From: an uncultured Pseudomonadales bacterium
GTDB taxonomy: Bacteria; Patescibacteriota; Microgenomatia; UBA1400; UBA1449
Direction of reading: 5' to 3'
Assembly: GCA_964386355.1 (NCBI GenBank)
Contig: CAYLQQ010000002.1
Coordinates: 45,374-109,373, forward strand
DNA length: 64,000 bases
Shown: piece after piece, positions 1 through 64,000 of the stretch
Numbering within the stretch: the first letter of the stretch is position 1
Layout of the letters: each line of letters begins with the position of its first letter
Made by a program: the position numbers and the translations under genes
Notes under the pieces: model-generated
Database searches by the model: none
The model's input: only the letters and a program-made list of their open reading frames with translations
Told to the model about the DNA's origin: nothing

Positions 1-465
1 TGCCCAAATAATGCCAACAATATCAAAACTCGTTGTTATGAAAGTGATCGCTTCAGTATGGACGGGATGGACTGCAAATATAAGCCCAGTAAATAGTGCT
101 AGAACCTTGTCATTTGTAAGCTGCAATGCAAGTTTATATACAAGCCATGTACAGATAAAATGGATAAAAATGGCAAATACATGGTAATAAATAACGTTTT
201 GGCCAAATATATACTGAGTGCCTGCATAATATACGCTTCTTAGGGGCCTATAGGTTCCAACATGAGCTTTAGGTACCTGTCCAAGCATGAGTGATTTGAT
301 ATCTGCAGGCGGTTTGATTTCCTTCCAGTCAATTATAAAATCAGGATCATCTCCCACAAAGCCATTTAAAAACGTATTGCTATACGGTATACATACTGCA
401 ACTAAAAGAACCAAGAATGCGTTACCCACAAACTTGCGGAAACGTGTGTAAAATGCAGTTTTCAT
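1..465 (-). CDS. N-terminal part of a polytopic GT-C-type (PMT/ArnT-like) glycosyltransferase; the rest lies outside the window
   Basis: My own minus-strand translation from the ATG at 463-465 reads MKTAFYTRFRKFVGNAFLVLLVAVCIPYSNTFLNGFVGDDPDFIIDW...FAVHPVHTEAITFI. It shows an N-terminal TM helix, a 'FVxDD' first-loop motif and further hydrophobic helices, as in GT-C enzymes. The ORF runs off the window edge, so it is absent from the ORF track. Confidence 0.5.
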   Translation of the reverse strand, partial: MKTAFYTRFRKFVGNAFLVLLVAVCIPYSNTFLNGFVGDDPDFIIDWKEIKPPADIKSLMLGQVPKAHVGTYRPLRSVYYAGTQYIFGQNVIYYHVFAIFIHFICTWLVYKLALQLTNDKVLALFTGLIFAVHPVHTEAITFITTSFDIVGIIWA

Positions 466-1349
466 ACGATTGGAAACGAGTTTGTGGTTATGGCGTACAG
501 GGTGCAGCTACTTATCAATAATATCATATTTAGCCAGTACCTCTTTACAAACAAAGAAAAACGCATTTTGTAGATCTGTTTTTTTATATCAAATACAAGC
601 ATGATGATAACTAAGCCGATAATTACCCCAAGTACTAACTTAGTAGAGTTGAAATAATTACTTGAAACATTTGATACAGGGGGATATGTTTGAGATGTTT
701 GATTTACAATGACTGCTTGTTGTGAATTGATCCAAGCTAGTTCTTCATCAGAAAATGGCGTAGCATAAAGCATGACTACAAGTATGCTACTTTTTCCATT
801 GATATTTCCCTGTATTGTCGCAATACCAGCTTGGGTAAACTTATCGTTTAAAATATTTGCTCTATGTCCAGGAGATTGCATCCAGGCTGTGACAAGGTCT
901 TCTTCCTTATAATAGTCTTTTCCCAGATTTTCACCCGCGTATTTATATACGTATCCTGCTTTTGTGATAAACTGCCAGGGTGTCTGACTGTTGGGAGATA
1001 AGTGGTCCCAATAATTGTTCTGTATCATGTCATTGGCTTTTAGTAGAGCAGCCTGATTAAGCTTGTTGTCGATTTGGAAATTTTGAAGATTGTACTGAGT
1101 ACGCTGTTGGTTCACAAGTTCGACTATTTGTGATGACTCAAGATTGAGAGCAATACCTAATACCGGCGAGTATGAACCAACTGATCTTGAGTATAAAAAA
1201 ATCTGCACGGTAATAATGAATAATAGGCATATATTACAGAGCTTTGGCATGCTATGGTATTTATTGAAGCTATCTATTAGCTTTGGTATAGTAAACTTAA
1301 ATTTGTTCATAGCAACTACTATTAAACTGCAGCAAAGTAAAATTAGCAA
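462..1349 (-). CDS. Membrane-anchored CAP/SCP (YkwD-like) domain protein
   Basis: The central region ...LVNQQRTQYNLQNFQIDNKLNQAALLKANDMIQNNYWDHLSP...YAGENLGK...VTAWMQSPGHRANILNDKFTQAGIA... matches the CAP-domain pattern (HxxP, GENL, SPGHRxN). Hydrophobic segments flank it at both ends. The true start is probably an internal Met (MNKFKF or MPKLCN). Confidence 0.65.
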   Translation of the reverse strand: MLILLCCSLIVVAMNKFKFTIPKLIDSFNKYHSMPKLCNICLLFIITVQIFLYSRSVGSYSPVLGIALNLESSQIVELVNQQRTQYNLQNFQIDNKLNQAALLKANDMIQNNYWDHLSPNSQTPWQFITKAGYVYKYAGENLGKDYYKEEDLVTAWMQSPGHRANILNDKFTQAGIATIQGNINGKSSILVVMLYATPFSDEELAWINSQQAVIVNQTSQTYPPVSNVSSNYFNSTKLVLGVIIGLVIIMLVFDIKKQIYKMRFSLFVKRYWLNMILLISSCTLYAITTNSFPIV

Positions 1350-1352
1350 ATT

Positions 1353-1886
1353 ATGGAATCTGACTTTTTGGACAAGCTACTTATTGTGCTCCTGATAACT
1401 ATACTACCTGTTAGCTTTTTTATTGCCTCCAATGCTCAAAAAAAATATGAATTAGAGCAAAAAGCACAAATCGAAAAAGAACAAGTGGCAAAAGTAACAC
1501 AAACAGTTGAACAGCTACGGGCGCGTGATGCTATTTCAATGCCTGAGATAGAAATAGATCAGGTATATTATGCTACTGAATCGAGTAAATTGGTCGTTAC
1601 GGGAAGAGCACCAAAGAAAAATACAGTGGTTATGGTATCAACTGTTTTTTTACAAGGATTAAAGGATGATAAGGAGGCAAGTGCATCGGTAAAAACAAAA
1701 TCAACACCGAATGTTCTGGGACAAGCAGTTGATGTTGTGGCTATTGAAACGGATGCAAATGGTGACTTTACGTTTGTAAAAAAAGTTGACGAAGAACAAG
1801 CGGGACTAGTTGATGTGCGTTTTGATCAAGATAAAAGTAGTGCTTCAGTCCAGTATGATATAAATACACAAAAGCAGGTATTTTAA
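1353..1886 (+). CDS. Hypothetical membrane-anchored protein
   Basis: 177-aa ORF with an N-terminal TM segment (LLIVLLITILPVSFFIA), a coiled-coil-like stretch and a beta-rich C-terminus. No family recognised. Confidence 0.45.
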   Translation: MESDFLDKLLIVLLITILPVSFFIASNAQKKYELEQKAQIEKEQVAKVTQTVEQLRARDAISMPEIEIDQVYYATESSKLVVTGRAPKKNTVVMVSTVFLQGLKDDKEASASVKTKSTPNVLGQAVDVVAIETDANGDFTFVKKVDEEQAGLVDVRFDQDKSSASVQYDINTQKQVF

Positions 1887-1894
1887 AAGGAGTA

Positions 1895-4150
1895 TCAATA
1901 CTCCGGAAGGATATTATAAACAATTGTTCCCTCGTATAGATCAGATGGCTGAAGATAATTTACCTCTATTGCATAGCTTACATAAACCGTTTTTTCTTCA
2001 GCTTCTTGTGAGGACATGACGCTGTGTGAGATGGTGCTTAAAGGACCAAATTTTGCTGATGCATTTGACCACCCCTCCACTCTTGTATCAGATGTATTTA
2101 CGCCCACCCAGCCCGTATTAACGTTCCGTACTATGCCATTTGGTGCTGACCATATTTGTGGGGTTTGCCATGTGACAGAAGTTGCGGCAAATTCATCAAT
2201 ATTATTATCGGGGTAGTTCCCCTGCATTTGATTATACAGTTTGACGCTAACATCATAGCCATAGTCTGTATTGCTGTTTACCGTCAGCTTGTGAGATCCG
2301 AACTTCGGTACGCCAACACTGAGATTACCGAATGGAAGGGTAGTGTGGGTTGTGTTTATATTTGTTGTAATTCCGTTGTTTGAAGTTCCTGTAGGTACAC
2401 CTTCGATAGCAAAAGATAAGCTAGGAGTAGCTCGATGGTATATATCAAATGTTTGTCCATCACTTTGTACTGCTGAAAATGATTGTAGAAGCAAGAGATC
2501 TGAATATATGGTTTGCTCAATGGGGTATGTTGTATAGTCGCCTGCGGTTTTATTGATTCGGATGTAGTACAGAGGATGTCCACCATTTACGGTTGATTTA
2601 GTCCATTCATTCGGAACAGTATAGTACACATTTCCAGCACTTGTAAATGTGCTAGCTCCTGAGTTGCTATTAGATATTGCAAGGGTAGACCAGGTATCAC
2701 AAGGAGTATTGATATCCAAGTTTGAGCCGCAGTAAGACCAAACGGTTATAATACCAGAACCTGCACCTTTGGTTTGTAGTTGGGTATTTACACCGCTAAA
2801 CTGCGTGTGATTACCCAGGTAAAGGTAATCATTAGAATTGTCAAAAATCTGGTAGCTGCCCTGATCAAAACTGGCATTATCTTGACTATCAGCCAAGTAC
2901 TCATTTGTATCAGATGCCAAGCCACCTCTTGCCAGCTGTTTCCAGGTGTTTGAGCTGTCATAAAACCAAGCTTGTGAAAATGGTATTAAATTGGCATTAT
3001 AATCTGTATTGATCGTACGGTTTGTGCCTTCGATAGAGAAATTGGTTGGTACATTGCTTGTGCGCCAGTTTCTAAATTTGAATATAGGGGCATATCTTGA
3101 GTACGTTTCCCCATCCAAATTAAAAGAAATTATATTGTTTGAAGTTATTAGCGGGTAACTGTTTTGGGTTTGGTTAAAGTAGTCGCTTTCTCCTGTATTG
3201 GTAAACTCACTAGCAGAACTCCAGGCTGAACCTACAGATATTTTGCCAAATAAGCTGTCTGGTTGCCATAAATCTACAGCATAGCTTTTTGCTTCATTAC
3301 CGCTTAAGCTATTATCGTCAGTAATCTGAAAAACATAAGTATACGTATATGACTGTCCTCCAGAAAGACTATCATCAGTAATCAAACCGGCTGTAATTAC
3401 ATTTTCATCATTCTGGTATAAAAATTCATTATTTGGGAAAAAGCTGGGTACTTCTAGGGCATGTATCATGTAATCATTATCAGTACCGGTAGCTGGGTCA
3501 GAACCGGTGAGTGTTAGGCTAATCCCAGGAGCTGTGTATGTAATGTCAGCCACGCTCTGAATAGCTGCGCTTGGTGTGACGGTACCAGGAGCTGTATCAT
3601 GATCAGAAATAAAAGCATTTTCATCAAATAAGCTTGGTGCAAACGAAATGTAAGGTCCAGTCATTCCAGTACCAGCTGTGGATGAGCTAAAGGCACCATG
3701 CACCACAATCCTATCGGGATATATGGTATAGATTTGGGTATATTCTCCATCATTACTAGAACCGCAAGCTCCGTCTGTAAAATCATAGAGATCCCCGCTT
3801 ACTGAGATGACAATTCTTGTTTGAGTAGATTCCAAAAGGTGTATTGAAGCATTACTTTCACAAAACATGCTGTTTGTATCTCGTGTGACTAAACCCATTC
3901 CATATAACCGATTTGAAGTGCTACTAGTATCGATAATATTAGTGCTGCTTGAGCTGGGAATAACTAAGCTCGATAGTACTCCCCCGAGATCGCTCCTAAA
4001 CGTTGCTTTCCAGCTCGGGGTGGAATTACTGTTAACAACAATTGTGGTTGCAGTTATAGAGTCTACGCTCACTGATGCGGCATATACTTGTTGAGTGCAG
4101 GTCAGAAAGGTGAACGATATGAGAAATAGAAAGATACATGTTAATCGCAT
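1895..4150 (-). CDS. Large secreted surface protein with a C-terminal domain paralogous to the neighbouring 369-aa protein (WxL-like, tentative)
   Basis: Sec signal peptide (MRLTCIFLFLISFTFLTCTQQVYA/AS) and a Ser/Thr/Asn-rich beta-type composition. The last ~185 aa align with the C-terminus of the 4229..5338 product (TLPFGNLSVGVPKFGSHKLTVNSNTDYGYDVSVK...NTGWVGVNTSD...YVSYAIEVNYLQPSDLYEGTIVYNILPEY). Confidence 0.7.
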   Translation of the reverse strand: MRLTCIFLFLISFTFLTCTQQVYAASVSVDSITATTIVVNSNSTPSWKATFRSDLGGVLSSLVIPSSSSTNIIDTSSTSNRLYGMGLVTRDTNSMFCESNASIHLLESTQTRIVISVSGDLYDFTDGACGSSNDGEYTQIYTIYPDRIVVHGAFSSSTAGTGMTGPYISFAPSLFDENAFISDHDTAPGTVTPSAAIQSVADITYTAPGISLTLTGSDPATGTDNDYMIHALEVPSFFPNNEFLYQNDENVITAGLITDDSLSGGQSYTYTYVFQITDDNSLSGNEAKSYAVDLWQPDSLFGKISVGSAWSSASEFTNTGESDYFNQTQNSYPLITSNNIISFNLDGETYSRYAPIFKFRNWRTSNVPTNFSIEGTNRTINTDYNANLIPFSQAWFYDSSNTWKQLARGGLASDTNEYLADSQDNASFDQGSYQIFDNSNDYLYLGNHTQFSGVNTQLQTKGAGSGIITVWSYCGSNLDINTPCDTWSTLAISNSNSGASTFTSAGNVYYTVPNEWTKSTVNGGHPLYYIRINKTAGDYTTYPIEQTIYSDLLLLQSFSAVQSDGQTFDIYHRATPSLSFAIEGVPTGTSNNGITTNINTTHTTLPFGNLSVGVPKFGSHKLTVNSNTDYGYDVSVKLYNQMQGNYPDNNIDEFAATSVTWQTPQIWSAPNGIVRNVNTGWVGVNTSDTRVEGWSNASAKFGPLSTISHSVMSSQEAEEKTVYVSYAIEVNYLQPSDLYEGTIVYNILPEY

Positions 4151-4174
4151 ACAATGATGATAACAAAGCTAATC

Positions 4175-4205
4175 TAAAAAAACACCCTCTCGTTGAGAGG
4201 GTGTT
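4175..4205 (-). terminator. Intrinsic terminator downstream of the 369-aa surface protein gene
   Basis: On the minus strand: ACACCCTCTC-AACG-AGAGGGTGT followed by a T-run. This is a perfect 9-10 bp GC-rich stem. Confidence 0.75.
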
Positions 4206-4228
4206 TATCTAATCCGTTCTAGAAATGT

Positions 4229-5338
4229 TTAGTAGGTAGGCAAGGCGTTGTAGTACAGTATTCCTGTGTAGGTATCAGCTGGCTGATACACATTTACCTC
4301 TAATGCATAACTGACATAATCAGAAGCACCTCCGTTATCTGAGACTAAACTCTTCATAACAGTTGATTCAGTAAGATCCGAAACTCCTGCAAATTGTGCA
4401 GTATCGTCTCCAGTCCAGTTTTCTACTTCATTATCTGATGTGTTGTATCCTACCCATCCAGTGTTTGTGTTAGCAGCATTACCAGTAGGTTCAGCCCAAA
4501 CTGAGTGGCTTCCAACGTGTGGGAACGGGTCAATATTGTTGGCACTATATACTCCGGTCATGGGAGTAACCATCTTAATAGATACTGTATAACCAGCCTG
4601 TGTGTTTGTGGTCACGGTCAGTTTATGAGCAGCATATTTGGGTGTGCCTGCAGTCAAAGCTCCAAATGGCAGAGTATTATAAGAGGATGACACTGACGTT
4701 GTAACGCCATTATGTGCCTCATTATTTGTCACACCATCCACAACAAATGTGAAGGTAGCATCGACACGGGCAGTCACGCTAACTTGCTCAACAAAAGTGA
4801 TTGATGCAACAGCAGAATCTATAAGATTATTGGCATCAGTGCTTGCATCACTATATGTACCTACTTTTACGTAACATGTGCCGGTTGATGAGTTACCAAC
4901 TGCATTACATCCTGAAATAGCAGGATTGGTAATGTTATTGATTGTAAAAGAAAATAATTGGCCACCTACTCCGAATGTTTGACCAGTAGAGTTAAGTTGA
5001 AAATAGTTTGACCCAGCAGAGCCACCTAAAGACCAAGTACCATCTATTCCGACGGGACTTACTAAAGCGTTAGTTGAAACTCCTGCTAAACCTAGACCGG
5101 TTGGTATAGTACAAGCTCCTCCCCACGTAGGTTCCTTACAGTAGGTAACTGTTATATTTTTGTAAGTTCCTGCAGTACTTGTAGTAAATTCAAATACATG
5201 ACTAGTCGAAACAGCAGGGCGTGGATCTGATAGTTTTGCTTTAAAACTTCGTAAAATACTTGCAGCACCCACCGGACGGACTAATAAAAGTCCTAAAACG
5301 AGTGCCCCAAAAAATGATAATAAGCGGGCAGTTTTCAT
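4229..5338 (-). CDS. Secreted surface protein, probably abundant (candidate surface-layer or fibre subunit); WxL-like C-terminal domain (tentative)
   Basis: Signal peptide MKTARLLSFFGALVLGLLLVRPVGA/AS. A strong SD (GGGGAGGTGAACAT-ATG), a TTGACA promoter and its own terminator surround the gene. The C-terminus ...YVSYALEVNVYQPADTYTGILYYNALPTY resembles the terminal motif of WxL-type cell-surface domains, with W replaced by Y. Confidence 0.65.
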   Translation of the reverse strand: MKTARLLSFFGALVLGLLLVRPVGAASILRSFKAKLSDPRPAVSTSHVFEFTTSTAGTYKNITVTYCKEPTWGGACTIPTGLGLAGVSTNALVSPVGIDGTWSLGGSAGSNYFQLNSTGQTFGVGGQLFSFTINNITNPAISGCNAVGNSSTGTCYVKVGTYSDASTDANNLIDSAVASITFVEQVSVTARVDATFTFVVDGVTNNEAHNGVTTSVSSSYNTLPFGALTAGTPKYAAHKLTVTTNTQAGYTVSIKMVTPMTGVYSANNIDPFPHVGSHSVWAEPTGNAANTNTGWVGYNTSDNEVENWTGDDTAQFAGVSDLTESTVMKSLVSDNGGASDYVSYALEVNVYQPADTYTGILYYNALPTY

Positions 5339-5405
5339 ATGTTCACCTCCCCTCTCAAACGGTCTATAAAAGTATACCGTTTAAGCAAATTAATAGTATG
5401 TATCC

Positions 5406-5435
5406 ATGTTAGTAAGTTTGATGAGCTGTTGTCAA
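5406..5435 (-). promoter_or_regulatory. Sigma70-like promoter for the 369-aa surface protein gene
   Basis: The minus strand reads TTGACA-18 nt-TAACAT. A 5'-UTR hairpin (AAACGGT...ACCGTTT) and a strong SD follow. Confidence 0.4.
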
Positions 5436-5482
5436 GAGGGTAATTGAGGAGTTATCTATAGTCGCTGATAAGACCGAGCTAA

Positions 5483-7180
5483 ATGATAGAAGATATTAAA
5501 ATTGTATCAGGATCAAGTATCATTTATACTCAGAGCATGGTACTTTCTGACGATGCATTACTAGAACAGTCACTCCAGGATATTGGGATTAAATCTTACA
5601 AGGATCCCTTTGGTATGCCTGACACGTTTATATATGATCCCATAAAACCCATACAAGAAAAAGAAGGCAGCAAACGGCAAGTCCGCTTTACCCAACTGCT
5701 GAACTATTCGTTTCCAGAAGAGATAGAAGGTGGAGTAGCCGAGGTAGGGGAGGTGATATATATCGGCGATGGGGTGTGCCGGGTGGTCGGCTTATCGAAA
5801 GCTGAAATCGAAGATGTAATCAATGTTAAAACAGGTAAGGGTTGGGAAAAGGCACTCATCTTAGGTATAGAAGATACCCATATTGAGTCAGTTGTTCTTG
5901 GAGATTATTCAAATATCAAACAGGGCGACCAGGTAATCGCAACTAACTCAAGGTTAAAAGTGCCTGTTGGTAAAACTCTGTATGGCCGGGTAATTAGTCC
6001 TCTCGGAGTGCCTATAGATGGTAAGGGCAAGATTGAACCCGAAACGTACCGGGATGTGGAATTTCCAGCCCCATCAGTTATGGAGCGTGAGCCCATTTTT
6101 GAACCCCTAAAAACAGGTGAGATGGTTATAGATGCTACGATCCCTATCGGTTTAGGCCAGAGAGAATTGGTGATAGGAGACCGAAAAAGCGGGAAGAGCA
6201 GGTTTGCTATCGACATCATTTCAAACCAAAAAGGCAGAAACATGATCTGTGTATATGTTGGAGTTGGAATGCAGGCTGCTAAGGCAAAGGCTACGCTTGA
6301 GCTTTTGGAATCTAGAGAGGCCATGGATTACACCATCATGGTTGTATCTACTTCTGATGATCCTCCGTCACTACAGTACATCTCTCCATATGTAGGTACT
6401 GCCATAGCGGAGCATTTTATGTATGCAGGCAAAAATGTCTTGATTATTTATGATGATCTATCAAAACAAGCAAAAGCTTATCGGCAGGTTTCATTGCTGT
6501 TGAAACGCTCGCCAGGTCGAGATGCATATCCTGGTGATATCTTCTTTTTACATTCCAGGCTACTTGAACGCTCATCAAAAATGCATCGCAAGCTGGGAGG
6601 AGGTGCCATTACTGCCCTACCCATTGCCGAAACCCAGTCCGGTGATATATCTGATTACATCATCACCAATCTCATGTCTATTACAGATGGGCACATTTAT
6701 CTGGATGCAAATATGATGCATGAGGGAATTTTACCGGCAGTAAACTCACAAGCCTCAGTTTCCCGTATCGGGAGTAAGGTCCAGTCAAGTTTGCTAAAAA
6801 AGGTAGGAGAGCTTGCTTCGAGAGCTCTAGCCCGGTATGCAGAGTTAAAATCATTTGAAACGATTAACACCGAAGTTGCAGAGGAAACACTTCGGGATAT
6901 ACGGAGAGGCAAAAAAGTAAAGGAAATGTTAGCTCAAGTATCATCAGTAAATTATTCTACAGATGAGATAGTAGTTTTGCTCCATTTAGTAACTTCAGAT
7001 AAGCTGGAGATGATCGATCTTACAGACCTGTCTAAGTTTAAGCTGGAATTCCTGGAATACTATAGAAAAATTGTGACTCCTGAATTTAGAGGTAAATGTG
7101 AATCGTCAAAAGACCTCAAAGATATCGATGGGGAAGTGTCTGTTATGCTGGATAGGTTTTTAAAGCAACGTACAAGTTAG
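5483..7180 (+). CDS. atpA: F-type ATPase F1 alpha subunit with an N-terminal extension
   Basis: P-loop GDRKSGKS, followed by ...LIIYDDLSKQAKAYRQVSLLLKRSPGRDAYPGDIFFLHSRLLERS...ALPIAETQSGDISDYIITNLMSITDGHIYLD, all classic alpha-subunit blocks. The beta-barrel motif GEVIYIGDGVCRVVGL starts near residue 89, against about 30 in canonical alpha. An alternative start at M45 is possible. Confidence 0.93.
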   Translation: MIEDIKIVSGSSIIYTQSMVLSDDALLEQSLQDIGIKSYKDPFGMPDTFIYDPIKPIQEKEGSKRQVRFTQLLNYSFPEEIEGGVAEVGEVIYIGDGVCRVVGLSKAEIEDVINVKTGKGWEKALILGIEDTHIESVVLGDYSNIKQGDQVIATNSRLKVPVGKTLYGRVISPLGVPIDGKGKIEPETYRDVEFPAPSVMEREPIFEPLKTGEMVIDATIPIGLGQRELVIGDRKSGKSRFAIDIISNQKGRNMICVYVGVGMQAAKAKATLELLESREAMDYTIMVVSTSDDPPSLQYISPYVGTAIAEHFMYAGKNVLIIYDDLSKQAKAYRQVSLLLKRSPGRDAYPGDIFFLHSRLLERSSKMHRKLGGGAITALPIAETQSGDISDYIITNLMSITDGHIYLDANMMHEGILPAVNSQASVSRIGSKVQSSLLKKVGELASRALARYAELKSFETINTEVAEETLRDIRRGKKVKEMLAQVSSVNYSTDEIVVLLHLVTSDKLEMIDLTDLSKFKLEFLEYYRKIVTPEFRGKCESSKDLKDIDGEVSVMLDRFLKQRTS

Positions 7181-7273
7181 TTCAAAGTACAAAATACATC
7201 AATATCTTCAATTATTAGTGGAAATTATTATTTTTATCGCAAACTTATAAAGCATTATTGACAAAAATAACGT

Positions 7274-8158
7274 ATGGCCAAAATAAATGAAATAAAGGAG
7301 CAGCAAATTGTGGTATCTGCAGTAGGAGAATTTTCAAATTCTTTGCAGCAGATAGCGACCATGCGGATGGTATCGTTGCGGAAAGTGGTTTTAGCAAGCC
7401 GGCGTTTTGTGGATGAAGCTACAGTTATCTTACGCGATTTAAAACGCGAACGGCAAGCACAGCTTATTGGAAAGCTAAAGAAAATAGATAAACGCTTTGC
7501 CAAACGGAGAACTCAGCGGGAAGCGATTATTGTTTTATCTTCCTACCAAGGGTTGTGTGGTTCTTATAATGTAGAAATATTTAACCGAATTGATAAGGTA
7601 CTTCCTGTACATCTAGAAGCTGATTATTTTGTTATTGGTTCAAAAGGTCAGGATTATTTTCGCAGGTTACTGCGTAAACATCCGAAACTCAATTTTTACC
7701 CCTATGATATTCCAGAGAGTGTTGGGATAGAGCACTTGCGCCGGCTTATAAATATGTTTCCTTACTATGATCATATTCACCTTATTTATTCCAAGTATGT
7801 GAATACAACTACCAGAGATGTTGTTTTTCTTGAATTAGTTGAACCTGCCTTTGAGGAGGATGAAAAGAAAGAAGAGCCAGAAAAAGAAGATAATAAAGGC
7901 GCATATATTTTTGAACCAGACCTTGAAGAACTTATTGAAAATGTAGCTAACAAATTACGGTATGCCCTTTTTCGGCAGCAAATATTGGATTCAAAACTAT
8001 CACTGTACAGTTCTCAAATGGTTGCTATGCAAAATGCGACGGATAATGCAAAGACACTTCTCAAAGACCTACAAATGGAATATAACAAAGCCCGTCGTAA
8101 GAATATTGATAAAAAAATACAAGAAGTCCAAGCAGGCCGAGCCCTGTGGGCAAATTAG
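7274..8158 (+). CDS. atpG: F-type ATPase F1 gamma subunit
   Basis: The N-terminal helix (IKEQQIVVSAVGEFSNSLQQIATMRMVSLRK) and C-terminal helix (...MEYNKARRKNIDKKIQEVQAGRALW) fit the gamma pattern (...NKARQAxITxEIxEIxxGAxAL). The gene lies between atpA and atpD. Confidence 0.85.
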   Translation: MAKINEIKEQQIVVSAVGEFSNSLQQIATMRMVSLRKVVLASRRFVDEATVILRDLKRERQAQLIGKLKKIDKRFAKRRTQREAIIVLSSYQGLCGSYNVEIFNRIDKVLPVHLEADYFVIGSKGQDYFRRLLRKHPKLNFYPYDIPESVGIEHLRRLINMFPYYDHIHLIYSKYVNTTTRDVVFLELVEPAFEEDEKKEEPEKEDNKGAYIFEPDLEELIENVANKLRYALFRQQILDSKLSLYSSQMVAMQNATDNAKTLLKDLQMEYNKARRKNIDKKIQEVQAGRALWAN

Positions 8159-8164
8159 CTATCC

Positions 8165-11973
<3,809 letters not shown>

Positions 11974-12062
11974 GTGCCAAAATGCAGTTTACCAATGAAA
12001 ACAGCAAGGCCGCATTAATTTAATTATATTACTGCTCTGCACAATCTTTTTCATTCTTATTT

Positions 12063-12323
12063 ATGGCAGAAAACAAACCACAAGTTCACGTGATTATTGT
12101 TGATCCTGATAAGGTAGTATATGAAGGTGATGCGTTACGAATATTTGTCCCAGGAAAGATCGCAGAGCTTGCTTTGTTACCTGAACATACTCCTTTGTAT
12201 AGCGAGCTTACCGCAGGTCCAGTTATTGTAGAGGAAGTATCAGGAGCAAAGCAGGAAATTAAAATAGACGGGGGAGTGGCAAAAATGCAAAATAATGAAC
12301 TGCATATATTAATTGGATACTAA
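12063..12323 (+). CDS. atpC: F-type ATPase epsilon subunit, short form (beta-sandwich domain only)
   Basis: VHVIIVDPDKVVYEGDALRIFVPGKIAELALLPEHTPLYSELTAGPVIV... matches the epsilon N-terminal domain. The protein ends at 86 aa, without the C-terminal helical hairpin. It sits downstream of atpD. Confidence 0.8.
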   Translation: MAENKPQVHVIIVDPDKVVYEGDALRIFVPGKIAELALLPEHTPLYSELTAGPVIVEEVSGAKQEIKIDGGVAKMQNNELHILIGY

Positions 12324-12376
12324 TATTGGTTCATTTTAATTAATGACAATATTCAATTACTGACTATAATTTTGAT

Positions 12377-13018
12377 ATGAAAAAAATTACCTTACTTATA
12401 TTTGCTTCGGCAGTTCTTGTTTCTTGCACGTCATCAACAGATATAGCATCTATAGATAAAAAACTCGAGTCTTCTTCAAAATCACTTGGCAATGTCAATA
12501 TGGTAAACGATATTACTAATCAAAATCAGGTTAAAGGGGAGCAAACAGTTGCCGATGATTCGCAGGATATTGAACTTTCCAGAGATGACCAACGAGCTAT
12601 AGCCGAAAATGAAAAAAAAGGATCAGGGCAAGCAAAAACAGTAAAGCCAAGCAGCAAACCACAGACAAGCATGGACCCAATAGATAAAGATACAACTACA
12701 TTACAAGTTCAGGAAAAACAACCTGGAACAGGAGTTGAAGCAGTTGAGGGAAAAATGGTTTTGGTTCATTATGTAGGAAAACTTACAAACGGTTCAGAAT
12801 TTGACAATTCATACAAGCGCGGTCAACCGATCAGTTTTACATTAGGAGCTGGTCAAGTGATCCAAGGTTGGGATATTGGGATAGCTGGCATGAAAGTTGG
12901 CGGAAAACGACACTTGGTTATACCACCTCAACTTGCATATGGTAATAACTCACCAACTCCGGATATCCCCAATGGCGCAACACTTATATTTGACGTAGAG
13001 CTGGTTGATGTAAAATAA
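12377..13018 (+). CDS. FKBP-type peptidyl-prolyl cis-trans isomerase, lipoprotein
   Basis: Lipobox LLIFASAVLVSC, and an FKBP core VHYVGKLTNGSEFDNSYKRGQPISFTLGAGQVIQGWDIGIAGMKVGGKRHLVIPPQLAYG. Confidence 0.9.
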   Translation: MKKITLLIFASAVLVSCTSSTDIASIDKKLESSSKSLGNVNMVNDITNQNQVKGEQTVADDSQDIELSRDDQRAIAENEKKGSGQAKTVKPSSKPQTSMDPIDKDTTTLQVQEKQPGTGVEAVEGKMVLVHYVGKLTNGSEFDNSYKRGQPISFTLGAGQVIQGWDIGIAGMKVGGKRHLVIPPQLAYGNNSPTPDIPNGATLIFDVELVDVK

Positions 13019-13075
13019 TACTCTTGCATTTTTTTTCACTTTGTTTTATATAGAAATTGTTTTAGGAGGGTATGT

Positions 13076-13993
13076 ATGATTGTTCTAAAAAACGTTTCTA
13101 AAAAATTCGATCAAACCCAGGTAATATCAGATCTGAATCTTACCATCAAAGAGGGGGAAATTGTTGGCTTGCTGGGACCAAACGGGGCTGGAAAAACCAC
13201 AACAGTACGGATGATTGCTGGTGTATTACCACCGAGCAAAGGAAGTGTTCATATCAACGATAAAAATCTCTTTGATGATGAGACACAAAACGGTATTCAT
13301 ATAGGGTATTTACCGGAGAATAATCCCGTCTATGATGATATGACTGTTGAGGAGTTTTTAAACTTCTGGTCAAATATTAAGGGAATGGATAAACAAGATG
13401 CATTCCAAAGAATTACTGATGTTATAAAGCAAGTTGGTCTTGGTGATGTGTATTATCGACCGATTGCGGAGTTATCAAAAGGGTATAGGCAGCGGGTAGG
13501 TATTGCACAAGCAATTCTTGATAAACCAGACATCTTGCTGCTGGATGAGCCGACTGAAGGACTTGATCCTAACCAGCGTCGTGATATCCATGACCTTTTA
13601 ACTTCACTTGGAAAGAAACGGACAGTAATTATCTGTTCTCATGTACTCTCAGAAATCACCAGAATGTGTAACCGTATCATTATTATTAACAAAGGCACTG
13701 TAGTGGCTGATAGTCCCGTTGAGCAAGTAGGGAATTTATCTGGTGGAGTTGTGTATGAGATGATGGCAAAGGGAAAAGATGTTGAGAAAGGTTTACGAAC
13801 CATTGAGGGGGTAATTAAGGTTGATGTGATGGATGCAACTAAGCCTGCAAAAACCTATCTTATCACAAGTAATTCAAAACAAGATTTAAGGCTGTCGCTT
13901 TTTGAGATGGCTAAAGATAAAAACTGGCAGTTATATGAACTTCTAAAGAAACAGGAAGATTTGGAGCAAATCTTTGCTCAAGTTACAAAATAG
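13076..13993 (+). CDS. ABC transporter ATP-binding protein (GldA-like ABC-2 subfamily)
   Basis: Walker A GPNGAGKTT, signature LSKGYRQR, Walker B LLLDEPTEGLD. Confidence 0.9.
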   Translation: MIVLKNVSKKFDQTQVISDLNLTIKEGEIVGLLGPNGAGKTTTVRMIAGVLPPSKGSVHINDKNLFDDETQNGIHIGYLPENNPVYDDMTVEEFLNFWSNIKGMDKQDAFQRITDVIKQVGLGDVYYRPIAELSKGYRQRVGIAQAILDKPDILLLDEPTEGLDPNQRRDIHDLLTSLGKKRTVIICSHVLSEITRMCNRIIIINKGTVVADSPVEQVGNLSGGVVYEMMAKGKDVEKGLRTIEGVIKVDVMDATKPAKTYLITSNSKQDLRLSLFEMAKDKNWQLYELLKKQEDLEQIFAQVTK

Positions 13994-14025
13994 ACTAATT
14001 AGAATACATAGCAACAATAAATCAT

Positions 14026-16236
14026 ATGAATATTCGAAACATACTTACAATAACTAAAAAGGAATTTTTAGGCTTTATTAATTCTACAACGGCCTACCTG
14101 CTTATCGTCCCTTTTATCCTAATAAGTTTCTTTTTATACTTCAGGCAAGCATTTATCTCAAATCAGGCAAATTTACGAGCCTTCTTTGACTTTTTACCAT
14201 TTATACTCTTATTTCTTGCTCCGGCAATATCGATGCGAACGTTTGCTCAGGAACAACGTAATAAGACTCTGGAAGTGCTGTTCGCACATCCGGTTACGGA
14301 GCTAGATATTACCCTTGGGAAATTTTTAGGATCACTTGCTTTTTATGGCACTATGTTACTTGCTACGATCAGTTTGCCTATTACTATTTTGCTTTTTGCA
14401 AAACCTGATATGGGAGTGATTATCAGCCAGTACTTAGGTGCTTTATTTATTGGTGGAGCATTTTTATCAATTGGTATAGCCACATCGACGCTTGTCGCTT
14501 CTCAAGTATCGAGTTTTTTATTAGCGGCAGCAGTAAACTTTTTACTCATACTGGTCGGTTTTGACATTGTGCTTTTAAGTCTTCCATCTGCACTAGGAGC
14601 TTTTGTGTCACAGCTGGCAATACTTCCCCACGCATCCAACATTAGCAGGGGTGCACTGGATATGCGTGACTTACTCTATTTTGTGACTATCGTCGGAATT
14701 GCCCTTACAATTGCAACCATAAAACTATCTGCACGTAAGATTGCAGAAAGTCAGATTGCCCGCCAAAAACTGTACATGGCCTTAGGTTTGGTGGTTGCCT
14801 TTGGAGTGATTACTAACATTTTTATGTACAGCTATCCAATCCGTATTGATTTGACAACCAACAAACTCTTTACCTTATCAAAAGGGACCAGAACAACCAT
14901 TGGAAATTTGCCAGATTTAGTCACTATTACACTCTACTCATCAAATAATTTGCCTGGTACGGTTGAATCAACTGTCCGGCAAACCAAAGATGTGCTTCGC
15001 GATTATCACAGGTTAGCAAAAGGAAAAATAAAGCTTGTCGAGAAACATCCCGATATAAATCCTGAGGATAAAACAGCAGCTGTTAATGATGGTATACAGG
15101 AGGTGCAGTTTAATACACTAAGTAATAATGCCTTTGCAGTCCAAGCCGGGTATGTAGGTCTTTCTCTTCAGTATCTTGATAAGAAAGAGACCATTCCGTT
15201 TATTCAAAACGCATCAGAGCTGGAATATCAGTTAACACGTTTGGTTCGCAAAATGACTACAGACAGCTTGCCAATCTTAGCTCTATATACACAACCAACA
15301 ATTACCTACACAGGACAACAGGCAGCAATAAATACGCTTAGGTCGGTACTCAGGGATCAGTATGATATTCGAGATTTGGATCTATCCCAACCCGAAGCTT
15401 CTATATCAGGAAAAGCTGTTATGGTGTATGGCTTAAACTCCGCTATGGGAGCAACAGCATCAGCCAAGCTTAAAACGTTTATAGCAGAAGGTGGTAATGC
15501 TTTATTACTGCTCGACAATCACACAGTAAATCCTCAGCTTGGGACTGCCCCTTCTTATACGGTAGGTATTGAGGATATGTTGGCCAATGATTTCGGAATT
15601 ACTGTCAATCAGGATCTAGTATATGATCTACGCTTAAACGAAATTATTACTCTGCAATCGGGTAATCAGCAATACTTACTTCCATATCCGTTCTGGCTGA
15701 AATCTTTGCCTGGTGAATCTAAAAAAATACCATTAGGAACTATTGGGAGCGTGACTTTGGCATGGCCAAGCTCTTTTACTCTAACTCAAAAAGAAAATGT
15801 GGTGCAGGAGCAACTGCTTATTACCAGCAAAAATGCCGGTTCACAACAGGGAACATTTCAAATTGCTCCTGAAAAACTACAAGCTAGCGATTTTAAAGTA
15901 GACGGTCAAGAGAAACCACTAGGAGTATTTGCGTCAAATACGAAGAGCACACTAATCGTAATTGGAGATAGTGATTTTATTACTGATCAGTTTGTGCAAA
16001 ATGCTCCAGTCAATTTGCAATTTGCTAACTTGCTTATCGATACAGTTGCAGCAGATGAGATTATGGCAACCGTTACTCAAAAATCAGGAGATAATCCTAT
16101 ATTTATATTTGATAGCGCCTCGCAAGCACAACTGGTTCAATATGTAAATTTATTGGGAGTACCTATCGTAATTGGGGTATTTGGTGGCTGGTGGCTACTC
16201 AGGCGTAAAAAGATGTACCAGCGAACTTATAATTAA
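14026..16236 (+). CDS. Fused ABC-2 permease (GldF-like) and GldG-like periplasmic/auxiliary domain protein
   Basis: The N-terminal ~240 aa form a six-helix ABC-2-type permease. A large soluble region and a C-terminal TM (VIGVFGGWWLLRRKK) follow, as in GldG-family proteins. It lies directly after the ATPase gene. Confidence 0.65.
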   Translation: MNIRNILTITKKEFLGFINSTTAYLLIVPFILISFFLYFRQAFISNQANLRAFFDFLPFILLFLAPAISMRTFAQEQRNKTLEVLFAHPVTELDITLGKFLGSLAFYGTMLLATISLPITILLFAKPDMGVIISQYLGALFIGGAFLSIGIATSTLVASQVSSFLLAAAVNFLLILVGFDIVLLSLPSALGAFVSQLAILPHASNISRGALDMRDLLYFVTIVGIALTIATIKLSARKIAESQIARQKLYMALGLVVAFGVITNIFMYSYPIRIDLTTNKLFTLSKGTRTTIGNLPDLVTITLYSSNNLPGTVESTVRQTKDVLRDYHRLAKGKIKLVEKHPDINPEDKTAAVNDGIQEVQFNTLSNNAFAVQAGYVGLSLQYLDKKETIPFIQNASELEYQLTRLVRKMTTDSLPILALYTQPTITYTGQQAAINTLRSVLRDQYDIRDLDLSQPEASISGKAVMVYGLNSAMGATASAKLKTFIAEGGNALLLLDNHTVNPQLGTAPSYTVGIEDMLANDFGITVNQDLVYDLRLNEIITLQSGNQQYLLPYPFWLKSLPGESKKIPLGTIGSVTLAWPSSFTLTQKENVVQEQLLITSKNAGSQQGTFQIAPEKLQASDFKVDGQEKPLGVFASNTKSTLIVIGDSDFITDQFVQNAPVNLQFANLLIDTVAADEIMATVTQKSGDNPIFIFDSASQAQLVQYVNLLGVPIVIGVFGGWWLLRRKKMYQRTYN

Positions 16237-16253
16237 TCCTAGATGTGTAACAT

Positions 16254-17150
16254 ATGACAAATAAGGTTTTATCCCAGCTTACATTTCTGGTTGCATTTGT
16301 TCTGCTGATATTATTTGGCAGAAATCTTATAACCAGATACCAGCAACAACAGCCAAATGAGTATCAAAATGCGATAAAAAGCATTAAATCAGATGACATT
16401 GTTCGTATTGAGTTGACCAAAGCAAGTCAAGAGCTGGTTTTAACACGACAGGACGGTATATGGAGGATTGCATCAAAATCAGCAGATATCGCAAAAGTAA
16501 ACGAACTTATTGGAGCTTTACTACCTAAACAATCACCACAGCTAATATCGGAGAATACAGATAAATTTTCAGATCTTGAAGCTACTCAAGAAACAGGAGT
16601 TACTGTAAAGCTGATAACCCAGCAGGATGAAAAAGTATTTATAGTAGGTAAGGCAATAGATACAGTGCGGGCAGTCAAATACGAACCTTTAGAAAAAGTA
16701 TATGGCATTTCTTCGGTGCCAGAACTATCAATCCAGGCAAGCGATTGGCTTAATACAACCGTTGTCGATATTGATAGTTCAAACATAAAAAAGATTTCAG
16801 TGAGTGGTAAAGAGATATACTCACTCATCCAAACCGGAGATAGGCAATGGTCTTTTGAGGGTTCTGATGAAAAGGTTAATAGCGATGGAGTTACTACATA
16901 TGCATATAAATTTAACCCTTTAAAGGCCGATGGTATTGCCAGTGAAGATCAAAAGCAGTCATTTGATCTTAGTAGTGCGGGGTTTCGGGTTTCAATAACA
17001 GATACCAGTGATGTGAATACTGATCTTCAATTTAAACTTATAGACGATCAGTACATTATCAAGCGCTCAACTGACAATGAATATTTTATACTAGATAAAC
17101 CAACGGGTGAAAGTTTTGAAAAACAAAAATCCGGATTTGTATCCTCATAA
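16254..17150 (+). CDS. DUF4340-like accessory protein of the GldG-type ABC system
   Basis: N-terminal TM plus a repeated beta-rich domain. Its position downstream of the GldG-like gene is the usual DUF4340 context. Confidence 0.45.
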   Translation: MTNKVLSQLTFLVAFVLLILFGRNLITRYQQQQPNEYQNAIKSIKSDDIVRIELTKASQELVLTRQDGIWRIASKSADIAKVNELIGALLPKQSPQLISENTDKFSDLEATQETGVTVKLITQQDEKVFIVGKAIDTVRAVKYEPLEKVYGISSVPELSIQASDWLNTTVVDIDSSNIKKISVSGKEIYSLIQTGDRQWSFEGSDEKVNSDGVTTYAYKFNPLKADGIASEDQKQSFDLSSAGFRVSITDTSDVNTDLQFKLIDDQYIIKRSTDNEYFILDKPTGESFEKQKSGFVSS

Positions 17151-17221
17151 ATCTTAAGTTCCTCTTGCAATCTGTTTCCAATCTCTATCATAATGGATGG
17201 GTTACTAATTTCTATTTACGT

Positions 17222-18166
17222 ATGCCTGCCAAAAAAACTGTAAAAAAGACTGCCTCAAAAAAAGTAGCAGTCAAGAAAACTCTCAAAACTAACCCTTTAT
17301 CGATCGCTGATAATAAGTACTTAGTGATGGTGCTTATGGTATGCGCACTTATTCCTCTTGCCATGATCATGCAAGTATTTTTCAGCAACTTCAGGACAAT
17401 ACAGAGAAACATGCCTGAGGTATTTGTGGGGGAAGAATCAGGAGTTAATCGAGTCTTTGTTACAAGCACAAGGTATGATGGCAATTTAGGTGGGCTTGCT
17501 GGTGCAGATACTAAATGCCAAGACATTGCTAACGCAAAAGGTATGGGTGGTACATGGAAAGCGTGGTTAAGTGATAGTAAAACTTCAGCTAGTTCAAGAC
17601 TTATTCATTCGAATAACCCATATGTATTACTGGATGGATCTATTGTTGCAAATAACTGGACAGATCTAACTGACGGTACACTACAAACACCAATAAATAT
17701 GGATGAAAACGGTTATCAGACAATAAACGAAATGGCTGTATGGACAAGTACTAAAGTTGATGGGAGTACATATTCTCCATATGCTAATAATACATTATGT
17801 AATGATTATACGGTCGCTGATGAAAATTATTCTATGTGTGGTATGGGTTATGTGAACAATAATGAGTGGACTGATTGGTCTTCGGATTGGTGTAAGGGCA
17901 CAAATAGGTTATATTGTTTTGAACAGATCGGCAATCCTCCAACACCCACACCTAGTCCAACTCCAGTAGTATGTTCTAAGGGCATGGCTTATCCTCACTA
18001 TAAAAACGTCAAAGGAGTGTGTACGAGAATTGATGAATGCGGCAGAACAACATGTGATCCTTTAAGGACACCAAAACCGACAAAATCCGCAGTAGTGAGA
18101 CCAACAAAATTACCAGTTGCTACGGTTAATCCAATCATACCTTTACCAACTCAAAACCCATACTAA
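17222..18166 (+). CDS. Membrane-anchored secreted protein, DUF1554-like domain plus Pro/Thr-rich Cys-containing tail
   Basis: Lys-rich N-terminus and a TM segment, then VFVTSTRYDGNLGGLAGADTKCQDIANAKGMGGTWKAWLSDSKTSASSRL..., which resembles DUF1554. The start was moved to MPAKK (ATG at 17222). Confidence 0.45.
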   Translation: MPAKKTVKKTASKKVAVKKTLKTNPLSIADNKYLVMVLMVCALIPLAMIMQVFFSNFRTIQRNMPEVFVGEESGVNRVFVTSTRYDGNLGGLAGADTKCQDIANAKGMGGTWKAWLSDSKTSASSRLIHSNNPYVLLDGSIVANNWTDLTDGTLQTPINMDENGYQTINEMAVWTSTKVDGSTYSPYANNTLCNDYTVADENYSMCGMGYVNNNEWTDWSSDWCKGTNRLYCFEQIGNPPTPTPSPTPVVCSKGMAYPHYKNVKGVCTRIDECGRTTCDPLRTPKPTKSAVVRPTKLPVATVNPIIPLPTQNPY

Positions 18167-18184
18167 ATTGAATAAAAAGATATT

Positions 18185-18213
18185 AAAAAGCCCTGGTGAA
18201 ACAGGGCTTTTTT
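18185..18213. terminator. Bidirectional intrinsic terminator between convergent genes
   Basis: AAAAAGCCCTG-GTGAAA-CAGGGCTTTTTT, a hairpin flanked by an A-run and a T-run. Confidence 0.75.
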
Positions 18214-19252
18214 AGTCATAGAGGCCAGAAGTATCGATCATCTGCCATTGGTGATTAGTAAACGCCCAGTCAACTAGCTTTACTGTCTCTCCGAAGCGGT
18301 CGTAACTACCCAATACTGCTGTTACGATCCGGTGCCCGTCTCGCTCTACATAGGATACGAAGCATTCTCCAGCTGATTCAGTCCATCCTGTTTTAATTCC
18401 TTTTATGCCCGGCACTTTATCCAATAATTGATTAATAGCTATAAGGTCGTGGGGGATTGCATTTGTGACATCGTATACAGTTTCACTTTTAGTTGAGACC
18501 ATTTTTACCAGAGTATCATTCTCCATCAAATGAGAGCCGATGATTGCCAGGTCATGAACTGTAGAGAGGTGTCTGCCATTAGAAAGACCGGCAGGTTCTA
18601 AAAAATAGCTATCTTTAATACCAAAGGCCTCCAGTTTGCGGTTCATCTTTGCCACAAAGCCATCCATGCCATTTGGATCAAGATCAGCAAGGACGTAAGC
18701 TGCATCATTAGCTGAGTGAATGAGCAAGCCTTTAAGTAAATTCTCAACCGTAATATTCTCATCCTGCTGCAAAAACATAACTTGCCCGACACGAAGCGGA
18801 CTGGAAACGCTGGCAACTGTATCGAGCTTGTACTGATCAATAGCGACTAAAGCAGTAAGCATTTTTGTAGTTGATGCCGGGTGAAGTTTCAGATCAGGGT
18901 TTTTCATATACATGACCGCTTTGGAATCGACATCTACCACAATAGCTGACTGGGCGGAAATGTAGGGTGCTTGCGTACCTGTCGCATTAATGGGGTATGG
19001 ATTGGGTGTTGGAATGCTAGCTTTAATTTGTCTATATATCGGCTTGTCTTCAGGGATTTCGAATATGGGATAGGGGATCGTATTGGGAATGGTGAGGAAA
19101 AAGAGTGTAAGAGTAATGGTGAAAATAGAACGTTGTCTGGTTTTGGTCAGGCGCTTGAGATAGTTTCGCAGCTCTTCTTTGAGAGATTGAGGTTTTACAA
19201 GTATTGGTTTTATAACTTTGGGTTTGATAACTTTCTTTTTTGCCATGGTCAT
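18212..19252 (-). CDS. D-alanyl-D-alanine carboxypeptidase (serine type, peptidase S11 / PBP5-like)
   Basis: SxxK (ASTTK), SxN (HSAND) and KTG (KTGWT) motifs occur in the correct order and spacing. N-terminal membrane anchor. Confidence 0.88.
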   Translation of the reverse strand: MTMAKKKVIKPKVIKPILVKPQSLKEELRNYLKRLTKTRQRSIFTITLTLFFLTIPNTIPYPIFEIPEDKPIYRQIKASIPTPNPYPINATGTQAPYISAQSAIVVDVDSKAVMYMKNPDLKLHPASTTKMLTALVAIDQYKLDTVASVSSPLRVGQVMFLQQDENITVENLLKGLLIHSANDAAYVLADLDPNGMDGFVAKMNRKLEAFGIKDSYFLEPAGLSNGRHLSTVHDLAIIGSHLMENDTLVKMVSTKSETVYDVTNAIPHDLIAINQLLDKVPGIKGIKTGWTESAGECFVSYVERDGHRIVTAVLGSYDRFGETVKLVDWAFTNHQWQMIDTSGLYD

Positions 19253-19293
19253 ATCATAGCAAATACACGAAATGTATGAGCGTCGGTATATGA

Positions 19294-19926
19294 TTAGGTT
19301 TTTCTAGTAAAAACAAAAATATGAGGCTCTTTATCTTCACCAATATATATTGTTTCACATTTAATTAGTTCTAAGCCTACAATTTTAGTCCACTTCCTAA
19401 TCTCTTTTTCTGAAAAATAGTGAAAAAATGTAGATGTACTACCTGACTCATCATAATATTCAGGTTCAATTTCTTCTTTATCACCTCCCAAGACACATGC
19501 GCATATGATTCCGCCACTTTTAAGCACTCTTTTAAACTCATCAAATGTAGACTCTAATTCGTTTGAAGGTATATGGATTAAGGTTCGAGCAGTCCAAATA
19601 CCATCAAATGTATTATCTGCAAAGCTCATTTTTCTTACATCCATGACTTTAAAGTCAACATCTTTTACTTTCTCTTGTGCTAATTCGATCATTGAAGGAG
19701 TTATGTCTATTCCTATGACTTTATAACCAAGTTTTCTTATTTTTTGACTCTCTCCGCCAGGTCCACAACCAGCATCAAGAATATACTTACCTGTAGAAAT
19801 AAGCTCAAGAAACTGTTTAATTTCTGGATCAAACTCAACTTGATCAAAATGTTTTTGATAATAGGAGTCGGTAATTACCGTATATGGTTTGATAATATTA
19901 TCTTTAATTATTGAATCTAATCTCAT
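19294..19926 (-). CDS. Class I SAM-dependent methyltransferase
   Basis: Motif I ILDAGCGPGGES, a post-I acidic residue (GIDITP), and the typical ~200-aa size. Confidence 0.8.
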   Translation of the reverse strand: MRLDSIIKDNIIKPYTVITDSYYQKHFDQVEFDPEIKQFLELISTGKYILDAGCGPGGESQKIRKLGYKVIGIDITPSMIELAQEKVKDVDFKVMDVRKMSFADNTFDGIWTARTLIHIPSNELESTFDEFKRVLKSGGIICACVLGGDKEEIEPEYYDESGSTSTFFHYFSEKEIRKWTKIVGLELIKCETIYIGEDKEPHIFVFTRKT

Positions 19927-19929
19927 AAA

Positions 19930-21810
19930 TTAATTATTTTTTACAAATAATCCAAGTATAGGCTTTTCTGTACTTTTAAAATCCTCGCTTTTCATCTGCA
20001 CTGACTGCGTGTTTGATCCGGCATTGAAGTTGATCCAGGCTTGCTCAAGTAAGCCTTCATCAACATAGGTCGGAATATTAAATAAACTTCCAAATGGCGG
20101 GACGGAACCGGGTCGTAAGCCCGTGACCTTTAGTAACGTATCCTTATCTACTAGAGCAACATCTTTAAATCCAGTTGCTTGCTTAAATGCTTTTAGGTCA
20201 AGTTTAGATGCAGCTGAGACAACAACCATGATGGGTTTGCCATCAGCCATACAAACCAAGGCTTTAGCACCGGATTCTATGGAAGTTCCTCTAGCTTGTG
20301 CGGCCTCTTCGCTGGTAAACACAGGTTTATGCTCGAATTTCTTGTACTCAACTTTTTCATTATCTAAGTAATTGCAGATCTGCTCAAAGATCGATTTAGA
20401 AGTAGTCTGTTTCATAGAGCGGATCTGAATACCCAGCTCTTTCATCTGTTCTTCTGAGATGGGGCTGGGGGCATCCATCACTGCCGTTCTACCTGTTGAG
20501 GTCATCGGGAAGGCAATTGCCTCTTTAAGAGAGCTTTGGTTACTTAATAGCATGACAAACCTGTCTAAACCCAATGCTAGACCACCATGTGGCGGAGTTC
20601 CAAGACGAAACGCTTCAAGCATATGACCAACTGATGCTTCAATTTCTTCTTTAGAATATCCCATTATCTCAAACGTTTTATAAAGAGCGTTTGGGTTATG
20701 TGCCCGGATAGATCCTCCACCCATTTCGTATCCATTACAAACAAGGTCATATTGTGTTGTGAGAATATTCTCAATATTTTTCCCTTCCAGATGATCGGCA
20801 ATAAACTCATCTTTAGGCTGAGAAAACGGGTTGTGAGTGAATGTCCAGCCGCTTTTACCGTCACGCACCTCGGCCACGTCTTCTTTATTTACTTTCTTGA
20901 AAAATGGAAAGTCTACTACCCAAGCAAAAGCTAATACTCCATCCTTCTTTTCCTGTTCCGTTCGGATATCAAACCTGTCTGCACCATAGGTTTTAATAGC
21001 TTCATCATAAGTAATTATGGGAAATTTCCCTTCTCTTAGTTTACCTCCTACAGCCAAGATTGCTGCTTTGGTAGCCTGTTCAACCATTTCCATTACGTCC
21101 TCTCGTTTGACAAAGGACATCTCCAAATCAAGCTGGGTAAACTCAAATCCCCGGTCAGCCCGCAGATCCTCATCGCGGATGCAACGGGCAATCTGGAAAT
21201 AGCGTTCAAAGCCGGCTGTCATCAAAAGCTGTTTGTACTGCTGGGGTGATTGGGGCAAGGCATAGAACTTGCCTGGTTGGAAACGGGAAGGAACCACAAA
21301 ATCTCGGGCGCCTTCTTTGGTTGATTTGGTCAGCATGGGTGTCTCGATCTCGACAAAATCATTGGCAAATAAAGACTTGCGGAACTCTTCGATGAGCTTA
21401 CTTCGAAGCCTGATTGCTTTTTGCAGACGCTCACGTCGAAGGTCCAGGTATCTGTATTTTAACTTGAGCTCTTCATCAAGTTGAGTGCCATCAGTATCTA
21501 TGGGGAAGGGTAGTTCTTTGCATTCATTTAACAGGCTAAATGATGATGCTTGAATTTCGATTGCGCCGGTAGGAAGGTCTTTATTTACCATTTGCTCGGG
21601 ACGGTTATTAACTATACCGACTACTTCAACCACATCTTCCTGACTGAGTTTTCCCATTTTTGAGTCGCCCACTACCTGCACCTTGCCCGATCTATCGCGA
21701 AGCTCGATGAAAACTAATTTGCCGTGATCGCGGACCGTATCAACCCAACCTTGTAGCAAGATCTCCTCACCAATCTTTTTAAATGTTTCAAGTGCGAGTG
21801 TGCGTTTCAT
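19930..21810 (-). CDS. aspS: Aspartyl-tRNA synthetase (bacterial-type core without the GAD insertion) fused to a C-terminal YbaK/ProX-like aminoacyl-tRNA deacylase domain
   Basis: OB-fold N-terminus (LQGWVDTVRDHGKLVFIELRDRSG), FYALPQSPQQYKQLLM, motif 2 YFQIARCIRDEDLRADRGFEFTQLDLEMSF, motif 3 GGLALGLDRFVMLL. The last ~155 aa (...KFEHKPVFTSEEAAQARGTSIESGAKALVCMADGKPIMVVVSAASKLDLKAF...LRPGSVPPFG...) fit the YbaK-family pattern. Confidence 0.9.
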   Translation of the reverse strand: MKRTLALETFKKIGEEILLQGWVDTVRDHGKLVFIELRDRSGKVQVVGDSKMGKLSQEDVVEVVGIVNNRPEQMVNKDLPTGAIEIQASSFSLLNECKELPFPIDTDGTQLDEELKLKYRYLDLRRERLQKAIRLRSKLIEEFRKSLFANDFVEIETPMLTKSTKEGARDFVVPSRFQPGKFYALPQSPQQYKQLLMTAGFERYFQIARCIRDEDLRADRGFEFTQLDLEMSFVKREDVMEMVEQATKAAILAVGGKLREGKFPIITYDEAIKTYGADRFDIRTEQEKKDGVLAFAWVVDFPFFKKVNKEDVAEVRDGKSGWTFTHNPFSQPKDEFIADHLEGKNIENILTTQYDLVCNGYEMGGGSIRAHNPNALYKTFEIMGYSKEEIEASVGHMLEAFRLGTPPHGGLALGLDRFVMLLSNQSSLKEAIAFPMTSTGRTAVMDAPSPISEEQMKELGIQIRSMKQTTSKSIFEQICNYLDNEKVEYKKFEHKPVFTSEEAAQARGTSIESGAKALVCMADGKPIMVVVSAASKLDLKAFKQATGFKDVALVDKDTLLKVTGLRPGSVPPFGSLFNIPTYVDEGLLEQAWINFNAGSNTQSVQMKSEDFKSTEKPILGLFVKNN

Positions 21811-21849
21811 ATATCTCCTTTAATCATTAATAATTTGAACAATAGGTAC

Positions 21850-22003
21850 AAAAAAACCGCCATAGTTCCCCATCAAAAAGGGCCAATCTGGCGGTACCAC
21901 CTAATTCTTTACTTATCCTGCTATTACGGGCTTACCCGTTCCGGTTATTACTCCGGACAGCTCGTCCTTTGTCAGAGGACTCAGACGCTTGTATGATTTA
22001 TTA
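21850..22003 (-). promoter_or_regulatory. T-box-like tRNA-sensing leader of aspS (specifier GAC) with intrinsic terminator
   Basis: The minus strand carries AUUAGGUGGUACCGCC (T-box sequence). It overlaps a terminator CCGCCAGAUUGGCCC...GGGGAACUAUGGCGG+U7. A 5' hairpin GUCCU-CUGACAA-AGGAC carries the Asp codon GAC followed by A. A TTGTAT-17-TATAAT promoter lies just upstream (-10 at 22010..22015). Confidence 0.75.
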
Positions 22004-22064
22004 GTAATAATTATAAAATATGAGGGAAAAAAATACAAACTGAAATCAAAACCTAATTTAATTA

Positions 22065-22092
22065 TTGACGAGAGCGAAGTTTACTATAGAAT
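22065..22092 (+). promoter_or_regulatory. Sigma70-like promoter, divergent from the aspS leader
   Basis: TTGACG-16 nt-TAGAAT. Confidence 0.5.
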
Positions 22093-22098
22093 AATTAG

Positions 22099-22248
22099 GC
22101 TATGAATTGCAGATCCAATTACCAACACCTTACCAAATGCCAAGTCCGCTTTATGTGGATTATTTTGGGTGGTATTAAGGAGGTTCTTGGGTAAGTTTGT
22201 ATAAAAAGATAGAAAACCAAAACCTCCTTAAACCAAGGAGGTTTTTTT
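22099..22248 (+). ncRNA. Candidate ~150-nt leader or small RNA with a possible 30-codon leader ORF and alternative terminator/antiterminator pairing
   Basis: The promoter is followed by the hairpin AACCUCCUUAAACCAAGGAGGUU+U7 at 22221..22248. An upstream copy UUAAGGAGGUU (22175..22185) can pair with the 5' arm of that hairpin instead. The small ORF 22102..22194 ends exactly over the upstream copy. Confidence 0.3.
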
Positions 22249-22255
22249 ATGCCCT

Positions 22256-22444
22256 ATGATGAAACCGCAACTTCTTTCTCAATCAACCGATTCAAACCTG
22301 TATGTAAGCAGAGGCACTGAACTGCCTTGGCAGTATGTATATCGGCAACTACGCCTACATAAGCTTTCAGATGTAACCAGCTATCAAGTTAACGGTAATT
22401 TGTACATCGTTGTTTCGGTGGGAAAGGAGAAAAATAATGCATAA
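22256..22444 (+). CDS. Hypothetical small protein (orphan)
   Basis: 62-aa ORF with no recognisable motif. The better-placed SD (AAGGAGG, 7 nt) actually serves an ATG at 22249 in another frame (23 codons), so the coding assignment is uncertain. Confidence 0.25.
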   Translation: MMKPQLLSQSTDSNLYVSRGTELPWQYVYRQLRLHKLSDVTSYQVNGNLYIVVSVGKEKNNA

Positions 22445-22494
22445 TTTTAAAATATCAATGTTCAAAATAGTTAATAATTTTATTGGAGGTAAAT

Positions 22495-22689
22495 ATGCCT
22501 AGAGAAATGGATAGTCCTATAGTGGGGGCATCTTACATGCCGGATCCTGAAAATGCTAGGAGAGAGTTAGTGCATGCTGTAGCAGAAGCACAGAAATTAC
22601 TGGAACTACATGGAATAGATTCCTCTGCATTAAGCATGAGCCCACTGGAAACATTATCAGTAGCAGCGCAAATACAAACGTATTCATAA
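22495..22689 (+). CDS. Hypothetical small protein (orphan)
   Basis: A GGAGG SD lies 6 nt upstream of the ATG at 22495, and a terminator follows. No family recognised. Confidence 0.45.
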   Translation: MPREMDSPIVGASYMPDPENARRELVHAVAEAQKLLELHGIDSSALSMSPLETLSVAAQIQTYS

Positions 22690-22756
22690 GATTTATAGGT
22701 CATACATAGAAAGTATGTATACATAAAGACCGCAATCTCTTATACAATAGCAAAAG

Positions 22757-22777
22757 AAACGCGAAAGCGTTTTTTTT
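22757..22777 (+). terminator. Intrinsic terminator
   Basis: AAACGC-GAAA-GCGTTT followed by a T-run. Confidence 0.65.
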
Positions 22778-22804
22778 GCGGTTAATCATAAATTTAAAGT
22801 TATT

Positions 22805-23095
22805 ATGTCACAGCTTTGTGAGAGAGAACGAGTCCGTATGGTCGAAGATTTGGGATTACCCTCAAGTTGTGACTTTTATAGAATATTAACTGTCAAAGAG
22901 GGTGAGGAACTAGTTAAAAAGTTTAATGTATTAGCCCAAAAATTTTCTACTGATGGAGCCGAGTGTTTTGATTTAAAGGAAGCGTATTTGCATATGTTAC
23001 GTACTACGCAGTTTAATAAGGATAATTTGCCGCAACATGTTTCTATACCATCACTTTTTGTATTTAATAAACTGTATGATCAATATGGAAAATGA
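22805..23095 (+). CDS. Hypothetical small protein (orphan)
   Basis: 96-aa ORF with no recognisable motif. Confidence 0.4.
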   Translation: MSQLCERERVRMVEDLGLPSSCDFYRILTVKEGEELVKKFNVLAQKFSTDGAECFDLKEAYLHMLRTTQFNKDNLPQHVSIPSLFVFNKLYDQYGK

Positions 23096-23097
23096 GA

Positions 23098-24843
23098 TTA
23101 TTGTAGGTCTTTTACTATTAATTGTATCTTTTGTTTACTATTCCACTCATTCAAATCTATCTGGTATGCAAGATCGATTTTGTCACCCAGTTTATGTGTT
23201 TTGATGGAGTCGGGAGCGTTGAAGTAAAGGGTATCGTAAGTAGTTGTTGGTTGTAGGTTGTTGGTTGTAGGTGAAACCATAAGTTTATAATGCTGGCCGG
23301 ATTTGCCCATAGGATACAGCCCTTTTAATTCGATTCCCTTGGTTACAAATACAGGTTTTTGGTTTCCCATCCCAAAAGGTGCGAACTTTTCAATTTCTGC
23401 ATACAGGTCCATAGTAATATCTTCAGTCTTAAGTTCTGTTTCTGCTTCTAATGAAGGGACAAGCAATTTTTCATCAATATGTTCCTGAGCGTATGTTTGT
23501 AGCTTTTGAGTCAGATTCTTTATGTTATCTGTAGCGACACTAAAGCCCGCAGCCATGGGATGTCCACCAAGCTCCAGGAACTCCGTTTCAAATACGCGTA
23601 AAATTTCTATGATATTGACACCGGGAACCGAGCGGACTGAGCCTTTGGCAAAGCCGTCCATGATGGCTATAGCAATGCTTGGTCGGGCGAACGTTTCTGT
23701 GATTTTGCCGGCAATCAGTCCGATCACGCCGGCATTATACTGCTTGGATGAGATAATGATGATTTTGGGAATTGGTGTCTTGTGCTGAATGCTTTCAATA
23801 ATTGGCTGTAGATTATCATTGGTCAGTTCCTGACGCTGCTTGTTGGTTTGGCCAAGATGAAAAGCCAGCTCAATTGCCCGCTCCTGTTTACGTGTACAAA
23901 GTAAGCGTAAAGAATCAATTGAGTGTTCAAGCCTCCCGCTGGCGTTGATACGGGGAGCAATGACAAAACCGATATGGTATGTGGTCAGGGGTTTTTGGGG
24001 ATCAATACCAGCATCAGCCATAAGAGCTTTAAGACCGGGTCTGGTAGTTTTTGGGAGCAGTTGCAGGCCGCGCTTGACTATCTGGCGGCTGGGACCAAGT
24101 AGGGGAACAAGGTCGGCGATGATACCAATTGCTGCCAGCTCTACCAATGAATTTAATATCTCTTCTTTCTTGGATTGCTCGGTTTTAAAAAATGATAATA
24201 TTTCCTTTGCGAATATGTAAGCAACGCCTGCACCTGCAGTTTGAGTAGTATGGACAATGGCAAGACATTTAGGGAATTTGGTCTGTGATGTATTTTCAGG
24301 GAACCTGTTTGAACCCGGGATTGGCTCATGGTGGTCGCAGATAATGAGGTCTATTCCCTGCTGCTTACAAAACCCTGCCCCTTCAAAGGCCACAATGCCG
24401 TTATCAACTGTGATGATTAGTTTGGGCTTACCATGCTCAGAAATTGCATCTTCAAGTGATCTTGGTTTTATGCCATAGCCATGTTTTTCACGGTGAGGCA
24501 AAAACGGCAGAACCTCAAAACCTAAAAAATGTAAGGTTTCCCACATGATAGCAGTAGAGGTAACCCCATCTGTATCGTAATCTCCGTAAATCAGGATCTT
24601 TTCATCATTGATCTTAGCCTTTTTTAGCCGTTCCAAAGCCAGTTTGAGCTGCTGAAGGTCAATACCCAAGTCTTTTGGTGTTATATCATGAGGGTTAGTA
24701 TCATTAAAAAATTGATCGCGTTTCTTTTGTGTTTCAAGACTTCTATTTTTTAATAATATATCAATGATAGCCTGTTGCCGGTTGAAAGCATTTTGGGGTA
24801 TCTGGTGTTTAGTGATCCATTTTTTTTGCATATTCTTATACAT
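23098..24843 (-). CDS. recJ: Single-stranded-DNA-specific exonuclease RecJ
   Basis: DHH-family motifs IYGDYDTDGVTS and ICDHHEP, a DHHA1-like GGHPMAAG motif, and ~580 aa length. Confidence 0.9.
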   Translation of the reverse strand: MYKNMQKKWITKHQIPQNAFNRQQAIIDILLKNRSLETQKKRDQFFNDTNPHDITPKDLGIDLQQLKLALERLKKAKINDEKILIYGDYDTDGVTSTAIMWETLHFLGFEVLPFLPHREKHGYGIKPRSLEDAISEHGKPKLIITVDNGIVAFEGAGFCKQQGIDLIICDHHEPIPGSNRFPENTSQTKFPKCLAIVHTTQTAGAGVAYIFAKEILSFFKTEQSKKEEILNSLVELAAIGIIADLVPLLGPSRQIVKRGLQLLPKTTRPGLKALMADAGIDPQKPLTTYHIGFVIAPRINASGRLEHSIDSLRLLCTRKQERAIELAFHLGQTNKQRQELTNDNLQPIIESIQHKTPIPKIIIISSKQYNAGVIGLIAGKITETFARPSIAIAIMDGFAKGSVRSVPGVNIIEILRVFETEFLELGGHPMAAGFSVATDNIKNLTQKLQTYAQEHIDEKLLVPSLEAETELKTEDITMDLYAEIEKFAPFGMGNQKPVFVTKGIELKGLYPMGKSGQHYKLMVSPTTNNLQPTTTYDTLYFNAPDSIKTHKLGDKIDLAYQIDLNEWNSKQKIQLIVKDLQ

Positions 24844-25192
24844 GAGAATATTCTAAAAATAGTCGTTCCCGCTCCTGTTCTAGGAATTTAAGATTAGCTT
24901 CAATGTTTCGCAATGCAGTCTGAAGGTGTGGTTTTTTACTAAAGTCCAATACGTTGTTAATATCTGCCCACTGTTTTATCAGTTGTCTATTTCGATTATC
25001 CAGCGCTTGTTTGATGAGCTCAAATTGGCCATGCGTGGTCAGTTTGTGCCACTCTGGGAAATTTGCTAAATATAATGGATCATACTCACCAAATTCAATA
25101 GCTTTTGTTAGGGTGATTAGATCAGTTGTTGGCTGAGGGGATCCTGATTTTAAGGTTTCTCCAAATTCACCCGATTCATTGTAGTTAGCCAT
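24836..25192 (-). CDS. Hypothetical protein, translationally coupled to recJ
   Basis: 118-aa ORF whose stop overlaps the recJ start (ATGTATAA overlap). No family recognised. Confidence 0.5.
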   Translation of the reverse strand: MANYNESGEFGETLKSGSPQPTTDLITLTKAIEFGEYDPLYLANFPEWHKLTTHGQFELIKQALDNRNRQLIKQWADINNVLDFSKKPHLQTALRNIEANLKFLEQERERLFLEYSHV

Positions 25193-25195
25193 AGA

Positions 25196-26638
25196 TTGGA
25201 ATTAGATTTATTAATCAAGCTTGATTATAATACAAGCATGAATGTTAGCCTACCTAGATTAGTTTCACTAGTTTTACAAACTTTAGAAAAACAGAATTAT
25301 GCTGCCTACGTTGTGGGTGGATCGGTGCGGGATGTTTTATCAAACAACGGTCATGGAGTCAAAGACTGGGATTTTACTACAAATGCGACACCCGAGCAGA
25401 TCACAGAGCTTTTCCCGGAGTCTTTTTATGATAACCAGTTCGGTACGGTTGGGGTGACAGTAGAAGAACTCTTAAAGCAATTTGGTTTAGAGAATTATGA
25501 TCTGGAAAAAGATCATCTTAAGAACGAAGATGTATTTGAAATAACTACGTTTAGGAGCGAGGGATCATATAGTGATTTCAGGCGTCCGGATTTTGTAACA
25601 TGGGGAAAAACGATCGAAGAAGACCTTAAACGGCGTGATTTTACCATGAATGCCATGGCGCTTCGGTTAATTAAAGACGATGACTTTGAGCTGATCGATC
25701 TGTTTGGCGGAAAGCAGGACTTAGATAATAGATTAATCAAAGCAGTAGGAGACCCAAATGAACGCTTTGGTGAAGATGCTCTGCGGATGATGCGGGCAGT
25801 GCGTATGGCTGCTCAGCTTGGATTTATGATCGAGCCAAAAACGCTTGAGGCGATCAATCGCAATTCTCATTTGATTGCCAAAATTGCCTGGGAGCGTATC
25901 CGTGATGAGCTGCTCAAGCTTGTCTCTACGGACTTTGCTGTCGATGGCATGAAGCTGCTGCTTTCTACCGGCCTCTTGCATTTTATTTTACCCGAGATGG
26001 AGCGGACAGTCGGAGTGGTGCAAGCAGGGCACCACACAAAAGATGTCTGGCATCACAGTATTGATGCAATGGGAGCATGTCCTACAAAAGATCCGATCGT
26101 GAGGTTGGCTACTCTTATCCATGACTCTGGCAAGCCGATTGCTTTTAGACAAGAGGGCGGCAAGATCACGTTCTACGGACATGAGGTAATTAGTGGCAAG
26201 ATTGCCAAGCGGATCGGGCAAAGGCTTCACTTATCTAATCTTGATCAGGAGCGACTGTATATTCTGACCCGCTACCACATGTTTGCCTATGACTCAAATA
26301 TGACAGATGCCGCAATACGTAGGTTTATCCGTAAAGTTGGTTTGGAAAATATCAAAGATATGATGCGGTTAAGAATTGGAGACAGGGTCGGTGGAGGGTC
26401 GCCTGAAACATCGTGGAGGTTGCGAGAACTTAATGATCGTATTGAGGCAGTTCTTTACACTCCCATGCAGATCAAAGACCTTAAAGTCAGCGGCAATGAC
26501 ATTATGGAGATCTTAGGGATTAAACCTGGACCTAAGATTGGTGAGATATTACAGAAACTGTTTGACGAGGTGATGGAGGATAGCAGTAAAAATGAAAGAG
26601 AATATTTGATAGGCAGAATTAAGGAGCTAAGTAGTTAA
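25196..26638 (+). CDS. cca: CCA-adding tRNA nucleotidyltransferase / poly(A) polymerase family protein with HD domain
   Basis: GGSVRDVL...DWDFTT head-domain motifs, RDFTMNA, and an HD region (IHDSGKP). The likely true start is the ATG at 25238 (MNVSLPRL). Confidence 0.85.
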   Translation: MELDLLIKLDYNTSMNVSLPRLVSLVLQTLEKQNYAAYVVGGSVRDVLSNNGHGVKDWDFTTNATPEQITELFPESFYDNQFGTVGVTVEELLKQFGLENYDLEKDHLKNEDVFEITTFRSEGSYSDFRRPDFVTWGKTIEEDLKRRDFTMNAMALRLIKDDDFELIDLFGGKQDLDNRLIKAVGDPNERFGEDALRMMRAVRMAAQLGFMIEPKTLEAINRNSHLIAKIAWERIRDELLKLVSTDFAVDGMKLLLSTGLLHFILPEMERTVGVVQAGHHTKDVWHHSIDAMGACPTKDPIVRLATLIHDSGKPIAFRQEGGKITFYGHEVISGKIAKRIGQRLHLSNLDQERLYILTRYHMFAYDSNMTDAAIRRFIRKVGLENIKDMMRLRIGDRVGGGSPETSWRLRELNDRIEAVLYTPMQIKDLKVSGNDIMEILGIKPGPKIGEILQKLFDEVMEDSSKNEREYLIGRIKELSS

Positions 26639-26643
26639 TCGCC

Positions 26644-27096
26644 CTACATTTCTGTATGGTATCGTGCACTCATACTAACGAGGTGTTTTCTCGTTATATT
26701 AAGCAACTTGTTAGGATTTGTTGTTGCCTTGAGTAAGTAATCGGCTGCTCCCATATTTATCCCTTTTTGGATTGAGTTCATATCTCCCAGTTTGGTAAGA
26801 AATACAACTGGTATATCATGAGTTACGGGATGTTGTTTTAGATTCTGGCAAAGCCGGAATCCGTCCTGATTCGGAATAAGTAGATCAAGATAAATTAAAT
26901 CAGGTTTTAAAATAACTGCCTTTTCTAATACATCTTCAAACCTGAAGAAAATATTCACTAAAAAGCCACTGGCTTCCAGGAAGGATTTATACTGGTTAGC
27001 TTTATCTAAGTCATCATCAACAATAAACACTCTTCTGGGAATAAGTGTTTCTCTAACATCAAGCATACTCTCATTATACTCTAAAATTTTATCCAT
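26644..27096 (-). CDS. Stand-alone response-regulator receiver domain protein (CheY-like)
   Basis: RVFIVDDDLD..., the phospho-acceptor context DLIYLDLLIPNQDG, and a conserved T/K region (VVFLTKLGD). No output domain and no kinase gene nearby. Confidence 0.8.
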   Translation of the reverse strand: MDKILEYNESMLDVRETLIPRRVFIVDDDLDKANQYKSFLEASGFLVNIFFRFEDVLEKAVILKPDLIYLDLLIPNQDGFRLCQNLKQHPVTHDIPVVFLTKLGDMNSIQKGINMGAADYLLKATTNPNKLLNITRKHLVSMSARYHTEM

Positions 27097-27125
27097 ATCA
27101 TTTATATGTAGGTTATAATATAGGT

Positions 27126-28184
27126 ATGAATTTTCACAACCTTACGCAGGTGCTTAGCAAATACAATGAACCCAGCTATCGCTATACTCAAATAAGCTCA
27201 GATGTTGTGTCGGGGAGAGTCTTGTCTTTTAACGATATTTTTACTATCCCTATTTCACTAAGAACTACTCTATCGCAAGAATTGCTGGTATCTTCACTGA
27301 CTTCCCAGTCATTATTTGTTTCACAAGACAGAAAGGCTTATAAAGCACTTTTAAAATTACAAGATGGTCAGCTCATAGAAACCGTATTACTCAATCCAGC
27401 TCCAAGCCTCTGGTCTGTCTGTCTTTCGTGCCAAGTTGGGTGTCCTATGGGATGCACATTTTGTGCAACTGGTAAACAGGGTTTTACCCGCAATTTAACG
27501 AGTGAAGAAATTTGTGACCAGATACTCTTCTGGCGACAATATGTGGTGTCACAAAAACTTAAAATCCGTATTAGTAATATAGTTTATATGGGTATGGGTG
27601 AACCTTTTGCAAACCTTGATCCGGTACTGGAAAGCATTCAGTGGTTTATTGATCCAAAGCTATATGGGTTTGGGCAAAGACACATTTCCGTTTCAACCTG
27701 TGGTATTCCGGCAGGCATTGATAAGCTTGCACAAGTATTCCCTCAAGTTAATCTGGCACTTTCGTTACACGCCCCCAATGATGATTTACGAAAGGAGATT
27801 ATGCCAGTTGCTCGACAATTCTCGCTTGAAGAGGTTATGAATTCACTTAAAGAGTATGTTCAAAACACAAACAGGCAGGTATTTATAGAGTATGTAATGT
27901 TGGCACACAAAAACGACACAGACAAACATGCGCTTGAACTGGGTAATCTGTTAACTTCATTTTTTAAAGATAAATTTCATTTGATTCATGTAAATTTAAT
28001 TCCCTACAACTCAACAGGCAACACATTTATTGGATCCTCGATTGAAAGGATGGGGAAGTTTGAATCTATTCTGACTCACTTCCATATTAGTACGACCATC
28101 AGGAAAAGTTTGGGACAGGATATATCAGGTGCTTGTGGGCAGCTAAAGGGAAAGCTATCGGAAAACGATTTACAGCAGCTTTAG
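27126..28184 (+). CDS. rlmN: 23S rRNA/tRNA A-C2 methyltransferase RlmN (radical SAM)
   Basis: CQVGCPMGCTFCATG radical-SAM cluster motif, MGMGEPFAN, and a C-terminal GACGQL motif. Confidence 0.9.
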   Translation: MNFHNLTQVLSKYNEPSYRYTQISSDVVSGRVLSFNDIFTIPISLRTTLSQELLVSSLTSQSLFVSQDRKAYKALLKLQDGQLIETVLLNPAPSLWSVCLSCQVGCPMGCTFCATGKQGFTRNLTSEEICDQILFWRQYVVSQKLKIRISNIVYMGMGEPFANLDPVLESIQWFIDPKLYGFGQRHISVSTCGIPAGIDKLAQVFPQVNLALSLHAPNDDLRKEIMPVARQFSLEEVMNSLKEYVQNTNRQVFIEYVMLAHKNDTDKHALELGNLLTSFFKDKFHLIHVNLIPYNSTGNTFIGSSIERMGKFESILTHFHISTTIRKSLGQDISGACGQLKGKLSENDLQQL

Positions 28185-28760
28185 TTTTACTCTTGAATCA
28201 TACATTTTTTGAGCTATTTCATATATTCGGTCTTCGATGCTTTTTTCACCAAAGTATATAAATGCAGGATGTTGTAAGACATCCGAAGGTAAAAATGAAA
28301 TACAGAATTCAAGTTGAGTTATGGATTGTGTATATACATATAAGCACGCCAATAACTGATCGTTTCGTATCTTCATCGCTAAAAAATAATCCTTCATTTT
28401 GTCACCTGAACTGATTTCTGCGGCTTTTAACTGAATAAACAGTTCAAATGCCTGAGGAGAATCGACATTTTCTTTGATACGGTGAGTTATATGACCTGGA
28501 AGGGAATGAATTTGGTTGATCGCTGAGATAGCAATGTCTTGCTTAGATATATAGGCCAAGTCACGTACCTGATTCCAAAATTGTTGCTTATCTCCCAATT
28601 GAATCAATAGTTCGAATTTGTGATGAATTATTGTGAAATGTTCCAGAATAAAGTTGCGAAGCGTTTCTTTATCTAGTTGATTTCCTTTAAAAAAATTTTT
28701 CAAAAGCGTAGAAACATCGCTATCATTATTCAAGTCTGGTAATAGTATTTGATCGGACAT
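28170..28760 (-). CDS. Hypothetical protein
   Basis: 196-aa ORF, helical by composition, with no TM segment. Its 3' end overlaps the rlmN 3' end by 15 nt (convergent). Confidence 0.45.
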   Translation of the reverse strand: MSDQILLPDLNNDSDVSTLLKNFFKGNQLDKETLRNFILEHFTIIHHKFELLIQLGDKQQFWNQVRDLAYISKQDIAISAINQIHSLPGHITHRIKENVDSPQAFELFIQLKAAEISSGDKMKDYFLAMKIRNDQLLACLYVYTQSITQLEFCISFLPSDVLQHPAFIYFGEKSIEDRIYEIAQKMYDSRVKLKLL

Positions 28761-28778
28761 ACTCTGGGATATACTTAG

Positions 28779-30809
<2,031 letters not shown>

Positions 30810-30885
30810 GAGGGTGATAGATTATAGGGTTTGAATACTGATCGATAAAACTAGTATACTTAAACTAATACATTTTACTGCCCAT

Positions 30886-31404
30886 ATGTTTGATACTTTA
30901 TTTATATACACCCTAACAGTAATTATTTACATTGGCATTCTTTTCTTTTTCTTTTGGAGGCGTAATAGAAAACAAGAAGAACAGCTTAATGCTTTTTTGA
31001 AAGAAGCTAAAGAAAAACTTGAATTGCATAGAAAAGAGGCAAAAGTTCAAGCCTCAGGTAAAGTTGCCAAAGCATTTGAGCTGATCAAACGTTTACAAGG
31101 TGTTGCTGAGGATTTGGAGGGTCAAGTACAGACAGAGTATGAAAAAGTACTGGAAGAAGCCCAGCAGCAGAAAAAAGATATCATCGCTGAAGCACGCAGA
31201 CAATCTAAAGAAATACTTGAAGGAGCTGATGGAGAGCTCGCTCAGTATAAAGAAGAACGTAAGCGGGAAATTGAGAAAAACCTAGTGAAATTAGTAATGA
31301 GTGTCACTGAAAAGGTAGTCGGTAGGGGATTAACGCGTGAAGACCAAGTTGATCTGATCAGGGAAGCTGTTGAGGAAGTCAGGAAAGAAAAGGGACATTT
31401 ATAA
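30886..31404 (+). CDS. atpF: F-type ATPase subunit b (peripheral stalk)
   Basis: A single N-terminal TM (LTVIIYIGILFFFFW) followed by a ~140-aa charged coiled coil (…EEAQQQKKDIIAEARRQSKEILEGA…). It sits directly upstream of atpH. Confidence 0.8.
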   Translation: MFDTLFIYTLTVIIYIGILFFFFWRRNRKQEEQLNAFLKEAKEKLELHRKEAKVQASGKVAKAFELIKRLQGVAEDLEGQVQTEYEKVLEEAQQQKKDIIAEARRQSKEILEGADGELAQYKEERKREIEKNLVKLVMSVTEKVVGRGLTREDQVDLIREAVEEVRKEKGHL

Positions 31405-31431
31405 ATTGCTTACGTTTACTCTAAAGCATAT

Positions 31432-32010
31432 ATGGAAAAAGGTGTTGATAAATTAGCAAAACAACTGCTCTCTCAAATCTATACCACATCAGAACTTAAA
31501 AAAACTTCTCTGGCGTTAGAAGAACTATCACACTCTTCAACTTTTAAGGCAGAAACGCGCGCTATAGTAGCTAATCCTAAATTAGCTGATGAAGCTAAAG
31601 CAACACAATTACTAAAACTGTTTGATGAAATAGATATTCCTATAATCCAATCGTTTTTTTCAGGGGTTTTTAGTGAAGGAGAGTTCTGGATGTTTTCCTC
31701 CAAACAATTCGATTACTTCGACGAATTTGTAAGAGCTTTTCAGCTGGCTACTGAGAATGTACTAGTGGTATCGATGGTTACTGCTATTGAGCTTTATCCG
31801 CGTGAGCAGATGGTTTTTGCGCAAGAACTAGGGAAAAGCCTCGAAAGACAAGTTGTTTTGGACTTTAAACTTAATTCTGGAATTATCGGCGGAGCTCAGA
31901 TTCGAATCGGAAACCTAGTATTTGACTATACGTTGCGCTCTAAGTTTAATCAGTTTGAAAGGCAATGGATAAGTCGCATGGCAAAAACAGCTGCTTTTGT
32001 GGGGGAGTAA
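31432..32010 (+). CDS. atpH: F-type ATPase subunit delta (OSCP)
   Basis: Size is 192 aa. The C-terminal block VVLDFKLNSGIIGGAQIRIGNLVFDYTLRSKFNQF matches the delta/OSCP signature (..D.sliGG..v.vGd.v.D.S...rL). Confidence 0.8.
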   Translation: MEKGVDKLAKQLLSQIYTTSELKKTSLALEELSHSSTFKAETRAIVANPKLADEAKATQLLKLFDEIDIPIIQSFFSGVFSEGEFWMFSSKQFDYFDEFVRAFQLATENVLVVSMVTAIELYPREQMVFAQELGKSLERQVVLDFKLNSGIIGGAQIRIGNLVFDYTLRSKFNQFERQWISRMAKTAAFVGE

Positions 32011-32012
32011 AG

Positions 32013-32085
32013 TGATCCCACGGGGAATCGAACCCCGGTTTACGGGATGAGAACCCGCTGTCCTAGGCCACTAGACGATGGGACC
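32013..32085 (-). tRNA. tRNA-Glu (anticodon CUC), no encoded CCA
   Basis: The minus strand reads GGUCCCAUCGUCUAGUGGCCUAGGACAGCGGGUUCUCAUCCCGUAAACCGGGGUUCGAUUCCCCGUGGGAUCA. The 7-bp acceptor stem pairs (one G-U), the T-loop is GGUUCGAUUCC, and the anticodon loop is UU-CUC-AU. Confidence 0.9.
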
Positions 32086-32270
32086 AAAATAGTTTCAAAA
32101 TTGAGAATAAAATTAAATTCTAATTTTGAATAATGTATTATATCGTACAACTCAAGGCTTCGCACTCTCTTTTTGCAGAATTCTTACAAAATACCGACTG
32201 GATTCTTACAGATTAAATTCACTATTAAAAGGCCAAATTGGACAGTTGCTGGATATATAAAAAATACATA

Positions 32271-32299
32271 TTGACGATTACTGGTAAAAACCGTATATT
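32271..32299 (+). promoter_or_regulatory. Sigma70-like promoter upstream of greA
   Basis: TTGACG-17 nt-TATATT. Confidence 0.55.
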
Positions 32300-32319
32300 C
32301 TAGACAAGTTAAAAATGGT

Positions 32320-32343
32320 CATCCCGAGAGGGGTGTTTTTTTT
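32320..32343 (+). terminator. Promoter-proximal intrinsic terminator/attenuator in the greA leader
   Basis: CAUCCC-GAGA-GGGGUG followed by U8. It begins ~20 nt after the -10 element and ends ~80 nt before the greA ATG. Confidence 0.5.
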
Positions 32344-32424
32344 CTAGCAAAATCAGTAATTATTAACATTTTAATCCTGTTATTTTAGCAAAATATTGCT
32401 GACCTGACTGGATAAATACTCTAT

Positions 32425-32904
32425 ATGGCAGATTTGAGCGCAAACAGCGTCTACCTGACCAAGGACGGTTTAACAAACCTTGAAAAAGAACTTGAAGAGC
32501 TAAAAAAGGTTAAATTACCAAAACTAGTTAAACGCGTTGCGATAGCACGTGATAATGGTGATTTATCAGAAAATGCTGAGTATAGTTCTGCCCGTGAAGA
32601 ATTGTCATTTGTTGAAGGCAGAGTAGATGAACTTGAAGATATTCTAGCTCATGCGAAAGTGATAAAACAATCAAATGGGAGTGGTAAAAAGCAAGTCTCC
32701 TTGGGCAGCCAGATAACTGTTAAAGTTAATAATGGTGAGCATGTTTTTACTATTGTGGGTGAGTGGGAAGCGGATCCTATGGAAAAGAAAATCAGCCATG
32801 ATTCACCACTTGGAAAAGCGCTTTTAGGTAAAAAAGAAGGCGAAGAAGTTGAGGTAGAAGCTCCGGCGGGCAGGGTTGTATATAAAATCGTAAAAATTCA
32901 TTAA
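32425..32904 (+). CDS. greA: Transcription elongation factor GreA
   Basis: LTKDGLTNLEKELEELK...ARDNGDLSENAEYSSAREELSFVEGRVDELEDIL coiled-coil with the acidic tip (DLSENAEY). The C-terminal globular domain has the ISxxSPLGKALLGKKEGE motif. Confidence 0.93.
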   Translation: MADLSANSVYLTKDGLTNLEKELEELKKVKLPKLVKRVAIARDNGDLSENAEYSSAREELSFVEGRVDELEDILAHAKVIKQSNGSGKKQVSLGSQITVKVNNGEHVFTIVGEWEADPMEKKISHDSPLGKALLGKKEGEEVEVEAPAGRVVYKIVKIH

Positions 32905-32928
32905 TCATGCTGTTTTTATTAAACAGCA

Positions 32929-32962
32929 AAAAATCCTCCCGACGAACCGGGGGGATTTTTGG
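32929..32962 (+). terminator. Intrinsic terminator after greA
   Basis: AAUCCUCCCG-ACGAAC-CGGGGGGAUU followed by a U-run. A smaller hairpin GCTGTTT-TTATT-AAACAGC precedes it. Confidence 0.7.
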
Positions 32963-32995
32963 TAAAATAGCTACGTTTAGTAAATCAAAAAATAT

Positions 32996-35290
32996 ATGTA
33001 TTGGGCAGATAAAATCGCAGATCAGATTGTAAAAAGTGGACAGCATAAACCATACTGGGTTGATGATATGAAAACCCCCTCTGGAAGGATTCATGTTGGG
33101 TCTTTACGGGGTGTGTTGATACATGATTTTGTCCACAAAGCTCTTATGCATCAAGGAAAATCCTCGACTTTTACGTATGTGTACAACGACATGGATCCAA
33201 TGGATGCATTACCGGGGTACTTAGATAAAGATGTTTATACTCAACATATGGGTAAGCCTCTGTATAAAATACCTGCACCTGAAGGTAACAAAAGTTTTGC
33301 TCAGTATTATGCCGATGAGTTTACTGGGGTTTTTAATCGCCTTGGGGCAACTCCCAAGATAGTGTTGTCGCATGAGCTGTATGAATCCGGCCAGATGAAT
33401 CCTCTTATACAGATAGCTTTAGATAATGTTGAAGAGTTAAAACACATTTATCGCGACATTGCTCATTACGAATTAGAAAAGAACTGGTATCCATTTCAGG
33501 TATTCTGTGAGCACTGCGGAAAAGAGGGTTCTACTACAACCTATCATTGGGATGGTGAGTATGTATATTACCGATGTGAAAAAAGTAAAGTAGAATGGGC
33601 TGTTGGCTGTGGTCATGAGGGCAAGGTTTCACCCTTTAACGGTACCGGTAAATTTCTTTGGAAAGTTGACTGGCCAGCTCACTGGAAGTTGATTGGTATT
33701 ACTATTGAAGGTGCTGGAAAGGATCATACTTCAGCCGGAGGTTCCCGTGATATGGCTCGGGAAATTGTGAAGCGTGTTTTCAAATACCCTGAGCCGTATG
33801 ACATCCCTTATGAGTGGTTGCTTATCCGTGGTGCCAAAATGTCTTCATCTAAAGGTATTGGAGCCTCTGCTAAAGAGTTTGCTGATCTTTTACCTCCGGA
33901 AGTGGGTAGGTTCTTGTTTGCCCGTACCCATTGCAATACAGTAATCGATTTTGATTTAGTTGGTAATACCATCCCTGATCTATTTGATGAATATGACAAA
34001 TGTGCACAGGCATATTTTAGTGGTAAACAAGATATGTATGCCCGGATTTATGAAGCTTCACAAGTGACTGATAAAAAATCAGATCCCGTATTTTTACCAA
34101 GATTTAGAGATGTAGCAATGTATAGCCAAATGCCCAGCGTTGATCTGATTGCAAAATTTGAACAGGTAAAAGGTTCTATCTTATCACCTGCAGAAAGGCA
34201 TATCCTGGAAGAGAGGGTAAATTACGCAAAGAAGTGGATTAAAAACTATGCTCCGTCTAATTTGAACTTTCAACTCTCAGATAACTCAACTCAATCTGTA
34301 ACACTTAATCAAAAACAGAAAGATTATTTAGGCTCTGTAATAGCGTTATTACAGAAAACATGGAATAAACCGGAAGATTTTCAATTTGAGCTGTTTGAAG
34401 AAACAAAACGACTTGGAATTTCAGCCAAGGAAGCTTTTGCTGCCATTTATCAGATACTGTTAGGTAAGAATTTTGGTCCTAAAGCAGCATGGTTTCTGTT
34501 GGAACAGGATAAAGAAGAGTTAATTAAGCGATTTAGCGAGGTGATAGGAGAAACTAATAAAAGTGATGTATCCATTTCCCAAACTTTTCCAACAATTACT
34601 GACTCAAAGATGATACAAATCAGTACAGCCATTGCACATCAATACCCTTCAGTGCATATCGGGTTTGCCATTATCAGAGGCATACAAGTGGTCAAAACCA
34701 ATGAACAGCTAGAACAAGAAAAAGAAACCCTATATGCAAAACTAAAAAGCATGACGACAGAAGAGATTGGCACTATGCCAGAGATCTTAAGTTATAGAAA
34801 AATGTACAAACAAATGGGGGTAGATTGGCATTCCAGAAGGCCTAGTCCAGAAGCTTTACTACGCCGTATCGTACAAGGCAAGGATTTGTATGCTGTAAAT
34901 ACTTGCGTTGATGCGTACAACCTGATTGTGATGAAATATAGAGTAAGTGTCGGGACATTTGACCTAAAAAATTTGGATTTTCCGGTAGAACTGTGTGTTG
35001 CGAAGGGTGGAGAAAAGATATTGCTTTTGGGCAATGATGAAGAAACCGAAATAAAAGCAGGTGAAGTGTATTATCAAGATCAAACTGGACCATACAATCT
35101 AGATTATAACTACAGAGACTCTCAGCGGGTGAGTGTGAATGAAGACACTGAAGACATTATGATCAACGTTGATGGCGTGTATGATGTTGGTAGACCACAT
35201 GTAGAAAGAGCACTGAAAGAGACTTTAGAGATTATCAAAAAGTACTGCGGTGGAGTGATAGAAGTCGCTGGTATTATTGAAGCGAAATAA
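32996..35290 (+). CDS. lysK: Class I lysyl-tRNA synthetase fused to a C-terminal B3/B4 (PheRS-beta-like, COG3382-type) domain
   Basis: Class I core: PSGRIHVGSLRGVLIHD (HIGH-type), GKDH, KMSSSKG (KMSKS). The C-terminal ~228 aa (34604..35287) read ...ILSYRKMYKQMGVDWHSRRPSPEALLRRIVQGKDLYAVNTCVDAYNLIVMKYRVSVGTFDLKNL...YNYRDSQRVSVNEDTEDIMINVDGV, the B3/B4-domain family pattern. Confidence 0.85.
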   Translation: MYWADKIADQIVKSGQHKPYWVDDMKTPSGRIHVGSLRGVLIHDFVHKALMHQGKSSTFTYVYNDMDPMDALPGYLDKDVYTQHMGKPLYKIPAPEGNKSFAQYYADEFTGVFNRLGATPKIVLSHELYESGQMNPLIQIALDNVEELKHIYRDIAHYELEKNWYPFQVFCEHCGKEGSTTTYHWDGEYVYYRCEKSKVEWAVGCGHEGKVSPFNGTGKFLWKVDWPAHWKLIGITIEGAGKDHTSAGGSRDMAREIVKRVFKYPEPYDIPYEWLLIRGAKMSSSKGIGASAKEFADLLPPEVGRFLFARTHCNTVIDFDLVGNTIPDLFDEYDKCAQAYFSGKQDMYARIYEASQVTDKKSDPVFLPRFRDVAMYSQMPSVDLIAKFEQVKGSILSPAERHILEERVNYAKKWIKNYAPSNLNFQLSDNSTQSVTLNQKQKDYLGSVIALLQKTWNKPEDFQFELFEETKRLGISAKEAFAAIYQILLGKNFGPKAAWFLLEQDKEELIKRFSEVIGETNKSDVSISQTFPTITDSKMIQISTAIAHQYPSVHIGFAIIRGIQVVKTNEQLEQEKETLYAKLKSMTTEEIGTMPEILSYRKMYKQMGVDWHSRRPSPEALLRRIVQGKDLYAVNTCVDAYNLIVMKYRVSVGTFDLKNLDFPVELCVAKGGEKILLLGNDEETEIKAGEVYYQDQTGPYNLDYNYRDSQRVSVNEDTEDIMINVDGVYDVGRPHVERALKETLEIIKKYCGGVIEVAGIIEAK

Positions 35291-36169
35291 TTACTTCTTT
35301 TTAGCCATCCTATCCCACAGCACCAAGAGCGGGGCGGCGGTGAAGGTTGAGGAATACGTCCCGGAAACAGTTCCTACCAGCAAGGCAAAGACAAACCACT
35401 TGGTCGTTTCTCCTCCCAATAGGTATAAGGCCAAAAGCATAAAAATAATTGTCATGGAATTATTGATAGACCTGGTTAGTGTTTCATTGACGGCTTTATT
35501 GATCAGCATATCAGAAGGAATGCCTGACATCTTGCGTTTTGACTCACGGATGCGGTCATAGACGACGATAGTATCATGGACTGAGAAGCTTAAAATAGTT
35601 AGTAAGGCTGTCATAAACAGGGTGTCCACTTCCACATCCATAAAATATCCCAGCAGAGAAAAGACACCTAAAACCACAAGTGTATCGTGTAGCATAGCGA
35701 GGACTGCACAAATGCCATACTTTTTATCTTTAAATTGCTTCCAGATAAACAGAAGGATGACCCCTGCAGCTATCAATAGGGCTGTAAGAGCTCGCCTAAG
35801 CGTTTCTGCACCAAATGTTGGTCCCAGTGTTTCGAACCGTTTCTCCGTAATGGTAGTGCCGGCTGCTGAAGCTACTTTTTGTTGCAACAGGGAATTTGTT
35901 GCCTGGTCAAATGTTTTGGAACGGATGGTAAAAGTAGAATCTTCCTGTCTGACAGAACTGGCTTCAATTCCCTCCTGCACCAATAATTGTGATAGCTCTT
36001 CCTGGTTATATTGGTTGGGATTTTCGTTGAGTTGGAACTCAAGCAAGGTACCACCAGTAAAATCAATGGAGAGTTTGAGGCCATGAACAATGAGAGAATA
36101 TAGTCCTGGAATGATCACCAGACCGGAGATAACAAAGTAGAGCCAGTAGTATTTCATGAATTTGATCAT
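35291..36169 (-). CDS. secF: Protein translocase subunit SecF
   Basis: IDFTGGTLLEF motif and a six-TM layout. It lies immediately downstream of secD. Confidence 0.9.
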   Translation of the reverse strand: MIKFMKYYWLYFVISGLVIIPGLYSLIVHGLKLSIDFTGGTLLEFQLNENPNQYNQEELSQLLVQEGIEASSVRQEDSTFTIRSKTFDQATNSLLQQKVASAAGTTITEKRFETLGPTFGAETLRRALTALLIAAGVILLFIWKQFKDKKYGICAVLAMLHDTLVVLGVFSLLGYFMDVEVDTLFMTALLTILSFSVHDTIVVYDRIRESKRKMSGIPSDMLINKAVNETLTRSINNSMTIIFMLLALYLLGGETTKWFVFALLVGTVSGTYSSTFTAAPLLVLWDRMAKKK

Positions 36170-36170
36170 A

Positions 36171-37529
36171 TTATTCTTTTCCTCGGTATAAAACTCTTAT
36201 TAGAGTGCGTGAAACAACAATTCCTGTAAACATGCTTACAGCTACCCCTACAAGTAATGTCAAAGCAAAACCTCTGACCATGCCGGAGGTTACCAGCCAG
36301 TTGAAATTTAGAGGGTTTAGCAGAATAATTGCAGTTAAGATTGTGGCTAAGTTGGCATCTTTGATGCTATCCCAGGCGCGACCAAATCCGAGTTCCATAG
36401 CCCGTTTCCATGGCTGACCGGTTCTCATTTCTTCTTTCATGCGTTCGAAAATAAGAATATTAGCATCCACGGCCATTCCTACAGAAAGTATAAAACCGGC
36501 TATTCCAGGCAAAGATAAAGTAATTGGTACTAGTTTATAAATTGATAATGTGATTAAGCTATAAATAATAAGTGCAATATTTGCAATAATTCCCAGTCGA
36601 CCATACAAACCTATCATAAACAGCATGACAATCGCCAGGCCAATTAGTCCGGCAATCACGCTTTTTTGGACTGAATCGGCACCGAGGCTAGGACCGACAG
36701 TACGCTGTTCAATGATTTGTATAGGGACGGGGAGAGCACCTGCATTGAGCTGAATGGCTAGTTCTTTTGCTGAATCGGTAGTAAAACTACCTGAAATGAT
36801 TGCTTCACCAGATGTAATTTCGTCTTGGACAGTGGGTGCAGTGACCGGCATTTCATCCAGAAAGATGGCTACCTGTCTTTGTAGGTTTCGTTTAGTAATT
36901 TCGGCAAACTTGGTTGCCCCTTCGCTTGTAAACTGGATGGCAACTACCGGCTCACCGGAAATACTATTACTACCAAATTGTACAGAAGCGCGTTTGAGGT
37001 CTTTTCCTGTCAAGCCTGTGCTGACAAAGTTTAAAATGGATAAGGCAGAAGGTGAGGCATCTTGGAGTTCGGCAGGCAGCTCACGGAAATCGAGCTGGGC
37101 AGTTTTCCCGATGAGTGAAATGGCATCTTCAACGTTTTGAATACCAGGCATTTCTACGATAATCCGGTACTGGTCATTCATTCTAGAAGTAATAATATTA
37201 GGTTCGGTGACACCATACAAGTCAACGCGCCTACTGATCACTTCCCTGGTCGATTCAAGGGCTGTTGTTCGGTCTTCATTGGGAATAATACTCATATCCG
37301 CTTGCAGAACAAGCTGTACACCCCCCTGCAAATCAAGACCTTGCTGAATATTAAGGTCTCGACTGAACGTTTTATTGCCGATATTAATATTAATTATTGG
37401 GGAACCAATCTTTGTATCTATTTGTTTACCAAAAATAGTAAATTTTACTGGGATGTTTTTTGGGAGAGATATTACCAGTGTAATAAGGGTAAGGAAAATA
37501 ATGAAAATGAATAGCCGAATCGGTTTCAT
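36171..37529 (-). CDS. secD: Protein translocase subunit SecD
   Basis: GLDLQGGVQLVLQ motif, a periplasmic domain, and a C-terminal RND-like TM bundle (…GIAGFILSVGMAVDANILIFERMKEE). Confidence 0.9.
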   Translation of the reverse strand: MKPIRLFIFIIFLTLITLVISLPKNIPVKFTIFGKQIDTKIGSPIININIGNKTFSRDLNIQQGLDLQGGVQLVLQADMSIIPNEDRTTALESTREVISRRVDLYGVTEPNIITSRMNDQYRIIVEMPGIQNVEDAISLIGKTAQLDFRELPAELQDASPSALSILNFVSTGLTGKDLKRASVQFGSNSISGEPVVAIQFTSEGATKFAEITKRNLQRQVAIFLDEMPVTAPTVQDEITSGEAIISGSFTTDSAKELAIQLNAGALPVPIQIIEQRTVGPSLGADSVQKSVIAGLIGLAIVMLFMIGLYGRLGIIANIALIIYSLITLSIYKLVPITLSLPGIAGFILSVGMAVDANILIFERMKEEMRTGQPWKRAMELGFGRAWDSIKDANLATILTAIILLNPLNFNWLVTSGMVRGFALTLLVGVAVSMFTGIVVSRTLIRVLYRGKE

Positions 37530-37581
37530 ACGGATACTATTCTAAAGGATTTAAGCATGCAAGCAAGAGGTTAATCAGAAT

Positions 37582-38163
37582 TTAATTGATCAGTTCTTCC
37601 TCATCCCCGAGCAGCATTAATTTTGGACTTCCCAGAATCTTAATAATAAAGGGATCGTTACGATTTTTTCTAAACTCAAACTCATCTTTGGTCATCACTG
37701 AGTAATTGATCTCTCGATCCATTCGTTTTTCATAATCAGAAATTATTTGAGCTATTTGAGCTAATACAACATCACCTACAATTAAAACATCTACATCATT
37801 TTCCTGGTGGGGACGGTGGCGGATAAAACGGCCCGACAAAAAAGCAAACCGTATCTTACCGATCCGGTTTTTCTGCTTGACAATTTCTGCACCTAGACCT
37901 GTTGATTTGGCGACTAAATTTAACAATTCCAGATAGTAGAGGTAATCTTTACGGAAACCATAATAAAGCCTATTTCCACGCTGCTCCTTTTTTACCATTC
38001 CGTTTTTCTCCATGTGTTCTAGCTCGCGCCGTACTGCATTAATCTCCTCATCACTCAGACGTACGAGTTCCCGTACGAAGTATATTTTTGCTGGATCTTC
38101 AAGAAATATCTTCATTAACTTAACCCGAACTTTGGAGATCATGAAGTTTTCTAAATCTGCCAT
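37582..38163 (-). CDS. Winged-helix transcriptional regulator fused to a nucleotidyltransferase-like domain
   Basis: The N-terminal wHTH (VRELVRLSDEEINAVRRELEHMEKNGMVKKEQRGNRLYY) is followed by ...FAFLSGRFIRH...NDVDVLIVGD, an NTase-fold-like GS/DxD pattern. Confidence 0.55.
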   Translation of the reverse strand: MADLENFMISKVRVKLMKIFLEDPAKIYFVRELVRLSDEEINAVRRELEHMEKNGMVKKEQRGNRLYYGFRKDYLYYLELLNLVAKSTGLGAEIVKQKNRIGKIRFAFLSGRFIRHRPHQENDVDVLIVGDVVLAQIAQIISDYEKRMDREINYSVMTKDEFEFRKNRNDPFIIKILGSPKLMLLGDEEELIN

Positions 38164-38280
38164 AAAAAAGAATTAAGAATATAGAAATAAGAATCAGGGT
38201 ACACTCTATACTCTAAATTATCATAAATCAAGTTATTTAAACCGATTATAACACACTACAAAAAAATTATAGACCAGATA

Positions 38281-38310
38281 AAAAACCCTTCAGATACTTC
38301 TGAAGGGTTT
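38281..38310 (-). terminator. Intrinsic terminator after the DUF3048 gene
   Basis: On the minus strand: AAACCCTTCAGA-AGTA-TCTGAAGGGTTT followed by a T-run. Confidence 0.75.
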
Positions 38311-38371
38311 ATCTAATTGCTAATATGTTGTTATCAAATTATATAAGTGCAGCTATACTGAACTATTACTG

Positions 38372-39634
38372 CTAATACTCAAGAGTCTTATTTCCCACAG
38401 GTATATTACTGATCCAAATAGATCCAGGCAGGAATTCTATTTCCTTCCCATCTTCACCAAAATACTTAGTCCTTGAAGTTCTGGTTTTCTTTTCCCATGT
38501 AATTTCTTCTGCATTTCCGTTCTGGAACAGCACGGCTTTGCCTTTTCCAATCAAACCATATATAAGGTGGGCATTGTTAGGATAACCATCGTTGGCATTA
38601 CTTTCGACTGAGTACATAACTATCAGATTTTTTACCGTCAGCTGTTCGTTTGTATTTAAATCAGTATGGGGTTGTCCAGACTGTACCCGCTTATACGATT
38701 TAGTAGCTGGGTCAAAGTCCCAGGCTACTGAGTAGTCACCGGCAGGTGAGTTTGCCCAAAAATTGTAACTGACTTTGACAGTTTGGCCTTGTTCGACCTT
38801 TGACTCATCAGCAAATTTCCAGGGGACATAGTCTTCATCCCATGCAACACCCTCTGCATCTTCATAGTTCCACTCGCGTTTGGCTGCGACTGCCCAGAGT
38901 CTTTCACTAGTTGAATACATCGTATGTTCTGTAGCAACGGTATGTCCAAGACGTTCGTAATCGCGCCAAAATGTAGGATAACCAATAGAGTATTGCGATA
39001 AATCGTTGCCCATAGCACCTCCCCAGCCGTATCTATCAATCTGACCAAGGGCATCAGCTTTTGAAGTTCCTCCAGGACAACCATGATTACAATTTGCTCC
39101 CCCAACATGCGTATACAAGGGATTAGCTCCGTATTCGGATGCCCAGTCAAGATAGTAGGTGCGAGCACTTCGTATAGGTCCCATCATAACTTCATATGCT
39201 TGTGCGTTACAGTAAAATACACCCATAAACCGGGTTATTCCGCCTTCAGCAACAGTCTCGTAGATGATATCAGCGTTTAAAAGACCAGATTGAGGACGGG
39301 CTTCTTCATGATTTTCGATCATTACGAGCAGGGGCCTACGTTTGCTCCAGGCATCTTTTTCGGCTTTTGAAAACAGTGCTCCATTTAACGGGCATACTTC
39401 TGTCTTGGGACCTGAATTATCAATGAGTAGTTTAAACTTTGACTCAGTCTTTGTATCTGACGATAAATTATCCTTGTTTTGGTCGTTTCCAGGGTTAATT
39501 ATATTGAGGCTTGAAGGTAAAACAAAAGTGAATACAGCAAACGAAGTGCCGGCACTAAAGAGATACAAACCAAATAAAGCGATTACACTATATAGTAATT
39601 TTTGTTTCATGAGCCTTTGTAGTAAAAAATACAA
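38372..39634 (-). CDS. DUF3048 (YerB-like) secreted/membrane-anchored protein
   Basis: N-terminal anchor, then RRPLLVMIENHEEARPQSGLLNADIIYETVAEGGITRFMGVFY, the hallmark DUF3048 block. Confidence 0.75.
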   Translation of the reverse strand: MYFLLQRLMKQKLLYSVIALFGLYLFSAGTSFAVFTFVLPSSLNIINPGNDQNKDNLSSDTKTESKFKLLIDNSGPKTEVCPLNGALFSKAEKDAWSKRRPLLVMIENHEEARPQSGLLNADIIYETVAEGGITRFMGVFYCNAQAYEVMMGPIRSARTYYLDWASEYGANPLYTHVGGANCNHGCPGGTSKADALGQIDRYGWGGAMGNDLSQYSIGYPTFWRDYERLGHTVATEHTMYSTSERLWAVAAKREWNYEDAEGVAWDEDYVPWKFADESKVEQGQTVKVSYNFWANSPAGDYSVAWDFDPATKSYKRVQSGQPHTDLNTNEQLTVKNLIVMYSVESNANDGYPNNAHLIYGLIGKGKAVLFQNGNAEEITWEKKTRTSRTKYFGEDGKEIEFLPGSIWISNIPVGNKTLEY

Positions 39635-39704
39635 AATCCAAAACAGTAGGGATTGTTTTGGATGATCTACTAATTACTCTCCGATGCATATATCATAAAC
39701 TATA

Positions 39705-40163
39705 TTAGCTAGCTGAGGCAATGACATATTCTTCCTCTTTTGATAAGGGAAACTGTTCAGATTTGGCTTTTTTTATCCGTTTTGCATATACCCTTGTCGT
39801 ATCACGGCTGTGTAAAAATGTTAAAACCATACCACTTTTTGTGTCATCAAGTAAAGCTAGGGCAAAGCTTTGATCTCCGCCAGTTTCATCAAAAGGATTA
39901 AATCTTACAAATCCAACCTTTTGAATATGAAGAGATGTTTTTTGCTTTAACTGCTCAAACAAGTGTTTAATTTGTGCATTTTCCTGAGTTAAACGTTTTT
40001 CATTTTTGATAATGTTTTCAAGTAGTTGCACAAGATCATGTTCTTTGCTTTTACCAACTAATTGCTTATAGTGTTTGTACATTTGGGTGAAAAGAATGCT
40101 CAGTAGAATTAGCCAGATAAACAATAACGAACTTACAATAAATAGTAGCGTATATTCATGCAT
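39705..40163 (-). CDS. DUF4446 family membrane-anchored protein
   Basis: N-terminal TM, a coiled region and VGFVRFNPFDETGGDQSFALALLDDTKSGMVLTFLHSRDTTRVYAK, the typical DUF4446 block. Confidence 0.7.
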   Translation of the reverse strand: MHEYTLLFIVSSLLFIWLILLSILFTQMYKHYKQLVGKSKEHDLVQLLENIIKNEKRLTQENAQIKHLFEQLKQKTSLHIQKVGFVRFNPFDETGGDQSFALALLDDTKSGMVLTFLHSRDTTRVYAKRIKKAKSEQFPLSKEEEYVIASAS

Positions 40164-40263
40164 AGTATGGATAAACTGTATTAAATTGGGTAATTACAAA
40201 GTTTAACTTGTCAAACCCTCAGTCTTTGCTATTATGATGGTATCAAAAATTATATTTTAAATT

Positions 40264-40536
40264 ATGTCAAAACACAAAACACGTGCAGAAAAAAAACAAT
40301 CCTCAAAAAGAAGTGAGGTTAACAAACACAATACTGCATTTACATACTCGACAACAGGAGCAATACCTAAAACCCGAATTCAAGTAAATGAGAATGAGCT
40401 GCTTGTTACTGATCCGAAGTATATATATAAAGATCTCTTGAGAACGTTAGTGCTTGCCATTATTTTTTTTGCTGTGCTTATCTGGCTTTATACCGCCATG
40501 GAATCAGGAAAATTACAGCTTACACTTCCTTTGTAG
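40264..40536 (+). CDS. Hypothetical small membrane protein
   Basis: Lys-rich N-terminus and a single C-terminal TM. A TTGTCA-16-TATTAT promoter lies upstream, and a hairpin with a T-run lies downstream. Confidence 0.45.
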   Translation: MSKHKTRAEKKQSSKRSEVNKHNTAFTYSTTGAIPKTRIQVNENELLVTDPKYIYKDLLRTLVLAIIFFAVLIWLYTAMESGKLQLTLPL

Positions 40537-40591
40537 TACAAAAAAAACACCCCGTAGATGCGAGGCGTTTTTTATTAATTCCCTTTTTTCT

Positions 40592-40894
40592 TTATTTTGG
40601 TAGGAATTGCTTAAGGTCAATCACAGGCTTCTCATAATTATCCTTGAGTTCACCCAGGTCTTGGCCTGCGTTACGTACGCCTCGAATATTATCTTCAAAG
40701 CGATTAAGCATATTTGATTGAACAGGTTCTCCTACATACGTTTCTGCAGTTTCAGCTTGAGTTACATTTTTTGCCGTTATACTAGTCATAAGCAGTACGG
40801 TAACAACGCTGCTGACAACTGCAACTACAACTGATAGCAGTAGCATGGTTAGTATATTTTGTCTTGGTTGAGTTGGTATATTTGTTTCATTCAT
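40592..40894 (-). CDS. Hypothetical membrane-anchored protein
   Basis: The start was moved to the ATG (MNETN...), which has a GGAGG SD 6 nt upstream. One TM helix (ILTMLLLSVVVAVVSSVVTVLLM). Confidence 0.5.
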   Translation of the reverse strand: MNETNIPTQPRQNILTMLLLSVVVAVVSSVVTVLLMTSITAKNVTQAETAETYVGEPVQSNMLNRFEDNIRGVRNAGQDLGELKDNYEKPVIDLKQFLPK

Positions 40895-40910
40895 ATAATC
40901 CTCCAATAAT

Positions 40911-41291
40911 TTATTGTCTTGGTCTTGAAGGTATTGACATACCTGTAGGAAATGTAGGTGTGGGTCTTATTGACGATCCCGGTAAGCCACCCCTACTATC
41001 GCGAGTACTTCCCAATCTTTCCCTGCTTGGTTTGGTACAAGCGCTAGATGGCCACCAATCAGGAGCGTCACTTGCATCGCAAACATCATCAGGATCTTCC
41101 TGATGACAGCCTGCCATTTGCATCCATTGACATGGCATATCAGGTAGGCCTTGAGCCATAAATTGAGCAATTACGTTTTCTGAAGGCTTCCAATTCACCG
41201 GTCCTGTTGGCTCTATTGCATATTTGTACCAATCATATGCCCACCAAAAGGTATGAAACATATCTTGAAGTATGTATTTTGCCTCTTCCAT
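40911..41291 (-). CDS. Hypothetical Trp/Cys-rich protein; possibly the C-terminal part of a split gene with 41431..42267
   Basis: The same frame stays open for 47 more codons upstream of the first ATG, back to a stop inside the (ATTT)3 tract. That stretch contains no ATG, GTG or TTG. Confidence 0.4.
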   Translation of the reverse strand: MEEAKYILQDMFHTFWWAYDWYKYAIEPTGPVNWKPSENVIAQFMAQGLPDMPCQWMQMAGCHQEDPDDVCDASDAPDWWPSSACTKPSRERLGSTRDSRGGLPGSSIRPTPTFPTGMSIPSRPRQ

Positions 41292-41428
41292 TACTTCCTT
41301 AGCTGGGATTACACATGAATTTGTACCATCACAATCTTCAAGTATGCGCGTCGCATCATCGTATAGTTTTGATGCCTCTGCCCAGTCTTTATTAAATCGT
41401 GAATCTGAATTTGTAATGTATTGTCTAT

Positions 41429-41442
41429 ATTTATTTATTTAT
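41429..41442. repeat. Tetranucleotide tract (ATTT)3.5 spanning the stop codon of the upstream ORF
   Basis: Plus strand: attt attt attt at. The TAA stop of ORF 41431..42267 and the upstream in-frame stop of the next ORF both lie inside the tract. Confidence 0.9.
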
Positions 41443-42267
41443 ATAGTCTGCTTTTTTATAATTCACCTGATGATTTGGATACGCTTTTGATAAACCAGCA
41501 CTCATTTTTGCTGCATGTTCCTCTGTAAAACTGGCTTCCATCTGAGTGATCACAGCGCTGACTATGTCATTGCCGTAGGTAACCAAAGTTTGGACACAAT
41601 ACTTGAAACGTTGAATACGGCTTGCCATGACATTACTGGTTACTGATTTCCATGCAGTTTCGTTCGCATCGATCTTTTGTTGAGTATTGGAAATTATTGT
41701 TTTTAACTGATCAATACTCGTAGCAGCATTTACTTGACCTTTCAGTGTTGTCGGATCGTTTGGATTGTTGGGGTTCTCGATTAATGGAAGTACGACTGTG
41801 CGAATATAATCAATTGCTTCAGTTTCACCAACTGTAGGAATGTTATACTCTGCCATCGATGCGGCTTCAGTTTCAAGCTTTGTTATCTTCTCATTCAGTT
41901 TGCATTTTAAGTTTTCAACAACTAAAAGCGCATACTGTTTGACTTGGGGAAATGCCTGTTCCCACATGGCATTTGTCTGTTGTTGATCTAAAGCCTGAAG
42001 AGCTTCCCATCTTACTGTTTGCATAGTATTTTGGAAGTCTGCACCGTGCAGGTTCATGATCTCAGCACGAATATCATCAACAGTCTGACCATTCATATAA
42101 TAACGAACAGTATCACCCGGATTGGGGAATTCCTGCCATCCTGGTTCAGGGTAGGGGTGTGGGGGTAAATAAGGTTCGGGAGCGTCATAAGCCCGAATTG
42201 CTGTAAATGTCAAAAAAACTGATGCTAAGCCAACAGCCACTGGTAATAAAAACCTTGCATTTTTCAT
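41431..42267 (-). CDS. Secreted hypothetical protein (helical); possibly the N-terminal part of a split gene
   Basis: Signal peptide MKNARFLLPVAVGLASVFLTFTAIRA/YD and a Pro-rich stretch (PEPYLPPHPYPEPGW). No family recognised. Confidence 0.55.
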   Translation of the reverse strand: MKNARFLLPVAVGLASVFLTFTAIRAYDAPEPYLPPHPYPEPGWQEFPNPGDTVRYYMNGQTVDDIRAEIMNLHGADFQNTMQTVRWEALQALDQQQTNAMWEQAFPQVKQYALLVVENLKCKLNEKITKLETEAASMAEYNIPTVGETEAIDYIRTVVLPLIENPNNPNDPTTLKGQVNAATSIDQLKTIISNTQQKIDANETAWKSVTSNVMASRIQRFKYCVQTLVTYGNDIVSAVITQMEASFTEEHAAKMSAGLSKAYPNHQVNYKKADYINK

Positions 42268-42357
42268 AAGCAGAAAGGTATTTTATAACTAATACCAGTC
42301 TGACAATACAAAATAGCTATGTCAAGAAGTAAATAACAGAGAAACTTGTTTTGATAA

Positions 42358-43578
42358 TCAAACTTTAAACTGGCCTTGGTCGTATATTACTTGCATAGAA
42401 CCATTGCTGGTGAATGCCTCTACTTTACGAGGAGCTGTGGATACTATATCTGTATGTACTGCTGAATCATTAAATCCCAGTTTATCCCAATCTTTTTTGG
42501 TCATCTTATTCATTTGACCCGTAAAACAGTCGTTGTATGCTCTACCTAGGGCAATGTGTGTATTGCCCTGAGGTCCACCCATATTTTCATCATATAATGT
42601 TTCTGCCATAAAGTGGGTTATATGGGAAAACCGCCCATCAGTAAGCGAAAATTCACCTACTTTATCTGCGTTTTTAGTAGCTATCATAGTTTTTAAAATT
42701 GCATAATTATGAGAAGCATGAGACTTGGTTACTATACCGTTTTTAAACTCGAGTTCTACATCTTTGATAAGGTTGCCATAGACATATAGGGGTTGGTTGA
42801 ATTTAATCCAGCCGTTAGTGCCTCTCCAGTTTGGTGAGGTGAAAATCTCAAAGCTAGGAATATTGCGGCCACCACCCCCTTTCCACATACGTTCATTTCC
42901 TATTGCTATCCACAAATCGACATCTGGACCGATCATATGGATCTTCTCAATCTTCATTCCCGTAAGCGTGTTACGAATCAGTTCATTGGCAGCCGATACT
43001 TCTTTCCACTTTGCGATCGGATCTTTTTCCTGCAAAAAACAACCATCAATAATTTGTTGCCAATATTGTTCGAGCGTTAATCCAGCTTCTTTAGCCATCT
43101 CGGCCGTACCGTATAAACCCAATGTCCAGGTGAATTTATTTATATTTTCCTTATCAAACAACCAATCTGAATAAGGCTTCATTGCCTTCGTTGTAGCCAG
43201 TATTTTTTGAGGATCAATGCCTTGCAGAACATGTTTGTTGCGTGTTGAGATAATGGATATTGTGTGGTCAAGCTGATCGGATAGACCTTTTAGATATTTC
43301 TTGGGGAAAAAAGACAATTGATCGTCAGAAGCTAATTCATAAAAATCCCGCGTAGGCATGTTTTTGGCATCATCTTCAGCAATATAGTGACTGATGACAT
43401 GAGCCCCAGCTCTTAAAGCTGTACGTCTCAATTCCAAGAATAAGGGTTTGGCTGATTCCGAGGCTGAGATTCGAACCACTTCGCCTTTTTTAATTCCTTC
43501 TCCGCTATTTAGGGCAAAATTAACCAGAACACGTGCGTACTTTTGTAGGATTTCTTGAGATGGTGTGTAGTGAGTCAT
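42358..43578 (-). CDS. Aminopeptidase, peptidase M29 (AmpS/aminopeptidase T-like)
   Basis: The N-terminus LQKYARVLVNFALNSGEGIKKGEVVRISASESAKPLFLELRRTALRAGA, the ~400-aa length and the later EN...H/...HIALG blocks are typical of M29. Confidence 0.75.
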   Translation of the reverse strand: MTHYTPSQEILQKYARVLVNFALNSGEGIKKGEVVRISASESAKPLFLELRRTALRAGAHVISHYIAEDDAKNMPTRDFYELASDDQLSFFPKKYLKGLSDQLDHTISIISTRNKHVLQGIDPQKILATTKAMKPYSDWLFDKENINKFTWTLGLYGTAEMAKEAGLTLEQYWQQIIDGCFLQEKDPIAKWKEVSAANELIRNTLTGMKIEKIHMIGPDVDLWIAIGNERMWKGGGGRNIPSFEIFTSPNWRGTNGWIKFNQPLYVYGNLIKDVELEFKNGIVTKSHASHNYAILKTMIATKNADKVGEFSLTDGRFSHITHFMAETLYDENMGGPQGNTHIALGRAYNDCFTGQMNKMTKKDWDKLGFNDSAVHTDIVSTAPRKVEAFTSNGSMQVIYDQGQFKV

Positions 43579-43623
43579 ATAGTACTAAGTGACAAGTAAC
43601 GGAATGGATTGTACCATTTGCTT

Positions 43624-44691
43624 ATGTTTATTGGAAAAAGTGAATTATTAGGTCGCTATAATAACATCAGGAACATACTAGCACTAGGAAAATTGGATGC
43701 GGTATTAATTTCCAGTTCTCAAAACATTTTCTATCTGAGCAATTTCAAGTCGTTGAGTCATGATGAACGGGAAGCATTTGTATTGGTTGAACCCGACAGT
43801 ATGACTATGATTAGCTCGGCTTTGTTTACAAGTCAGCTTGAACACGTGCATGCTGGTTTAAAAATTATTACAGACTCCAAAGGCATGTATGCTAGTTTAC
43901 GAGAGCTTTGTAAGAATAAGCGGATTGGTTTTGAAGAACATGACTTGAGAATGAACGAGTATGAGTTTTTGTTAAAATCTGCCGTTTCACTCAAAGGTAT
44001 TAGCAAACAACTGCTTAACTTTAGATCAATAAAAAGCAGCTATGAAATAGAAGCAATGAAAGAAGTTGAGAAAATCACTCAAACATGCCTGGATGGGATT
44101 ATAAAATCAATACGTACCGGTCAAACAGAAAGAGAAATTGCATGGTTGATAGAGCAGAACTTTAGAGAGTTGGGAGCTGAAGGTTCTGCATTTCCTCCTA
44201 TAGTAGCCAGTGGACCTAATTCAGGATCACCTCACCATACTTGTAGTGACCGAGTCATACAAAATGGAGATATAGTATTGTTAGATATCGGGGCTCGAAA
44301 AGATGAGTATTGTGGTGATATTACCAGGACTTGTATGGTGGGTGGTGAAACAGACCAATACACGCAAACATATAACCTAGTGAAAAAGGCTCATGATACA
44401 GGACTATCATTAATTAAACCTGGAGTGAAGTTTGCTGATGTGGACTTGGGAGTGAGAAAGGTATTTGAAGATGCTGGTGAGCTTGAACAGTATGTACATA
44501 CCAGTGGTCATGGGCTGGGTGTTGGGATTCATGAATACCCAAGCATTTCGTATAAAGCTGAGGGAACTTTGGAAGAGGGCATGGTAATTACTATGGAACC
44601 TGGTCTTTATTACGACTGGGGTGGGGTAAGGATCGAAGATGTGGTTGTGGTTACAAAAGATGGTTTTGATACAATATCAAGACTTGATTAA
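43624..44691 (+). CDS. Xaa-Pro aminopeptidase/dipeptidase (peptidase M24B)
   Basis: Creatinase-like N-domain. Metal ligand blocks DIGARKDEYCGDITRT, HGLGVGIHEYP and GMVITMEPGLY...GVRIEDVVVVT. Confidence 0.88.
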   Translation: MFIGKSELLGRYNNIRNILALGKLDAVLISSSQNIFYLSNFKSLSHDEREAFVLVEPDSMTMISSALFTSQLEHVHAGLKIITDSKGMYASLRELCKNKRIGFEEHDLRMNEYEFLLKSAVSLKGISKQLLNFRSIKSSYEIEAMKEVEKITQTCLDGIIKSIRTGQTEREIAWLIEQNFRELGAEGSAFPPIVASGPNSGSPHHTCSDRVIQNGDIVLLDIGARKDEYCGDITRTCMVGGETDQYTQTYNLVKKAHDTGLSLIKPGVKFADVDLGVRKVFEDAGELEQYVHTSGHGLGVGIHEYPSISYKAEGTLEEGMVITMEPGLYYDWGGVRIEDVVVVTKDGFDTISRLD

Positions 44692-45171
44692 CTACAGGCT
44701 TATATCTGTTGATGAACCAACAGTTACACCATTTTTTTGACTCCATCCGGCAGGGACTTCAAGCACGTAATCGATAGGCAGAACAGAAGAATAGTGTTTG
44801 AGTTGATTTTGGGGTATGTTTGGTTCTGGTTTGACATGTTCATAAAGAGTTACCACTTTACTATCCATAATAAATATCATATCGATCGGAATCAGCATAT
44901 CCTTCATCCAGAATGTGACTTCTTGAGGCGGAGCATAGGGGAAAAGCATCCCGGCACCTTCTTTTAGCTCGCCCCTACCAGACAGACCCTGCATTTGCTT
45001 TTCCGGAGTATTGGCAATTTCGACTTCAAGAGAAATCCCATTAACTTCTATTGCGGGTGATTTTTCTGACATCTTTGCCTGGGGGACAAGTATGCTTTTA
45101 TTTTGTCTAATAAAAAGCATAGCCGCTAATAACAAGATAATAAAAATACTTACAAAGAATAGCTTGGGCAT
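44692..45171 (-). CDS. DUF192 domain protein (secreted)
   Basis: GLSGRGELKEGAGMLFPY...TFWMKDMLIPIDMIFI is the DUF192 signature. The start was moved to MPKLFF. Confidence 0.75.
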   Translation of the reverse strand: MPKLFFVSIFIILLLAAMLFIRQNKSILVPQAKMSEKSPAIEVNGISLEVEIANTPEKQMQGLSGRGELKEGAGMLFPYAPPQEVTFWMKDMLIPIDMIFIMDSKVVTLYEHVKPEPNIPQNQLKHYSSVLPIDYVLEVPAGWSQKNGVTVGSSTDISL

Positions 45172-45244
45172 AAAATTAAAGTATAACCAAATTACTCTCA
45201 AATTTAAATCTGTACTTTTATATGCCTGACTCTACATTAAATGC

Positions 45245-46345
45245 ATGCCTCTATTGGAACAGAAAACAAGATTGCCCGCGTATGGTGAAACCATGATTAG
45301 TTTTCAGGGGAGAGCTGAAGAGCTTCTTAGATTAAATGGCTGTCCTGATCGGATGATCTCAGCTGGTTGGCAAACATGGATTGATAATGCTAGAGCATTA
45401 AACAATTTGGAAAGAGATTTGAGGGGTGAGAATTACGAACAGTTTGGGTTATTTGTAACACATACAGACTCACTAACACATCAAATCCAAGCTGCATGGT
45501 GGCCGATACCCGGATTAAACACATTTTCAGCAAAAGGCCGGAGAGATAGGGAAGCATTGTTTGATGACCATAATGGAGGATTCGCGCTTCACTGGTTTGA
45601 CAGACAAAACAGTTCAACAAGAGCATGTATAAGACGCGGCTATCATGCCGCAGTCTGTTTAGTAACTTCAGACGGGGTTGTAATAGCCCAAACCAAGCAG
45701 TATCCGGGAAAACCCATAACTGCAGATATTATTGGAGGCGGACCTGACATGGATATGCCTCTTGCGCACGGACTGGTAGCACAACTTGAAGCTATTCAAG
45801 AATTGTGTTTGGTTGGAAATGACGGATATATTCATATACCGAAAATTTCGGAAACCATATCAGATATAGATCTAATGAGAATGTTTGCTGCCAGAATGGC
45901 ATCCTTGGATCGAGCAGGAGCCTTGCGTGATAGTCCAGTTCCATGGCATTTACCAGTAAAGATTATAGAAGCCCATGAAAAATTCAGAGGAATGGATAGA
46001 ATTGTCATGCATGATGAAGTTGGACAAGTTGTCGATTGTGGTGATGATGCTATGCTTTGCATAAATGGGGTTGGATATGATGCTGTACATATCAGGCAAT
46101 TACCTCAGCCTGCCTCAGCTTATTCCCAATTTATTGATGTAGAATATTTGGATGGAGATGAGCACCCAAGTTACAGACAGGGAGATGTACTTTGCGTTCC
46201 ATTTAACGAGTTAGTTAGATCAGGTGATTTATGCATGTATCATTATGTATCTTCAGATGGTCAGAAAAGAACTGCTGAACTACCCGCAAATAAATGTTTA
46301 GGCAGTTTTATTAAACGGGCTAGATTATTAGGTTTGCAGCTGTGA
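45245..46345 (+). CDS. Hypothetical protein (orphan, cytoplasmic)
   Basis: 366-aa ORF with no TM segment and no motif I can name with confidence. Confidence 0.5.
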   Translation: MPLLEQKTRLPAYGETMISFQGRAEELLRLNGCPDRMISAGWQTWIDNARALNNLERDLRGENYEQFGLFVTHTDSLTHQIQAAWWPIPGLNTFSAKGRRDREALFDDHNGGFALHWFDRQNSSTRACIRRGYHAAVCLVTSDGVVIAQTKQYPGKPITADIIGGGPDMDMPLAHGLVAQLEAIQELCLVGNDGYIHIPKISETISDIDLMRMFAARMASLDRAGALRDSPVPWHLPVKIIEAHEKFRGMDRIVMHDEVGQVVDCGDDAMLCINGVGYDAVHIRQLPQPASAYSQFIDVEYLDGDEHPSYRQGDVLCVPFNELVRSGDLCMYHYVSSDGQKRTAELPANKCLGSFIKRARLLGLQL

Positions 46346-47008
46346 TTATTTGCATAGAACAAACATATTTGATAGGTTTCTGATCAGCTTTATATCAGAA
46401 AAATGTTTTTCAAGCTGTTTGATCAGCTTGGGAACCTTTTGTTTGTATTGGTCAAAGAAGAGATGATTAACCAGTAATTGACCTTGGGGATTAATAGTGT
46501 GTCTTATTTTATCTAGAAATTGTGTTTGATATAATTGCTTAGGTATCTCATGACCCTGGTACAGATCTACCAAGACTAGATCGTATTTCTGATTACAGTT
46601 TTGTATCCAGTGAAAACAGTTAGATTGAATTAGTTGTAAGGAAACAGAATTATTATTACGTACAGTTCTAAAATATTTTTCATAGATTACAATCATGACC
46701 GGATCTATTTCAATGCCTGTGATTTGGGCATTGGGGAATTTTTTAAATAGGAGTTGGGCAGCGGTACCACCGCCAAAGCCGAGGATCAATATTTGTAAGG
46801 GTACATCATGATGCACCCCTACTGATTTCAATGGTTTCTGCCATAGGTCTTTGATAATACTTCCGGATTGCAGCAGGCCTCCAGCATAAATTTTCCGCTG
46901 CCCAAATTGTTCGACAACCATAACCTCCCCGTTATACTGAGAATTGTATGTTTCTATTGTGTTTGGGAATAAAAATTTAGATGCTTTACTTAGAACCATA
47001 GTACTCAT
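46346..47008 (-). CDS. Spermidine-synthase-like class I methyltransferase-fold protein
   Basis: ILILGFGGGTAAQLL (motif I), ITGIEIDPVMI and LVDLYQG, as in spermine/spermidine synthase-like proteins. Confidence 0.6.
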   Translation of the reverse strand: MSTMVLSKASKFLFPNTIETYNSQYNGEVMVVEQFGQRKIYAGGLLQSGSIIKDLWQKPLKSVGVHHDVPLQILILGFGGGTAAQLLFKKFPNAQITGIEIDPVMIVIYEKYFRTVRNNNSVSLQLIQSNCFHWIQNCNQKYDLVLVDLYQGHEIPKQLYQTQFLDKIRHTINPQGQLLVNHLFFDQYKQKVPKLIKQLEKHFSDIKLIRNLSNMFVLCK

Positions 47009-47022
47009 GATACAATAAATTT

Positions 47023-47412
47023 ATGAAAAGTGTTGTTGTCTGTGCTTCAAAAAAATACAAAGATGAAGTAGCCCAGTTTTGCGACAAGCTGAGAAAGCTG
47101 GGTGTTCTGGTATTTGAACCGAGTATAAGCAAGCCAATATTTGAAAATCAGCAATTTGATACTGAACACCTGACAAAAGTAATATTTAAAGGATTAACTC
47201 TCGAACATTTTGACTGGATTAGAAAAGCAGATGTGTGTTACATATTCAATAAAAATGGGTATGTAGGAACAAGTGTCAGTTTAGAAATGGGTTATGCAAC
47301 AGCCTTGGGTAAACCAATATTTGCTCTAGAACCCAAAACAGGAGATCCATGCAGGGATTCATTGATTGATAAAGTTATACCTTCTGCTCAGGAACTTGTT
47401 AAAATTCTTTGA
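47023..47412 (+). CDS. Nucleoside 2-deoxyribosyltransferase-like (Rossmann-like) small protein
   Basis: The VVVCASKKY... start and the block ...ADVCYIFNKNGYVGTSVSLEMGYATALGKPIFAL resemble the NDT/DUF4406-like fold family. The assignment is tentative. Confidence 0.35.
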   Translation: MKSVVVCASKKYKDEVAQFCDKLRKLGVLVFEPSISKPIFENQQFDTEHLTKVIFKGLTLEHFDWIRKADVCYIFNKNGYVGTSVSLEMGYATALGKPIFALEPKTGDPCRDSLIDKVIPSAQELVKIL

Positions 47413-47431
47413 TCTAGAGACTTTAGTTATC

Positions 47432-47776
47432 TGTCATGCTGAACTGGTTTCAGCATCCCCATAAAGATTCATTAGATTATTAAAATTTGGATTGACTGAT
47501 TTAATTAGGTTTATTTTCCATTGCCTATGCCACTTTTTTAGCTGCTTTTCTCTGGCAATAGCTTGAGTAATATTTTCAAATACTTCAAAATAGAACAGTT
47601 TATCCACGTTATATTTGCTTGTGAAAGAATGAGTAATTTTATGCTCGTGTTGCCATTCTCTTTTTATTAAATTACTGGTTACACCAATATAGAAAACGGT
47701 GTTGTGCTTATTGGTAAGAATATATATGTAACCACTCATAGACATAAGGGGATCCTGAAACAAGTTCAGGATGACA
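47432..47776. mobile_element. Compact GIY-YIG cassette bounded by 29-bp imperfect terminal inverted repeats (each itself a hairpin)
   Basis: Left repeat at 47432..47460: tgtcATGCTGAACTGGTTTCAGCATcccc. Reverse complement of 47748..47776: tgtcATCCTGAACTTGTTTCAGGATcccc. They match at 26 of 29 positions, and two of the three differences are compensatory within the 8-bp stem. Confidence 0.5.
47434..47745 (-). CDS. GIY-YIG nuclease superfamily protein (UPF0213-like)
   Basis: GYIYILTNKHNTVFYIGVTSNLIKREWQH...AIAREKQLKKW is the GIY-YIG core. The start was moved to MSMSGYIY, because the upstream part of the tracked ORF overlaps serS. Confidence 0.8.
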   Translation of the reverse strand: MSMSGYIYILTNKHNTVFYIGVTSNLIKREWQHEHKITHSFTSKYNVDKLFYFEVFENITQAIAREKQLKKWHRQWKINLIKSVNPNFNNLMNLYGDAETSSA

Positions 47777-47779
47777 CAT

Positions 47780-49048
47780 TTATCTAATGTTCTCTTTACC
47801 CATGTACGATTGTAGTACTTTTGGTACATATACCGATCCATCTGCTTGTTGGAAATTTTCCAAAACTGCAATTAGAATCCTCGGGCTGGCAATAGCAGTA
47901 TTATTGAGCATGTGGACAAATTTTATTTGGCCATCCTTGGCTTGGTACTTAACATTTGCTCGTCTTGATTGGTACTCACCCATCATTGAGCAAGACATGG
48001 TTTCACCATACTCCTGCCTTCCGGGCATCCAAGTTTCGATATCATACTTTTTGACTTGAGGCTCACCCATATCGCCAGTACACATAAGTAACACGTGATA
48101 TGGGAGACCTAATTCCTGAAGAATTTCTTCTGAATATGATCTTAGATTCTCATGCCATTTCTTTGATTCTTCCCAGTCATTTTTACATATAATAACCTGT
48201 TCAACCTTAGCAAATTCATGAATGCGGTAAATTCCTTTTGTATCTTTGCCGTAACTACCGATCTCCCGCCTGAAGCACTGGCTATATCCTGCATACAACT
48301 TTGGCAGTTCTTTTTCTGGTAAAGTTTCATCCATGTGGTATGACACAAGCGGAACTTCGGCTGTACCTGCCAGGTAGCGGGCATCCTGATTGTCTTTATC
48401 ATCATATGTTTTGTAGACATCTTCTTTACCCCAAGGGAAATGGGCAGTGTTGTAAAACGGACGTTCGAGTAAAACAGTGGGAGGAATTACCGGAGTGAAG
48501 CCTTTTTCTATTAATTTTTTTAGTGCAAATTGCAGAATTGCCAAGTGAAGTAGGGCACCATCTCCCTTTAGGTAATAACCTCGAAATCCTGCAACCTTTA
48601 CACCCCTGTCCATGTCAAGTATTCCTAGGTCTAAACCCAGTTGGATATGGTCTTTAGGCTGGAAATCGAACTTGGTAGGCTCCCCCCACTTTGAGATCTC
48701 AATGTTACCGCTGCTGTCTTTACCAATGGGGACTTCTGGAGCAGGGACGTTTGGAATAGTGAACATCAATCTATCATATTCCTGTTCAACCTCTCTCAGT
48801 TGCGGTTCAAGGGCTGCTAATTGGTCTTTGAGTGCTTTGCCCTGGTCAATTATCTCCTGACTTGGTTTGCCAAACACCCCTTTCATCAGGTCATTGCGCT
48901 GCTTGCGAATTTCTTCAGTTTGCTTAATTAAGCTGCGTCGTTTCTCATCAGCTGCTAATAGTTCGTCTATGGTATCTTTGACACCTTTACTTGCAGCAGC
49001 CTGCTTGACCAAGTCTTTGTTGTCACGGATGAATTGGATATCTAGCAT
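47780..49048 (-). CDS. serS: Seryl-tRNA synthetase
   Basis: N-terminal coiled-coil arm (MLDIQFIRDN...), motif 2 FRREIGSYGKDTKGIYRIHEF and motif 3 region LNNTAIASPRILIAVLEN. Confidence 0.93.
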   Translation of the reverse strand: MLDIQFIRDNKDLVKQAAASKGVKDTIDELLAADEKRRSLIKQTEEIRKQRNDLMKGVFGKPSQEIIDQGKALKDQLAALEPQLREVEQEYDRLMFTIPNVPAPEVPIGKDSSGNIEISKWGEPTKFDFQPKDHIQLGLDLGILDMDRGVKVAGFRGYYLKGDGALLHLAILQFALKKLIEKGFTPVIPPTVLLERPFYNTAHFPWGKEDVYKTYDDKDNQDARYLAGTAEVPLVSYHMDETLPEKELPKLYAGYSQCFRREIGSYGKDTKGIYRIHEFAKVEQVIICKNDWEESKKWHENLRSYSEEILQELGLPYHVLLMCTGDMGEPQVKKYDIETWMPGRQEYGETMSCSMMGEYQSRRANVKYQAKDGQIKFVHMLNNTAIASPRILIAVLENFQQADGSVYVPKVLQSYMGKENIR

Positions 49049-49131
49049 ATTTGATATTTAGAATTAAGAACAATGAATTTAGCAAATAAATTCAATTATG
49101 TTCTATTTTTCATTTTATGTGCTCTTAATTA

Positions 49132-49300
49132 CCAAAAACCGCCACTAACCCTATACGTAAAAGGGCCAATATGGCGGTACCACCTTTATTTTGTCGCTAA
49201 AAGCATCGCTTTTAACTTCCTCAACCTGCTGTAACGGGCTTACCCGGGCTTGCATTTCCTCAAGCCAACTCGACAGTTGGAAGCTGTCTCAAATGTTGTT
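49132..49300 (-). promoter_or_regulatory. T-box-like tRNA-sensing leader of serS (specifier UCC) with intrinsic terminator
   Basis: The minus strand carries AAAGGUGGUACCGCC (T-box sequence). It overlaps the terminator CCGCCAUAUUGGCCC...GGGUUAGUGGCGG+U5. A 5' hairpin GACAG-CUUCCAA-CUGUC carries the Ser codon UCC followed by A. It shares the CGGGUAAGCCCGU(U/A)A.AGCAGG block with the aspS leader. Confidence 0.75.
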
Positions 49301-49316
49301 ATATATAGATACTATA

Positions 49317-49619
49317 TCACCTATACCATCTTAATTCCAACGCTGTGATATCAACAGCTGGACATCCACAGGTAGCGTATTTTTCCTGATCGCCAAACGG
49401 ATCGATTGTAATGATACCCATCGTTGGGGTGTTTTTTGAATTTTCTCTAAGCTCTTGTTGTGCAAGATATGCTTTAAAATCCTCAGGTAAGCAAGTAGTG
49501 TCCATTCTGGTTAATTGTGAAGCTTTTTGATGATATTCTTGTTGCTCAAACAATGCCCATAAACAAATATTGCCATTTGTGACTGCTAATCTACGAGAAC
49601 ATTTTTGTTCAACTGACAT
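49317..49619 (-). CDS. Hypothetical Cys-containing small protein
   Basis: 100-aa ORF with no family recognised. Confidence 0.4.
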   Translation of the reverse strand: MSVEQKCSRRLAVTNGNICLWALFEQQEYHQKASQLTRMDTTCLPEDFKAYLAQQELRENSKNTPTMGIITIDPFGDQEKYATCGCPAVDITALELRWYR

Positions 49620-49659
49620 ATAGAAAAGAATTTATATAATATTGTTTGCTGGGATTGTA

Positions 49660-50121
49660 TCACCTCAAGATTTGTAGTGCCTGGGAAATGATATGCTGAG
49701 TATTTGGAAGACAATCGAGATGAGCAATTTCTGTTTCCGTAAACCATCGCATCTCACCTGTTTCATGGTCCGGATCACTATTTATTGGGTGTTGATCTCC
49801 AATTTCTACAATAAACGCAAGCAGTAATAGATGTACGTTTGAAGAGAACGTATCGCCGTCTTTTCTCCACGTATTTGTAACTACTATTGGGTGAGGATAT
49901 CTAATATCTGGGGTTACAGATAATTCTTCTTGAAACTCTCTAATAATCGTTTGTTGCGGAGTTTCTCCAAACTCCATTTCCCCTCCGGATAATTGCCATT
50001 TAAGGTGGATGCTAAGTCTATTGGGAGCTACTCTTTGGGTTAGAAAAAATTCGTACTCTTGCCCCTTTTTACGTATCGGCAATCCAAGGACTCCAACGAT
50101 AATCTTTTCAGAATTTTTCAT
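49660..50121 (-). CDS. Nudix hydrolase
   Basis: Nudix box GGEMEFGETPQQTIIREFQEELSV. Confidence 0.88.
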   Translation of the reverse strand: MKNSEKIIVGVLGLPIRKKGQEYEFFLTQRVAPNRLSIHLKWQLSGGEMEFGETPQQTIIREFQEELSVTPDIRYPHPIVVTNTWRKDGDTFSSNVHLLLLAFIVEIGDQHPINSDPDHETGEMRWFTETEIAHLDCLPNTQHIISQALQILR

Positions 50122-50123
50122 AA

Positions 50124-50687
50124 TTATAAACCTAATTCATCAGATATTCCCTGCATGGCTTTCAGACATATCCCAACAAAATCGGGGAATTTGATGCCAA
50201 GTTCCGGTTCGCATCGCTCTACATTTTCCCTTATTACACCTTTGGCAAAATCTCTTTTCGGCCATTTTTTGAGCACATTCTCTACTGTAGTATCTGCCAA
50301 TTTTTTAGAAGGCCTCATAAGAGTTACGGCGATGATAAAACCAGTCAGCTCATCGCAGCAGTAAAGTGACCAGTCCATTTTTGATTCCGGTTTGGGAAGA
50401 TCTTCTTTCCAGCCCCAGCCATGGGCTTTGACAGCTTGGATTATTTTAGGATCATATCCATCTTTTTCAAGCCATTCAAACACAAGAGAAGGATGTTTTT
50501 CTGGCTCGTTTTTTAGTATTTCGTAATCTGCATCATGCACGAGGCCGGCAATTTCCCACATCTGCTTATCTTCACCAAAATGCTTAGCCAACACTTTCAT
50601 ACAAGCTGCAACTGCCAGCATGTGTTTAATAAGGTTGGGGTTTTTGGCATTTTGATTAACGAGTGATAGAGCGTTTGTTTTATTCAT
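50124..50687 (-). CDS. HD-domain phosphohydrolase
   Basis: H...HD pattern (IKHMLAVAACM...AGLVHDADYE) and ~190 aa length. Confidence 0.75.
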   Translation of the reverse strand: MNKTNALSLVNQNAKNPNLIKHMLAVAACMKVLAKHFGEDKQMWEIAGLVHDADYEILKNEPEKHPSLVFEWLEKDGYDPKIIQAVKAHGWGWKEDLPKPESKMDWSLYCCDELTGFIIAVTLMRPSKKLADTTVENVLKKWPKRDFAKGVIRENVERCEPELGIKFPDFVGICLKAMQGISDELGL

Positions 50688-50784
50688 GAGGGAAATTATA
50701 CCAAATTCGGCTTGTACGTGTTAAAATAAAAAATTACAGGAATTTCCCAATGTATAACCATTATTGGCAAATTTTCATGTTCAT

Positions 50785-51693
50785 ATGAATATTCTTAATG
50801 TGGTGTGTCTATCCAAACACTACAAAAACTATAAAGCAGTCGATGATATAAGTTTCTCGCTCAAAGAAGGAGAGATACTGGGTTTTTTGGGTCCCAATGG
50901 AGCAGGTAAGACTACAACAATTCAGATGCTTTTGGGAGTTCTCACTCCAACATCTGGCAAAGTAAACTACTTTGGTAAAGATTTATTTACAAATCGAGAG
51001 GAAGTTTTAGAAAAAGTGAATTTTTCTTCAACCTATACTCACCTTCCTTGGCGTCTAACTGTTTGGGAAAATTTATTGTATACCAGCTACCTATACAATA
51101 TTCGGGACAGGAAAAAGCGTTTGGATAAGATAATTGACATTTTTAAACTTAAGAAACTGAGTAATCAGACAATGAGTGAGCTCTCTGCGGGACAGTTGAC
51201 AAGAGTAAATCTTGCTAAGTCATTTGTAAATTTTCCAAAAGTCTTGCTTTTGGATGAACCAACAGCCTCACTAGATCCTGATGTAGCTGCGTATATTCAT
51301 GATTTTCTGCTTAATCAGCGATCCCAGTTTCAAGTTTCTATAATTTTCACCTCACATAATATGGGTGAGGTTGAAAAACTTTGTGGAAGGATCATTTTTA
51401 TTAACAAAGGGAAAATCATTGCTGATGATACACCGAGTAACTTATCAAAAACGATTGAAATAAGCCACGTAACATTATTTATTCAAAAAGGAGAGCAGGA
51501 GGTTATGGATTACTGTAACAAGTACAAACTTTCATTGGCATTGGATGGTGCATATATGACTATTGATTGTAGAGAAAAGGAAATACCTAAAATCCTTCGT
51601 GATCTGATGGAACTAGGTGTTGGGTATAGTGAGATAAGCATTGATAAACCTAATTTGCAGGATTATTTTCTGGCAAAAGCCGGAGGCAAGTGA
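50785..51693 (+). CDS. ABC transporter ATP-binding protein (ABC-2 subfamily)
   Basis: Walker A GPNGAGKTT, signature LSAGQLTR, Walker B LLLDEPTASLD. The start was moved to the first ATG (MNILNV). Confidence 0.9.
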   Translation: MNILNVVCLSKHYKNYKAVDDISFSLKEGEILGFLGPNGAGKTTTIQMLLGVLTPTSGKVNYFGKDLFTNREEVLEKVNFSSTYTHLPWRLTVWENLLYTSYLYNIRDRKKRLDKIIDIFKLKKLSNQTMSELSAGQLTRVNLAKSFVNFPKVLLLDEPTASLDPDVAAYIHDFLLNQRSQFQVSIIFTSHNMGEVEKLCGRIIFINKGKIIADDTPSNLSKTIEISHVTLFIQKGEQEVMDYCNKYKLSLALDGAYMTIDCREKEIPKILRDLMELGVGYSEISIDKPNLQDYFLAKAGGK

Positions 51694-51694
51694 T

Positions 51695-52480
51695 ATGAAA
51701 TTTCATAGAATATTCGCCATAATTTTACGATTCATGATGCTGTTTAGGCGCAGTTATGACCGGATTTCGGATGTGTTTTATTGGCCGACAATTGATCTGT
51801 TGCTCTGGGGTTTGACCAGTCAGTTTTTTAGGAGCTTTAATCCTGAGGCTGATAAAGTCCTGATTATGATCATCACGGGAATTCTGTTTTGGATTATTGC
51901 CTGGAGAGCTCAGTATGAAATATCAGTTAATTTGCTGGAAGATTTATGGAATGAAAACTTTATCAATATTTTCGTTTCGCCGATCAAATTTTCCGAATGG
52001 GTTAGTGCCTTTCTGATAATCGGTGTATTAAAAGGTTTGATAAGTTTAGTATTTGCTGCCTTTATGGCATTCTTGCTTTACAAGGTCCAGATATTTGGCT
52101 ACGGATTCTATCTATTACCCTTTCTGTTCTCTCTATTACTGACTGGCTGGTGGGTGGGACTTTTTGTGGGTGGATTGATATTGCGATTTGGGACTAAGGT
52201 GCAAACGTTTGCCTGGACGCTGGTGATGGTATTATCTCCATTTGCAGCCATTTATTACCCTGTATCTATACTGCCGCACTGGGCGCAGATTGTAGCTAAA
52301 TTTGTACCGGCAAGTTATATTTTTGAAGGCGGGAGGAGTATTTTATACGAAGGTAGATTTGATAGCATAAACTTGCTATACAGCTTTGTTCTGAATTTTA
52401 TCTATTTGATTTTAGGGTATGTATTTATGAAAAAAAGTTTTAGCAAAATAATGAATAAGGGGATGGTGCACTTGAATTAA
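51695..52480 (+). CDS. ABC-2 type transporter permease
   Basis: Six hydrophobic helices. The ATG has a GGAGG SD and sits 1 nt after the ATPase gene's stop codon. Confidence 0.8.
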   Translation: MKFHRIFAIILRFMMLFRRSYDRISDVFYWPTIDLLLWGLTSQFFRSFNPEADKVLIMIITGILFWIIAWRAQYEISVNLLEDLWNENFINIFVSPIKFSEWVSAFLIIGVLKGLISLVFAAFMAFLLYKVQIFGYGFYLLPFLFSLLLTGWWVGLFVGGLILRFGTKVQTFAWTLVMVLSPFAAIYYPVSILPHWAQIVAKFVPASYIFEGGRSILYEGRFDSINLLYSFVLNFIYLILGYVFMKKSFSKIMNKGMVHLN

Positions 52481-52515
52481 TATAATAATTATTTTGTAAC
52501 ACAAAATTAGTCAAT

Positions 52516-52749
52516 TTATAATTTAAGCACAATTATTTTTTTATTACGATAACCAAGATACATGCTAGATAACAAGACTGCAATAAGCACAAACAGAGAA
52601 TAAACCTCTTGAAGTCTTTGAGCCCATATCGGCCATGGGTCATCACCAAAAATAAATATCCAAAATATGCCCATGATGAGTATGTATGTTAGAGCTGCCA
52701 GAAAGAGAGCAGTGATAAAGCCAATAATGGTAAAGATAAAAAAATACAT
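52516..52749 (-). CDS. Hypothetical small two-TM membrane protein
   Basis: 77-aa ORF with two clear hydrophobic helices. Confidence 0.45.
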   Translation of the reverse strand: MYFFIFTIIGFITALFLAALTYILIMGIFWIFIFGDDPWPIWAQRLQEVYSLFVLIAVLLSSMYLGYRNKKIIVLKL

Positions 52750-52777
52750 GTGTTTTTTTCATTGAATGGGTTAGTGC

Positions 52778-53563
52778 TTACAGCTCATTCCAAACTTCGA
52801 TAAACTGAACTTCTAATTCAGGGAATTTCTGTTTGATTTCCTCACCCAACGCCTGTATTCCAAATACTTCTGTAGCATAGTGGCCGCAGGCAAAGTAAGA
52901 TATTCCCAGTTCACGCGCGCTACCAGGAGAACTTTCTTTTATTTCTCCCGTGATATGAAGATCAATATGTTTGTCCAGCATTTCCCAATACTGTTCACCA
53001 ACAGGTACAGCTCCTCCAGAACAAACGCCAATACGTTTGACTGTTTCTTTTGAACCTTTGACAATGAACACATCGTGTTTGAACAGTTTCGAGCTCTCAT
53101 GTGCTAGTTCAGTAAGTGGCTTTTCTTCTTCAAACTCTCCAATCCACCCCCAACCGTAAAAGTATTCTTCAAAGGTCTCTATTGCTCCCAGTTTTTTTAT
53201 GATCTGTACATTATTTCCAATACTTGGATGCACATCGAGGACATAATGATAACCAGCAATGGTAAGGTCATGCTTGAAAATATACTCCAATTCCTGCTGA
53301 GTCGAGGGTAATAGCCTTGAGTTGAAGATATATCTATCATTCAACCCTAAGCCATGATGAAATATACAAACATCAGCACCCCAGGATACAGCTTTTTGTA
53401 GAAATTCAAGATTACAAGAGACGCCTAGAGCAACTTTTTTGACATCGTGTTTTCCTGATATCTGAATTCCATTGGCATTGCGGTCGATAGTTCTTGATTT
53501 TTCTATTAAATCTTTTCCAAAAATTTCATTGTGAACAGAGTTGAACAGGTTAAATGTATTCAT
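52778..53563 (-). CDS. Nif3-like dinuclear metal centre protein (YbgI/GTP cyclohydrolase 1 type 2 homologue family)
   Basis: VKKVALGVSCNLEFLQKAVSWGADVCIFHHG and the C-terminal GHYATE block are typical NIF3 motifs. Confidence 0.8.
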   Translation of the reverse strand: MNTFNLFNSVHNEIFGKDLIEKSRTIDRNANGIQISGKHDVKKVALGVSCNLEFLQKAVSWGADVCIFHHGLGLNDRYIFNSRLLPSTQQELEYIFKHDLTIAGYHYVLDVHPSIGNNVQIIKKLGAIETFEEYFYGWGWIGEFEEEKPLTELAHESSKLFKHDVFIVKGSKETVKRIGVCSGGAVPVGEQYWEMLDKHIDLHITGEIKESSPGSARELGISYFACGHYATEVFGIQALGEEIKQKFPELEVQFIEVWNEL

Positions 53564-53647
53564 AATTTAGCTATTGGTAATTGATAGGTATATATACTCT
53601 GTACTAGTAATTCAAATAATCATCTCTTAAAAAAGTAAATATATTTC

Positions 53648-54697
53648 CTATTTGATAATAATTTGTTCATCCAAGGCTGGTACATAAGCGATAAAATCAC
53701 CATCGCCTTTAAATACATAAACCGGTTGAAAGAATTCCTGTTGGATGGGTGGGTCAAAATAGGCGAGTTCAATTCTTCGAATAGTGATTTGATCTGAGTT
53801 GTTTGTATTGCTGGCAATATATCCATTACCAGCTTTTAACTGTTCCCAAGCTAAAGCGATGGGAGTGAGCGGATAAGTTTCCGGTTGCTCGTAGTTTACC
53901 TGGTAATAATCATACCTTGCTGTGATAATTTGTTTATCGTACTGTGACGATTTTGAGACTAGAAGACTGATGATACCATCCTGAGGCTTGTATGTTAAAA
54001 CAGGGATGTTATCGATATCATTTCGGAAATAATCCACTTTTATGAAATCTGCCTCAGAAAGACTAATTGATGGAACAAGTGATCCACCAGCTACTTTGTA
54101 GTAGGATAGTTTTCCTTTTAAAAAGTCAATATCAGTAAGTTTTTGGGATTCCTTTTTTAGAAATGCTAATGCGATTTGGTAAATCTGATCTTCTGTGAGT
54201 GGCCGCTTATCACTGAGTAATGAGGTATCTGCTTCCCACTGGTACTCATATGAAAAAGCACCAGTAATGATATCAATTTTCATGGTCAAAGGTTGGGGGA
54301 TCCGTCTTTGCCATTGGTATACTGTTTGGTTGATTTTGTCACCAGAACCACTAAATTGGTACGATGCCGCCAATGAATCAGCTTGTTGTTTTGCAAATAA
54401 TGATGCCTTTTTGGGTGGAATGTAATACACATTAGCCCTATCAGAAAACTGTGGAAATGTCCCTGTTGGAGTCTGGAGTATAAAATTGTACTGGTATTGG
54501 CCGTTTTGGGGGAATTTTAATCTTGGTAACGGTCCAAATCCCATAGTTGGTGGCGGTGGGGGTGGAGGATTTAGTCTGCGGTATAGGTCTATTCCATACA
54601 GCACTGCGGCTTGTAAAAATATGTACACAACTATGCCTATTCCTCCATATTTGATTGCCTTTCGGGATATGTATGAAACCTCAGTGAGCGTAGCCAT
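53648..54697 (-). CDS. Hypothetical membrane-anchored extracytoplasmic protein
   Basis: N-terminal TM (GIGIVVYIFLQAAVLYGIDLY) followed by a PPPPPPP tract and a beta-rich domain. Confidence 0.5.
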   Translation of the reverse strand: MATLTEVSYISRKAIKYGGIGIVVYIFLQAAVLYGIDLYRRLNPPPPPPPTMGFGPLPRLKFPQNGQYQYNFILQTPTGTFPQFSDRANVYYIPPKKASLFAKQQADSLAASYQFSGSGDKINQTVYQWQRRIPQPLTMKIDIITGAFSYEYQWEADTSLLSDKRPLTEDQIYQIALAFLKKESQKLTDIDFLKGKLSYYKVAGGSLVPSISLSEADFIKVDYFRNDIDNIPVLTYKPQDGIISLLVSKSSQYDKQIITARYDYYQVNYEQPETYPLTPIALAWEQLKAGNGYIASNTNNSDQITIRRIELAYFDPPIQQEFFQPVYVFKGDGDFIAYVPALDEQIIIK

Positions 54698-54787
54698 AAG
54701 AGATAGTATAATGTATTCAGTATTAAGTATAAAGATACATCATTTTGGATTTTGTACTTTATATGTATCGTGCTTATAATCGACAAT

Positions 54788-56002
54788 ATGTCAGATACTC
54801 TTCTTTGTCCCCACTGCGGTAAGTCTATTGCAATAAGTGATGCTATTTCTCATCAGATGCAGGCTCAGTTAGAAAAAAAATATGCAGTAGAAAAAAGGAA
54901 GTTAGAAGAATCATTTCAGAAAGAATTGGAAAGCACTCAACGGAATCTAAAAAAAGAATTATGGGAGAAGGCACAAGTTGCAGCTGCAAAACTACAGGAA
55001 GAGAAAGCGAAACAGCAGTCTATTGAACTTATTGATCTCAAATCACAGTTGGATGAGCAAAAGAAGCGTAATGAGGAAATGGTTAAACAGGAATTAGAGC
55101 TGAGAAAACAAAAACGTGAACTTGAAGAAATGAAGAAAGGTTTTGAGTTACAAAAACAGCGTGAGTTAGATGAAGAAAGGCAAAAGATACACAAACAAGC
55201 CGAAGAAGAACATAGGTTAAAAGAGCTTGAAAAAGATAAAACAATAAATGACCTAAAGAAATTATTGGAAGAAGCAAGACGAAAATCACTACAGGGTTCA
55301 CAGCAGACTCAGGGTGAGGTGTTAGAACTGGATCTGGAACAGAACCTGCGCAGTGCGTTTACTCAAGACAAAATAGATCCTGTTGCCAAAGGAGTTCATG
55401 GGGCTGATATCGTACAGGTTGTTTGCAACCCCAGTGGTTCAAGTTGTGGTGTGATTCTCTGGGAGATAAAACAAACTAAGAACTGGGTGGATGGTTGGGT
55501 AAGCAAATTGAAAGATGATCTGCGGGCACAAAAAGCTAACATTCCCGTGATCGTAACGATGAGTCTGCCAAAAGAAATTGAAAGTTTTGGTAAATACAAG
55601 GGGGTTTGGGTGGTCAGTCCAGATTTAGCTATTCAACTGGCTACTGTATTGCGGACTGTTCTGGTTAATGCTGCATTTGAAAGAAGTGCGGCATTACATA
55701 AAGGCGATAAAGCTGACCTTTTGTTTACATACGTATCTTCACATGAATTTCGACAAAGAGTTGAGGCTTTGGTTGAGGCATACACAGAAATGCAATCTGG
55801 GATTATGAAAGAACGGATGGGGTATGAGAAGCTATGGAAACAACGGGAAGCACAGTTACAGAGATTATTTTTAAATACTGCAGGAATGTATGGTGAGATG
55901 CAGGGATTAGTCGGTTCGACTATGCCGGAGATCAAAGGATTAGAAATTGGTTCTGCAGTACAGTTGGGAGATGGGGTTAGCGGTGAGGGAACATTATTTT
56001 AG
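54788..56002 (+). CDS. DUF2130 family protein (zinc-ribbon start, long coiled coil, nuclease-like C-terminal domain)
   Basis: CPHCGKSI start and a ~200-aa Glu/Lys coiled coil. The C-terminal block GADIVQVV...GVILWEIKQTKNW...W..KLKDD is typical of DUF2130. The start was moved to MSDTLLCPHCG. Confidence 0.65.
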   Translation: MSDTLLCPHCGKSIAISDAISHQMQAQLEKKYAVEKRKLEESFQKELESTQRNLKKELWEKAQVAAAKLQEEKAKQQSIELIDLKSQLDEQKKRNEEMVKQELELRKQKRELEEMKKGFELQKQRELDEERQKIHKQAEEEHRLKELEKDKTINDLKKLLEEARRKSLQGSQQTQGEVLELDLEQNLRSAFTQDKIDPVAKGVHGADIVQVVCNPSGSSCGVILWEIKQTKNWVDGWVSKLKDDLRAQKANIPVIVTMSLPKEIESFGKYKGVWVVSPDLAIQLATVLRTVLVNAAFERSAALHKGDKADLLFTYVSSHEFRQRVEALVEAYTEMQSGIMKERMGYEKLWKQREAQLQRLFLNTAGMYGEMQGLVGSTMPEIKGLEIGSAVQLGDGVSGEGTLF

Positions 56003-56218
56003 TTACACATTGACACCAGAGTCTAAATCGCTCAGACCATCATTGGGATCGAATTTTCTTGGCTTCATTAATAAACCAGTTAATAAATCCCAAAATCTTT
56101 CAGCTGCAACATGGCGTAACTTTGCAGATTCTTCAAATAACCCATCCAATGCTTTATTCCATGCATCTCTCGCTACTATTTGTTCTGGTGATCTAGGCCT
56201 AAATTCAATGGACATCAT
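56003..56218 (-). CDS. Hypothetical small protein (weak call)
   Basis: The ORF was trimmed to an internal Met so that it does not overlap the miaB-like start. No motif recognised. Confidence 0.25.
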   Translation of the reverse strand: MMSIEFRPRSPEQIVARDAWNKALDGLFEESAKLRHVAAERFWDLLTGLLMKPRKFDPNDGLSDLDSGVNV

Positions 56219-56266
56219 TTTTAATAAATATTTGAACAATATTTCGAATATAATACTCGATACATT

Positions 56267-57385
56267 ATGAAAAGCAAGACATACTATATCTATACATGGG
56301 GATGTGCTATGAACGCAGCCGATAGTCAGCGGATTGCGGGTTGGTATGAACAAAATGGCTATGTACTGGCTAAAACAGTTGATGAGGCTGACGAGATTAT
56401 TCTGACAACCTGTTCGGTACGTAAATCGGCGGAGGATAGGGTACTGGGACTGGTTGTCAATTTAAGTAAAGAATTTAAGTTAAAAAAAAGAAAGCCTAAG
56501 ATCATTCTTACGGGTTGCATGCTTCACTATGGTGAAGAAAAACTGAGGGGAATTCTACCGGATGTGGGTGAGTTTAAGCACATTACTGAGATTGGATTCC
56601 AAAATCCATCTGTAAGGCCTGACCCAAGGCATGCCCTTATTCCGATTTCAACTGGCTGCAATTCTTTTTGCACCTACTGCGTCGTGCCTCTGGCTAGAGG
56701 AAGAGAAAAATCAAGGCCAATGGATGAAATTATTAAAGAGATACAGGAATTGGTGGAAAAGGAATACATAGAATTTACACTTCTTGGTCAAAACGTAAAC
56801 AGTTACGGACTGGAAAAAGTGGGCATGTCTATGCGAAAGCGTTTAGATACTGATAAATCACTCCCCTCAAACCAAAGCCAGTACAAGGTGTTCCGGGGTG
56901 ACCCGCCATTTGTTAAGCTTCTTGATAAAATCTGTGCGATTGATGGAGTTAAAAAAGTCAATTTTATGTCTTCTAACCCCTGGGATTTCCATGATGAGCT
57001 AATCGAATGTATTACCCGAAATCCTAAGATCAACCGCGAACTACATATTGCCTTACAATCTGGAGATGATGAGATTCTGGTAAAAATGAATAGGGGATAC
57101 ACAGCTAGGCAGTATCTTAATCTGATTAAAAAACTACGTGAGAAAGTGTCTGGGGTCAGTTTTACAACCGACCTGATTGTCGGGTTTCCTGGCGAAACGG
57201 AAGAGCAATTTCAACATACTGCTAATCTATGCAAACAGATCGGGTTCAACATTGCATATGTCAATCGTTACTCTCCCCGCCCAGGAACGATATCTGCTAA
57301 GTTATATACTGATGATATTCATGATCTAGAGAAGAAGAAAAGGTGGAAGGTGCTTGATACGCTAATTAATAAAAATGATAATTAA
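56267..57385 (+). CDS. MiaB/RimO-family radical-SAM methylthiotransferase, short form without a TRAM domain
   Basis: N-terminal UPF0004 cluster motif YIYTWGCAMN, radical-SAM CxxxCxxC (GCNSFCTYCVVP), and the ...YSPRPGT block. The protein ends ~40 aa later, at residue 372. Confidence 0.8.
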   Translation: MKSKTYYIYTWGCAMNAADSQRIAGWYEQNGYVLAKTVDEADEIILTTCSVRKSAEDRVLGLVVNLSKEFKLKKRKPKIILTGCMLHYGEEKLRGILPDVGEFKHITEIGFQNPSVRPDPRHALIPISTGCNSFCTYCVVPLARGREKSRPMDEIIKEIQELVEKEYIEFTLLGQNVNSYGLEKVGMSMRKRLDTDKSLPSNQSQYKVFRGDPPFVKLLDKICAIDGVKKVNFMSSNPWDFHDELIECITRNPKINRELHIALQSGDDEILVKMNRGYTARQYLNLIKKLREKVSGVSFTTDLIVGFPGETEEQFQHTANLCKQIGFNIAYVNRYSPRPGTISAKLYTDDIHDLEKKKRWKVLDTLINKNDN

Positions 57386-57388
57386 CTT

Positions 57389-57994
57389 ATGCGTGTATTT
57401 ATTGTCCGGCATGGTGAAACCGATTGGAATGTAGAGCACAAGTTCCAAGGTGAAGTTGACGTGCCTCTTAATCAAAATGGATTAGATCAGGCTCAACGGA
57501 TTGCCAGTAGATTGCGTTTGGAGCATTTTGATGTTATCTATTCTTCTCCTCTATCAAGAGCTTTAGAAACTGGCAAGTCTATTGCGAAGTACCATCCCCG
57601 GGCTCCTTTTCTTATTGAACATGAGCTACGTGAGGTATCATTTGGAAGTTGGGAGGGAAAAACATGGGCTGATATAGAGCAAGAATTAGGCGGTATGCGA
57701 CATCTTAGTCCTCATGAGGAATTTATCGATAGAATCCATGGAGGCAATTCACTCGAACAGCGCGTAGAGAAGTTGATACCAGTAGTTGAACAATGGCTGA
57801 AGACTTATAAAAACAAAACAATTCTACTTTCTACTCATGGATACATTAAAAAGGGTATATTGATAGCATTTAAAGTCGCCACCTATGACAGTGAGTTTCA
57901 AAGTCAAAGGTTTGAAAATACGGCATTGACTATTATCCGGCCGTTTGATGAGGAAAAAATTGAACTGCTGGCTGATACTTCTCATTTACTATGA
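57389..57994 (+). CDS. Histidine phosphatase family protein (phosphoglycerate mutase-like)
   Basis: RHGETDWN catalytic motif, and a later SHG block. Confidence 0.85.
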   Translation: MRVFIVRHGETDWNVEHKFQGEVDVPLNQNGLDQAQRIASRLRLEHFDVIYSSPLSRALETGKSIAKYHPRAPFLIEHELREVSFGSWEGKTWADIEQELGGMRHLSPHEEFIDRIHGGNSLEQRVEKLIPVVEQWLKTYKNKTILLSTHGYIKKGILIAFKVATYDSEFQSQRFENTALTIIRPFDEEKIELLADTSHLL

Positions 57995-59013
57995 ACAACC
58001 TAATCATGCTTTCGGGTCCGACTGCTTCAGGAAAAACGCAACTGGCACTGAACCTCGCTAAACAGTTTAATGGCGAACTGATATCAGCTGATTCTAGGCA
58101 AGTATATACAGGGATGGATATAGTAACTGGCAAAGACTTGCCAGTAAATTCAAAATTCAAAACACTAAGTTTAGAAGTAAAAAGACAATTATGTTTTGGC
58201 TACTATGTTGTAGAGGAAATTAAAGTATGGGGATTGGATATTGTCGATCCTGATCAGGAGTTTGATGTGTCTTCTTTTATTCAATATACATCTCTTGTAT
58301 TAGCCGACATAGTGCAAAGAGAGAAAGTGCCTATAATTATTGGAGGGACTGGATTTTGGATACGGTCGTTACTTAAGCAGCCAGAAACAGTGGGTGTTCC
58401 AATTAATAAAGATTTGAGGCTGGAGCTTGCAAACTTCACAATTGAAAAACTACAGGTAAAGTTGAAAGAGGTACATATGCAGAAGTGGGAACAGATGAAT
58501 AATTCTGATAGAAATAACCCACGTAGGCTAATCAGGGCGATTGAAATAGAAGAATATAGAATTGAGAACATGAAACATAGTAAAGATGAAAGAGCAGAAT
58601 GTAATTCTGAATTTGATTTGGAACCTCATTGGGGTCTACGTAACAAAAAGGGAATGATGGATATTGTTTGGATAGGATTAAAAATTGAAAAAGAAATTCT
58701 TGAAAAAAAGATTAGGGCTCGGGTTTTAGATAGATTACATAACGGAGCAGTCGAAGAAACAAAAAGATTGGTTGAGCGCTATGGGTGGGATAAGCCTTCC
58801 ATGACCGGGATTGGATATAGGGATCTAAAGCCTTATATCGAAGGTGAAGTTTCACTCGCGCAAGCTACTGAAAACTGGATAATGCATGAGATGCAGTATG
58901 CTAAAAGACAAATGACATGGTTTGCTAAAGAAGAACGTATCGAATGGTTTGACGTGCACACCGATGGGATATTTGATAGAATTAACTGTAGAGTAGAAAC
59001 ATTTTTAAACTGA
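57991..59013 (+). CDS. miaA: tRNA dimethylallyltransferase
   Basis: P-loop GPTASGKT, SADSRQVYTGMDIVTGK, and ATGA start/stop overlap with the preceding gene. Confidence 0.9.
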   Translation: MNNLIMLSGPTASGKTQLALNLAKQFNGELISADSRQVYTGMDIVTGKDLPVNSKFKTLSLEVKRQLCFGYYVVEEIKVWGLDIVDPDQEFDVSSFIQYTSLVLADIVQREKVPIIIGGTGFWIRSLLKQPETVGVPINKDLRLELANFTIEKLQVKLKEVHMQKWEQMNNSDRNNPRRLIRAIEIEEYRIENMKHSKDERAECNSEFDLEPHWGLRNKKGMMDIVWIGLKIEKEILEKKIRARVLDRLHNGAVEETKRLVERYGWDKPSMTGIGYRDLKPYIEGEVSLAQATENWIMHEMQYAKRQMTWFAKEERIEWFDVHTDGIFDRINCRVETFLN

Positions 59014-59020
59014 AAACTAT

Positions 59021-59989
59021 ATGAATAAAATAGAAATTTCACCTAAAACAGTATTTTATACAATACTTATTCTGATCGGATTTTGGTTGGTGTATCAGAT
59101 ACGGTCTGTGCTGCTGATTGTCTTTGTATCTTTTATCTTAGCAACCGCGCTTAATCCGCTTGTTAACGGGTTGCAGAAAATTAAATTACCCAGGGTACTG
59201 GCAATTTTTATCAGCTTTATCATTGTTATTGGAATAGTAAGCCTGGTATTTGCTGGCATTATCCCAACTCTGATTGAGCAAACGGCGATTTTGGCCACCA
59301 GTTTGATTCAGATACTTAATGAAAATCACCTTTTGGATTTTGACCAGAACGCAATTGCATCACAAATACAAACAATTTCATCCAGCCTAATTAATGTATT
59401 GAAGATAATCATGGGGGCTGCCTCTAATGTGATTGCACTTTTTTCACTTTTGGTAATGACCTTTTATCTTCTTATCGAAAGACCATATCTAGAAAAATAT
59501 TTACGAATATTGTTTCACGACGGGGAAAAAGAAAAAAAATGGCTACAGGTTATTGAGGCAGTTGAGCAACGGCTTGGAGGTTGGGTGAGGGGCGAGATAT
59601 TACTTATGGTGATAGTTGGGACACTTACGTATATTGGTTTGTCTGCTATACGTATTCCCTTTGCTTTACCATTGGCATTGTTAGCAGGTTTGTTGGAGTT
59701 AGTTCCCAATTTAGGACCTACTATTGCAGCTATTCCAGCGGCAATTATTGGCTTTACCATATCGACACCGGTAGCAATTGGAACAATCATTGTTTCCATT
59801 GCTGTCCAGCAACTCGAAAATAATATTATTGTTCCCTTGGTCATGCGATCATCAGCAGGTATTAGGCCGATCGTTACATTACTTTGCCTTATGATTGGAG
59901 TTACGATTGGAGGAGTTGGTGGAGCAATTCTTGCTGTACCAACATATATTACGATTGAAACCGTAGTGAAACAACTGATTAGAAAATAA
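59021..59989 (+). CDS. AI-2E family transporter (PerM/UPF0118)
   Basis: Eight-TM layout with the conserved ...LLELVPNLGPTIAAIPA... block. Confidence 0.8.
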   Translation: MNKIEISPKTVFYTILILIGFWLVYQIRSVLLIVFVSFILATALNPLVNGLQKIKLPRVLAIFISFIIVIGIVSLVFAGIIPTLIEQTAILATSLIQILNENHLLDFDQNAIASQIQTISSSLINVLKIIMGAASNVIALFSLLVMTFYLLIERPYLEKYLRILFHDGEKEKKWLQVIEAVEQRLGGWVRGEILLMVIVGTLTYIGLSAIRIPFALPLALLAGLLELVPNLGPTIAAIPAAIIGFTISTPVAIGTIIVSIAVQQLENNIIVPLVMRSSAGIRPIVTLLCLMIGVTIGGVGGAILAVPTYITIETVVKQLIRK

Positions 59990-60049
59990 TCTATTTTGAA
60001 GGCAATACCTCCCAGATATTTTCGAGTATGCCTGTATATGTTAGTTGTT

Positions 60050-62491
60050 TTAGATTACAGCTACTTTGAGCACATCCCCAATCTGGTCTGCATAACGGAT
60101 AGAAAGTTCCTGCTTGACCCTCTCAGGCACTTCTTCCATATCTTTTTCATTTGATTTGGGAATGACCACAGTTTTAAGACCTGCACGATGGGCTGCGATT
60201 AATTTCTCTTTCAAGCCTCCAATTTCTAGTACTCGGCCACGTAAGGTAATTTCCCCTGTCATACCTACATCTTTATGGACTTTCTTTTTGGATAGTGCTG
60301 AATAGAGAGCAGTAGTGATAGCCACACCCGCGGAAGGTCCATCTTTTGGTACTGCACCTTCCGGTACATGTATATGGAAGTCGTATTTAGAATATGCATC
60401 CTTATCGATTCCCAGTTCTTCCCAGTGACTACGAATGTATGAGAGGGCAGCTTTACATGACTCTTGCATGACCTCACCCAGCTTGCCGGTAATGATTATT
60501 CTACCTTTACCTGGCATTAGAGCGACTTCGATGAAAAGTATATCACCACCTACTTGTGTCCATGCCAACCCAGTTGAGATACCAATATCATCCTTTGCCT
60601 CAGCAACCGCATCGCTATATTTGCGAGGTCCCAGATACTCATGCAAGTTATCTTCAGTTACTTTAGCTTTTTCTATCTCGCTAGAATTAATCTTTTTAGC
60701 GATTTTGCGCATGATTTTATTTAAATTACGTTCCAATTCGCGTACACCTGCTTCTCTCGTATAACCACGAATAATCTTTTTATACGCAGCTGAGGTGATA
60801 GTAACCTGTTCTTTGAGTAGGCCGGATCCGTTTAAAGTTTTATCATAAAGGTACTTTTTTGCAATTTCGTACTTTTCATCATCGGTATATCCTGAAAAGC
60901 GAATGATCTCCAAACGATCTCTCAAGGCTGGCGGAATGGTATCCAAAACGTTAGCTGTGGTAATAAATAATACCTGTGATAAATCGAAAGGAACCTCCAG
61001 GTAATGGTCTGAAAACCCAGTATTCTGTTCTGGATCTAGAGCTTCAAGTAAAGCAGATGATGGATCTCCTCGGAAATCATTACCAATTTTATCGATTTCA
61101 TCGAGCATAAAAACCGGATTCATGGTGCCAGAATCCTTAAGACCCTGGATAATACGTCCAGGCATAGCACCCACATAGGTACGCCTATGGCCGCGAATTT
61201 CAGCCTCGTCCCGAATACCACCTATTGAGACTTTAATAAATTTTCGACCCAGGGCTTTTGCAATAGATTTGCCAATGGAGGTTTTACCGACCCCGGGAGG
61301 GCCAGAGAAGCACAAGATAGTTGTGTTTTTTGCATCCTTAGCTTTATCTGGTAACTTATCAGCCTGTTTTTTGCGAAGCGCCATAACTGATAAGTATTCC
61401 AATATGCGTTCTTTAACCTCTTTTAATCCATAATGATCGTGTTCTAATACTTTTTCTGCTTTAGTAGCTCCATTATCACTTTTTGTGTATTTACCCCATG
61501 GCATCTCAAAAATGGTCTCAAGATAGGTCCGAATATATCCTGACTCGGGATTATAGGAGTGCATTTTGGCTAACCTGCCAATTTCTTTTTGGATCTTTTC
61601 TTTTATATCTTGGGGTATTTTAAGTGTTTTCAGTTTTTTTCGAAATTCCCCAACCTCCGGATCATCCATATCCTCTTCACCAATATTCTCTCCCAGTTCT
61701 TTTTGAATTGTTTTCATCCGTTCGCGCAGGACTGCTTCACGCATTGATTTGTCAAACTTCTTTTGGGTTTTGCTTGCGATGTTGTGTTCGATTTCGAGTA
61801 CTGCAATCTCCTTTGCTAATAGGTCATTGACAGTTTTGAGTCTGACATTGACATCAGTTATATCTAAAAGGGCTTGTTTTTGAGAAATAGGAATATCAAG
61901 AATTGAACCGATTTGATCGGCAAGTTCAGGTTTAGGCACACCGGACATAAGTTTCATAAAAACCAAAAAGTCAATGGGTTTGCCCATGTTTACGGCACGC
62001 TTAAGATTATTAGTTAATACTTTTACTAGAGATTCAGCTTCAGGTGTGATGTCGTTAACTTCCTCAACCATGTCCAGTTTGGCGATACCAAAATCACCTA
62101 CTAGATTGCAGGAAACAATTTTTGCCCGTCTGACACCATGCACTAACGCATTGATTTCATCGCCTGTTTTTAAGAGCCGTTCAATTCGGCAGATAGTTCC
62201 CGTTTTATAGAGGTCATCCATGCTGGGATTTGCTACTGCTGCATTTTTTTGTGTTGTTAAGAAGATAAACTTACTTGTTTTGAAGGCATGCTCGACAGCT
62301 TTGATAGATTGCGTGCGCCCGAAAGCCAGAACAATTTCAAGGTGTGGAAACATAACCACATCACGAAGAGGCACCATGGGTAAAATCATATTTTTATCCT
62401 GGACTTCTGGATTTTTAACCTCTGGAATAATTTGTTCCGGTTGCTGGTCAGCAGGAGTTGGTTGATTTGGTTTTGTCAATGAATCTGTCAT
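60050..62491 (-). CDS. lon: ATP-dependent Lon protease
   Basis: LON N-domain, AAA+ Walker A GPPGVGKTS, Walker B FMLDEIDK, and protease catalytic PKDGPSAG. Confidence 0.95.
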   Translation of the reverse strand: MTDSLTKPNQPTPADQQPEQIIPEVKNPEVQDKNMILPMVPLRDVVMFPHLEIVLAFGRTQSIKAVEHAFKTSKFIFLTTQKNAAVANPSMDDLYKTGTICRIERLLKTGDEINALVHGVRRAKIVSCNLVGDFGIAKLDMVEEVNDITPEAESLVKVLTNNLKRAVNMGKPIDFLVFMKLMSGVPKPELADQIGSILDIPISQKQALLDITDVNVRLKTVNDLLAKEIAVLEIEHNIASKTQKKFDKSMREAVLRERMKTIQKELGENIGEEDMDDPEVGEFRKKLKTLKIPQDIKEKIQKEIGRLAKMHSYNPESGYIRTYLETIFEMPWGKYTKSDNGATKAEKVLEHDHYGLKEVKERILEYLSVMALRKKQADKLPDKAKDAKNTTILCFSGPPGVGKTSIGKSIAKALGRKFIKVSIGGIRDEAEIRGHRRTYVGAMPGRIIQGLKDSGTMNPVFMLDEIDKIGNDFRGDPSSALLEALDPEQNTGFSDHYLEVPFDLSQVLFITTANVLDTIPPALRDRLEIIRFSGYTDDEKYEIAKKYLYDKTLNGSGLLKEQVTITSAAYKKIIRGYTREAGVRELERNLNKIMRKIAKKINSSEIEKAKVTEDNLHEYLGPRKYSDAVAEAKDDIGISTGLAWTQVGGDILFIEVALMPGKGRIIITGKLGEVMQESCKAALSYIRSHWEELGIDKDAYSKYDFHIHVPEGAVPKDGPSAGVAITTALYSALSKKKVHKDVGMTGEITLRGRVLEIGGLKEKLIAAHRAGLKTVVIPKSNEKDMEEVPERVKQELSIRYADQIGDVLKVAVI

Positions 62492-62611
62492 GTATGTAAA
62501 TAGTAATAAATAAAGTGTATTTATTTTACTCTTGCGATTACTACTATATTTTCCAGGTGATCGATAATGTTATATAGACTTATGTATGTGAACACTGTTG
62601 GACTTATACGG

Positions 62612-62638
62612 TTAGCAATATACCAAAAAGAGTGCTAG
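62612..62638. promoter_or_regulatory. CIRCE-like inverted repeat upstream of lon
   Basis: TTAGCAATA-N9-GAGTGCTAG against the CIRCE consensus TTAGCACTC-N9-GAGTGCTAA (15 of 18 positions). It lies about 120-145 nt upstream of the lon ATG. Confidence 0.4.
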
Positions 62639-62714
62639 AAGTCAAAAGGAAAGATAGAGGTATTGTTAGGGAGTTAACAGCTTATTGTTTGGTAATTTTT
62701 AACCAGTAAGTCTA

Positions 62715-63866
62715 TTAGCCAAGTATAATCTCTTTCAGCAACTCTTCCGTTTCTATCCCCTTATCCTCATGGTCCGGGTGCAGGTATATTTTAATCCGCC
62801 AACACAGTTTTTGGATCGGTTCATGTTCAGTTTGTACCGTAGGTCCTATGAAGGGAAGATGAATCTTTTTAAAGCCTTTATCTTTGCCTGCGTATACGGT
62901 CACGCATTCTCGGGGGATTGATAAGCTATCAGATAGTATATCTGCGATTTTTTGTCGCTCTGTCCAGCTGGTGCATAACGTTTGGACTATTTCACTGACT
63001 TTGTCAACCTCACTAACCTCACCAGCAGGTTTGTAAAAACGCCATGCTCTCATGTCATGAATCAGATTTTGAGTTTGAGGATTACATCTGTGTTCAAGTG
63101 TATACAGAGCTTGAGAGTCGGTAAGGTCAAAAAAATGCTCATCTAGCTCTTTATTTTCAAATGCAAACTGCATAGCTCTAAAAAGCATCGTTTCGGGTGT
63201 TAAATTAAGATCAGAATACACAACATCATACACAAGCCGCCTGCACAATTCCCATTTCTGTATCTGACCGATAAAATCTCCCTTTAGAGCTAATTTACCA
63301 TCCGACATCATATATGCATGTAAAAGCTGTTTTGGATCGTAAAAGTTGACAGGGATGATACCAATGGCTGAACCCCAACGAAGTGAGTTATCGATGTTAT
63401 CCAAATCAATTGAACCATTTATTAAATCAGACCATGGAGCGTACTCTCCGGTAATCAATCTGTATACAGTTTGTGGATCGGCACCAAACTTCTTGATAGC
63501 ATCGCTGTTATCCTTGGAAAAAATTGCATTTTGAGCAAACTCTTCATGATCTTTGCCTGTTATGTCTGACATAATCCGTTCTGTAATGTGTGAAAAAGGG
63601 GGACTGCCAGTATCATGGAATAGTGAAGCGACTAATAAATCTTTTTTAAGATGTTCGAACTCAGGTCTTAAAGTAAGAAGTTGGGAAAGGTAGGCGACCC
63701 CTACTGAGTGTTCAAACCTAGATCCAATCATACCAGATGGAGTGGCTAAAGGCGGGACTGCTGAAAGTGATATATCCCGGATTCGTGTCAAAGCAGGAGT
63801 CTGAAAAAGCTTGAAAAGGTCATTATCAAACTCGAGTTGGCCATAGAGGGGGTCAAGGTAGTACAT
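62715..63866 (-). CDS. HD-domain metal-dependent phosphohydrolase (dGTPase/SAMHD1-like, COG1078-type)
   Basis: RFEHSVGVAYL...FHDTGSPPFSH are the H..HD..D motifs of this family. Confidence 0.75.
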   Translation of the reverse strand: MYYLDPLYGQLEFDNDLFKLFQTPALTRIRDISLSAVPPLATPSGMIGSRFEHSVGVAYLSQLLTLRPEFEHLKKDLLVASLFHDTGSPPFSHITERIMSDITGKDHEEFAQNAIFSKDNSDAIKKFGADPQTVYRLITGEYAPWSDLINGSIDLDNIDNSLRWGSAIGIIPVNFYDPKQLLHAYMMSDGKLALKGDFIGQIQKWELCRRLVYDVVYSDLNLTPETMLFRAMQFAFENKELDEHFFDLTDSQALYTLEHRCNPQTQNLIHDMRAWRFYKPAGEVSEVDKVSEIVQTLCTSWTERQKIADILSDSLSIPRECVTVYAGKDKGFKKIHLPFIGPTVQTEHEPIQKLCWRIKIYLHPDHEDKGIETEELLKEIILG

Positions 63867-64000
63867 AATAAGGTATTATACTTTAATTAAGCGACTTATT
63901 CAGTTTGGATTGCTCACTACTTCTACTTATTAATGACATCATATGATTTACTATTGTTAATATATGTGGTTCAAGATGAGAGCCTGTGCTGGTATGACAT

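Follow-up and report, generated by a model that had tools for sequence, protein, structure and literature searches.

The gene at 32996..35290 encodes a class I lysyl-tRNA synthetase (LysRS) that continues, in the same polypeptide, into a complete CtdA-like B3/4 module. We consider it probable that this module is a tethered post-transfer editing domain which would clear a lysine-like non-cognate amino acid from tRNALys, making the protein a bifunctional enzyme. To our knowledge, LysRS and ArgRS are both textbook synthetases without a separate post-transfer editing domain. Within open-access papers and bioRxiv we found no description of a B3/4 or CtdA domain fused to LysRS or ArgRS, or of such a fusion in CPR bacteria, though subscription journals may differ; the statement of an earlier note on this DNA, that class I LysRS has no described editing domain, agrees with this literature.

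The fusion is real, because the identical ORF occurs in an independent assembly and its relatives are unsplit. The gene is a single ORF of 764 codons on the + strand, with an ATG start and no internal stop (Table 1). An identical 764-aa product is encoded in the independent Logan assembly SRR11845627, and the contig is present in three samples. Both Pfam domains are carried by 120/120 best homologs; at 80/80 species-representative loci the module and LysRS share one ORF, and split module and LysRS genes were found at none of these 80. A stop codon separating the two parts, which the earlier note had named as a finding that would speak against it, is absent both here and in relatives. We thus discarded the split-gene reading and give practically no credence to an artefact of sequencing, assembly or a frameshift joining adjacent genes, or to a decaying appended pseudodomain. 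Beyond the general caution due to metagenome-derived sequence, we found no support for either, and the independent ORF, the consistently fused homologs and loci, and a module conserved like the core with a predicted fold at pLDDT 95 all contradict them.

Table 1 Features of the fused gene, with coordinates in the window
Feature	Position	Strand	Basis or correspondence
Whole fused gene: class I LysRS and CtdA-like B3/4 module	32996..35290	+	Single ORF, 764 aa plus stop codon; both Pfam domains above cut-offs
Class I LysRS core, residues 1-515	32996..34540	+	TIGR00467, PF01921
Interdomain linker, residues ~516-535	34541..34600	+	Least conserved stretch; low pLDDT
Disordered segment within linker, residues 521-528	34556..34579	+	pLDDT < 50
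CtdA-like B3/4 module, residues ~536-764	34601..35287	+	Profile match, AF2 model, Foldseek
Pfam B3_4 match, residues 600-752	34793..35251	+	PF03483
N642 codon	34919..34921	+	HMMER alignments to 9mkl and 9f7e; equals CtdA N105 and E. coli PheRS-beta N254
G653-T654-F655	34952..34960	+	G653 equals CtdA G116; F655 replaces CtdA E118
N701...D708 (motif NLDYNYRD)	35096..35119	+	N701 replaces CtdA C166; D708 replaces CtdA Q173 / E. coli PheRS-beta G318
N724 codon	35165..35167	+	Replaces CtdA I189, pocket wall

The synthetase half was recognized over its full length. TIGR00467 (lysS_arch, NCBIfam) aligned to residues 1-515 over model positions 1-513 of 515 with 381.2 bits (cut-off 147.55), and tRNA-synt_1f (PF01921, Pfam) aligned to residues 2-357 with 299.3 bits (cut-off 27). 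By these matches, residues 1-515 are a complete class I LysRS, in which a Rossmann catalytic domain is followed by a helical anticodon-binding region. The translation contains the two motifs quoted in the earlier note, the HIGH-type PSGRIHVGSLRG at residues 28-39 and KMSSSKG at 281-287. Both are intact class I signatures, and 51 homologs show no variation at H33, G35, K281, M282, S285, K286 or G287. Also invariant in these 51 are Cys 171, 174, 194 and 205, which likely form a metal site. With a score far above the equivalog cut-off and with both signature motifs (HIGH and KMSKS types) and all four conserved cysteines intact, the core resembles the canonical class I LysRS, an archaeal-type enzyme (TIGR00467) also found in some bacteria. 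The canonical enzyme ends at ~515-530 residues, whereas the fused protein runs ~230 residues further into a deacylase-like module. The module limits proposed before, 34604..35287, were essentially right, while the end of the core moves slightly, from ~530 to ~515-520. Within the 64-kb window, by which we mean the whole stretch of DNA analysed, there is no second LysRS, LysRS2, ArgRS or further module copy, and no gene for PheRS-beta, DTD or tRNALys.

The linker shows the lowest column identity in the protein (0.28-0.38, with gaps), and pLDDT falls below 50 at its residues 521-528 only. The spacer from W499 to P551 measures 46-68 residues (median 50) in 118 homologs, and on this alignment its length is constrained. 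Since the full-length AF2 model reaches a pTM of only 0.67, it does not predict how the two active sites are placed relative to each other in cis.

We then characterized the module by profile searches and structure prediction. The B3_4 profile (PF03483, Pfam) aligned to residues 600-752 over model positions 2-174 of 174 with 75.6 bits and an E value of 4.6e-21 (cut-off 29.3), bearing out the match that the earlier note had expected from its B3/B4 motifs; these motifs, YRKMYKQMGVDWHSRRPSPEALLRR... from residue 600 and YNYRDSQRVSVNEDTEDIMINVDG at 704-727, are present in the translation. The profile of the module itself matches residues 536-766 of the stop-to-stop ORF with 379 bits, and the AF2 model of the module has a pLDDT of 95.1 and a pTM of 0.92. 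A profile search of PDB sequences placed the two CtdA structures first, 9mkl from S. enterica (E 2.4e-9) and 9f7e from P. canavaninivorans (E 3.6e-9), with PheRS-beta at ~6e-4 or weaker. Foldseek searches with the AF2 module returned the same two structures as top matches with TM 0.80-0.83 over 233-234 alignment columns (9f7e_A: E 2.6e-15, TM 0.81/0.82, 234 columns; 9mkl: TM 0.80-0.83), compared with a TMq of 0.55-0.62 for PheRS-beta B3/B4. The alignment spans the whole CtdA protein, and the model includes the CtdA-type helical insert. By sequence profile and predicted fold, the module is an entire CtdA-like protein (~225 aa) rather than a PheRS-beta-type domain, with membership at the superfamily level.

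CtdA was shown in 2023 to be a canavanyl-tRNAArg deacylase, and its structures followed in 2025 (PMC10018355, PMC12449066, PMC12268091), so the earlier remark that free-standing B3/B4 proteins are poorly characterized is out of date. It is an experimentally proven aa-tRNA deacylase (PMC10018355, PMC12449066) that acts in trans on tRNAArg (PMC10018355). The module shares with CtdA the fold over the full length, the top sequence-profile rank among solved structures, the essential Asn (N105, here N642) and the pocket Gly (G116, here G653), and both are linked to the tRNA of a basic amino acid. In contrast, CtdA is free-standing and belongs to the ArgRS system, whereas the module is fused to its synthetase at 80/80 loci and has LysRS as partner; the two are only ~19% identical, four of the six pocket positions hold another residue (F for E118, N for C166, D for Q173 and N for I189), and the deacylase role of the module is a prediction.

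The description of the module as PheRS-editing-like, given in the earlier note, is correct for the superfamily, as PF03483 covers both, but CtdA is closer by both sequence and fold. The corresponding functional reading, that the module hydrolyses substrates resembling Tyr- or m-Tyr-tRNAPhe and may thereby make up for a PheRS editing site that has degenerated, could draw on the shared PF03483, the shared fold class, the water-positioning Asn and a weak, local-only match to TIGR00472 pheT_bact (21.8-25.9 bits against a cut-off of 402.65, E 2.7e-6). PheRS-beta B3/B4 is likewise a cis post-transfer editing domain inside a synthetase, the role of the present module being putative. Yet its match is far weaker than that of CtdA, and its inserts and topology differ (PMC12449066). 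It also lies mid-subunit, flanked by B1/B2 and B5, whereas the module is tethered at the LysRS C-terminus. The editing site of E. coli PheRS comprises R244, N254, Y255, H265, F267, A312, G318 and E334 (PMC12449066). Three of these positions were mapped through the CtdA alignment, and the inspection of editing residues that had been suggested did not recover the PheRS site among them: only the N254 equivalent is kept, as N642, while the specificity residues H265 and G318 are replaced by G653 and D708. In addition, CtdA is unable to substitute for PheRS in m-Tyr editing (PMC12449066), and the partners of the module are LysRS and ArgRS, never PheRS-related proteins. We rejected PheRS-type specificity as the primary reading and regard it as very improbable.

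Residues 601-660 reach a mean column identity of 0.78-0.86, a level that most of the catalytic core at best equals, and 26 columns are invariant across 30 diverse modules. By this measure the module is under strong purifying selection and as conserved as the catalytic core. In CtdA, N105 positions the catalytic water and N105A inactivates the enzyme; G116 sets the pocket size, with G116H and G116W both killing CtdA, and C166 modulates specificity (PMC12449066). Among LysRS1-fused modules, N642, G653 and D708 are each found in 121/121, and F655, N701 and N724 each in 120/121, giving a pocket signature of N-G-F-N-D-N in 120/121; N642 is also present in 117/120 ArgRS-fused modules. The canavanine-pocket residues E118, C166, Q173 (or E) and I189 are not kept, their places being taken by F655, N701, D708 and N724 in 120/121. 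This mapping comes from an HMM alignment to CtdA at ~19% identity, cross-validated only by the ArgRS-fused modules, whose residues in these columns are, as in CtdA, E, C and E/Q. On this alignment the pocket is remodelled relative to CtdA yet invariant, with the CtdA-essential Asn and Gly retained. Because four of its six residues differ from CtdA, canavanine specificity is not expected for the LysRS module.

The same module is not confined to class I enzymes. In 9/80 species-representative genomes it is fused C-terminally to class II LysRS (350-386 bits) with the NGFNDN pocket, and one of these fusions (P0121) is the top-scoring representative overall. At 68-69% identity, the class II-fused modules are interspersed among those fused to LysRS1, and no fusion to a synthetase other than LysRS occurs in the top 150 matches. 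Since the module recurs on both unrelated LysRS classes, its association is with lysine and tRNALys and not with one enzyme scaffold.

A sister module is found in Patescibacteria (Peregrinibacteria and Gracilibacteria; e.g. P0213) at the N-terminus of ArgRS, a fusion conserved in 120/120 best matches. It likewise places the module superfamily on a basic-amino-acid synthetase of the same superphylum, but with the module N-terminal, a CtdA-like pocket and ~28% identity to the LysRS type, as against the C-terminal NGFNDN module described here. The ArgRS-fused pocket is mostly NGECE(L/F/I/V), close in pattern to the NGECQI of S. enterica CtdA: at the positions of F655, N701 and D708 it has E in 108/120, C in 88/120 and E in 112/120, respectively, with a hydrophobic L, F, I or V in place of N724. 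The scaffold residues D639, N642, G653, E690, D695, N705 and R711 are common to both types. The target of the ArgRS-fused module is presumed to be misacylated tRNAArg. After clustering at 50% identity, position 655 is aromatic and position 708 is Asp in 34/39 LysRS-fused modules, and in 8/8 ArgRS-fused modules position 655 is acidic and position 708 is Glu/Gln (Fisher p 1.9e-6 on these clusters, not corrected for phylogeny). The partner does not always predict the pocket, however: the CtdA/ArgRS-type pocket also occurs in four LysRS-fused representatives (P0184, P0194, P0254 and P0262).

A single protein (P0124) is a clear free-standing equivalent of the LysRS-fused module; it has 229 aa and the NGFNDN pocket, and its gene does not adjoin lysS. 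Another representative (P0008) has tandem duplicated modules. The module thus appears autonomous, free-standing and tandem forms being typical of a self-contained catalytic unit. For two of the nearest free-standing relatives (P0159 and P0174), the contigs are shorter than 1.6 kb and hold no neighbouring genes.

Taken as an editing domain, the module would work as follows. The synthetase site would now and then charge tRNALys with a non-cognate lysine-like amino acid; the tethered module would capture the aminoacylated CCA end, while the tRNA is still on that enzyme or once it has been released, and hydrolyse the ester bond at a site centred on Asn642, with a pocket of G653, F655, N701, D708 and N724 that would exclude cognate Lys. 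Hydrolytic activity, tRNALys as the substrate and action in cis are what we infer from sequence and models. A separate deacylase-family domain is present in the LysRS polypeptide, and a link to tRNALys is supported by its partner-specific pocket and by its occurrence with LysRS of both classes. The amino acids rejected are presumably to be sought among thialysine (AEC), 4-oxalysine, ornithine/diaminobutyrate, hydroxylysine, D-Lys and Arg analogues. Sensitivity to analogues is not the same in the two LysRS classes, and the identical pocket on both constrains the substrate without identifying one. For class II LysRS, the only known editing is pre-transfer cyclization in the active site, acting on homocysteine, homoserine and ornithine (PMC7373986). 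Class I LysRS is regarded as intrinsically selective and is reported not to form Orn-tRNALys (PMC8001834, citing Levengood et al.); a need for editing is therefore not obvious, and on the same report we downgraded ornithine as the obvious substrate.

Alternatively, the module could be an accessory domain without catalysis, with hydrolysis lost or unused, which would bind tRNA or the CCA end and so raise affinity or position tRNALys. The B3/B4 fold is generally known to bind the tRNA 3' end in PheRS, appended tRNA-binding domains are common on synthetases, and the module has conserved basic residues (R615, R623, R624, K629 and R711). Moreover, class I LysRS needs tRNA for lysine activation (PMC7373986). 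However, the module is also carried by class II LysRS, whose activation needs no tRNA, and a stand-alone version exists. The positions that are invariant within, and different between, partners are exactly those of the CtdA amino-acid pocket, including the essential Asn and Gly. One relative (P0142) bears on both sides of the question: it has an additional YtpR-like tRNA-binding domain beside the module, which also suggests that the module is not itself a generic tRNA binder. We consider a purely tRNA-binding role unlikely.

The module might also be an active deacylase whose target is not a LysRS error, either clearing another misacylated tRNA in trans (for example, tRNAArg charged with canavanine or a further analogue, a D-aminoacyl-tRNA, or a tRNA wrongly carrying Lys) or hydrolysing Lys-tRNALys in a regulatory manner, with the fusion serving co-expression only. 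CtdA does work in trans on tRNAArg (PMC10018355), the module is not confidently docked onto the core at the pTM given above, the free-standing form lies away from lysS, and the four exceptional LysRS-fused modules have an Arg/CtdA-type pocket. Against this, independent fusion to two unrelated LysRS, and to no other synthetase in the top 150, points to lysine or tRNALys, and breaking down the cognate product would amount to futile cycling. Canavanine is an unlikely target of the Lys-type pocket because the ArgRS-fused sisters hold a distinct, CtdA-like one. We judge a target outside LysRS errors to be decidedly unlikely, and retain proofreading of tRNALys as the preferred reading.

These observations together suggest that charging by CPR LysRS and by sister-lineage ArgRS is proofread by a dedicated domain undescribed for these synthetases. 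We hold in even balance the wider proposal that Patescibacteria have dedicated post-transfer editing for both basic-amino-acid synthetases, Lys-type (NGFNDN) on class I/II LysRS and Arg-type (CtdA-like) on ArgRS. With these, LysRS and ArgRS would have their first cis editing domains and the CtdA superfamily new specificities, and the organisms, which scavenge amino acids, would be under sustained pressure from lysine/arginine antimetabolites or near-cognates that canonical LysRS and ArgRS admit. If the editing reading is true, a proofreading step would have gone unrecognized in thousands of LysRS sequences that bear a conserved deacylase-family module, and the CtdA family, only two years old, would extend from canavanine alone to partner-matched specificities. 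It would also point to amino-acid analogues ecologically relevant for ultra-small, scavenging bacteria, and add to the editing modules available when translation is engineered to use lysine analogues. The Lys-type N-G-F-N-D-N and Arg-type N-G-E-C-E-x pockets form a natural experiment on specificity determinants, and the editing reading is directly testable by standard misacylation and deacylation assays.

Finally, several deacylase families are known both free-standing and fused to a synthetase, as with ProRS INS versus YbaK/ProXp, AlaRS versus AlaX, and ThrRS versus ThrRS-ed. The present fusion would follow the same evolutionary logic, in which a deacylase that corrects a synthetase's errors is joined to that synthetase; the synthetases differ, in that LysRS of either class and ArgRS have no post-transfer editing domain described in open-access papers and bioRxiv. 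The window holds a second synthetase-deacylase fusion that fits this pattern, AspRS with a YbaK-type tRNA_edit domain at 19930..21810 (-). Because this fusion is also kept in 120/120 best homologs and is thus lineage-wide, the trend of appending such modules to synthetases, which the earlier note had proposed from two cases in the window, holds.

The lysyl-tRNA synthetase gene of the window is one uninterrupted open reading frame of 764 codons with an ATG start and 0 internal stops. Profile searches confirmed the architecture proposed in the earlier note, a class I LysRS (LysRS1) with an appended B3_4 domain, with both matches above their cut-offs. All the peptide motifs quoted there occur in the translation, and neither of the two findings regarded as fatal to the proposal, an absent B3_4 match or a stop between the two parts, was made. 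The flanking genes, namely the GreA-like gene, secF and secD, and tRNA-Glu(CTC), have no bearing on the function of the fusion.

Positions of the fused LysRS gene, its domains and the other window genes discussed (nucleotides of the window; residues of the encoded protein)
Feature	Position	Strand	Evidence or remark
LysRS1 fusion gene	32996..35290	+	
tRNA-synt_1f (PF01921)	residues 2-357		Pfam, 299 bits
Class I LysRS equivalog (TIGR00467)	residues 1-515		NCBIfam, 381 bits (cut-off 147.55)
B3_4 (PF03483)	residues 600-752		Pfam, 75.6 bits (gathering cut-off 29.3)
GreA-like gene	32425..32904		flanks LysRS fusion
secF and secD	35291..37529	-	convergent to LysRS fusion
tRNA-Glu(CTC)	32012..32085	-	
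AspRS fusion gene	19930..21810	-	bacterial-type AspRS (NF001750, 591 bits); C-terminal YbaK/EbsC-type tRNA_edit (PF04073, 97 bits)
653-aa ORF	28848..30809	+	Big_1 (bacterial Ig-like), residues 160-230; ATP-synthase subunit c, residues 588-643
ORF downstream of 653-aa ORF	30886..31404		
ORF downstream of 653-aa ORF	31432..32010		
751-aa ORF	1895..4150	-	Pfam families at E up to 1e-3: none
796-aa ORF	8165..10555	+	Pfam families at E up to 1e-3: none
ATP-synthase alpha-like gene	5483..7180		565 aa, unusually long
ATP-synthase beta-like gene	10558..11973		

That the fusion is an artefact is a possibility we regard as negligible. An identical 764-aa product was recovered from an independent Logan assembly (run SRR11845627), and the contig is present in 3 samples. 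PF01921 and PF03483 occur together in 120/120 best homologs (the best 120 of 4477 significant), which are 47-67% identical to the window protein, 695-1077 aa long, mostly 757-812 aa, and annotated solely as 'lysine--tRNA ligase'. Their named sources are Woesebacteria, Roizmanbacteria, Gottesmanbacteria, Pacebacteria, Dojkabacteria, CPR3 and the 'Patescibacteria group'. A scan of species-representative genomes found the C-terminal part of about 225 aa (hereafter the module) encoded in 179 genomes; at all 80 retained loci it shares one ORF with LysRS, with 0 split genes. The nearest named relatives are Woesebacteria for the window LysRS and Beckwithbacteria for the window AspRS, by which the organism is a Microgenomates-type Patescibacterium. 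Many of the contigs carrying this Patescibacteria-type fusion (L002-L081) are titled 'uncultured Gammaproteobacteria', 'uncultured Pseudomonadales', 'Vitreimonas sp.', 'Candidatus Eisenbacteria' or similar, probably placeholder or mis-assigned taxon labels from bulk MAG submissions.

We compared the module with solved structures at the levels of sequence and fold. With the single sequence as query, the first match of the C-terminal part was CtdA, the free-standing canavanyl-tRNAArg deacylase (9f7e, P. canavaninivorans; E 1.6e-5). A 30-sequence profile matched the CtdA structures 9mkl (S. enterica) and 9f7e at E 2.4e-9 and 3.6e-9, against about 6e-4 or weaker for PheRS-beta chains. AlphaFold2 predicted the structure of residues 531-764 with very high confidence (pLDDT 95.1, pTM 0.92), and this model superposes on full-length free-standing CtdA with a TM of 0.80-0.83 over 233-234 alignment columns, whereas PheRS-beta B3/B4 domains gave a TMq of just 0.55-0.62. 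Given this superposition on the full-length protein, the appended piece is more than a B3/B4 domain; it amounts to an entire CtdA-like protein, which also takes in the stretch preceding the Pfam match. The earlier description of the module as PheRS-editing-like thus holds for its being of an editing type, but the kind is that of CtdA and not of PheRS. Tyrosine editing of the PheRS sort is very improbable as its role, CtdA being the better match.

The full-length AlphaFold2 model (mean pLDDT 92.7) contains exactly 1 disordered segment, residues 521-528, and its pTM is 0.67 versus 0.92 for the module alone; as modelled, the LysRS core and the module are two rigid bodies joined by a flexible tether. 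Conservation along the protein is lowest in the linker, yet its length is constrained, with 46-68 residues (median 50) between W499 and P551 in 118 homologs. Column identity reaches 0.78-0.86 over module residues 601-660, compared with about 0.55-0.75 in most of the core, so that by this measure conservation of the module equals or exceeds that of the synthetase core.

Hydrolysis of canavanyl-tRNAArg by CtdA was demonstrated in 2023, and the enzyme was dissected by structure and mutation in 2025 (PMC10018355, PMC12449066, PMC12268091). The pocket of the S. enterica enzyme consists of N105, G116, E118, C166, Q173 and I189; N105A, G116H, G116W and Q173G inactivate it, C166 modulates specificity, and N105 is the sole pocket residue in common with the PheRS editing site, where its counterpart N254 positions the catalytic water (PMC12449066). 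HMMER alignments to the CtdA structures place N642, G653, F655, N701, D708 and N724 of the module, in that order, at these six positions. By this mapping the two residues needed for catalysis or pocket size, N642 and G653, are kept, and all four specificity-lining ones are replaced. A purely tRNA-binding, non-catalytic module is unlikely in our view; the catalytic Asn and the Gly are retained, and 120 of 121 LysRS1-fused modules have the N-G-F-N-D-N pocket, as do 80/80 species-representative loci. Such invariance, combined with such divergence from the CtdA pocket, speaks for selection on the active site towards a substrate other than CtdA's. Judged by the chemistry of the lining residues Asp708, Asn701 and Asn724, this substrate may have a side chain that is polar or cationic.

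When 1.84 billion cluster representatives were searched exhaustively with a profile of the module, 3180 relatives had E values no higher than 1e-3; for 1649 of them E was at most 1e-10, and for 117 at most 1e-30. The best 150 of the 3180 define several architectures. Besides the window type, a C-terminal module on class I LysRS (TIGR00467, PF01921, PF03483), there are C-terminal modules on class II LysRS (P0121, P0131, P0132 and P0142; NF001756, 497-585 bits for the last three), N-terminal modules on class II LysRS (P0184; NF001756, 631 bits) and on class I LysRS (P0254; TIGR00467, 540 bits), N-terminal modules on ArgRS (P0213 and others; TIGR00456, 481 bits), and many free-standing modules of 220-240 aa, which at 116-210 bits are far closer than CtdA (about 40 bits). 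The class II fusion P0121 has the highest score among all relatives (386.7 bits). More elaborate still is P0142 (HNT30143.1, 1072 aa), in which class II LysRS is joined to a YtpR-like tRNA-binding domain, to the module and, at the C-terminus, to an HDIG domain.

Class I and class II LysRS have unrelated structures, yet the same module recurs on both, which ties it to lysine and tRNALys rather than to one enzyme scaffold. Class I fusions account for 71 of the 80 species-representative loci and class II fusions for 9, one of the latter labelled Woesebacteria; class II-fused loci include L004, L008, L009, L013, L015, L054, L075, L078 and L002, to which P0121 is added. Class II-fused modules carry the identical N-G-F-N-D-N pocket and interleave with class I-fused ones, with nearest neighbours 68-69% identical, and from this sequence-based interleaving two or more exchanges of partner follow. 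Module identity averages 0.45 between the class I- and class II-fused sets, compared with 0.28 towards ArgRS-fused modules and 0.30 towards free-standing ones.

The ArgRS-fusion family is itself large, with PF03483 and ArgRS domains in 120/120 best matches; those with a named source belong to Peregrinibacteria, Gracilibacteria and Patescibacteria. Its pocket is CtdA-like, reading N-G-E-C-E-(L/F/I/V) in 82/120 with Glu at the F655 position in 108/120, and matches the N-G-E-C-Q-I of CtdA; C. perfringens CtdA likewise has Glu at the Q173 position (PMC12449066). Reproduction of the CtdA-like pocket in these modules cross-validates the residue mapping. The pocket follows the partner: at the level of 50%-identity clusters, in 34/39 LysRS-fused modules position 655 is aromatic and position 708 is Asp, and in 8/8 ArgRS-fused ones position 655 is acidic and position 708 is Glu/Gln (Fisher p 1.9e-6, a statistic that ignores phylogeny). 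The exceptions are the LysRS-fused P0184, P0194, P0254 and P0262, with a CtdA/ArgRS-type pocket (D/E-C-E-V/Y); the module is N-terminal in three of the four. By sequence, the N-terminal module of P0213 and 119 relatives possibly edits canavanyl- or Arg-analogue-tRNAArg in cis.

The module is an autonomous unit, as indicated by tandem duplications and by a copy that stands alone and has the same pocket. P0124, a truly free-standing Lys-type module of 229 aa with the N-G-F-N-D-N pocket (locus L082, 4001..4690; GCA_964392185.1, CAYMOO010000032.1), adjoins DsbD/thioredoxin, FAD-oxidoreductase and acetyltransferase genes, and lysS is not among its neighbours. The synthetase P0008 (Roizmanbacteria, 1077 aa) carries the module in tandem duplicate at residues 575-804 and 841-1071, and the ArgRS P0162 (1124 aa) has two N-terminal copies. 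A deacylase aimed at something besides LysRS errors would fit the surroundings of P0124; with the same pocket on both LysRS classes, we hold this to be quite improbable.

We favour, with moderate confidence, a tethered post-transfer editing domain, a putative deacylase that would free tRNALys of an amino acid that is non-cognate and probably resembles lysine. Hydrolysis, the tRNA substrate, action in cis and the identity of the amino acid are what we infer in this prediction. Ornithine is no obvious substrate shared by both classes, since LysRS1 reportedly does not form Orn-tRNALys (PMC8001834). Pre-transfer editing of class II LysRS, by cyclisation in the active site, is known, and trans-acting factors, ProXp-ST1 as well as ProXp-ST2 among them, can clear Ser/Thr from tRNALys (PMC7373986).

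In the open-access and bioRxiv literature we found neither a post-transfer editing domain described for ArgRS or for one of the LysRS classes, in line with the earlier statement that class I LysRS has no described editing domain, nor a synthetase-fused CtdA homolog; the CtdA papers make no mention of synthetase fusions (PMC10018355, PMC12449066, PMC12268091). Public databases do show the architecture by way of automatic Pfam matches, but annotate it simply as lysine--tRNA ligase. The module differs from CtdA in the strict sense in its pocket and in not standing alone, and it does not qualify as a PheRS editing domain either. Within the CtdA/B3-4 deacylase superfamily we would class it as a new subfamily, set in an architecture that is also new. 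Two facts beyond the earlier note raise its interest, namely a module common to unrelated LysRS classes and a sister module on ArgRS whose pocket differs.

The second synthetase with an appended module, also claimed for the window, is real: it is an AspRS whose tRNA_edit fusion is kept in 120/120 best homologs (Beckwithbacteria, Woesebacteria, Dojkabacteria, Patescibacteria). This fusion and those of ArgRS in sister lineages jointly support the suggested trend, a lineage-wide tendency of Patescibacteria to fuse trans-editing-type deacylases onto synthetases. Several NCBI records name the AspRS fusion merely 'amino acid--tRNA ligase-related protein'.

Elsewhere in the window, the 653-aa ORF has its subunit c match at the extreme C-terminus, and may be either a subunit c whose N-terminus is greatly extended or an ORF joined in error; of the two ORFs downstream, the first (30886..31404) looks by sequence like ATP-synthase subunit b and the second (31432..32010) like subunit delta. 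The 796-aa ORF sits between the ATP-synthase alpha-like and beta-like genes.

Follow-up and report, generated by a model that had tools for sequence, protein, structure and literature searches.

The 64-kb window (the whole stretch of DNA analysed here) very likely contains a unit of the form SRM-ssn-SRM, in which a gene for an Ssn-family nuclease is bracketed by two inverted, outward-facing copies of its putative cognate hairpin motif. The system has already been named and biochemically described, and the locus is an ordinary Ssn member that carries a version of the motif outside the published search pattern. Two convergent genes end on either side of the unit, and the features of the region are as follows.

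47023-47412, plus strand: gene of 129 aa, convergent with serS, with weak similarity to nucleoside 2-deoxyribosyltransferase
47429-47779, no strand assigned: whole SRM-ssn-SRM unit, bounded by the extended 35-nt inverted repeat, with the GTCAT ends outward
47432-47460, plus strand: SRM hairpin downstream of ssn, the opposite-strand reading being TGTCAT-GCTGAA / CTGGT / TTCAGC-ATC-CCC
47436-47443 pairing with 47449-47456, plus strand: stem of the downstream SRM
47434-47745, minus strand: ssn gene, 103 aa plus stop, with one GIY-YIG domain (MSMSGYIYILTN...GDAETSSA*)
47748-47776, minus strand: SRM hairpin upstream of ssn, with sense-strand sequence TGTCAT-CCTGAA / CTTGT / TTCAGG-ATC-CCC
47772-47765 pairing with 47759-47752, minus strand: stem of the upstream SRM, with the loop at 47764-47760
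47775-47773 and 47751, minus strand: conserved GTC and post-stem C of the upstream SRM
47780-49048, minus strand: serS, seryl-tRNA synthetase (Pfam Seryl_tRNA_N and tRNA-synt_2b)
50121-50124, minus strand: junction of an HD-domain gene and a NUDIX gene with a 2-nt gap, empty in the window

The two hairpin repeats are 29 nt long and form an inverted pair around the GIY-YIG gene. The plus-strand sequence of 47432-47460 is TGTCATGCTGAACTGGTTTCAGCATCCCC and the reverse complement of 47748-47776 is TGTCATCCTGAACTTGTTTCAGGATCCCC; they agree at 26 of 29 positions, and a check of the sequence reproduces both the positions and the match given in the original prediction. Two of the three differences together make one compensatory swap of a G-C for a C-G pair in the stem, and the third lies in the loop. 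Folding likewise bears out the proposal that each repeat is a hairpin with an 8-bp stem, here closed by a 5-nt loop, with an energy of about -9 to -10.7 kcal/mol per hairpin that is modest taken alone (z about -1 to -2 against shuffles). Both repeats read TGTC-AT(G/C)CTGAA-N5-TTCAG(C/G)AT-C, and the GTC 5′ of the palindrome and the C 3′ of it are kept in each. A repeat search extends the inverted repeat to 35 nt with 86% identity (47429-47463 and 47745-47779). The unit has a GC content of 32.5%, compared with 39.2% for the window, which places it in the lowest 3.6% of 345-nt segments, and its sequence is identical in contigs of two sequencing runs.

With up to three mismatches allowed, the two gene-flanking repeats are the sole matches in the 64-kb window, where the number expected from 100 shuffles is 0. 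The window contains no motif copy beyond these two, and no dispersed set of targets is evident in these 64 kb. A GTCAT followed by a stem is also present at 22699-22720 (plus strand) and 41088-41107 (minus strand); the stems there are unrelated, and both sites are taken to be chance occurrences.

The gene fits closely between its repeats. Its ATG at 47745 is outside the upstream 29-mer, 2 nt beyond the inner end of that repeat, and not inside the repeat as first described; the other half of that description stands, with the final seven codons (DAETSSA) and the stop encoded by the downstream repeat. On the opposite strand, the TCA within the conserved GTCAT reads as the TGA stop (47434-47436). 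The upstream hairpin contains an AGGA in its 3′ arm, 7 nt ahead of the ATG, which might, speculatively, act as a ribosome-binding site that could be masked in the mRNA. On the other side of the upstream repeat, the TAA stop of serS (47782-47780) is separated from it by 3 nt (ATG on the minus strand, 47779-47777), so that the repeat begins 4 nt after the serS stop as predicted, and Pfam confirms the identity of serS. The stop of the convergent 129-aa gene is 19 nt from the downstream repeat. The 131-aa gene model in the database is over-extended, running through the upstream hairpin and overlapping serS.

The Ssn family consists of site-specific single-stranded-DNA nucleases with SRM/NTS hairpin motifs (Chenal et al. 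2025, PMC11893778). Its members are single-domain GIY-YIG proteins of about 94 aa, with CDD cd10448 as the family marker, that bind hairpin repeats in single-stranded DNA only and cut a few nucleotides upstream of them (PMC11893778). The repeats are called NTS in Neisseria (CGTCATTCCCGCGMAVGCGGGAATCYRG), NTSvar (CGTCATACTCGGG-N5-CCCGAGTATC) and, in general, SRM; an SRM-type motif is a proven single-stranded-DNA target in both Neisseria and Wolbachia, the SsnA proteins of both show no cutting of double-stranded DNA, and Neisseria SsnA is inactive on RNA (PMC11893778). At least one repeat flanks 71% of ssn genes, and 42% are flanked on both sides (PMC11893778). Mutagenesis identifies the three bases 5′ of the palindrome as the most important for cutting and the C directly after the palindrome as the most important for binding; the SsnA substitutions Y6A, Y17A and E64A abolish cutting, and altering the sequence of the hairpin while keeping its structure abolishes Neisseria SsnA activity (PMC11893778). 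The sole demonstrated role of an Ssn protein is in Neisseria, where it restricts incoming single-stranded DNA in transformation (PMC11893778).

The start codon at 47745, giving 103 aa (MSMSGY...), is consistent with the N-terminus of this family. Pfam PF01541 (GIY-YIG) matches with E 2e-16 over residues 7-81 of a 105-aa query that begins two codons before the ATG, and with the inverted pair this establishes the predicted compact GIY-YIG gene within structured inverted hairpin repeats. Over 89 aa, the window protein shares 44% identity (E 5e-28) with a 94-aa N. gonorrhoeae ortholog of SsnA; with a Wolbachia GIY-YIG protein (WP_182366808.1) the identity is 64%, both values being against orthologs or homologs and not against the assayed N. 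meningitidis 8013 or W. pipientis sequences themselves. The gonococcal ortholog is taken from CP119140.1, which is a chromosome even though it is listed in a plasmid collection. Residues Y8, Y19 and E66 align to SsnA Y6, Y17 and E64 with a constant offset of +2, and their columns are invariant or nearly so (at least 90%) among 103 homologs. All 15 invariant columns of these 103 homologs are kept by the window protein, including those of a C-terminal REKQLKxWxRxWKxxLI region. Judged from sequence, the protein fits the Ssn family as a single-domain member without a separate DNA-binding module.

An AlphaFold2 model (pLDDT 85) contains one compact beta-beta-alpha-alpha-beta-alpha GIY-YIG-like domain, with the hairpin-encoded tail disordered. 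The best solved structures matching the model are GIY-YIG domains, all weakly similar (top match 1zg2, E 1.8e-3, TM 0.42-0.46); a Protein Data Bank sequence search with the window protein gave no match, and sequence and fold searches together found no Ssn structure there. Tails of the D[AP]ETSS[AG] type, encoded by a hairpin, are present in 37 of the 120 closest homologs, and running into the downstream hairpin to stop at its ATGAC is therefore a recurrent arrangement.

The repeats share the SRM layout, with a frame of YGTCAT, an 8-bp stem starting from the AT, a 5-nt loop, the returning stem and ATC. This frame matches both NTS (CGTCATTCCCGCG...GCGGGAATC) and NTSvar (CGTCATACTCGGG N5 CCCGAGTATC), and the Wolbachia gene is arranged as in the window, with one repeat in forward orientation ahead of the gene and another in reverse orientation directly after the stop (CGTCATCCCGCTAC...GTTAGCGGGATC). 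The published SRM search pattern, HGTCWYN(0-2)YYVSBRHN(0-5)WNVSBRGN(0-2)RNCYNB, was made by hand from 29 genomes (PMC11893778). It has no matches in the window and leaves both repeats unmatched, because their stem is of the AT-richer CTGAA type and not CCCGC.

The hairpins of related genes were located with a structure-based detector in 80 metagenome loci that encode relatives of the window protein, and the palindromes accompany small GIY-YIG genes in other phyla, as the original prediction stated. Upstream of the gene, 42 of these loci have a hairpin on the sense strand and 6 have one on the other strand; downstream, 44 have one on the antisense strand and 12 on the sense strand. Both hairpins face outward in 34. 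The loci contain 1.33 hairpins per kb in the 500 bp around the gene on each side, compared with 0.11 per kb at greater distances. The published pattern matches 35 and misses 69 of the 104 hairpins beside the closest ssn relatives, and CTGA-type stems account for 38 of the 104, with this version flanking about a third of the closest relatives; the pattern is treated here as too narrow and not as a family-defining feature. A search that ignores the flanks (perfect hairpins with a stem of at least 8 bp) returned 107 hairpins near the relatives' genes; GTC is found 5′ of the stem in 91 of these, and a C follows the stem in all 91 GTC-bearing hairpins. The hairpins are best read as the putative recognition sites of the nuclease itself. 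Since a changed hairpin sequence abolishes the activity of Neisseria SsnA, the specificity of the window enzyme for the CTGAA version is a proposal drawn purely from their co-occurrence.

The CTGAA motif is widely dispersed in other genomes. A scan of GTDB species representatives with GTCATNCTGAA-N5-TTCAGNATC returned at least 120 stretches containing at least 158 motifs, with about 17 estimated by chance. The matches listed come from Patescibacteria, Bacteroidota, Sphingomonadaceae, Treponema, Gastranaerophilales, Nitrospirota, Elusimicrobiota and one MAG labelled Nanoarchaeota. The two stem positions that the scan leaves free form Watson-Crick pairs in 150 of the 158 motifs listed (G-C 80, C-G 53, T-A 17). 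This covariation speaks directly for a hairpin structure under selection and upholds the earlier argument from the compensatory difference between the two window copies. Most copies lack a gene, an ssn-like ORF being present in 4 of 120 stretches among the matches listed. Where copies are paired, 68 of the listed pairs face outward, with spacers of 6-91 nt, compared with 14 inward and 15 in tandem; the dispersed copies are thus mostly outward-facing pairs, and the main polarity of the gene-less pairs is that of the SRM-ssn-SRM unit.

A location between the 3′ ends of convergent genes, with a hairpin starting 4 nt past the serS stop, is also where ordinary terminators or RNA-stabilizing stem-loops might be found, and the adjacency of the GIY-YIG gene would then be incidental. 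We consider this very improbable. The stems are followed by CCCC instead of a T/U run, and a terminator scan finds 0 sites in 46900-48000; the terminator reading, which the original prediction had itself raised, is rejected because of these two results. Rfam has no match in 47200-48000. Across phyla, the flanking GTC and C show orientation-specific conservation and track ssn genes, and the motif is of the type proven as a single-stranded-DNA target, on which a Neisseria enzyme inactive on RNA acts (PMC11893778).

With the repeats taken as recognition sites of an Ssn nuclease, the behaviour of the Neisseria and Wolbachia enzymes suggests how the locus would work. The protein would bind the hairpin when the DNA becomes single-stranded, as in replication, repair or DNA uptake, and recognition would read the sequence of the stem, the GTC directly 5′ of it and the C directly 3′. 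By homology, a nick is predicted a few nucleotides upstream of each GTCAT, at about 47777-47785 on the minus strand, within or adjacent to the stop codon of serS, and at about 47423-47431 on the plus strand. It is speculative whether the enzyme might move its own unit or restrict incoming motif-bearing single-stranded DNA on behalf of its host.

Comparison with related genomes indicates that the unit is not a constant neighbour of serS. Judged from the homologs of its SerS, the organism is one of the Beckwithbacteria-like candidate-phylum bacteria (Patescibacteria), and the serS 3′ flank was compared with that in seven related contigs representing six distinct loci, with SerS proteins 71-85% identical to that of the window.

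L203: SerS 85% identical; serS followed by a 180-aa gene
L204: SerS 84% identical; serS followed after 95 bp by a methyltransferase gene
L205, L206 and L207: SerS 83-84% identical; serS overlapped by 9 nt by the 129-aa gene with no spacer, an empty site
L208: SerS 71% identical; no ssn after serS
L209: SerS 73% identical; no ssn after serS

None of the six distinct loci has an ssn gene, a CTGAA-type hairpin or a GTCATNCTGAA half-site 3′ of serS, which answers the earlier call for empty sites and is clearly not the picture of one gene held at the same serS position by all relatives. Three of the contigs, L205-L207 (two distinct loci), have another GIY-YIG unit at the HD/NUDIX junction, 1.5 kb from the serS site. 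Its gene is bounded by GTCATCCTGAACC inverted half-sites and encodes a 96-aa protein that is 46% identical to the window protein and has a degenerate W/N motif. Because the unit is missing from that site in all related genomes sampled, parsimony favours its gain at the serS 3′ end in the window lineage over repeated loss as the most likely history. The exact boundaries of the insertion are blurred by the divergence of the gene ends in the relatives and by the overlap of serS and the 129-aa gene in three contigs. The filled and empty sites among the related loci support gain and loss of such units.

A presence/absence polymorphism of this kind, together with the GIY-YIG catalytic domain, could also be produced by a free-standing homing endonuclease with a double-stranded cutting site near serS, from which it would spread into alleles that lack it, and the sole NCBIfam match is to a group I intron endonuclease model (TIGR01453), albeit below threshold at 18 bits against a cut-off of 56. 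We give this explanation hardly any credence: at just 103 aa the protein has no DNA-binding domain, there is no intron or intein context, the related units lie at unrelated sites with no single conserved target, and the close homologs in Neisseria and Wolbachia spare double-stranded DNA (PMC11893778). No homolog was found in a phage collection of 50,697 records.

A plasmid collection contains 33 records with matches, almost all predicted to be non-mobilizable and many of them megabase-sized replicons. The matches in this collection include two N. gonorrhoeae chromosomes filed as plasmids.

A larger claim for the SRM-ssn-SRM unit is that it is an autonomous mobile element, in which Ssn would act as a transposase or nickase on the outward hairpin ends and the gene-less pairs would be non-autonomous derivatives, comparable to REPINs with RAYT or MITEs with insertion sequences. 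The authors of the Ssn study noted a resemblance to insertion sequences, raised the mobility hypothesis and proposed domestication (PMC11893778), and a literature search found no later paper testing the mobility of Ssn units. The serS site is filled in the window and empty in the six related loci, and two of those six carry the different ssn unit at the HD/NUDIX junction that is empty in the window. The terminal inverted repeats, the low GC content of the unit, the mainly gene-less state of the CTGAA motif and the outward polarity of its pairs point the same way. The 46% identity between the two units fits independent acquisition or recombination, however, and not transposition within a genome, and no second unit or motif copy is present in the 64 kb.

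Target-site duplications, which the original prediction proposed to look for, were sought in 118 units and pairs at offsets of 0-4 and lengths of 2-5 and compared with shuffles; the count is about that of the shuffled null, and none is evident at the window's own unit. The two predicted nicks would be made on opposite strands, whereas the "peel and paste" of IS200/IS605 is a single-strand process; no phage matches were found, and the plasmid records are those of mostly non-mobilizable replicons. To our knowledge, no strand-transfer activity has been attributed to GIY-YIG enzymes of the Ssn type. Autonomous mobility is a possible but rather unlikely account. The presence/absence difference at the serS flank agrees with the earlier proposal of a mobile unit, but the searches found no duplicated target sites and no extra copies in the 64 kb. 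The broadest form of the mobility claim, that SRM-ssn-SRM units make up a mobile-element class of their own in which a GIY-YIG nuclease acts on single-stranded hairpin ends, with gene-less pairs as non-autonomous members, spread over bacteria, candidate-phylum bacteria and possibly DPANN archaea and moving without target-site duplications, seems doubtful to us. If it were true, the serS and HD/NUDIX sites, reciprocally filled and empty in Beckwithbacteria-like genomes, would offer some of the earliest comparative evidence for movement of this kind.

Identification of the locus as an Ssn unit has several consequences. The gene is better annotated as an Ssn-family single-stranded-DNA nuclease than as a generic GIY-YIG nuclease or homing endonuclease. 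The CTGAA version of the motif escapes the published pattern and occurs in many phyla, so the published figures for association of ssn genes with repeats are probably underestimates. The CTGAA enzyme and site are a candidate new specificity for single-stranded-DNA tools, and the reciprocal filled and empty sites in close candidate-phylum relatives bear on whether Ssn units move.

Several named systems resemble the unit in part. GIY-YIG homing endonucleases such as I-TevI and the Seg proteins have a linked DNA-binding domain and an intron or phage context, both of which are absent in the window. UPF0213/YhbQ proteins are likewise stand-alone GIY-YIG proteins of about 95-100 aa, and one of them, BH0048 of Bacillus halodurans (1zg2), is the best structure match, but it is only 23% identical with a weak fold score, and the window protein has the Ssn-specific C-terminal REKQLKxWxRxWKxxLI motif. 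We know of no described association of UPF0213 with hairpin repeats. The neisserial dRS3 and intergenic mosaic elements have hairpins of the same frame that bracket short variable segments, much like the gene-less SRM pairs, but they are confined to Neisseria, their core is a GC-rich ATTCCC-N8-GGGAAT, and the window contains no copy of them.

Classical insertion sequences and MITEs share inverted repeats with the window unit but differ in the target-site duplication, which is absent across the 118 units and pairs. The REP/REPIN-RAYT systems (IS200/IS605-related) are closer in architecture, with a small nuclease gene between short hairpins that are putatively recognized as single-stranded DNA, repeats that are also dispersed as gene-less inverted pairs, and no target-site duplications. 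They differ in that the window enzyme, the only ORF in the unit, is GIY-YIG and not HUH/Y1, and in that the cuts predicted for the Ssn unit are on opposite strands, its movement being only surmised.

The Ssn family itself is the closest counterpart. The window unit differs from its described members in having a CTGAA-type stem in place of the CCCGC type, which defeats the published pattern, in its host, a candidate-phylum (Patescibacteria, Beckwithbacteria-like) genome, in its two motif copies in 64 kb compared with hundreds per genome in pathogenic Neisseria, and in the position of the downstream repeat inside the coding sequence, to which it provides the stop codon. It shares with them a GIY-YIG protein that consists of one domain (about 94-105 aa), is 44-64% identical to family members and has the catalytic Tyr/Tyr/Glu, hairpins of 25-30 nt on both gene flanks in the order YGTCAT, stem, 4-5-nt loop, stem and ATC, and an inverted, outward-facing placement of the repeats, which the Wolbachia gene and 34 of the 80 metagenome relatives also have.

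Among the matches listed from species-representative genome (GTDB) stretches, the CTGAA-type motif, the AT-richer stem version of the Ssn-related motif (SRM) that flanks the window ssn, mostly occurs without a gene. Its pairs are outward-facing in 68 instances versus 14 inward-facing and 15 tandem; the outward-facing pairs have spacers of 6–91 nt, and spacer lengths of 14 nt and 39 nt are recurrent. The outward-facing pairs resemble scaled-down SRM-ssn-SRM units that have no gene. Examples among these stretches are:

L014 6714–6801: CTGAA-type motif
L042 5163–5251: CTGAA-type motif
L070 1489–1677: CTGAA-type motif

The motif, including an outward-facing pair, is also present in a DPANN-assigned contig, which may reflect either genuine presence in an archaeon or a binning error:

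L037 (JAHIPG010000372.1, from a MAG labelled Nanoarchaeota) 1511–1582 and 2672–2727: CTGAA-type motif

Of the 104 hairpins adjoining the closest ssn relatives in metagenome loci (L123–L202), only 35 fit the published degenerate SRM pattern (Chenal et al. 2025). Several stem versions are present at these loci (TCCCG, CCTGA/GCTGA, GCCGA, TGCGG and others), and the two flanking hairpins at a given locus usually have the same one; they differ at some loci (e.g. L127, L164 and L179).

The window has two further GTCAT sites, each followed by a 7-bp perfect hairpin:

41088–41107, minus strand: TGTCATCAGGAAGATCCTGATGATG
22699–22720, plus strand: GGTCATACATAGAAAGTATGTATACAT

Both probably arose by chance, because their stems are unrelated to the ssn-flanking repeat and the first is far from any GIY-YIG gene.

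Three Beckwithbacteria-like contigs whose SerS proteins are 83–84% identical to that of the window contain a different GIY-YIG unit, at a site corresponding to window 50121–50124:

L205 130–603 (same in L206 and L207): GIY-YIG unit between HD-domain and NUDIX genes

The unit's outer inverted repeats correspond to the 5′ half of the motif only (GTCATCCTGAACC). Inside them, another inverted repeat (GTTGTGAAGGATC / GATCCTTCACAAC) closely brackets the ORF, as though each hairpin had an expanded loop of 65–70 nt. The encoded protein lacks W, K and N residues that are invariant in the family (REKYLKHKRRDYKLYLI) and have been lost here, and may therefore be decaying.

Adjoining the window ssn unit is a 129-aa gene (47023–47412) with weak similarity to nucleoside 2-deoxyribosyltransferase. 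It is also present in L205–L207, is absent from the related contigs L204, L208 and L209, and is replaced in L203 by a 180-aa gene; gene content downstream of serS is therefore highly changeable, making this flank a hot spot.

The database gene model of the window ssn begins upstream of the family-consistent ATG:

47434–47871, minus strand: protein P0001, 131 aa

This model includes the hairpin upstream of the gene as coding sequence (…VILNLFQDPL…) and shares ~50 nt with the 3′ end of serS; it is therefore probably over-extended.

The Neisseria gonorrhoeae ssnA locus (NZ_CP119140.1, 1881675–1883141) has at least eight copies of NTS, the Neisseria version of the SRM, within 1.5 kb. The plasmid collection lists two 2.17-Mb N. 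gonorrhoeae chromosomes as 'plasmids'. Of the NTS copies downstream of gonococcal ssnA, the nearest lies on the gene's own strand, whereas the window unit has an inverted arrangement.

Follow-up and report, generated by a model that had tools for sequence, protein, structure and literature searches.

T-boxes are a model for RNA–RNA recognition of tRNA and are also antibiotic targets. Sherwood et al. (2015) reportedly described translational ileS T-boxes with an ultrashort Stem I in Actinobacteria. The ultrashort T-boxes are described as translational and as confined to ileS, and have been characterized in Actinobacteria (bioRxiv 10.1101/2023.02.28.530422; PMC10651847; PMC12990946), among them those of Nocardia farcinica and Mycobacterium (PDB 6UFM; PMC10651847). 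Their affinity for tRNA comes from the S-turn of Stem II, in which a purine string latches the codon–anticodon helix, and from a pseudoknot (PMC7583486). The short-Stem-I model of TBDB covers Actinobacteria and class I matches with a truncated Stem I only (PMC7778990). Here, we compared these systems with the leader of serS in a 64-kb window (the whole stretch of DNA that was analyzed) and with its relatives in other genomes.

Anatomy of the serS leader

The leader occupies 49297-49134 on the minus strand, and the whole of it lies 5' of serS on the same strand, with the start codon of serS 85 nt 3' of the leader U-run. The best named homologues of the encoded SerRS are serine--tRNA ligases of Candidatus Beckwithbacteria and Patescibacteria. 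The host itself belongs to the Patescibacteria (candidate phyla radiation, CPR) and is Beckwithbacteria-like. A promoter-like site precedes the leader (Table 1), and only 14 nt lie between the end of its extended -10 box and the K-turn, so there is no room for a conventional Stem I. As judged from this site, the transcript would start about 7-14 nt before the K-turn; TGnTATAAT-like boxes are found at an equal distance in the relatives L002, L003 and L005.

Table 1. Features of the serS leader and of its sister, the aspS leader, in the window
Feature	Position	Strand	Basis
Promoter-like site: -35 TTGGAA, 18-nt spacer, extended -10 TG-a-TATAGT (49319-49311)	49311..49340	-	Consensus scan; putative function
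K-turn 5' half: C-stem AAC (49297-49295), bulge AUUU, then G49290 A49289	49289..49297	-	Aligned to RF00230 GA motif
Ultrashort Stem I: 5-bp GACAG/CUGUC, 7-nt loop CUUCCAA (49283-49277)	49272..49288	-	Sequence, RNAfold
K-turn 3' half: G49271 A49270, then C-stem GUU (49269-49267)	49267..49271	-	RF00230 alignment, covariation
Mini Stem II: 6-bp GGCUUG/CAAGCC, purine-rich 8-nt loop AGGAAAUG (49260-49253), no distal helix	49247..49266	-	RF00230 alignment
Block CGGGUAAGCCCGUUACAGCAGG: Stem IIA CGGG-UAAG-CCCG (49246-49235), F-box CCGUUA, conserved tail ACAGCAGG	49225..49246	-	RF00230 alignment
Small Stem III: 7 bp, loop GAU, (U)AAAAGC-GAU-GCUUUU(A)	49198..49214	-	RNAfold
T-box sequence AAUAAAGGUGGUACCGCC, bulge UGGUACC (49182-49176)	49173..49190	-	RF00230 alignment
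Antiterminator: A1 AAAGG/CCUUU, 7-nt bulge, A2 GCCA-UAU-UGGC	49160..49187	-	RF00230 alignment
Intrinsic terminator ACCGCCA...UGGCGGU (49178-49138), inner helix GGCCCU/AGGGUU, UUUUU (49138-49134)	49134..49178	-	RNAfold -19.8 kcal/mol
serS, regulated gene, 422 aa	47780..49048	-	ORF list; Pfam Seryl_tRNA_N + tRNA-synt_2b
aspS leader; downstream ORF 21810-19930 = aspartate--tRNA ligase	21850..21989	-	Block match, covariance model
aspS Stem I: GUCCU-CUGACAA-AGGAC, specifier GAC (21973-21971)	21980-21964	-	
aspS mini Stem II	21957-21940	-	
aspS IIA/B block	21938-21917	-	
aspS T-box	21904-21890	-	
aspS terminator	21894-21857	-	

The five elements that the original prediction had described for this leader were all found on the minus strand, and every hairpin of the leader and the terminator is recovered by RNAfold. 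The ultrashort Stem I carries the specifier UCC (49281-49279) in its terminal loop, followed by A49278. It sits on a K-turn whose tandem G-A pairs (G49290 A49289 / G49271 A49270) are seen at the level of the sequence. The loop of the mini Stem II is common to five serS leaders. This Stem II retains the GAA half of the S-turn, has a degenerate AGUA half and lacks the distal helix. The block 3' of Stem II is the Stem IIA/B region, in which the IIA hairpin aligns to RF00230 and the IIB pairing is putative; CCGUUA, which had been called F-box-like, is aligned by RF00230 as the F-box. Further 3', the UGGU of the T-box bulge (49182-49179) is the predicted partner of the tRNA 3' NCCA end. Taken by its mechanism-defining features as read from the sequence (T-box with bulge, antiterminator and terminator, cognate specifier, K-turn and F-box), the predicted RNA is a T-box.

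The alignment to the Rfam model shows which parts have been lost. RF00230 matches the serS leader from the first to the last model position with 50.2 bits (E 5e-8 for the whole window), a score below the gathering score of 93. At the gathering threshold, Rfam reports only a tRNA in the 64-kb window, and the T-box emerges in E-value mode. The low score is due to missing positions: 76 Stem I consensus positions are deleted, with the 7-nt loop in their place, and in the Stem II S-turn nine positions are lost between GAA and AGUA. The serS leader is devoid of a long Stem I and of the parts that this would carry (internal specifier loop, AG bulge and distal loop). The K-turn, Stem IIA with the F-box, Stem III, T-box, UGGN bulge and antiterminator are well aligned, and AAAGG-UGGUACC-GCCA...UGGC-CCUUU corresponds to model positions 186-219 with high posterior probability. 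The aspS leader gives no RF00230 match even at E<=1, and the Rfam threshold is reached by none of the 18 related CPR leaders tested, so that Rfam-based annotation is blind to the compact CPR leaders.

The terminator and antiterminator switch

The terminator and antiterminator of the serS leader are mutually exclusive, both using ACCGCCA...CCCUUU. The 3' part of AAAGGUGGUACCGCC doubles as the 5' arm of the terminator hairpin, which is the overlap between T-box and terminator that had been predicted. A first terminator test, with the 5' arm starting at ACC, was too narrow and was replaced by an overlap test. By this test, the antiterminator shares sequence with a stable hairpin plus T-run in 95 of the 105 related leaders among the matches listed.

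This arrangement bears on how the leader would control its gene. Translation-initiation control by sequestration of the ribosome-binding site, as in the actinobacterial ultrashort ileS T-boxes, is suggested by the fact that the previously described ultrashort-Stem-I T-boxes are all translational (bioRxiv 10.1101/2023.02.28.530422). We nevertheless consider it very improbable at serS, since the competing helix is G+C-rich with UUUUU directly after it, ends too far upstream of the start codon to cover the ribosome-binding site, and recurs in the 95 relatives counted above. Because the terminator overlaps the antiterminator and its U-run ends 85 nt before the start codon, we read the serS leader as a case of attenuation rather than ribosome-binding-site sequestration, and as a whole its features make it, with high confidence, a predicted transcription-attenuating T-box.

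Specifier triplets and conservation among related leaders

The sister leader in the window precedes aspS (Table 1). It lacks Stem III, and its K-turn and the end of its antiterminator enclose about 110 nt. The window holds two copies of the 22-nt block, one at 49225-49246 and one, differing by two mismatches, at 21917-21938 before aspS; 100 shuffles gave none by chance. Both leaders have the frame UGA-G[stem]-CU NNN AA-[stem]C-GAG in common, in which each flanking 'GAG' motif is one half of a normal T-box K-turn.

A covariance model (R1), built from 13 compact leaders (alignment A2), was used to search the window with filters off. It found the aspS and serS leaders only (108.6 and 93.4 bits). 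The next match, at 9794-9874 (-) with 15 bits, lies antisense in an ORF without Stem I and IIA and was rejected. A third copy of GGTGGTACCGC at 46761-46771 (-) is taken as a chance match because it lies within ORF 46346-47008 and scores only 5 bits with R1. Upstream of lysK (32996-35290), which encodes a class I lysyl-tRNA synthetase, the R1 search with filters off found no leader, as the original prediction had stated for this gene.

Scanning one genome per species with the pattern CGGGTAAGCCCGTNANNGCAGG gave at least 118 sites, and the matches listed comprise 121 unique leaders including that of the window. The downstream gene was taken as the first long ORF after each site, clustered and named with NCBIfam; among the matches listed, these genes are AspRS (31), SerRS (29), IleRS (33), ValRS (11) and ProRS (1). 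The same leader is found in serS orthologues with 69-85% protein identity, and R1 detects one leader in each of 100 related loci. Almost all of the matches listed come from CPR-like MAGs, labeled Patescibacteria, Microgenomates, Pace-, Woese-, Gottesman-, Moran-, Magasanik-, Buchanan-, Nomura- and Saccharibacteria. Some matching MAGs are implausibly labeled, e.g. 'Pseudomonadales ... HK-STAS-PATE-16'. A few scan matches in coding DNA are chance matches. Four non-CPR matches among those listed (L010, L036, L066 and L112, from Bacillota, Clostridia, Peptococcaceae and Chloroflexi) have an ordinary long Stem I and score 56-106 bits with RF00230.

Terminal-loop specifiers have precedent, being the defining trait of the 'ultrashort' ileS T-boxes in Actinobacteria (bioRxiv 10.1101/2023.02.28.530422; PMC10651847). 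Across the 121 unique leaders among the matches listed, the loop triplet matches the downstream gene. It is GAC before aspS (loops CUGACAA and CUGACAC), AUC before ileS (CUAUCAA and CCAUCAC) and GUC before valS (CUAGUCA and CCAGUCA), and before serS it is one of two unrelated serine codons, UCC or AGC (CUUCCAA, CCUCCAA, CUUUCCA, UUAGCAG and CUAGCAC). With an unbiased pick of the top hairpin, the cognate codon is present in 71 of 102 loops among the matches listed; 10,000 permutations of the gene labels gave 40.3 +/- 4.0 cognate loops with a maximum of 56. Taking Stem I as the strongest hairpin 5' of Stem II is wrong in about one quarter of the leaders, that of the window included, because the pick falls on A+T-rich hairpins of the promoter or on additional hairpins inserted between Stems I and II. 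Since the simple pick errs this often, we also give two further counts among the matches listed, namely a flank-aware pick in which the K-turn flanks choose the hairpin (79 of 102 loops with the cognate codon) and a matrix that accepts any hairpin (AUC in 33/33 ileS, GAC in 24/29 aspS and GUC in 7/10 valS leaders). The misses are mostly mis-picked hairpins or non-CPR leaders.

The match also holds within single genomes, several of which, among the matches listed, contain three to five leaders, each with a triplet cognate to its own gene. Examples are LCJH01 (UCC in L024, AUC in L033 and AAC in L097), PFRS01 (AGC in L017, AUC in L074 and GAC in L103) and CAZKZW01 (GAC in L011, AUC in L012, UCC in L053 and GUC in L060). 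The base 3' of the codon is A in 64 of 78 leaders among the matches listed. Within the 7-nt loops, which have the consensus C-U-NNN-A-A, the codon lies at positions 3-5 in 34 of 44 cases and at positions 4-6 in nine, again among the matches listed; CUUUCCA (serS) and CUAGUCA (valS) are examples of the latter. The loop frame CU-NNN-AA of the original prediction is thus the commonest form but not a fixed one. Its other claims on the triplet have stood up well. Only NNN changes with the synthetase in the window (GAC before aspS and UCC before serS, with both genes confirmed). Tabulated against the downstream genes, the triplet follows the gene in related genomes, and its identity as the specifier is backed by four aaRS families, by single genomes and by the permutation test (71 versus 40.3). 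The minimal T-box class that had been proposed for several aaRS genes extends lineage-wide over serS, aspS, ileS and valS.

The UGGN bulge also differs between gene families. Among the matches listed, it is mostly UGGC in serS (22/29) and aspS (18/31) leaders and mostly UGGU in ileS (28/33) and valS (8/11) leaders. In bacteria, the expected tRNA discriminator is G73 in tRNA-Ser and tRNA-Asp, and A73 in tRNA-Ile and tRNA-Val. The split between UGGC and UGGU by family fits pairing with G73 and A73, respectively. ARAGORN found 13 tRNAs over all loci, including three CPR tRNA-Ser genes, all with G73. The serS leader of the window has U at the N position (UGGU), which would give a G-U wobble with G73. 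The ligand of this leader, as predicted from specifier and gene, is most likely uncharged tRNA-Ser(GGA); no gene for tRNA-Ser(GGA) lies within the 64-kb window.

Stem II and Stem III vary among the leaders. The type of Stem II tracks the amino acid across the CPR leaders among the matches listed: a long Stem II with GAA...AGUAGA is present in 33/33 ileS and 9/10 valS leaders, and a mini Stem II hairpin with the loop GGUARYAA or AGGAAAUG in 25/29 serS leaders and about half of the aspS leaders. This pattern agrees with the proposal in the literature that the S-turn counts most where the codon–anticodon helix is weak and rich in A-U pairs (PMC7583486), with valS fitting less well. The gap between the IIA/B block and UGG is only 16-20 nt in most CPR leaders among the matches listed, so most of them have no Stem III; the small Stem III is kept in the serS leader of the window and is missing from the aspS leader and most relatives. 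If the leaders are read as one family, Stem I resembles an anticodon stem-loop (5 bp, CU-NNN-AA), often accompanied by a purine-loop mini Stem II and often without Stem III.

Covariation was analyzed in alignment A2, a MAFFT alignment of 13 compact serS and aspS leaders. It replaced a 19-sequence MAFFT alignment (A1), in which Stem I was structurally inconsistent because the stems vary from 5 to 7 bp. In A2, 95.7% of the cells are paired, compared with 74.7% after shuffling and 24-45% with the 3' partners slid. Compensatory changes are seen in 12 of 18 pairs (Stem I 4/5, Stem II 6/6 and the K-turn C-stem 2/3, here pairs 1-32 and 2-31), a count to be read with the fact that the seeds of A2 were picked partly for hairpin formation. 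Stem IIA shows no variation, since its sequence was set by the search pattern; in IIB, the middle position of the block (N14) varies, and its proposed partner was set by that pattern as well. Among the serS orthologues, the Stem I helices differ (GAAAG/CUUUC, GGCAG/CUGCC and GGGAG/CUCCU) with the loop ...UCCAA unchanged, and the UCC-A loop is constant on the stems GAAAG, GGCAG, GGGAG, GAUAG, GGUGA and GGAAG.

These changes argue against a decayed relic that has lost its response to tRNA and serves only as a leaky, constitutive terminator or as a structured 5' UTR. Such decay would suit the reduced genomes of CPR bacteria and the absence of the elbow platform and the full S-turn, both of which matter for binding in model systems (PMC7583486). 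However, Stem I, Stem II and the K-turn stem are kept by compensatory changes in orthologues of 60-85% protein identity with UCC-A constant, and the specifier and UGGN are still matched to the gene in about 100 leaders, which a relic would not keep; we therefore hold this explanation to be most unlikely. Least credible of all is a conventional T-box in which the true specifier sits in the internal loop of a more extended Stem I and the match in the terminal loop is coincidental. In its favor, canonical T-boxes carry an internal-loop specifier, and the four non-CPR leaders that share the IIA/B block have a long Stem I. Against it, the extended -10 box and the K-turn are only about 14 nt apart, the RF00230 alignment deletes 76 Stem I positions, and the correspondence between loop triplet and gene is seen in four aaRS families and in individual genomes.

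Proposed mechanism and relation to known T-boxes

For the serS leader as a compact, transcription-attenuating T-box, we propose the following course of tRNA binding and of regulation in the cell, with a part played by the Stem II loop. The nascent RNA would fold into the K-turn, Stem I displaying UCC, the 20-nt Stem II, IIA/B, Stem III and the T-box. Uncharged tRNA-Ser would then place its anticodon GGA on UCC and its free 3' NCCA on the UGGU bulge, and these contacts would stabilize the antiterminator, so that RNA polymerase reads through into serS. Charged tRNA would not make the 3'-end contact; the terminator (49178-49134) would form and transcription would stop. Because the leader has no distal Stem I elbow platform, affinity would have to come from the K-turn/Stem II/IIA-B scaffold, perhaps with the purines of the Stem II loop docked on the codon–anticodon helix by analogy with actinobacterial ileS.

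We are evenly divided on whether the leaders constitute a CPR-wide, apparently undescribed family of miniature transcriptional T-boxes, mainly of serS, aspS, ileS and valS, that read tRNA without the elbow. The literature searched contained no T-box paper on Patescibacteria, CPR or Saccharibacteria, and transcriptional ultrashort cases are possible in Sherwood et al. (2015) and Suddala & Zhang (2019). In current reviews, the ultrashort Stem I is linked to translational control of ileS in Actinobacteria; these natural leaders pair it with a terminator and a 20-nt Stem II, and for four or five amino acids. If this family is real, the identity and charging of tRNA can be read without the elbow platform, the full S-turn and Stem III, each of which is held to be essential in some T-box class. 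The compact leaders would then be ready minimal constructs for defining the minimum needs of reading tRNA identity and charge. CPR bacteria, with their tiny genomes and few known regulators, would appear to retain predicted tRNA-sensing control of several synthetases.

Comparison with the described T-boxes shows which parts are shared and which are replaced. The serS leader and the glyQS type are both naturally reduced T-boxes that act, or are predicted to act, by transcription attenuation. The reductions are opposite: glyQS keeps the long Stem I and the elbow platform and has dropped Stem II and IIA/B, whereas the serS leader has lost the long Stem I and retains a reduced Stem II as well as IIA/B. 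With the canonical class I T-boxes of RF00230 (e.g. Bacillus subtilis tyrS), it shares its place in an aaRS leader, the K-turn, the F-box and IIA/B, Stem III, a gene-matched specifier with C at the third position, the UGGN bulge and the mutually exclusive antiterminator and terminator. It differs in that Stem I has 17 nt instead of about 90 nt and lacks the internal specifier loop, the AG bulge and the distal loop, so that no elbow contact is predicted, and in that Stem II has no distal helix.

The ultrashort ileS T-boxes are more similar. In both, a short Stem I rests on a K-turn and presents the specifier, followed by a purine, in its apical loop, and there is no elbow platform; then come Stem II, a IIA/B region with the F-box, its pseudoknot putative in the serS leader, and a discriminator with the UGGN bulge, in this order. 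The differences concern gene, mode of control, lineage and Stem II. The leader in the window would regulate serS, its sister aspS and its relatives ileS, valS and proS; a terminator and antiterminator take the place of ribosome-binding-site sequestration; and the hosts are Patescibacteria instead of Actinobacteria. The Stem II hairpin measures 20 nt, its 8-nt loop included, compared with 37 nt in M. tuberculosis and 48 nt in N. farcinica (PMC12647780), where a mid-helix S-turn lies in an elongated Stem II that the serS leader does not have (PMC12647780). The closest known relative of the serS leader is thus the ultrashort-Stem-I class, under which it is best filed as a transcriptional, multi-specific, CPR-wide variant with a miniature Stem II.

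Stem II type and range of regulated genes

Among the matches listed, we compared the leaders by the amino acid of the downstream synthetase, and the Stem II architecture follows that amino acid. The long Stem II with its GAA...AGUAGA S-turn is kept in all 33 ileS leaders and in nine of ten valS leaders. Regarding serS, 25 of the 29 leaders carry instead a hairpin of 4–6 bp whose loop is rich in purines and roughly 8 nt long, reading GGUARYAA or AGGAAAUG in these mini hairpins. The aspS leaders are divided, with 13 showing the mini and 16 the long form.

Gene families were tallied for the 105 listed leaders with an identified aminoacyl-tRNA synthetase gene. Only Asp, Ser, Ile and Val are represented, together with one Pro leader, and none of these 105 belongs to Thr, Leu, Phe, Tyr, Trp, Gly, Ala or Met; thus, T-box control in these bacteria seems to be restricted to a few synthetases. 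Within the window, the gene of the class I (archaeal-type) lysyl-tRNA synthetase (764 aa) has no T-box leader. The TIGR00467 family model spans just residues 1–515 of this protein, leaving a C-terminal extension of about 250 residues that the model does not account for.

AAC specifiers before AspRS-type genes

Four AspRS-type genes among the matches listed are preceded by a leader in which the Stem I loop displays AAC, an asparagine triplet, and not GAC. Two of these genes encode a bacterial-type AspRS, and the other two match the aspartate–tRNA(Asn) ligase model. Together, the loop triplet and the gene types suggest that the four leaders may monitor tRNA-Asn, in genomes that would produce Asn-tRNA indirectly.

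Additional elements and record names

Some leaders have an additional small hairpin between Stem I and Stem II, where the gap is about 20 nt versus 5, and in one related locus (L042) UCCAA is displayed by each of two hairpins in tandem. Two relatives carry short palindromic elements 3′ of the terminator and 5′ of the serS start codon, which look like dispersed repeats; the window serS leader has no such element between its terminator and start codon. A third exact copy of GGTGGTACCGC in the window, within a methyltransferase-like ORF, was rejected as a further leader and regarded as a chance match, since it scores 5 bits with the covariance model.

Features of the window and of related loci (L numbers) from other genomes with the same leader type
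Feature	Locus	Position	Detail
AAC-loop leader	L063	about 3175-3295	
AAC-loop leader	L072	5991-6098	
AAC-loop leader	L081	2327-2431	
AAC-loop leader	L097	6027-6144	
Extra hairpin	L005	9775-9815	Stem I/Stem II
Extra hairpin	L016, L040, L114, L121		Stem I/Stem II
Palindromic elements	L003; L002	4100-4140; 905-960	arms GTCATCCTGAGCG...CGAAGGATC; GTCATTGCGAGACC...GTGGCAATC
A+T-rich inverted repeat	L020, L022, L028, L033, L042, L092-L095, L098, L109		between IIA/B block and T-box
Lysyl-tRNA synthetase gene	window	32996-35290 (+)	
GGTGGTACCGC copy	window	46761-46771 (-)	in ORF 46346-47008

Among the records of L011-L124, many MAGs with leaders of the CPR type bear the title 'uncultured Pseudomonadales', 'Gammaproteobacteria', 'Bdellovibrionales', 'Vitreimonas sp.' or 'Limisphaerales', and one isolate goes by the name HK-STAS-PATE-16. 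The deposited names of these MAGs look wrong or like placeholders.

The linker at the Stem III position

A subset of leaders has a long A+T-rich inverted repeat, a repeat-like sequence, at the Stem III position (for example, with the arms TAACTAGTAATTAGTAAG...CTAATTACTATTTACC). In most CPR T-boxes among the matches listed (loci L007-L124), only 16–20 nt separate the IIA/B block, which comprises Stem IIA and the F-box, from the T-box UGG; therefore, most of them have no Stem III. The window aspS leader (21917-21890) belongs to this short-linker group without Stem III. To our knowledge, Stem III is held to be indispensable in the characterized T-boxes.
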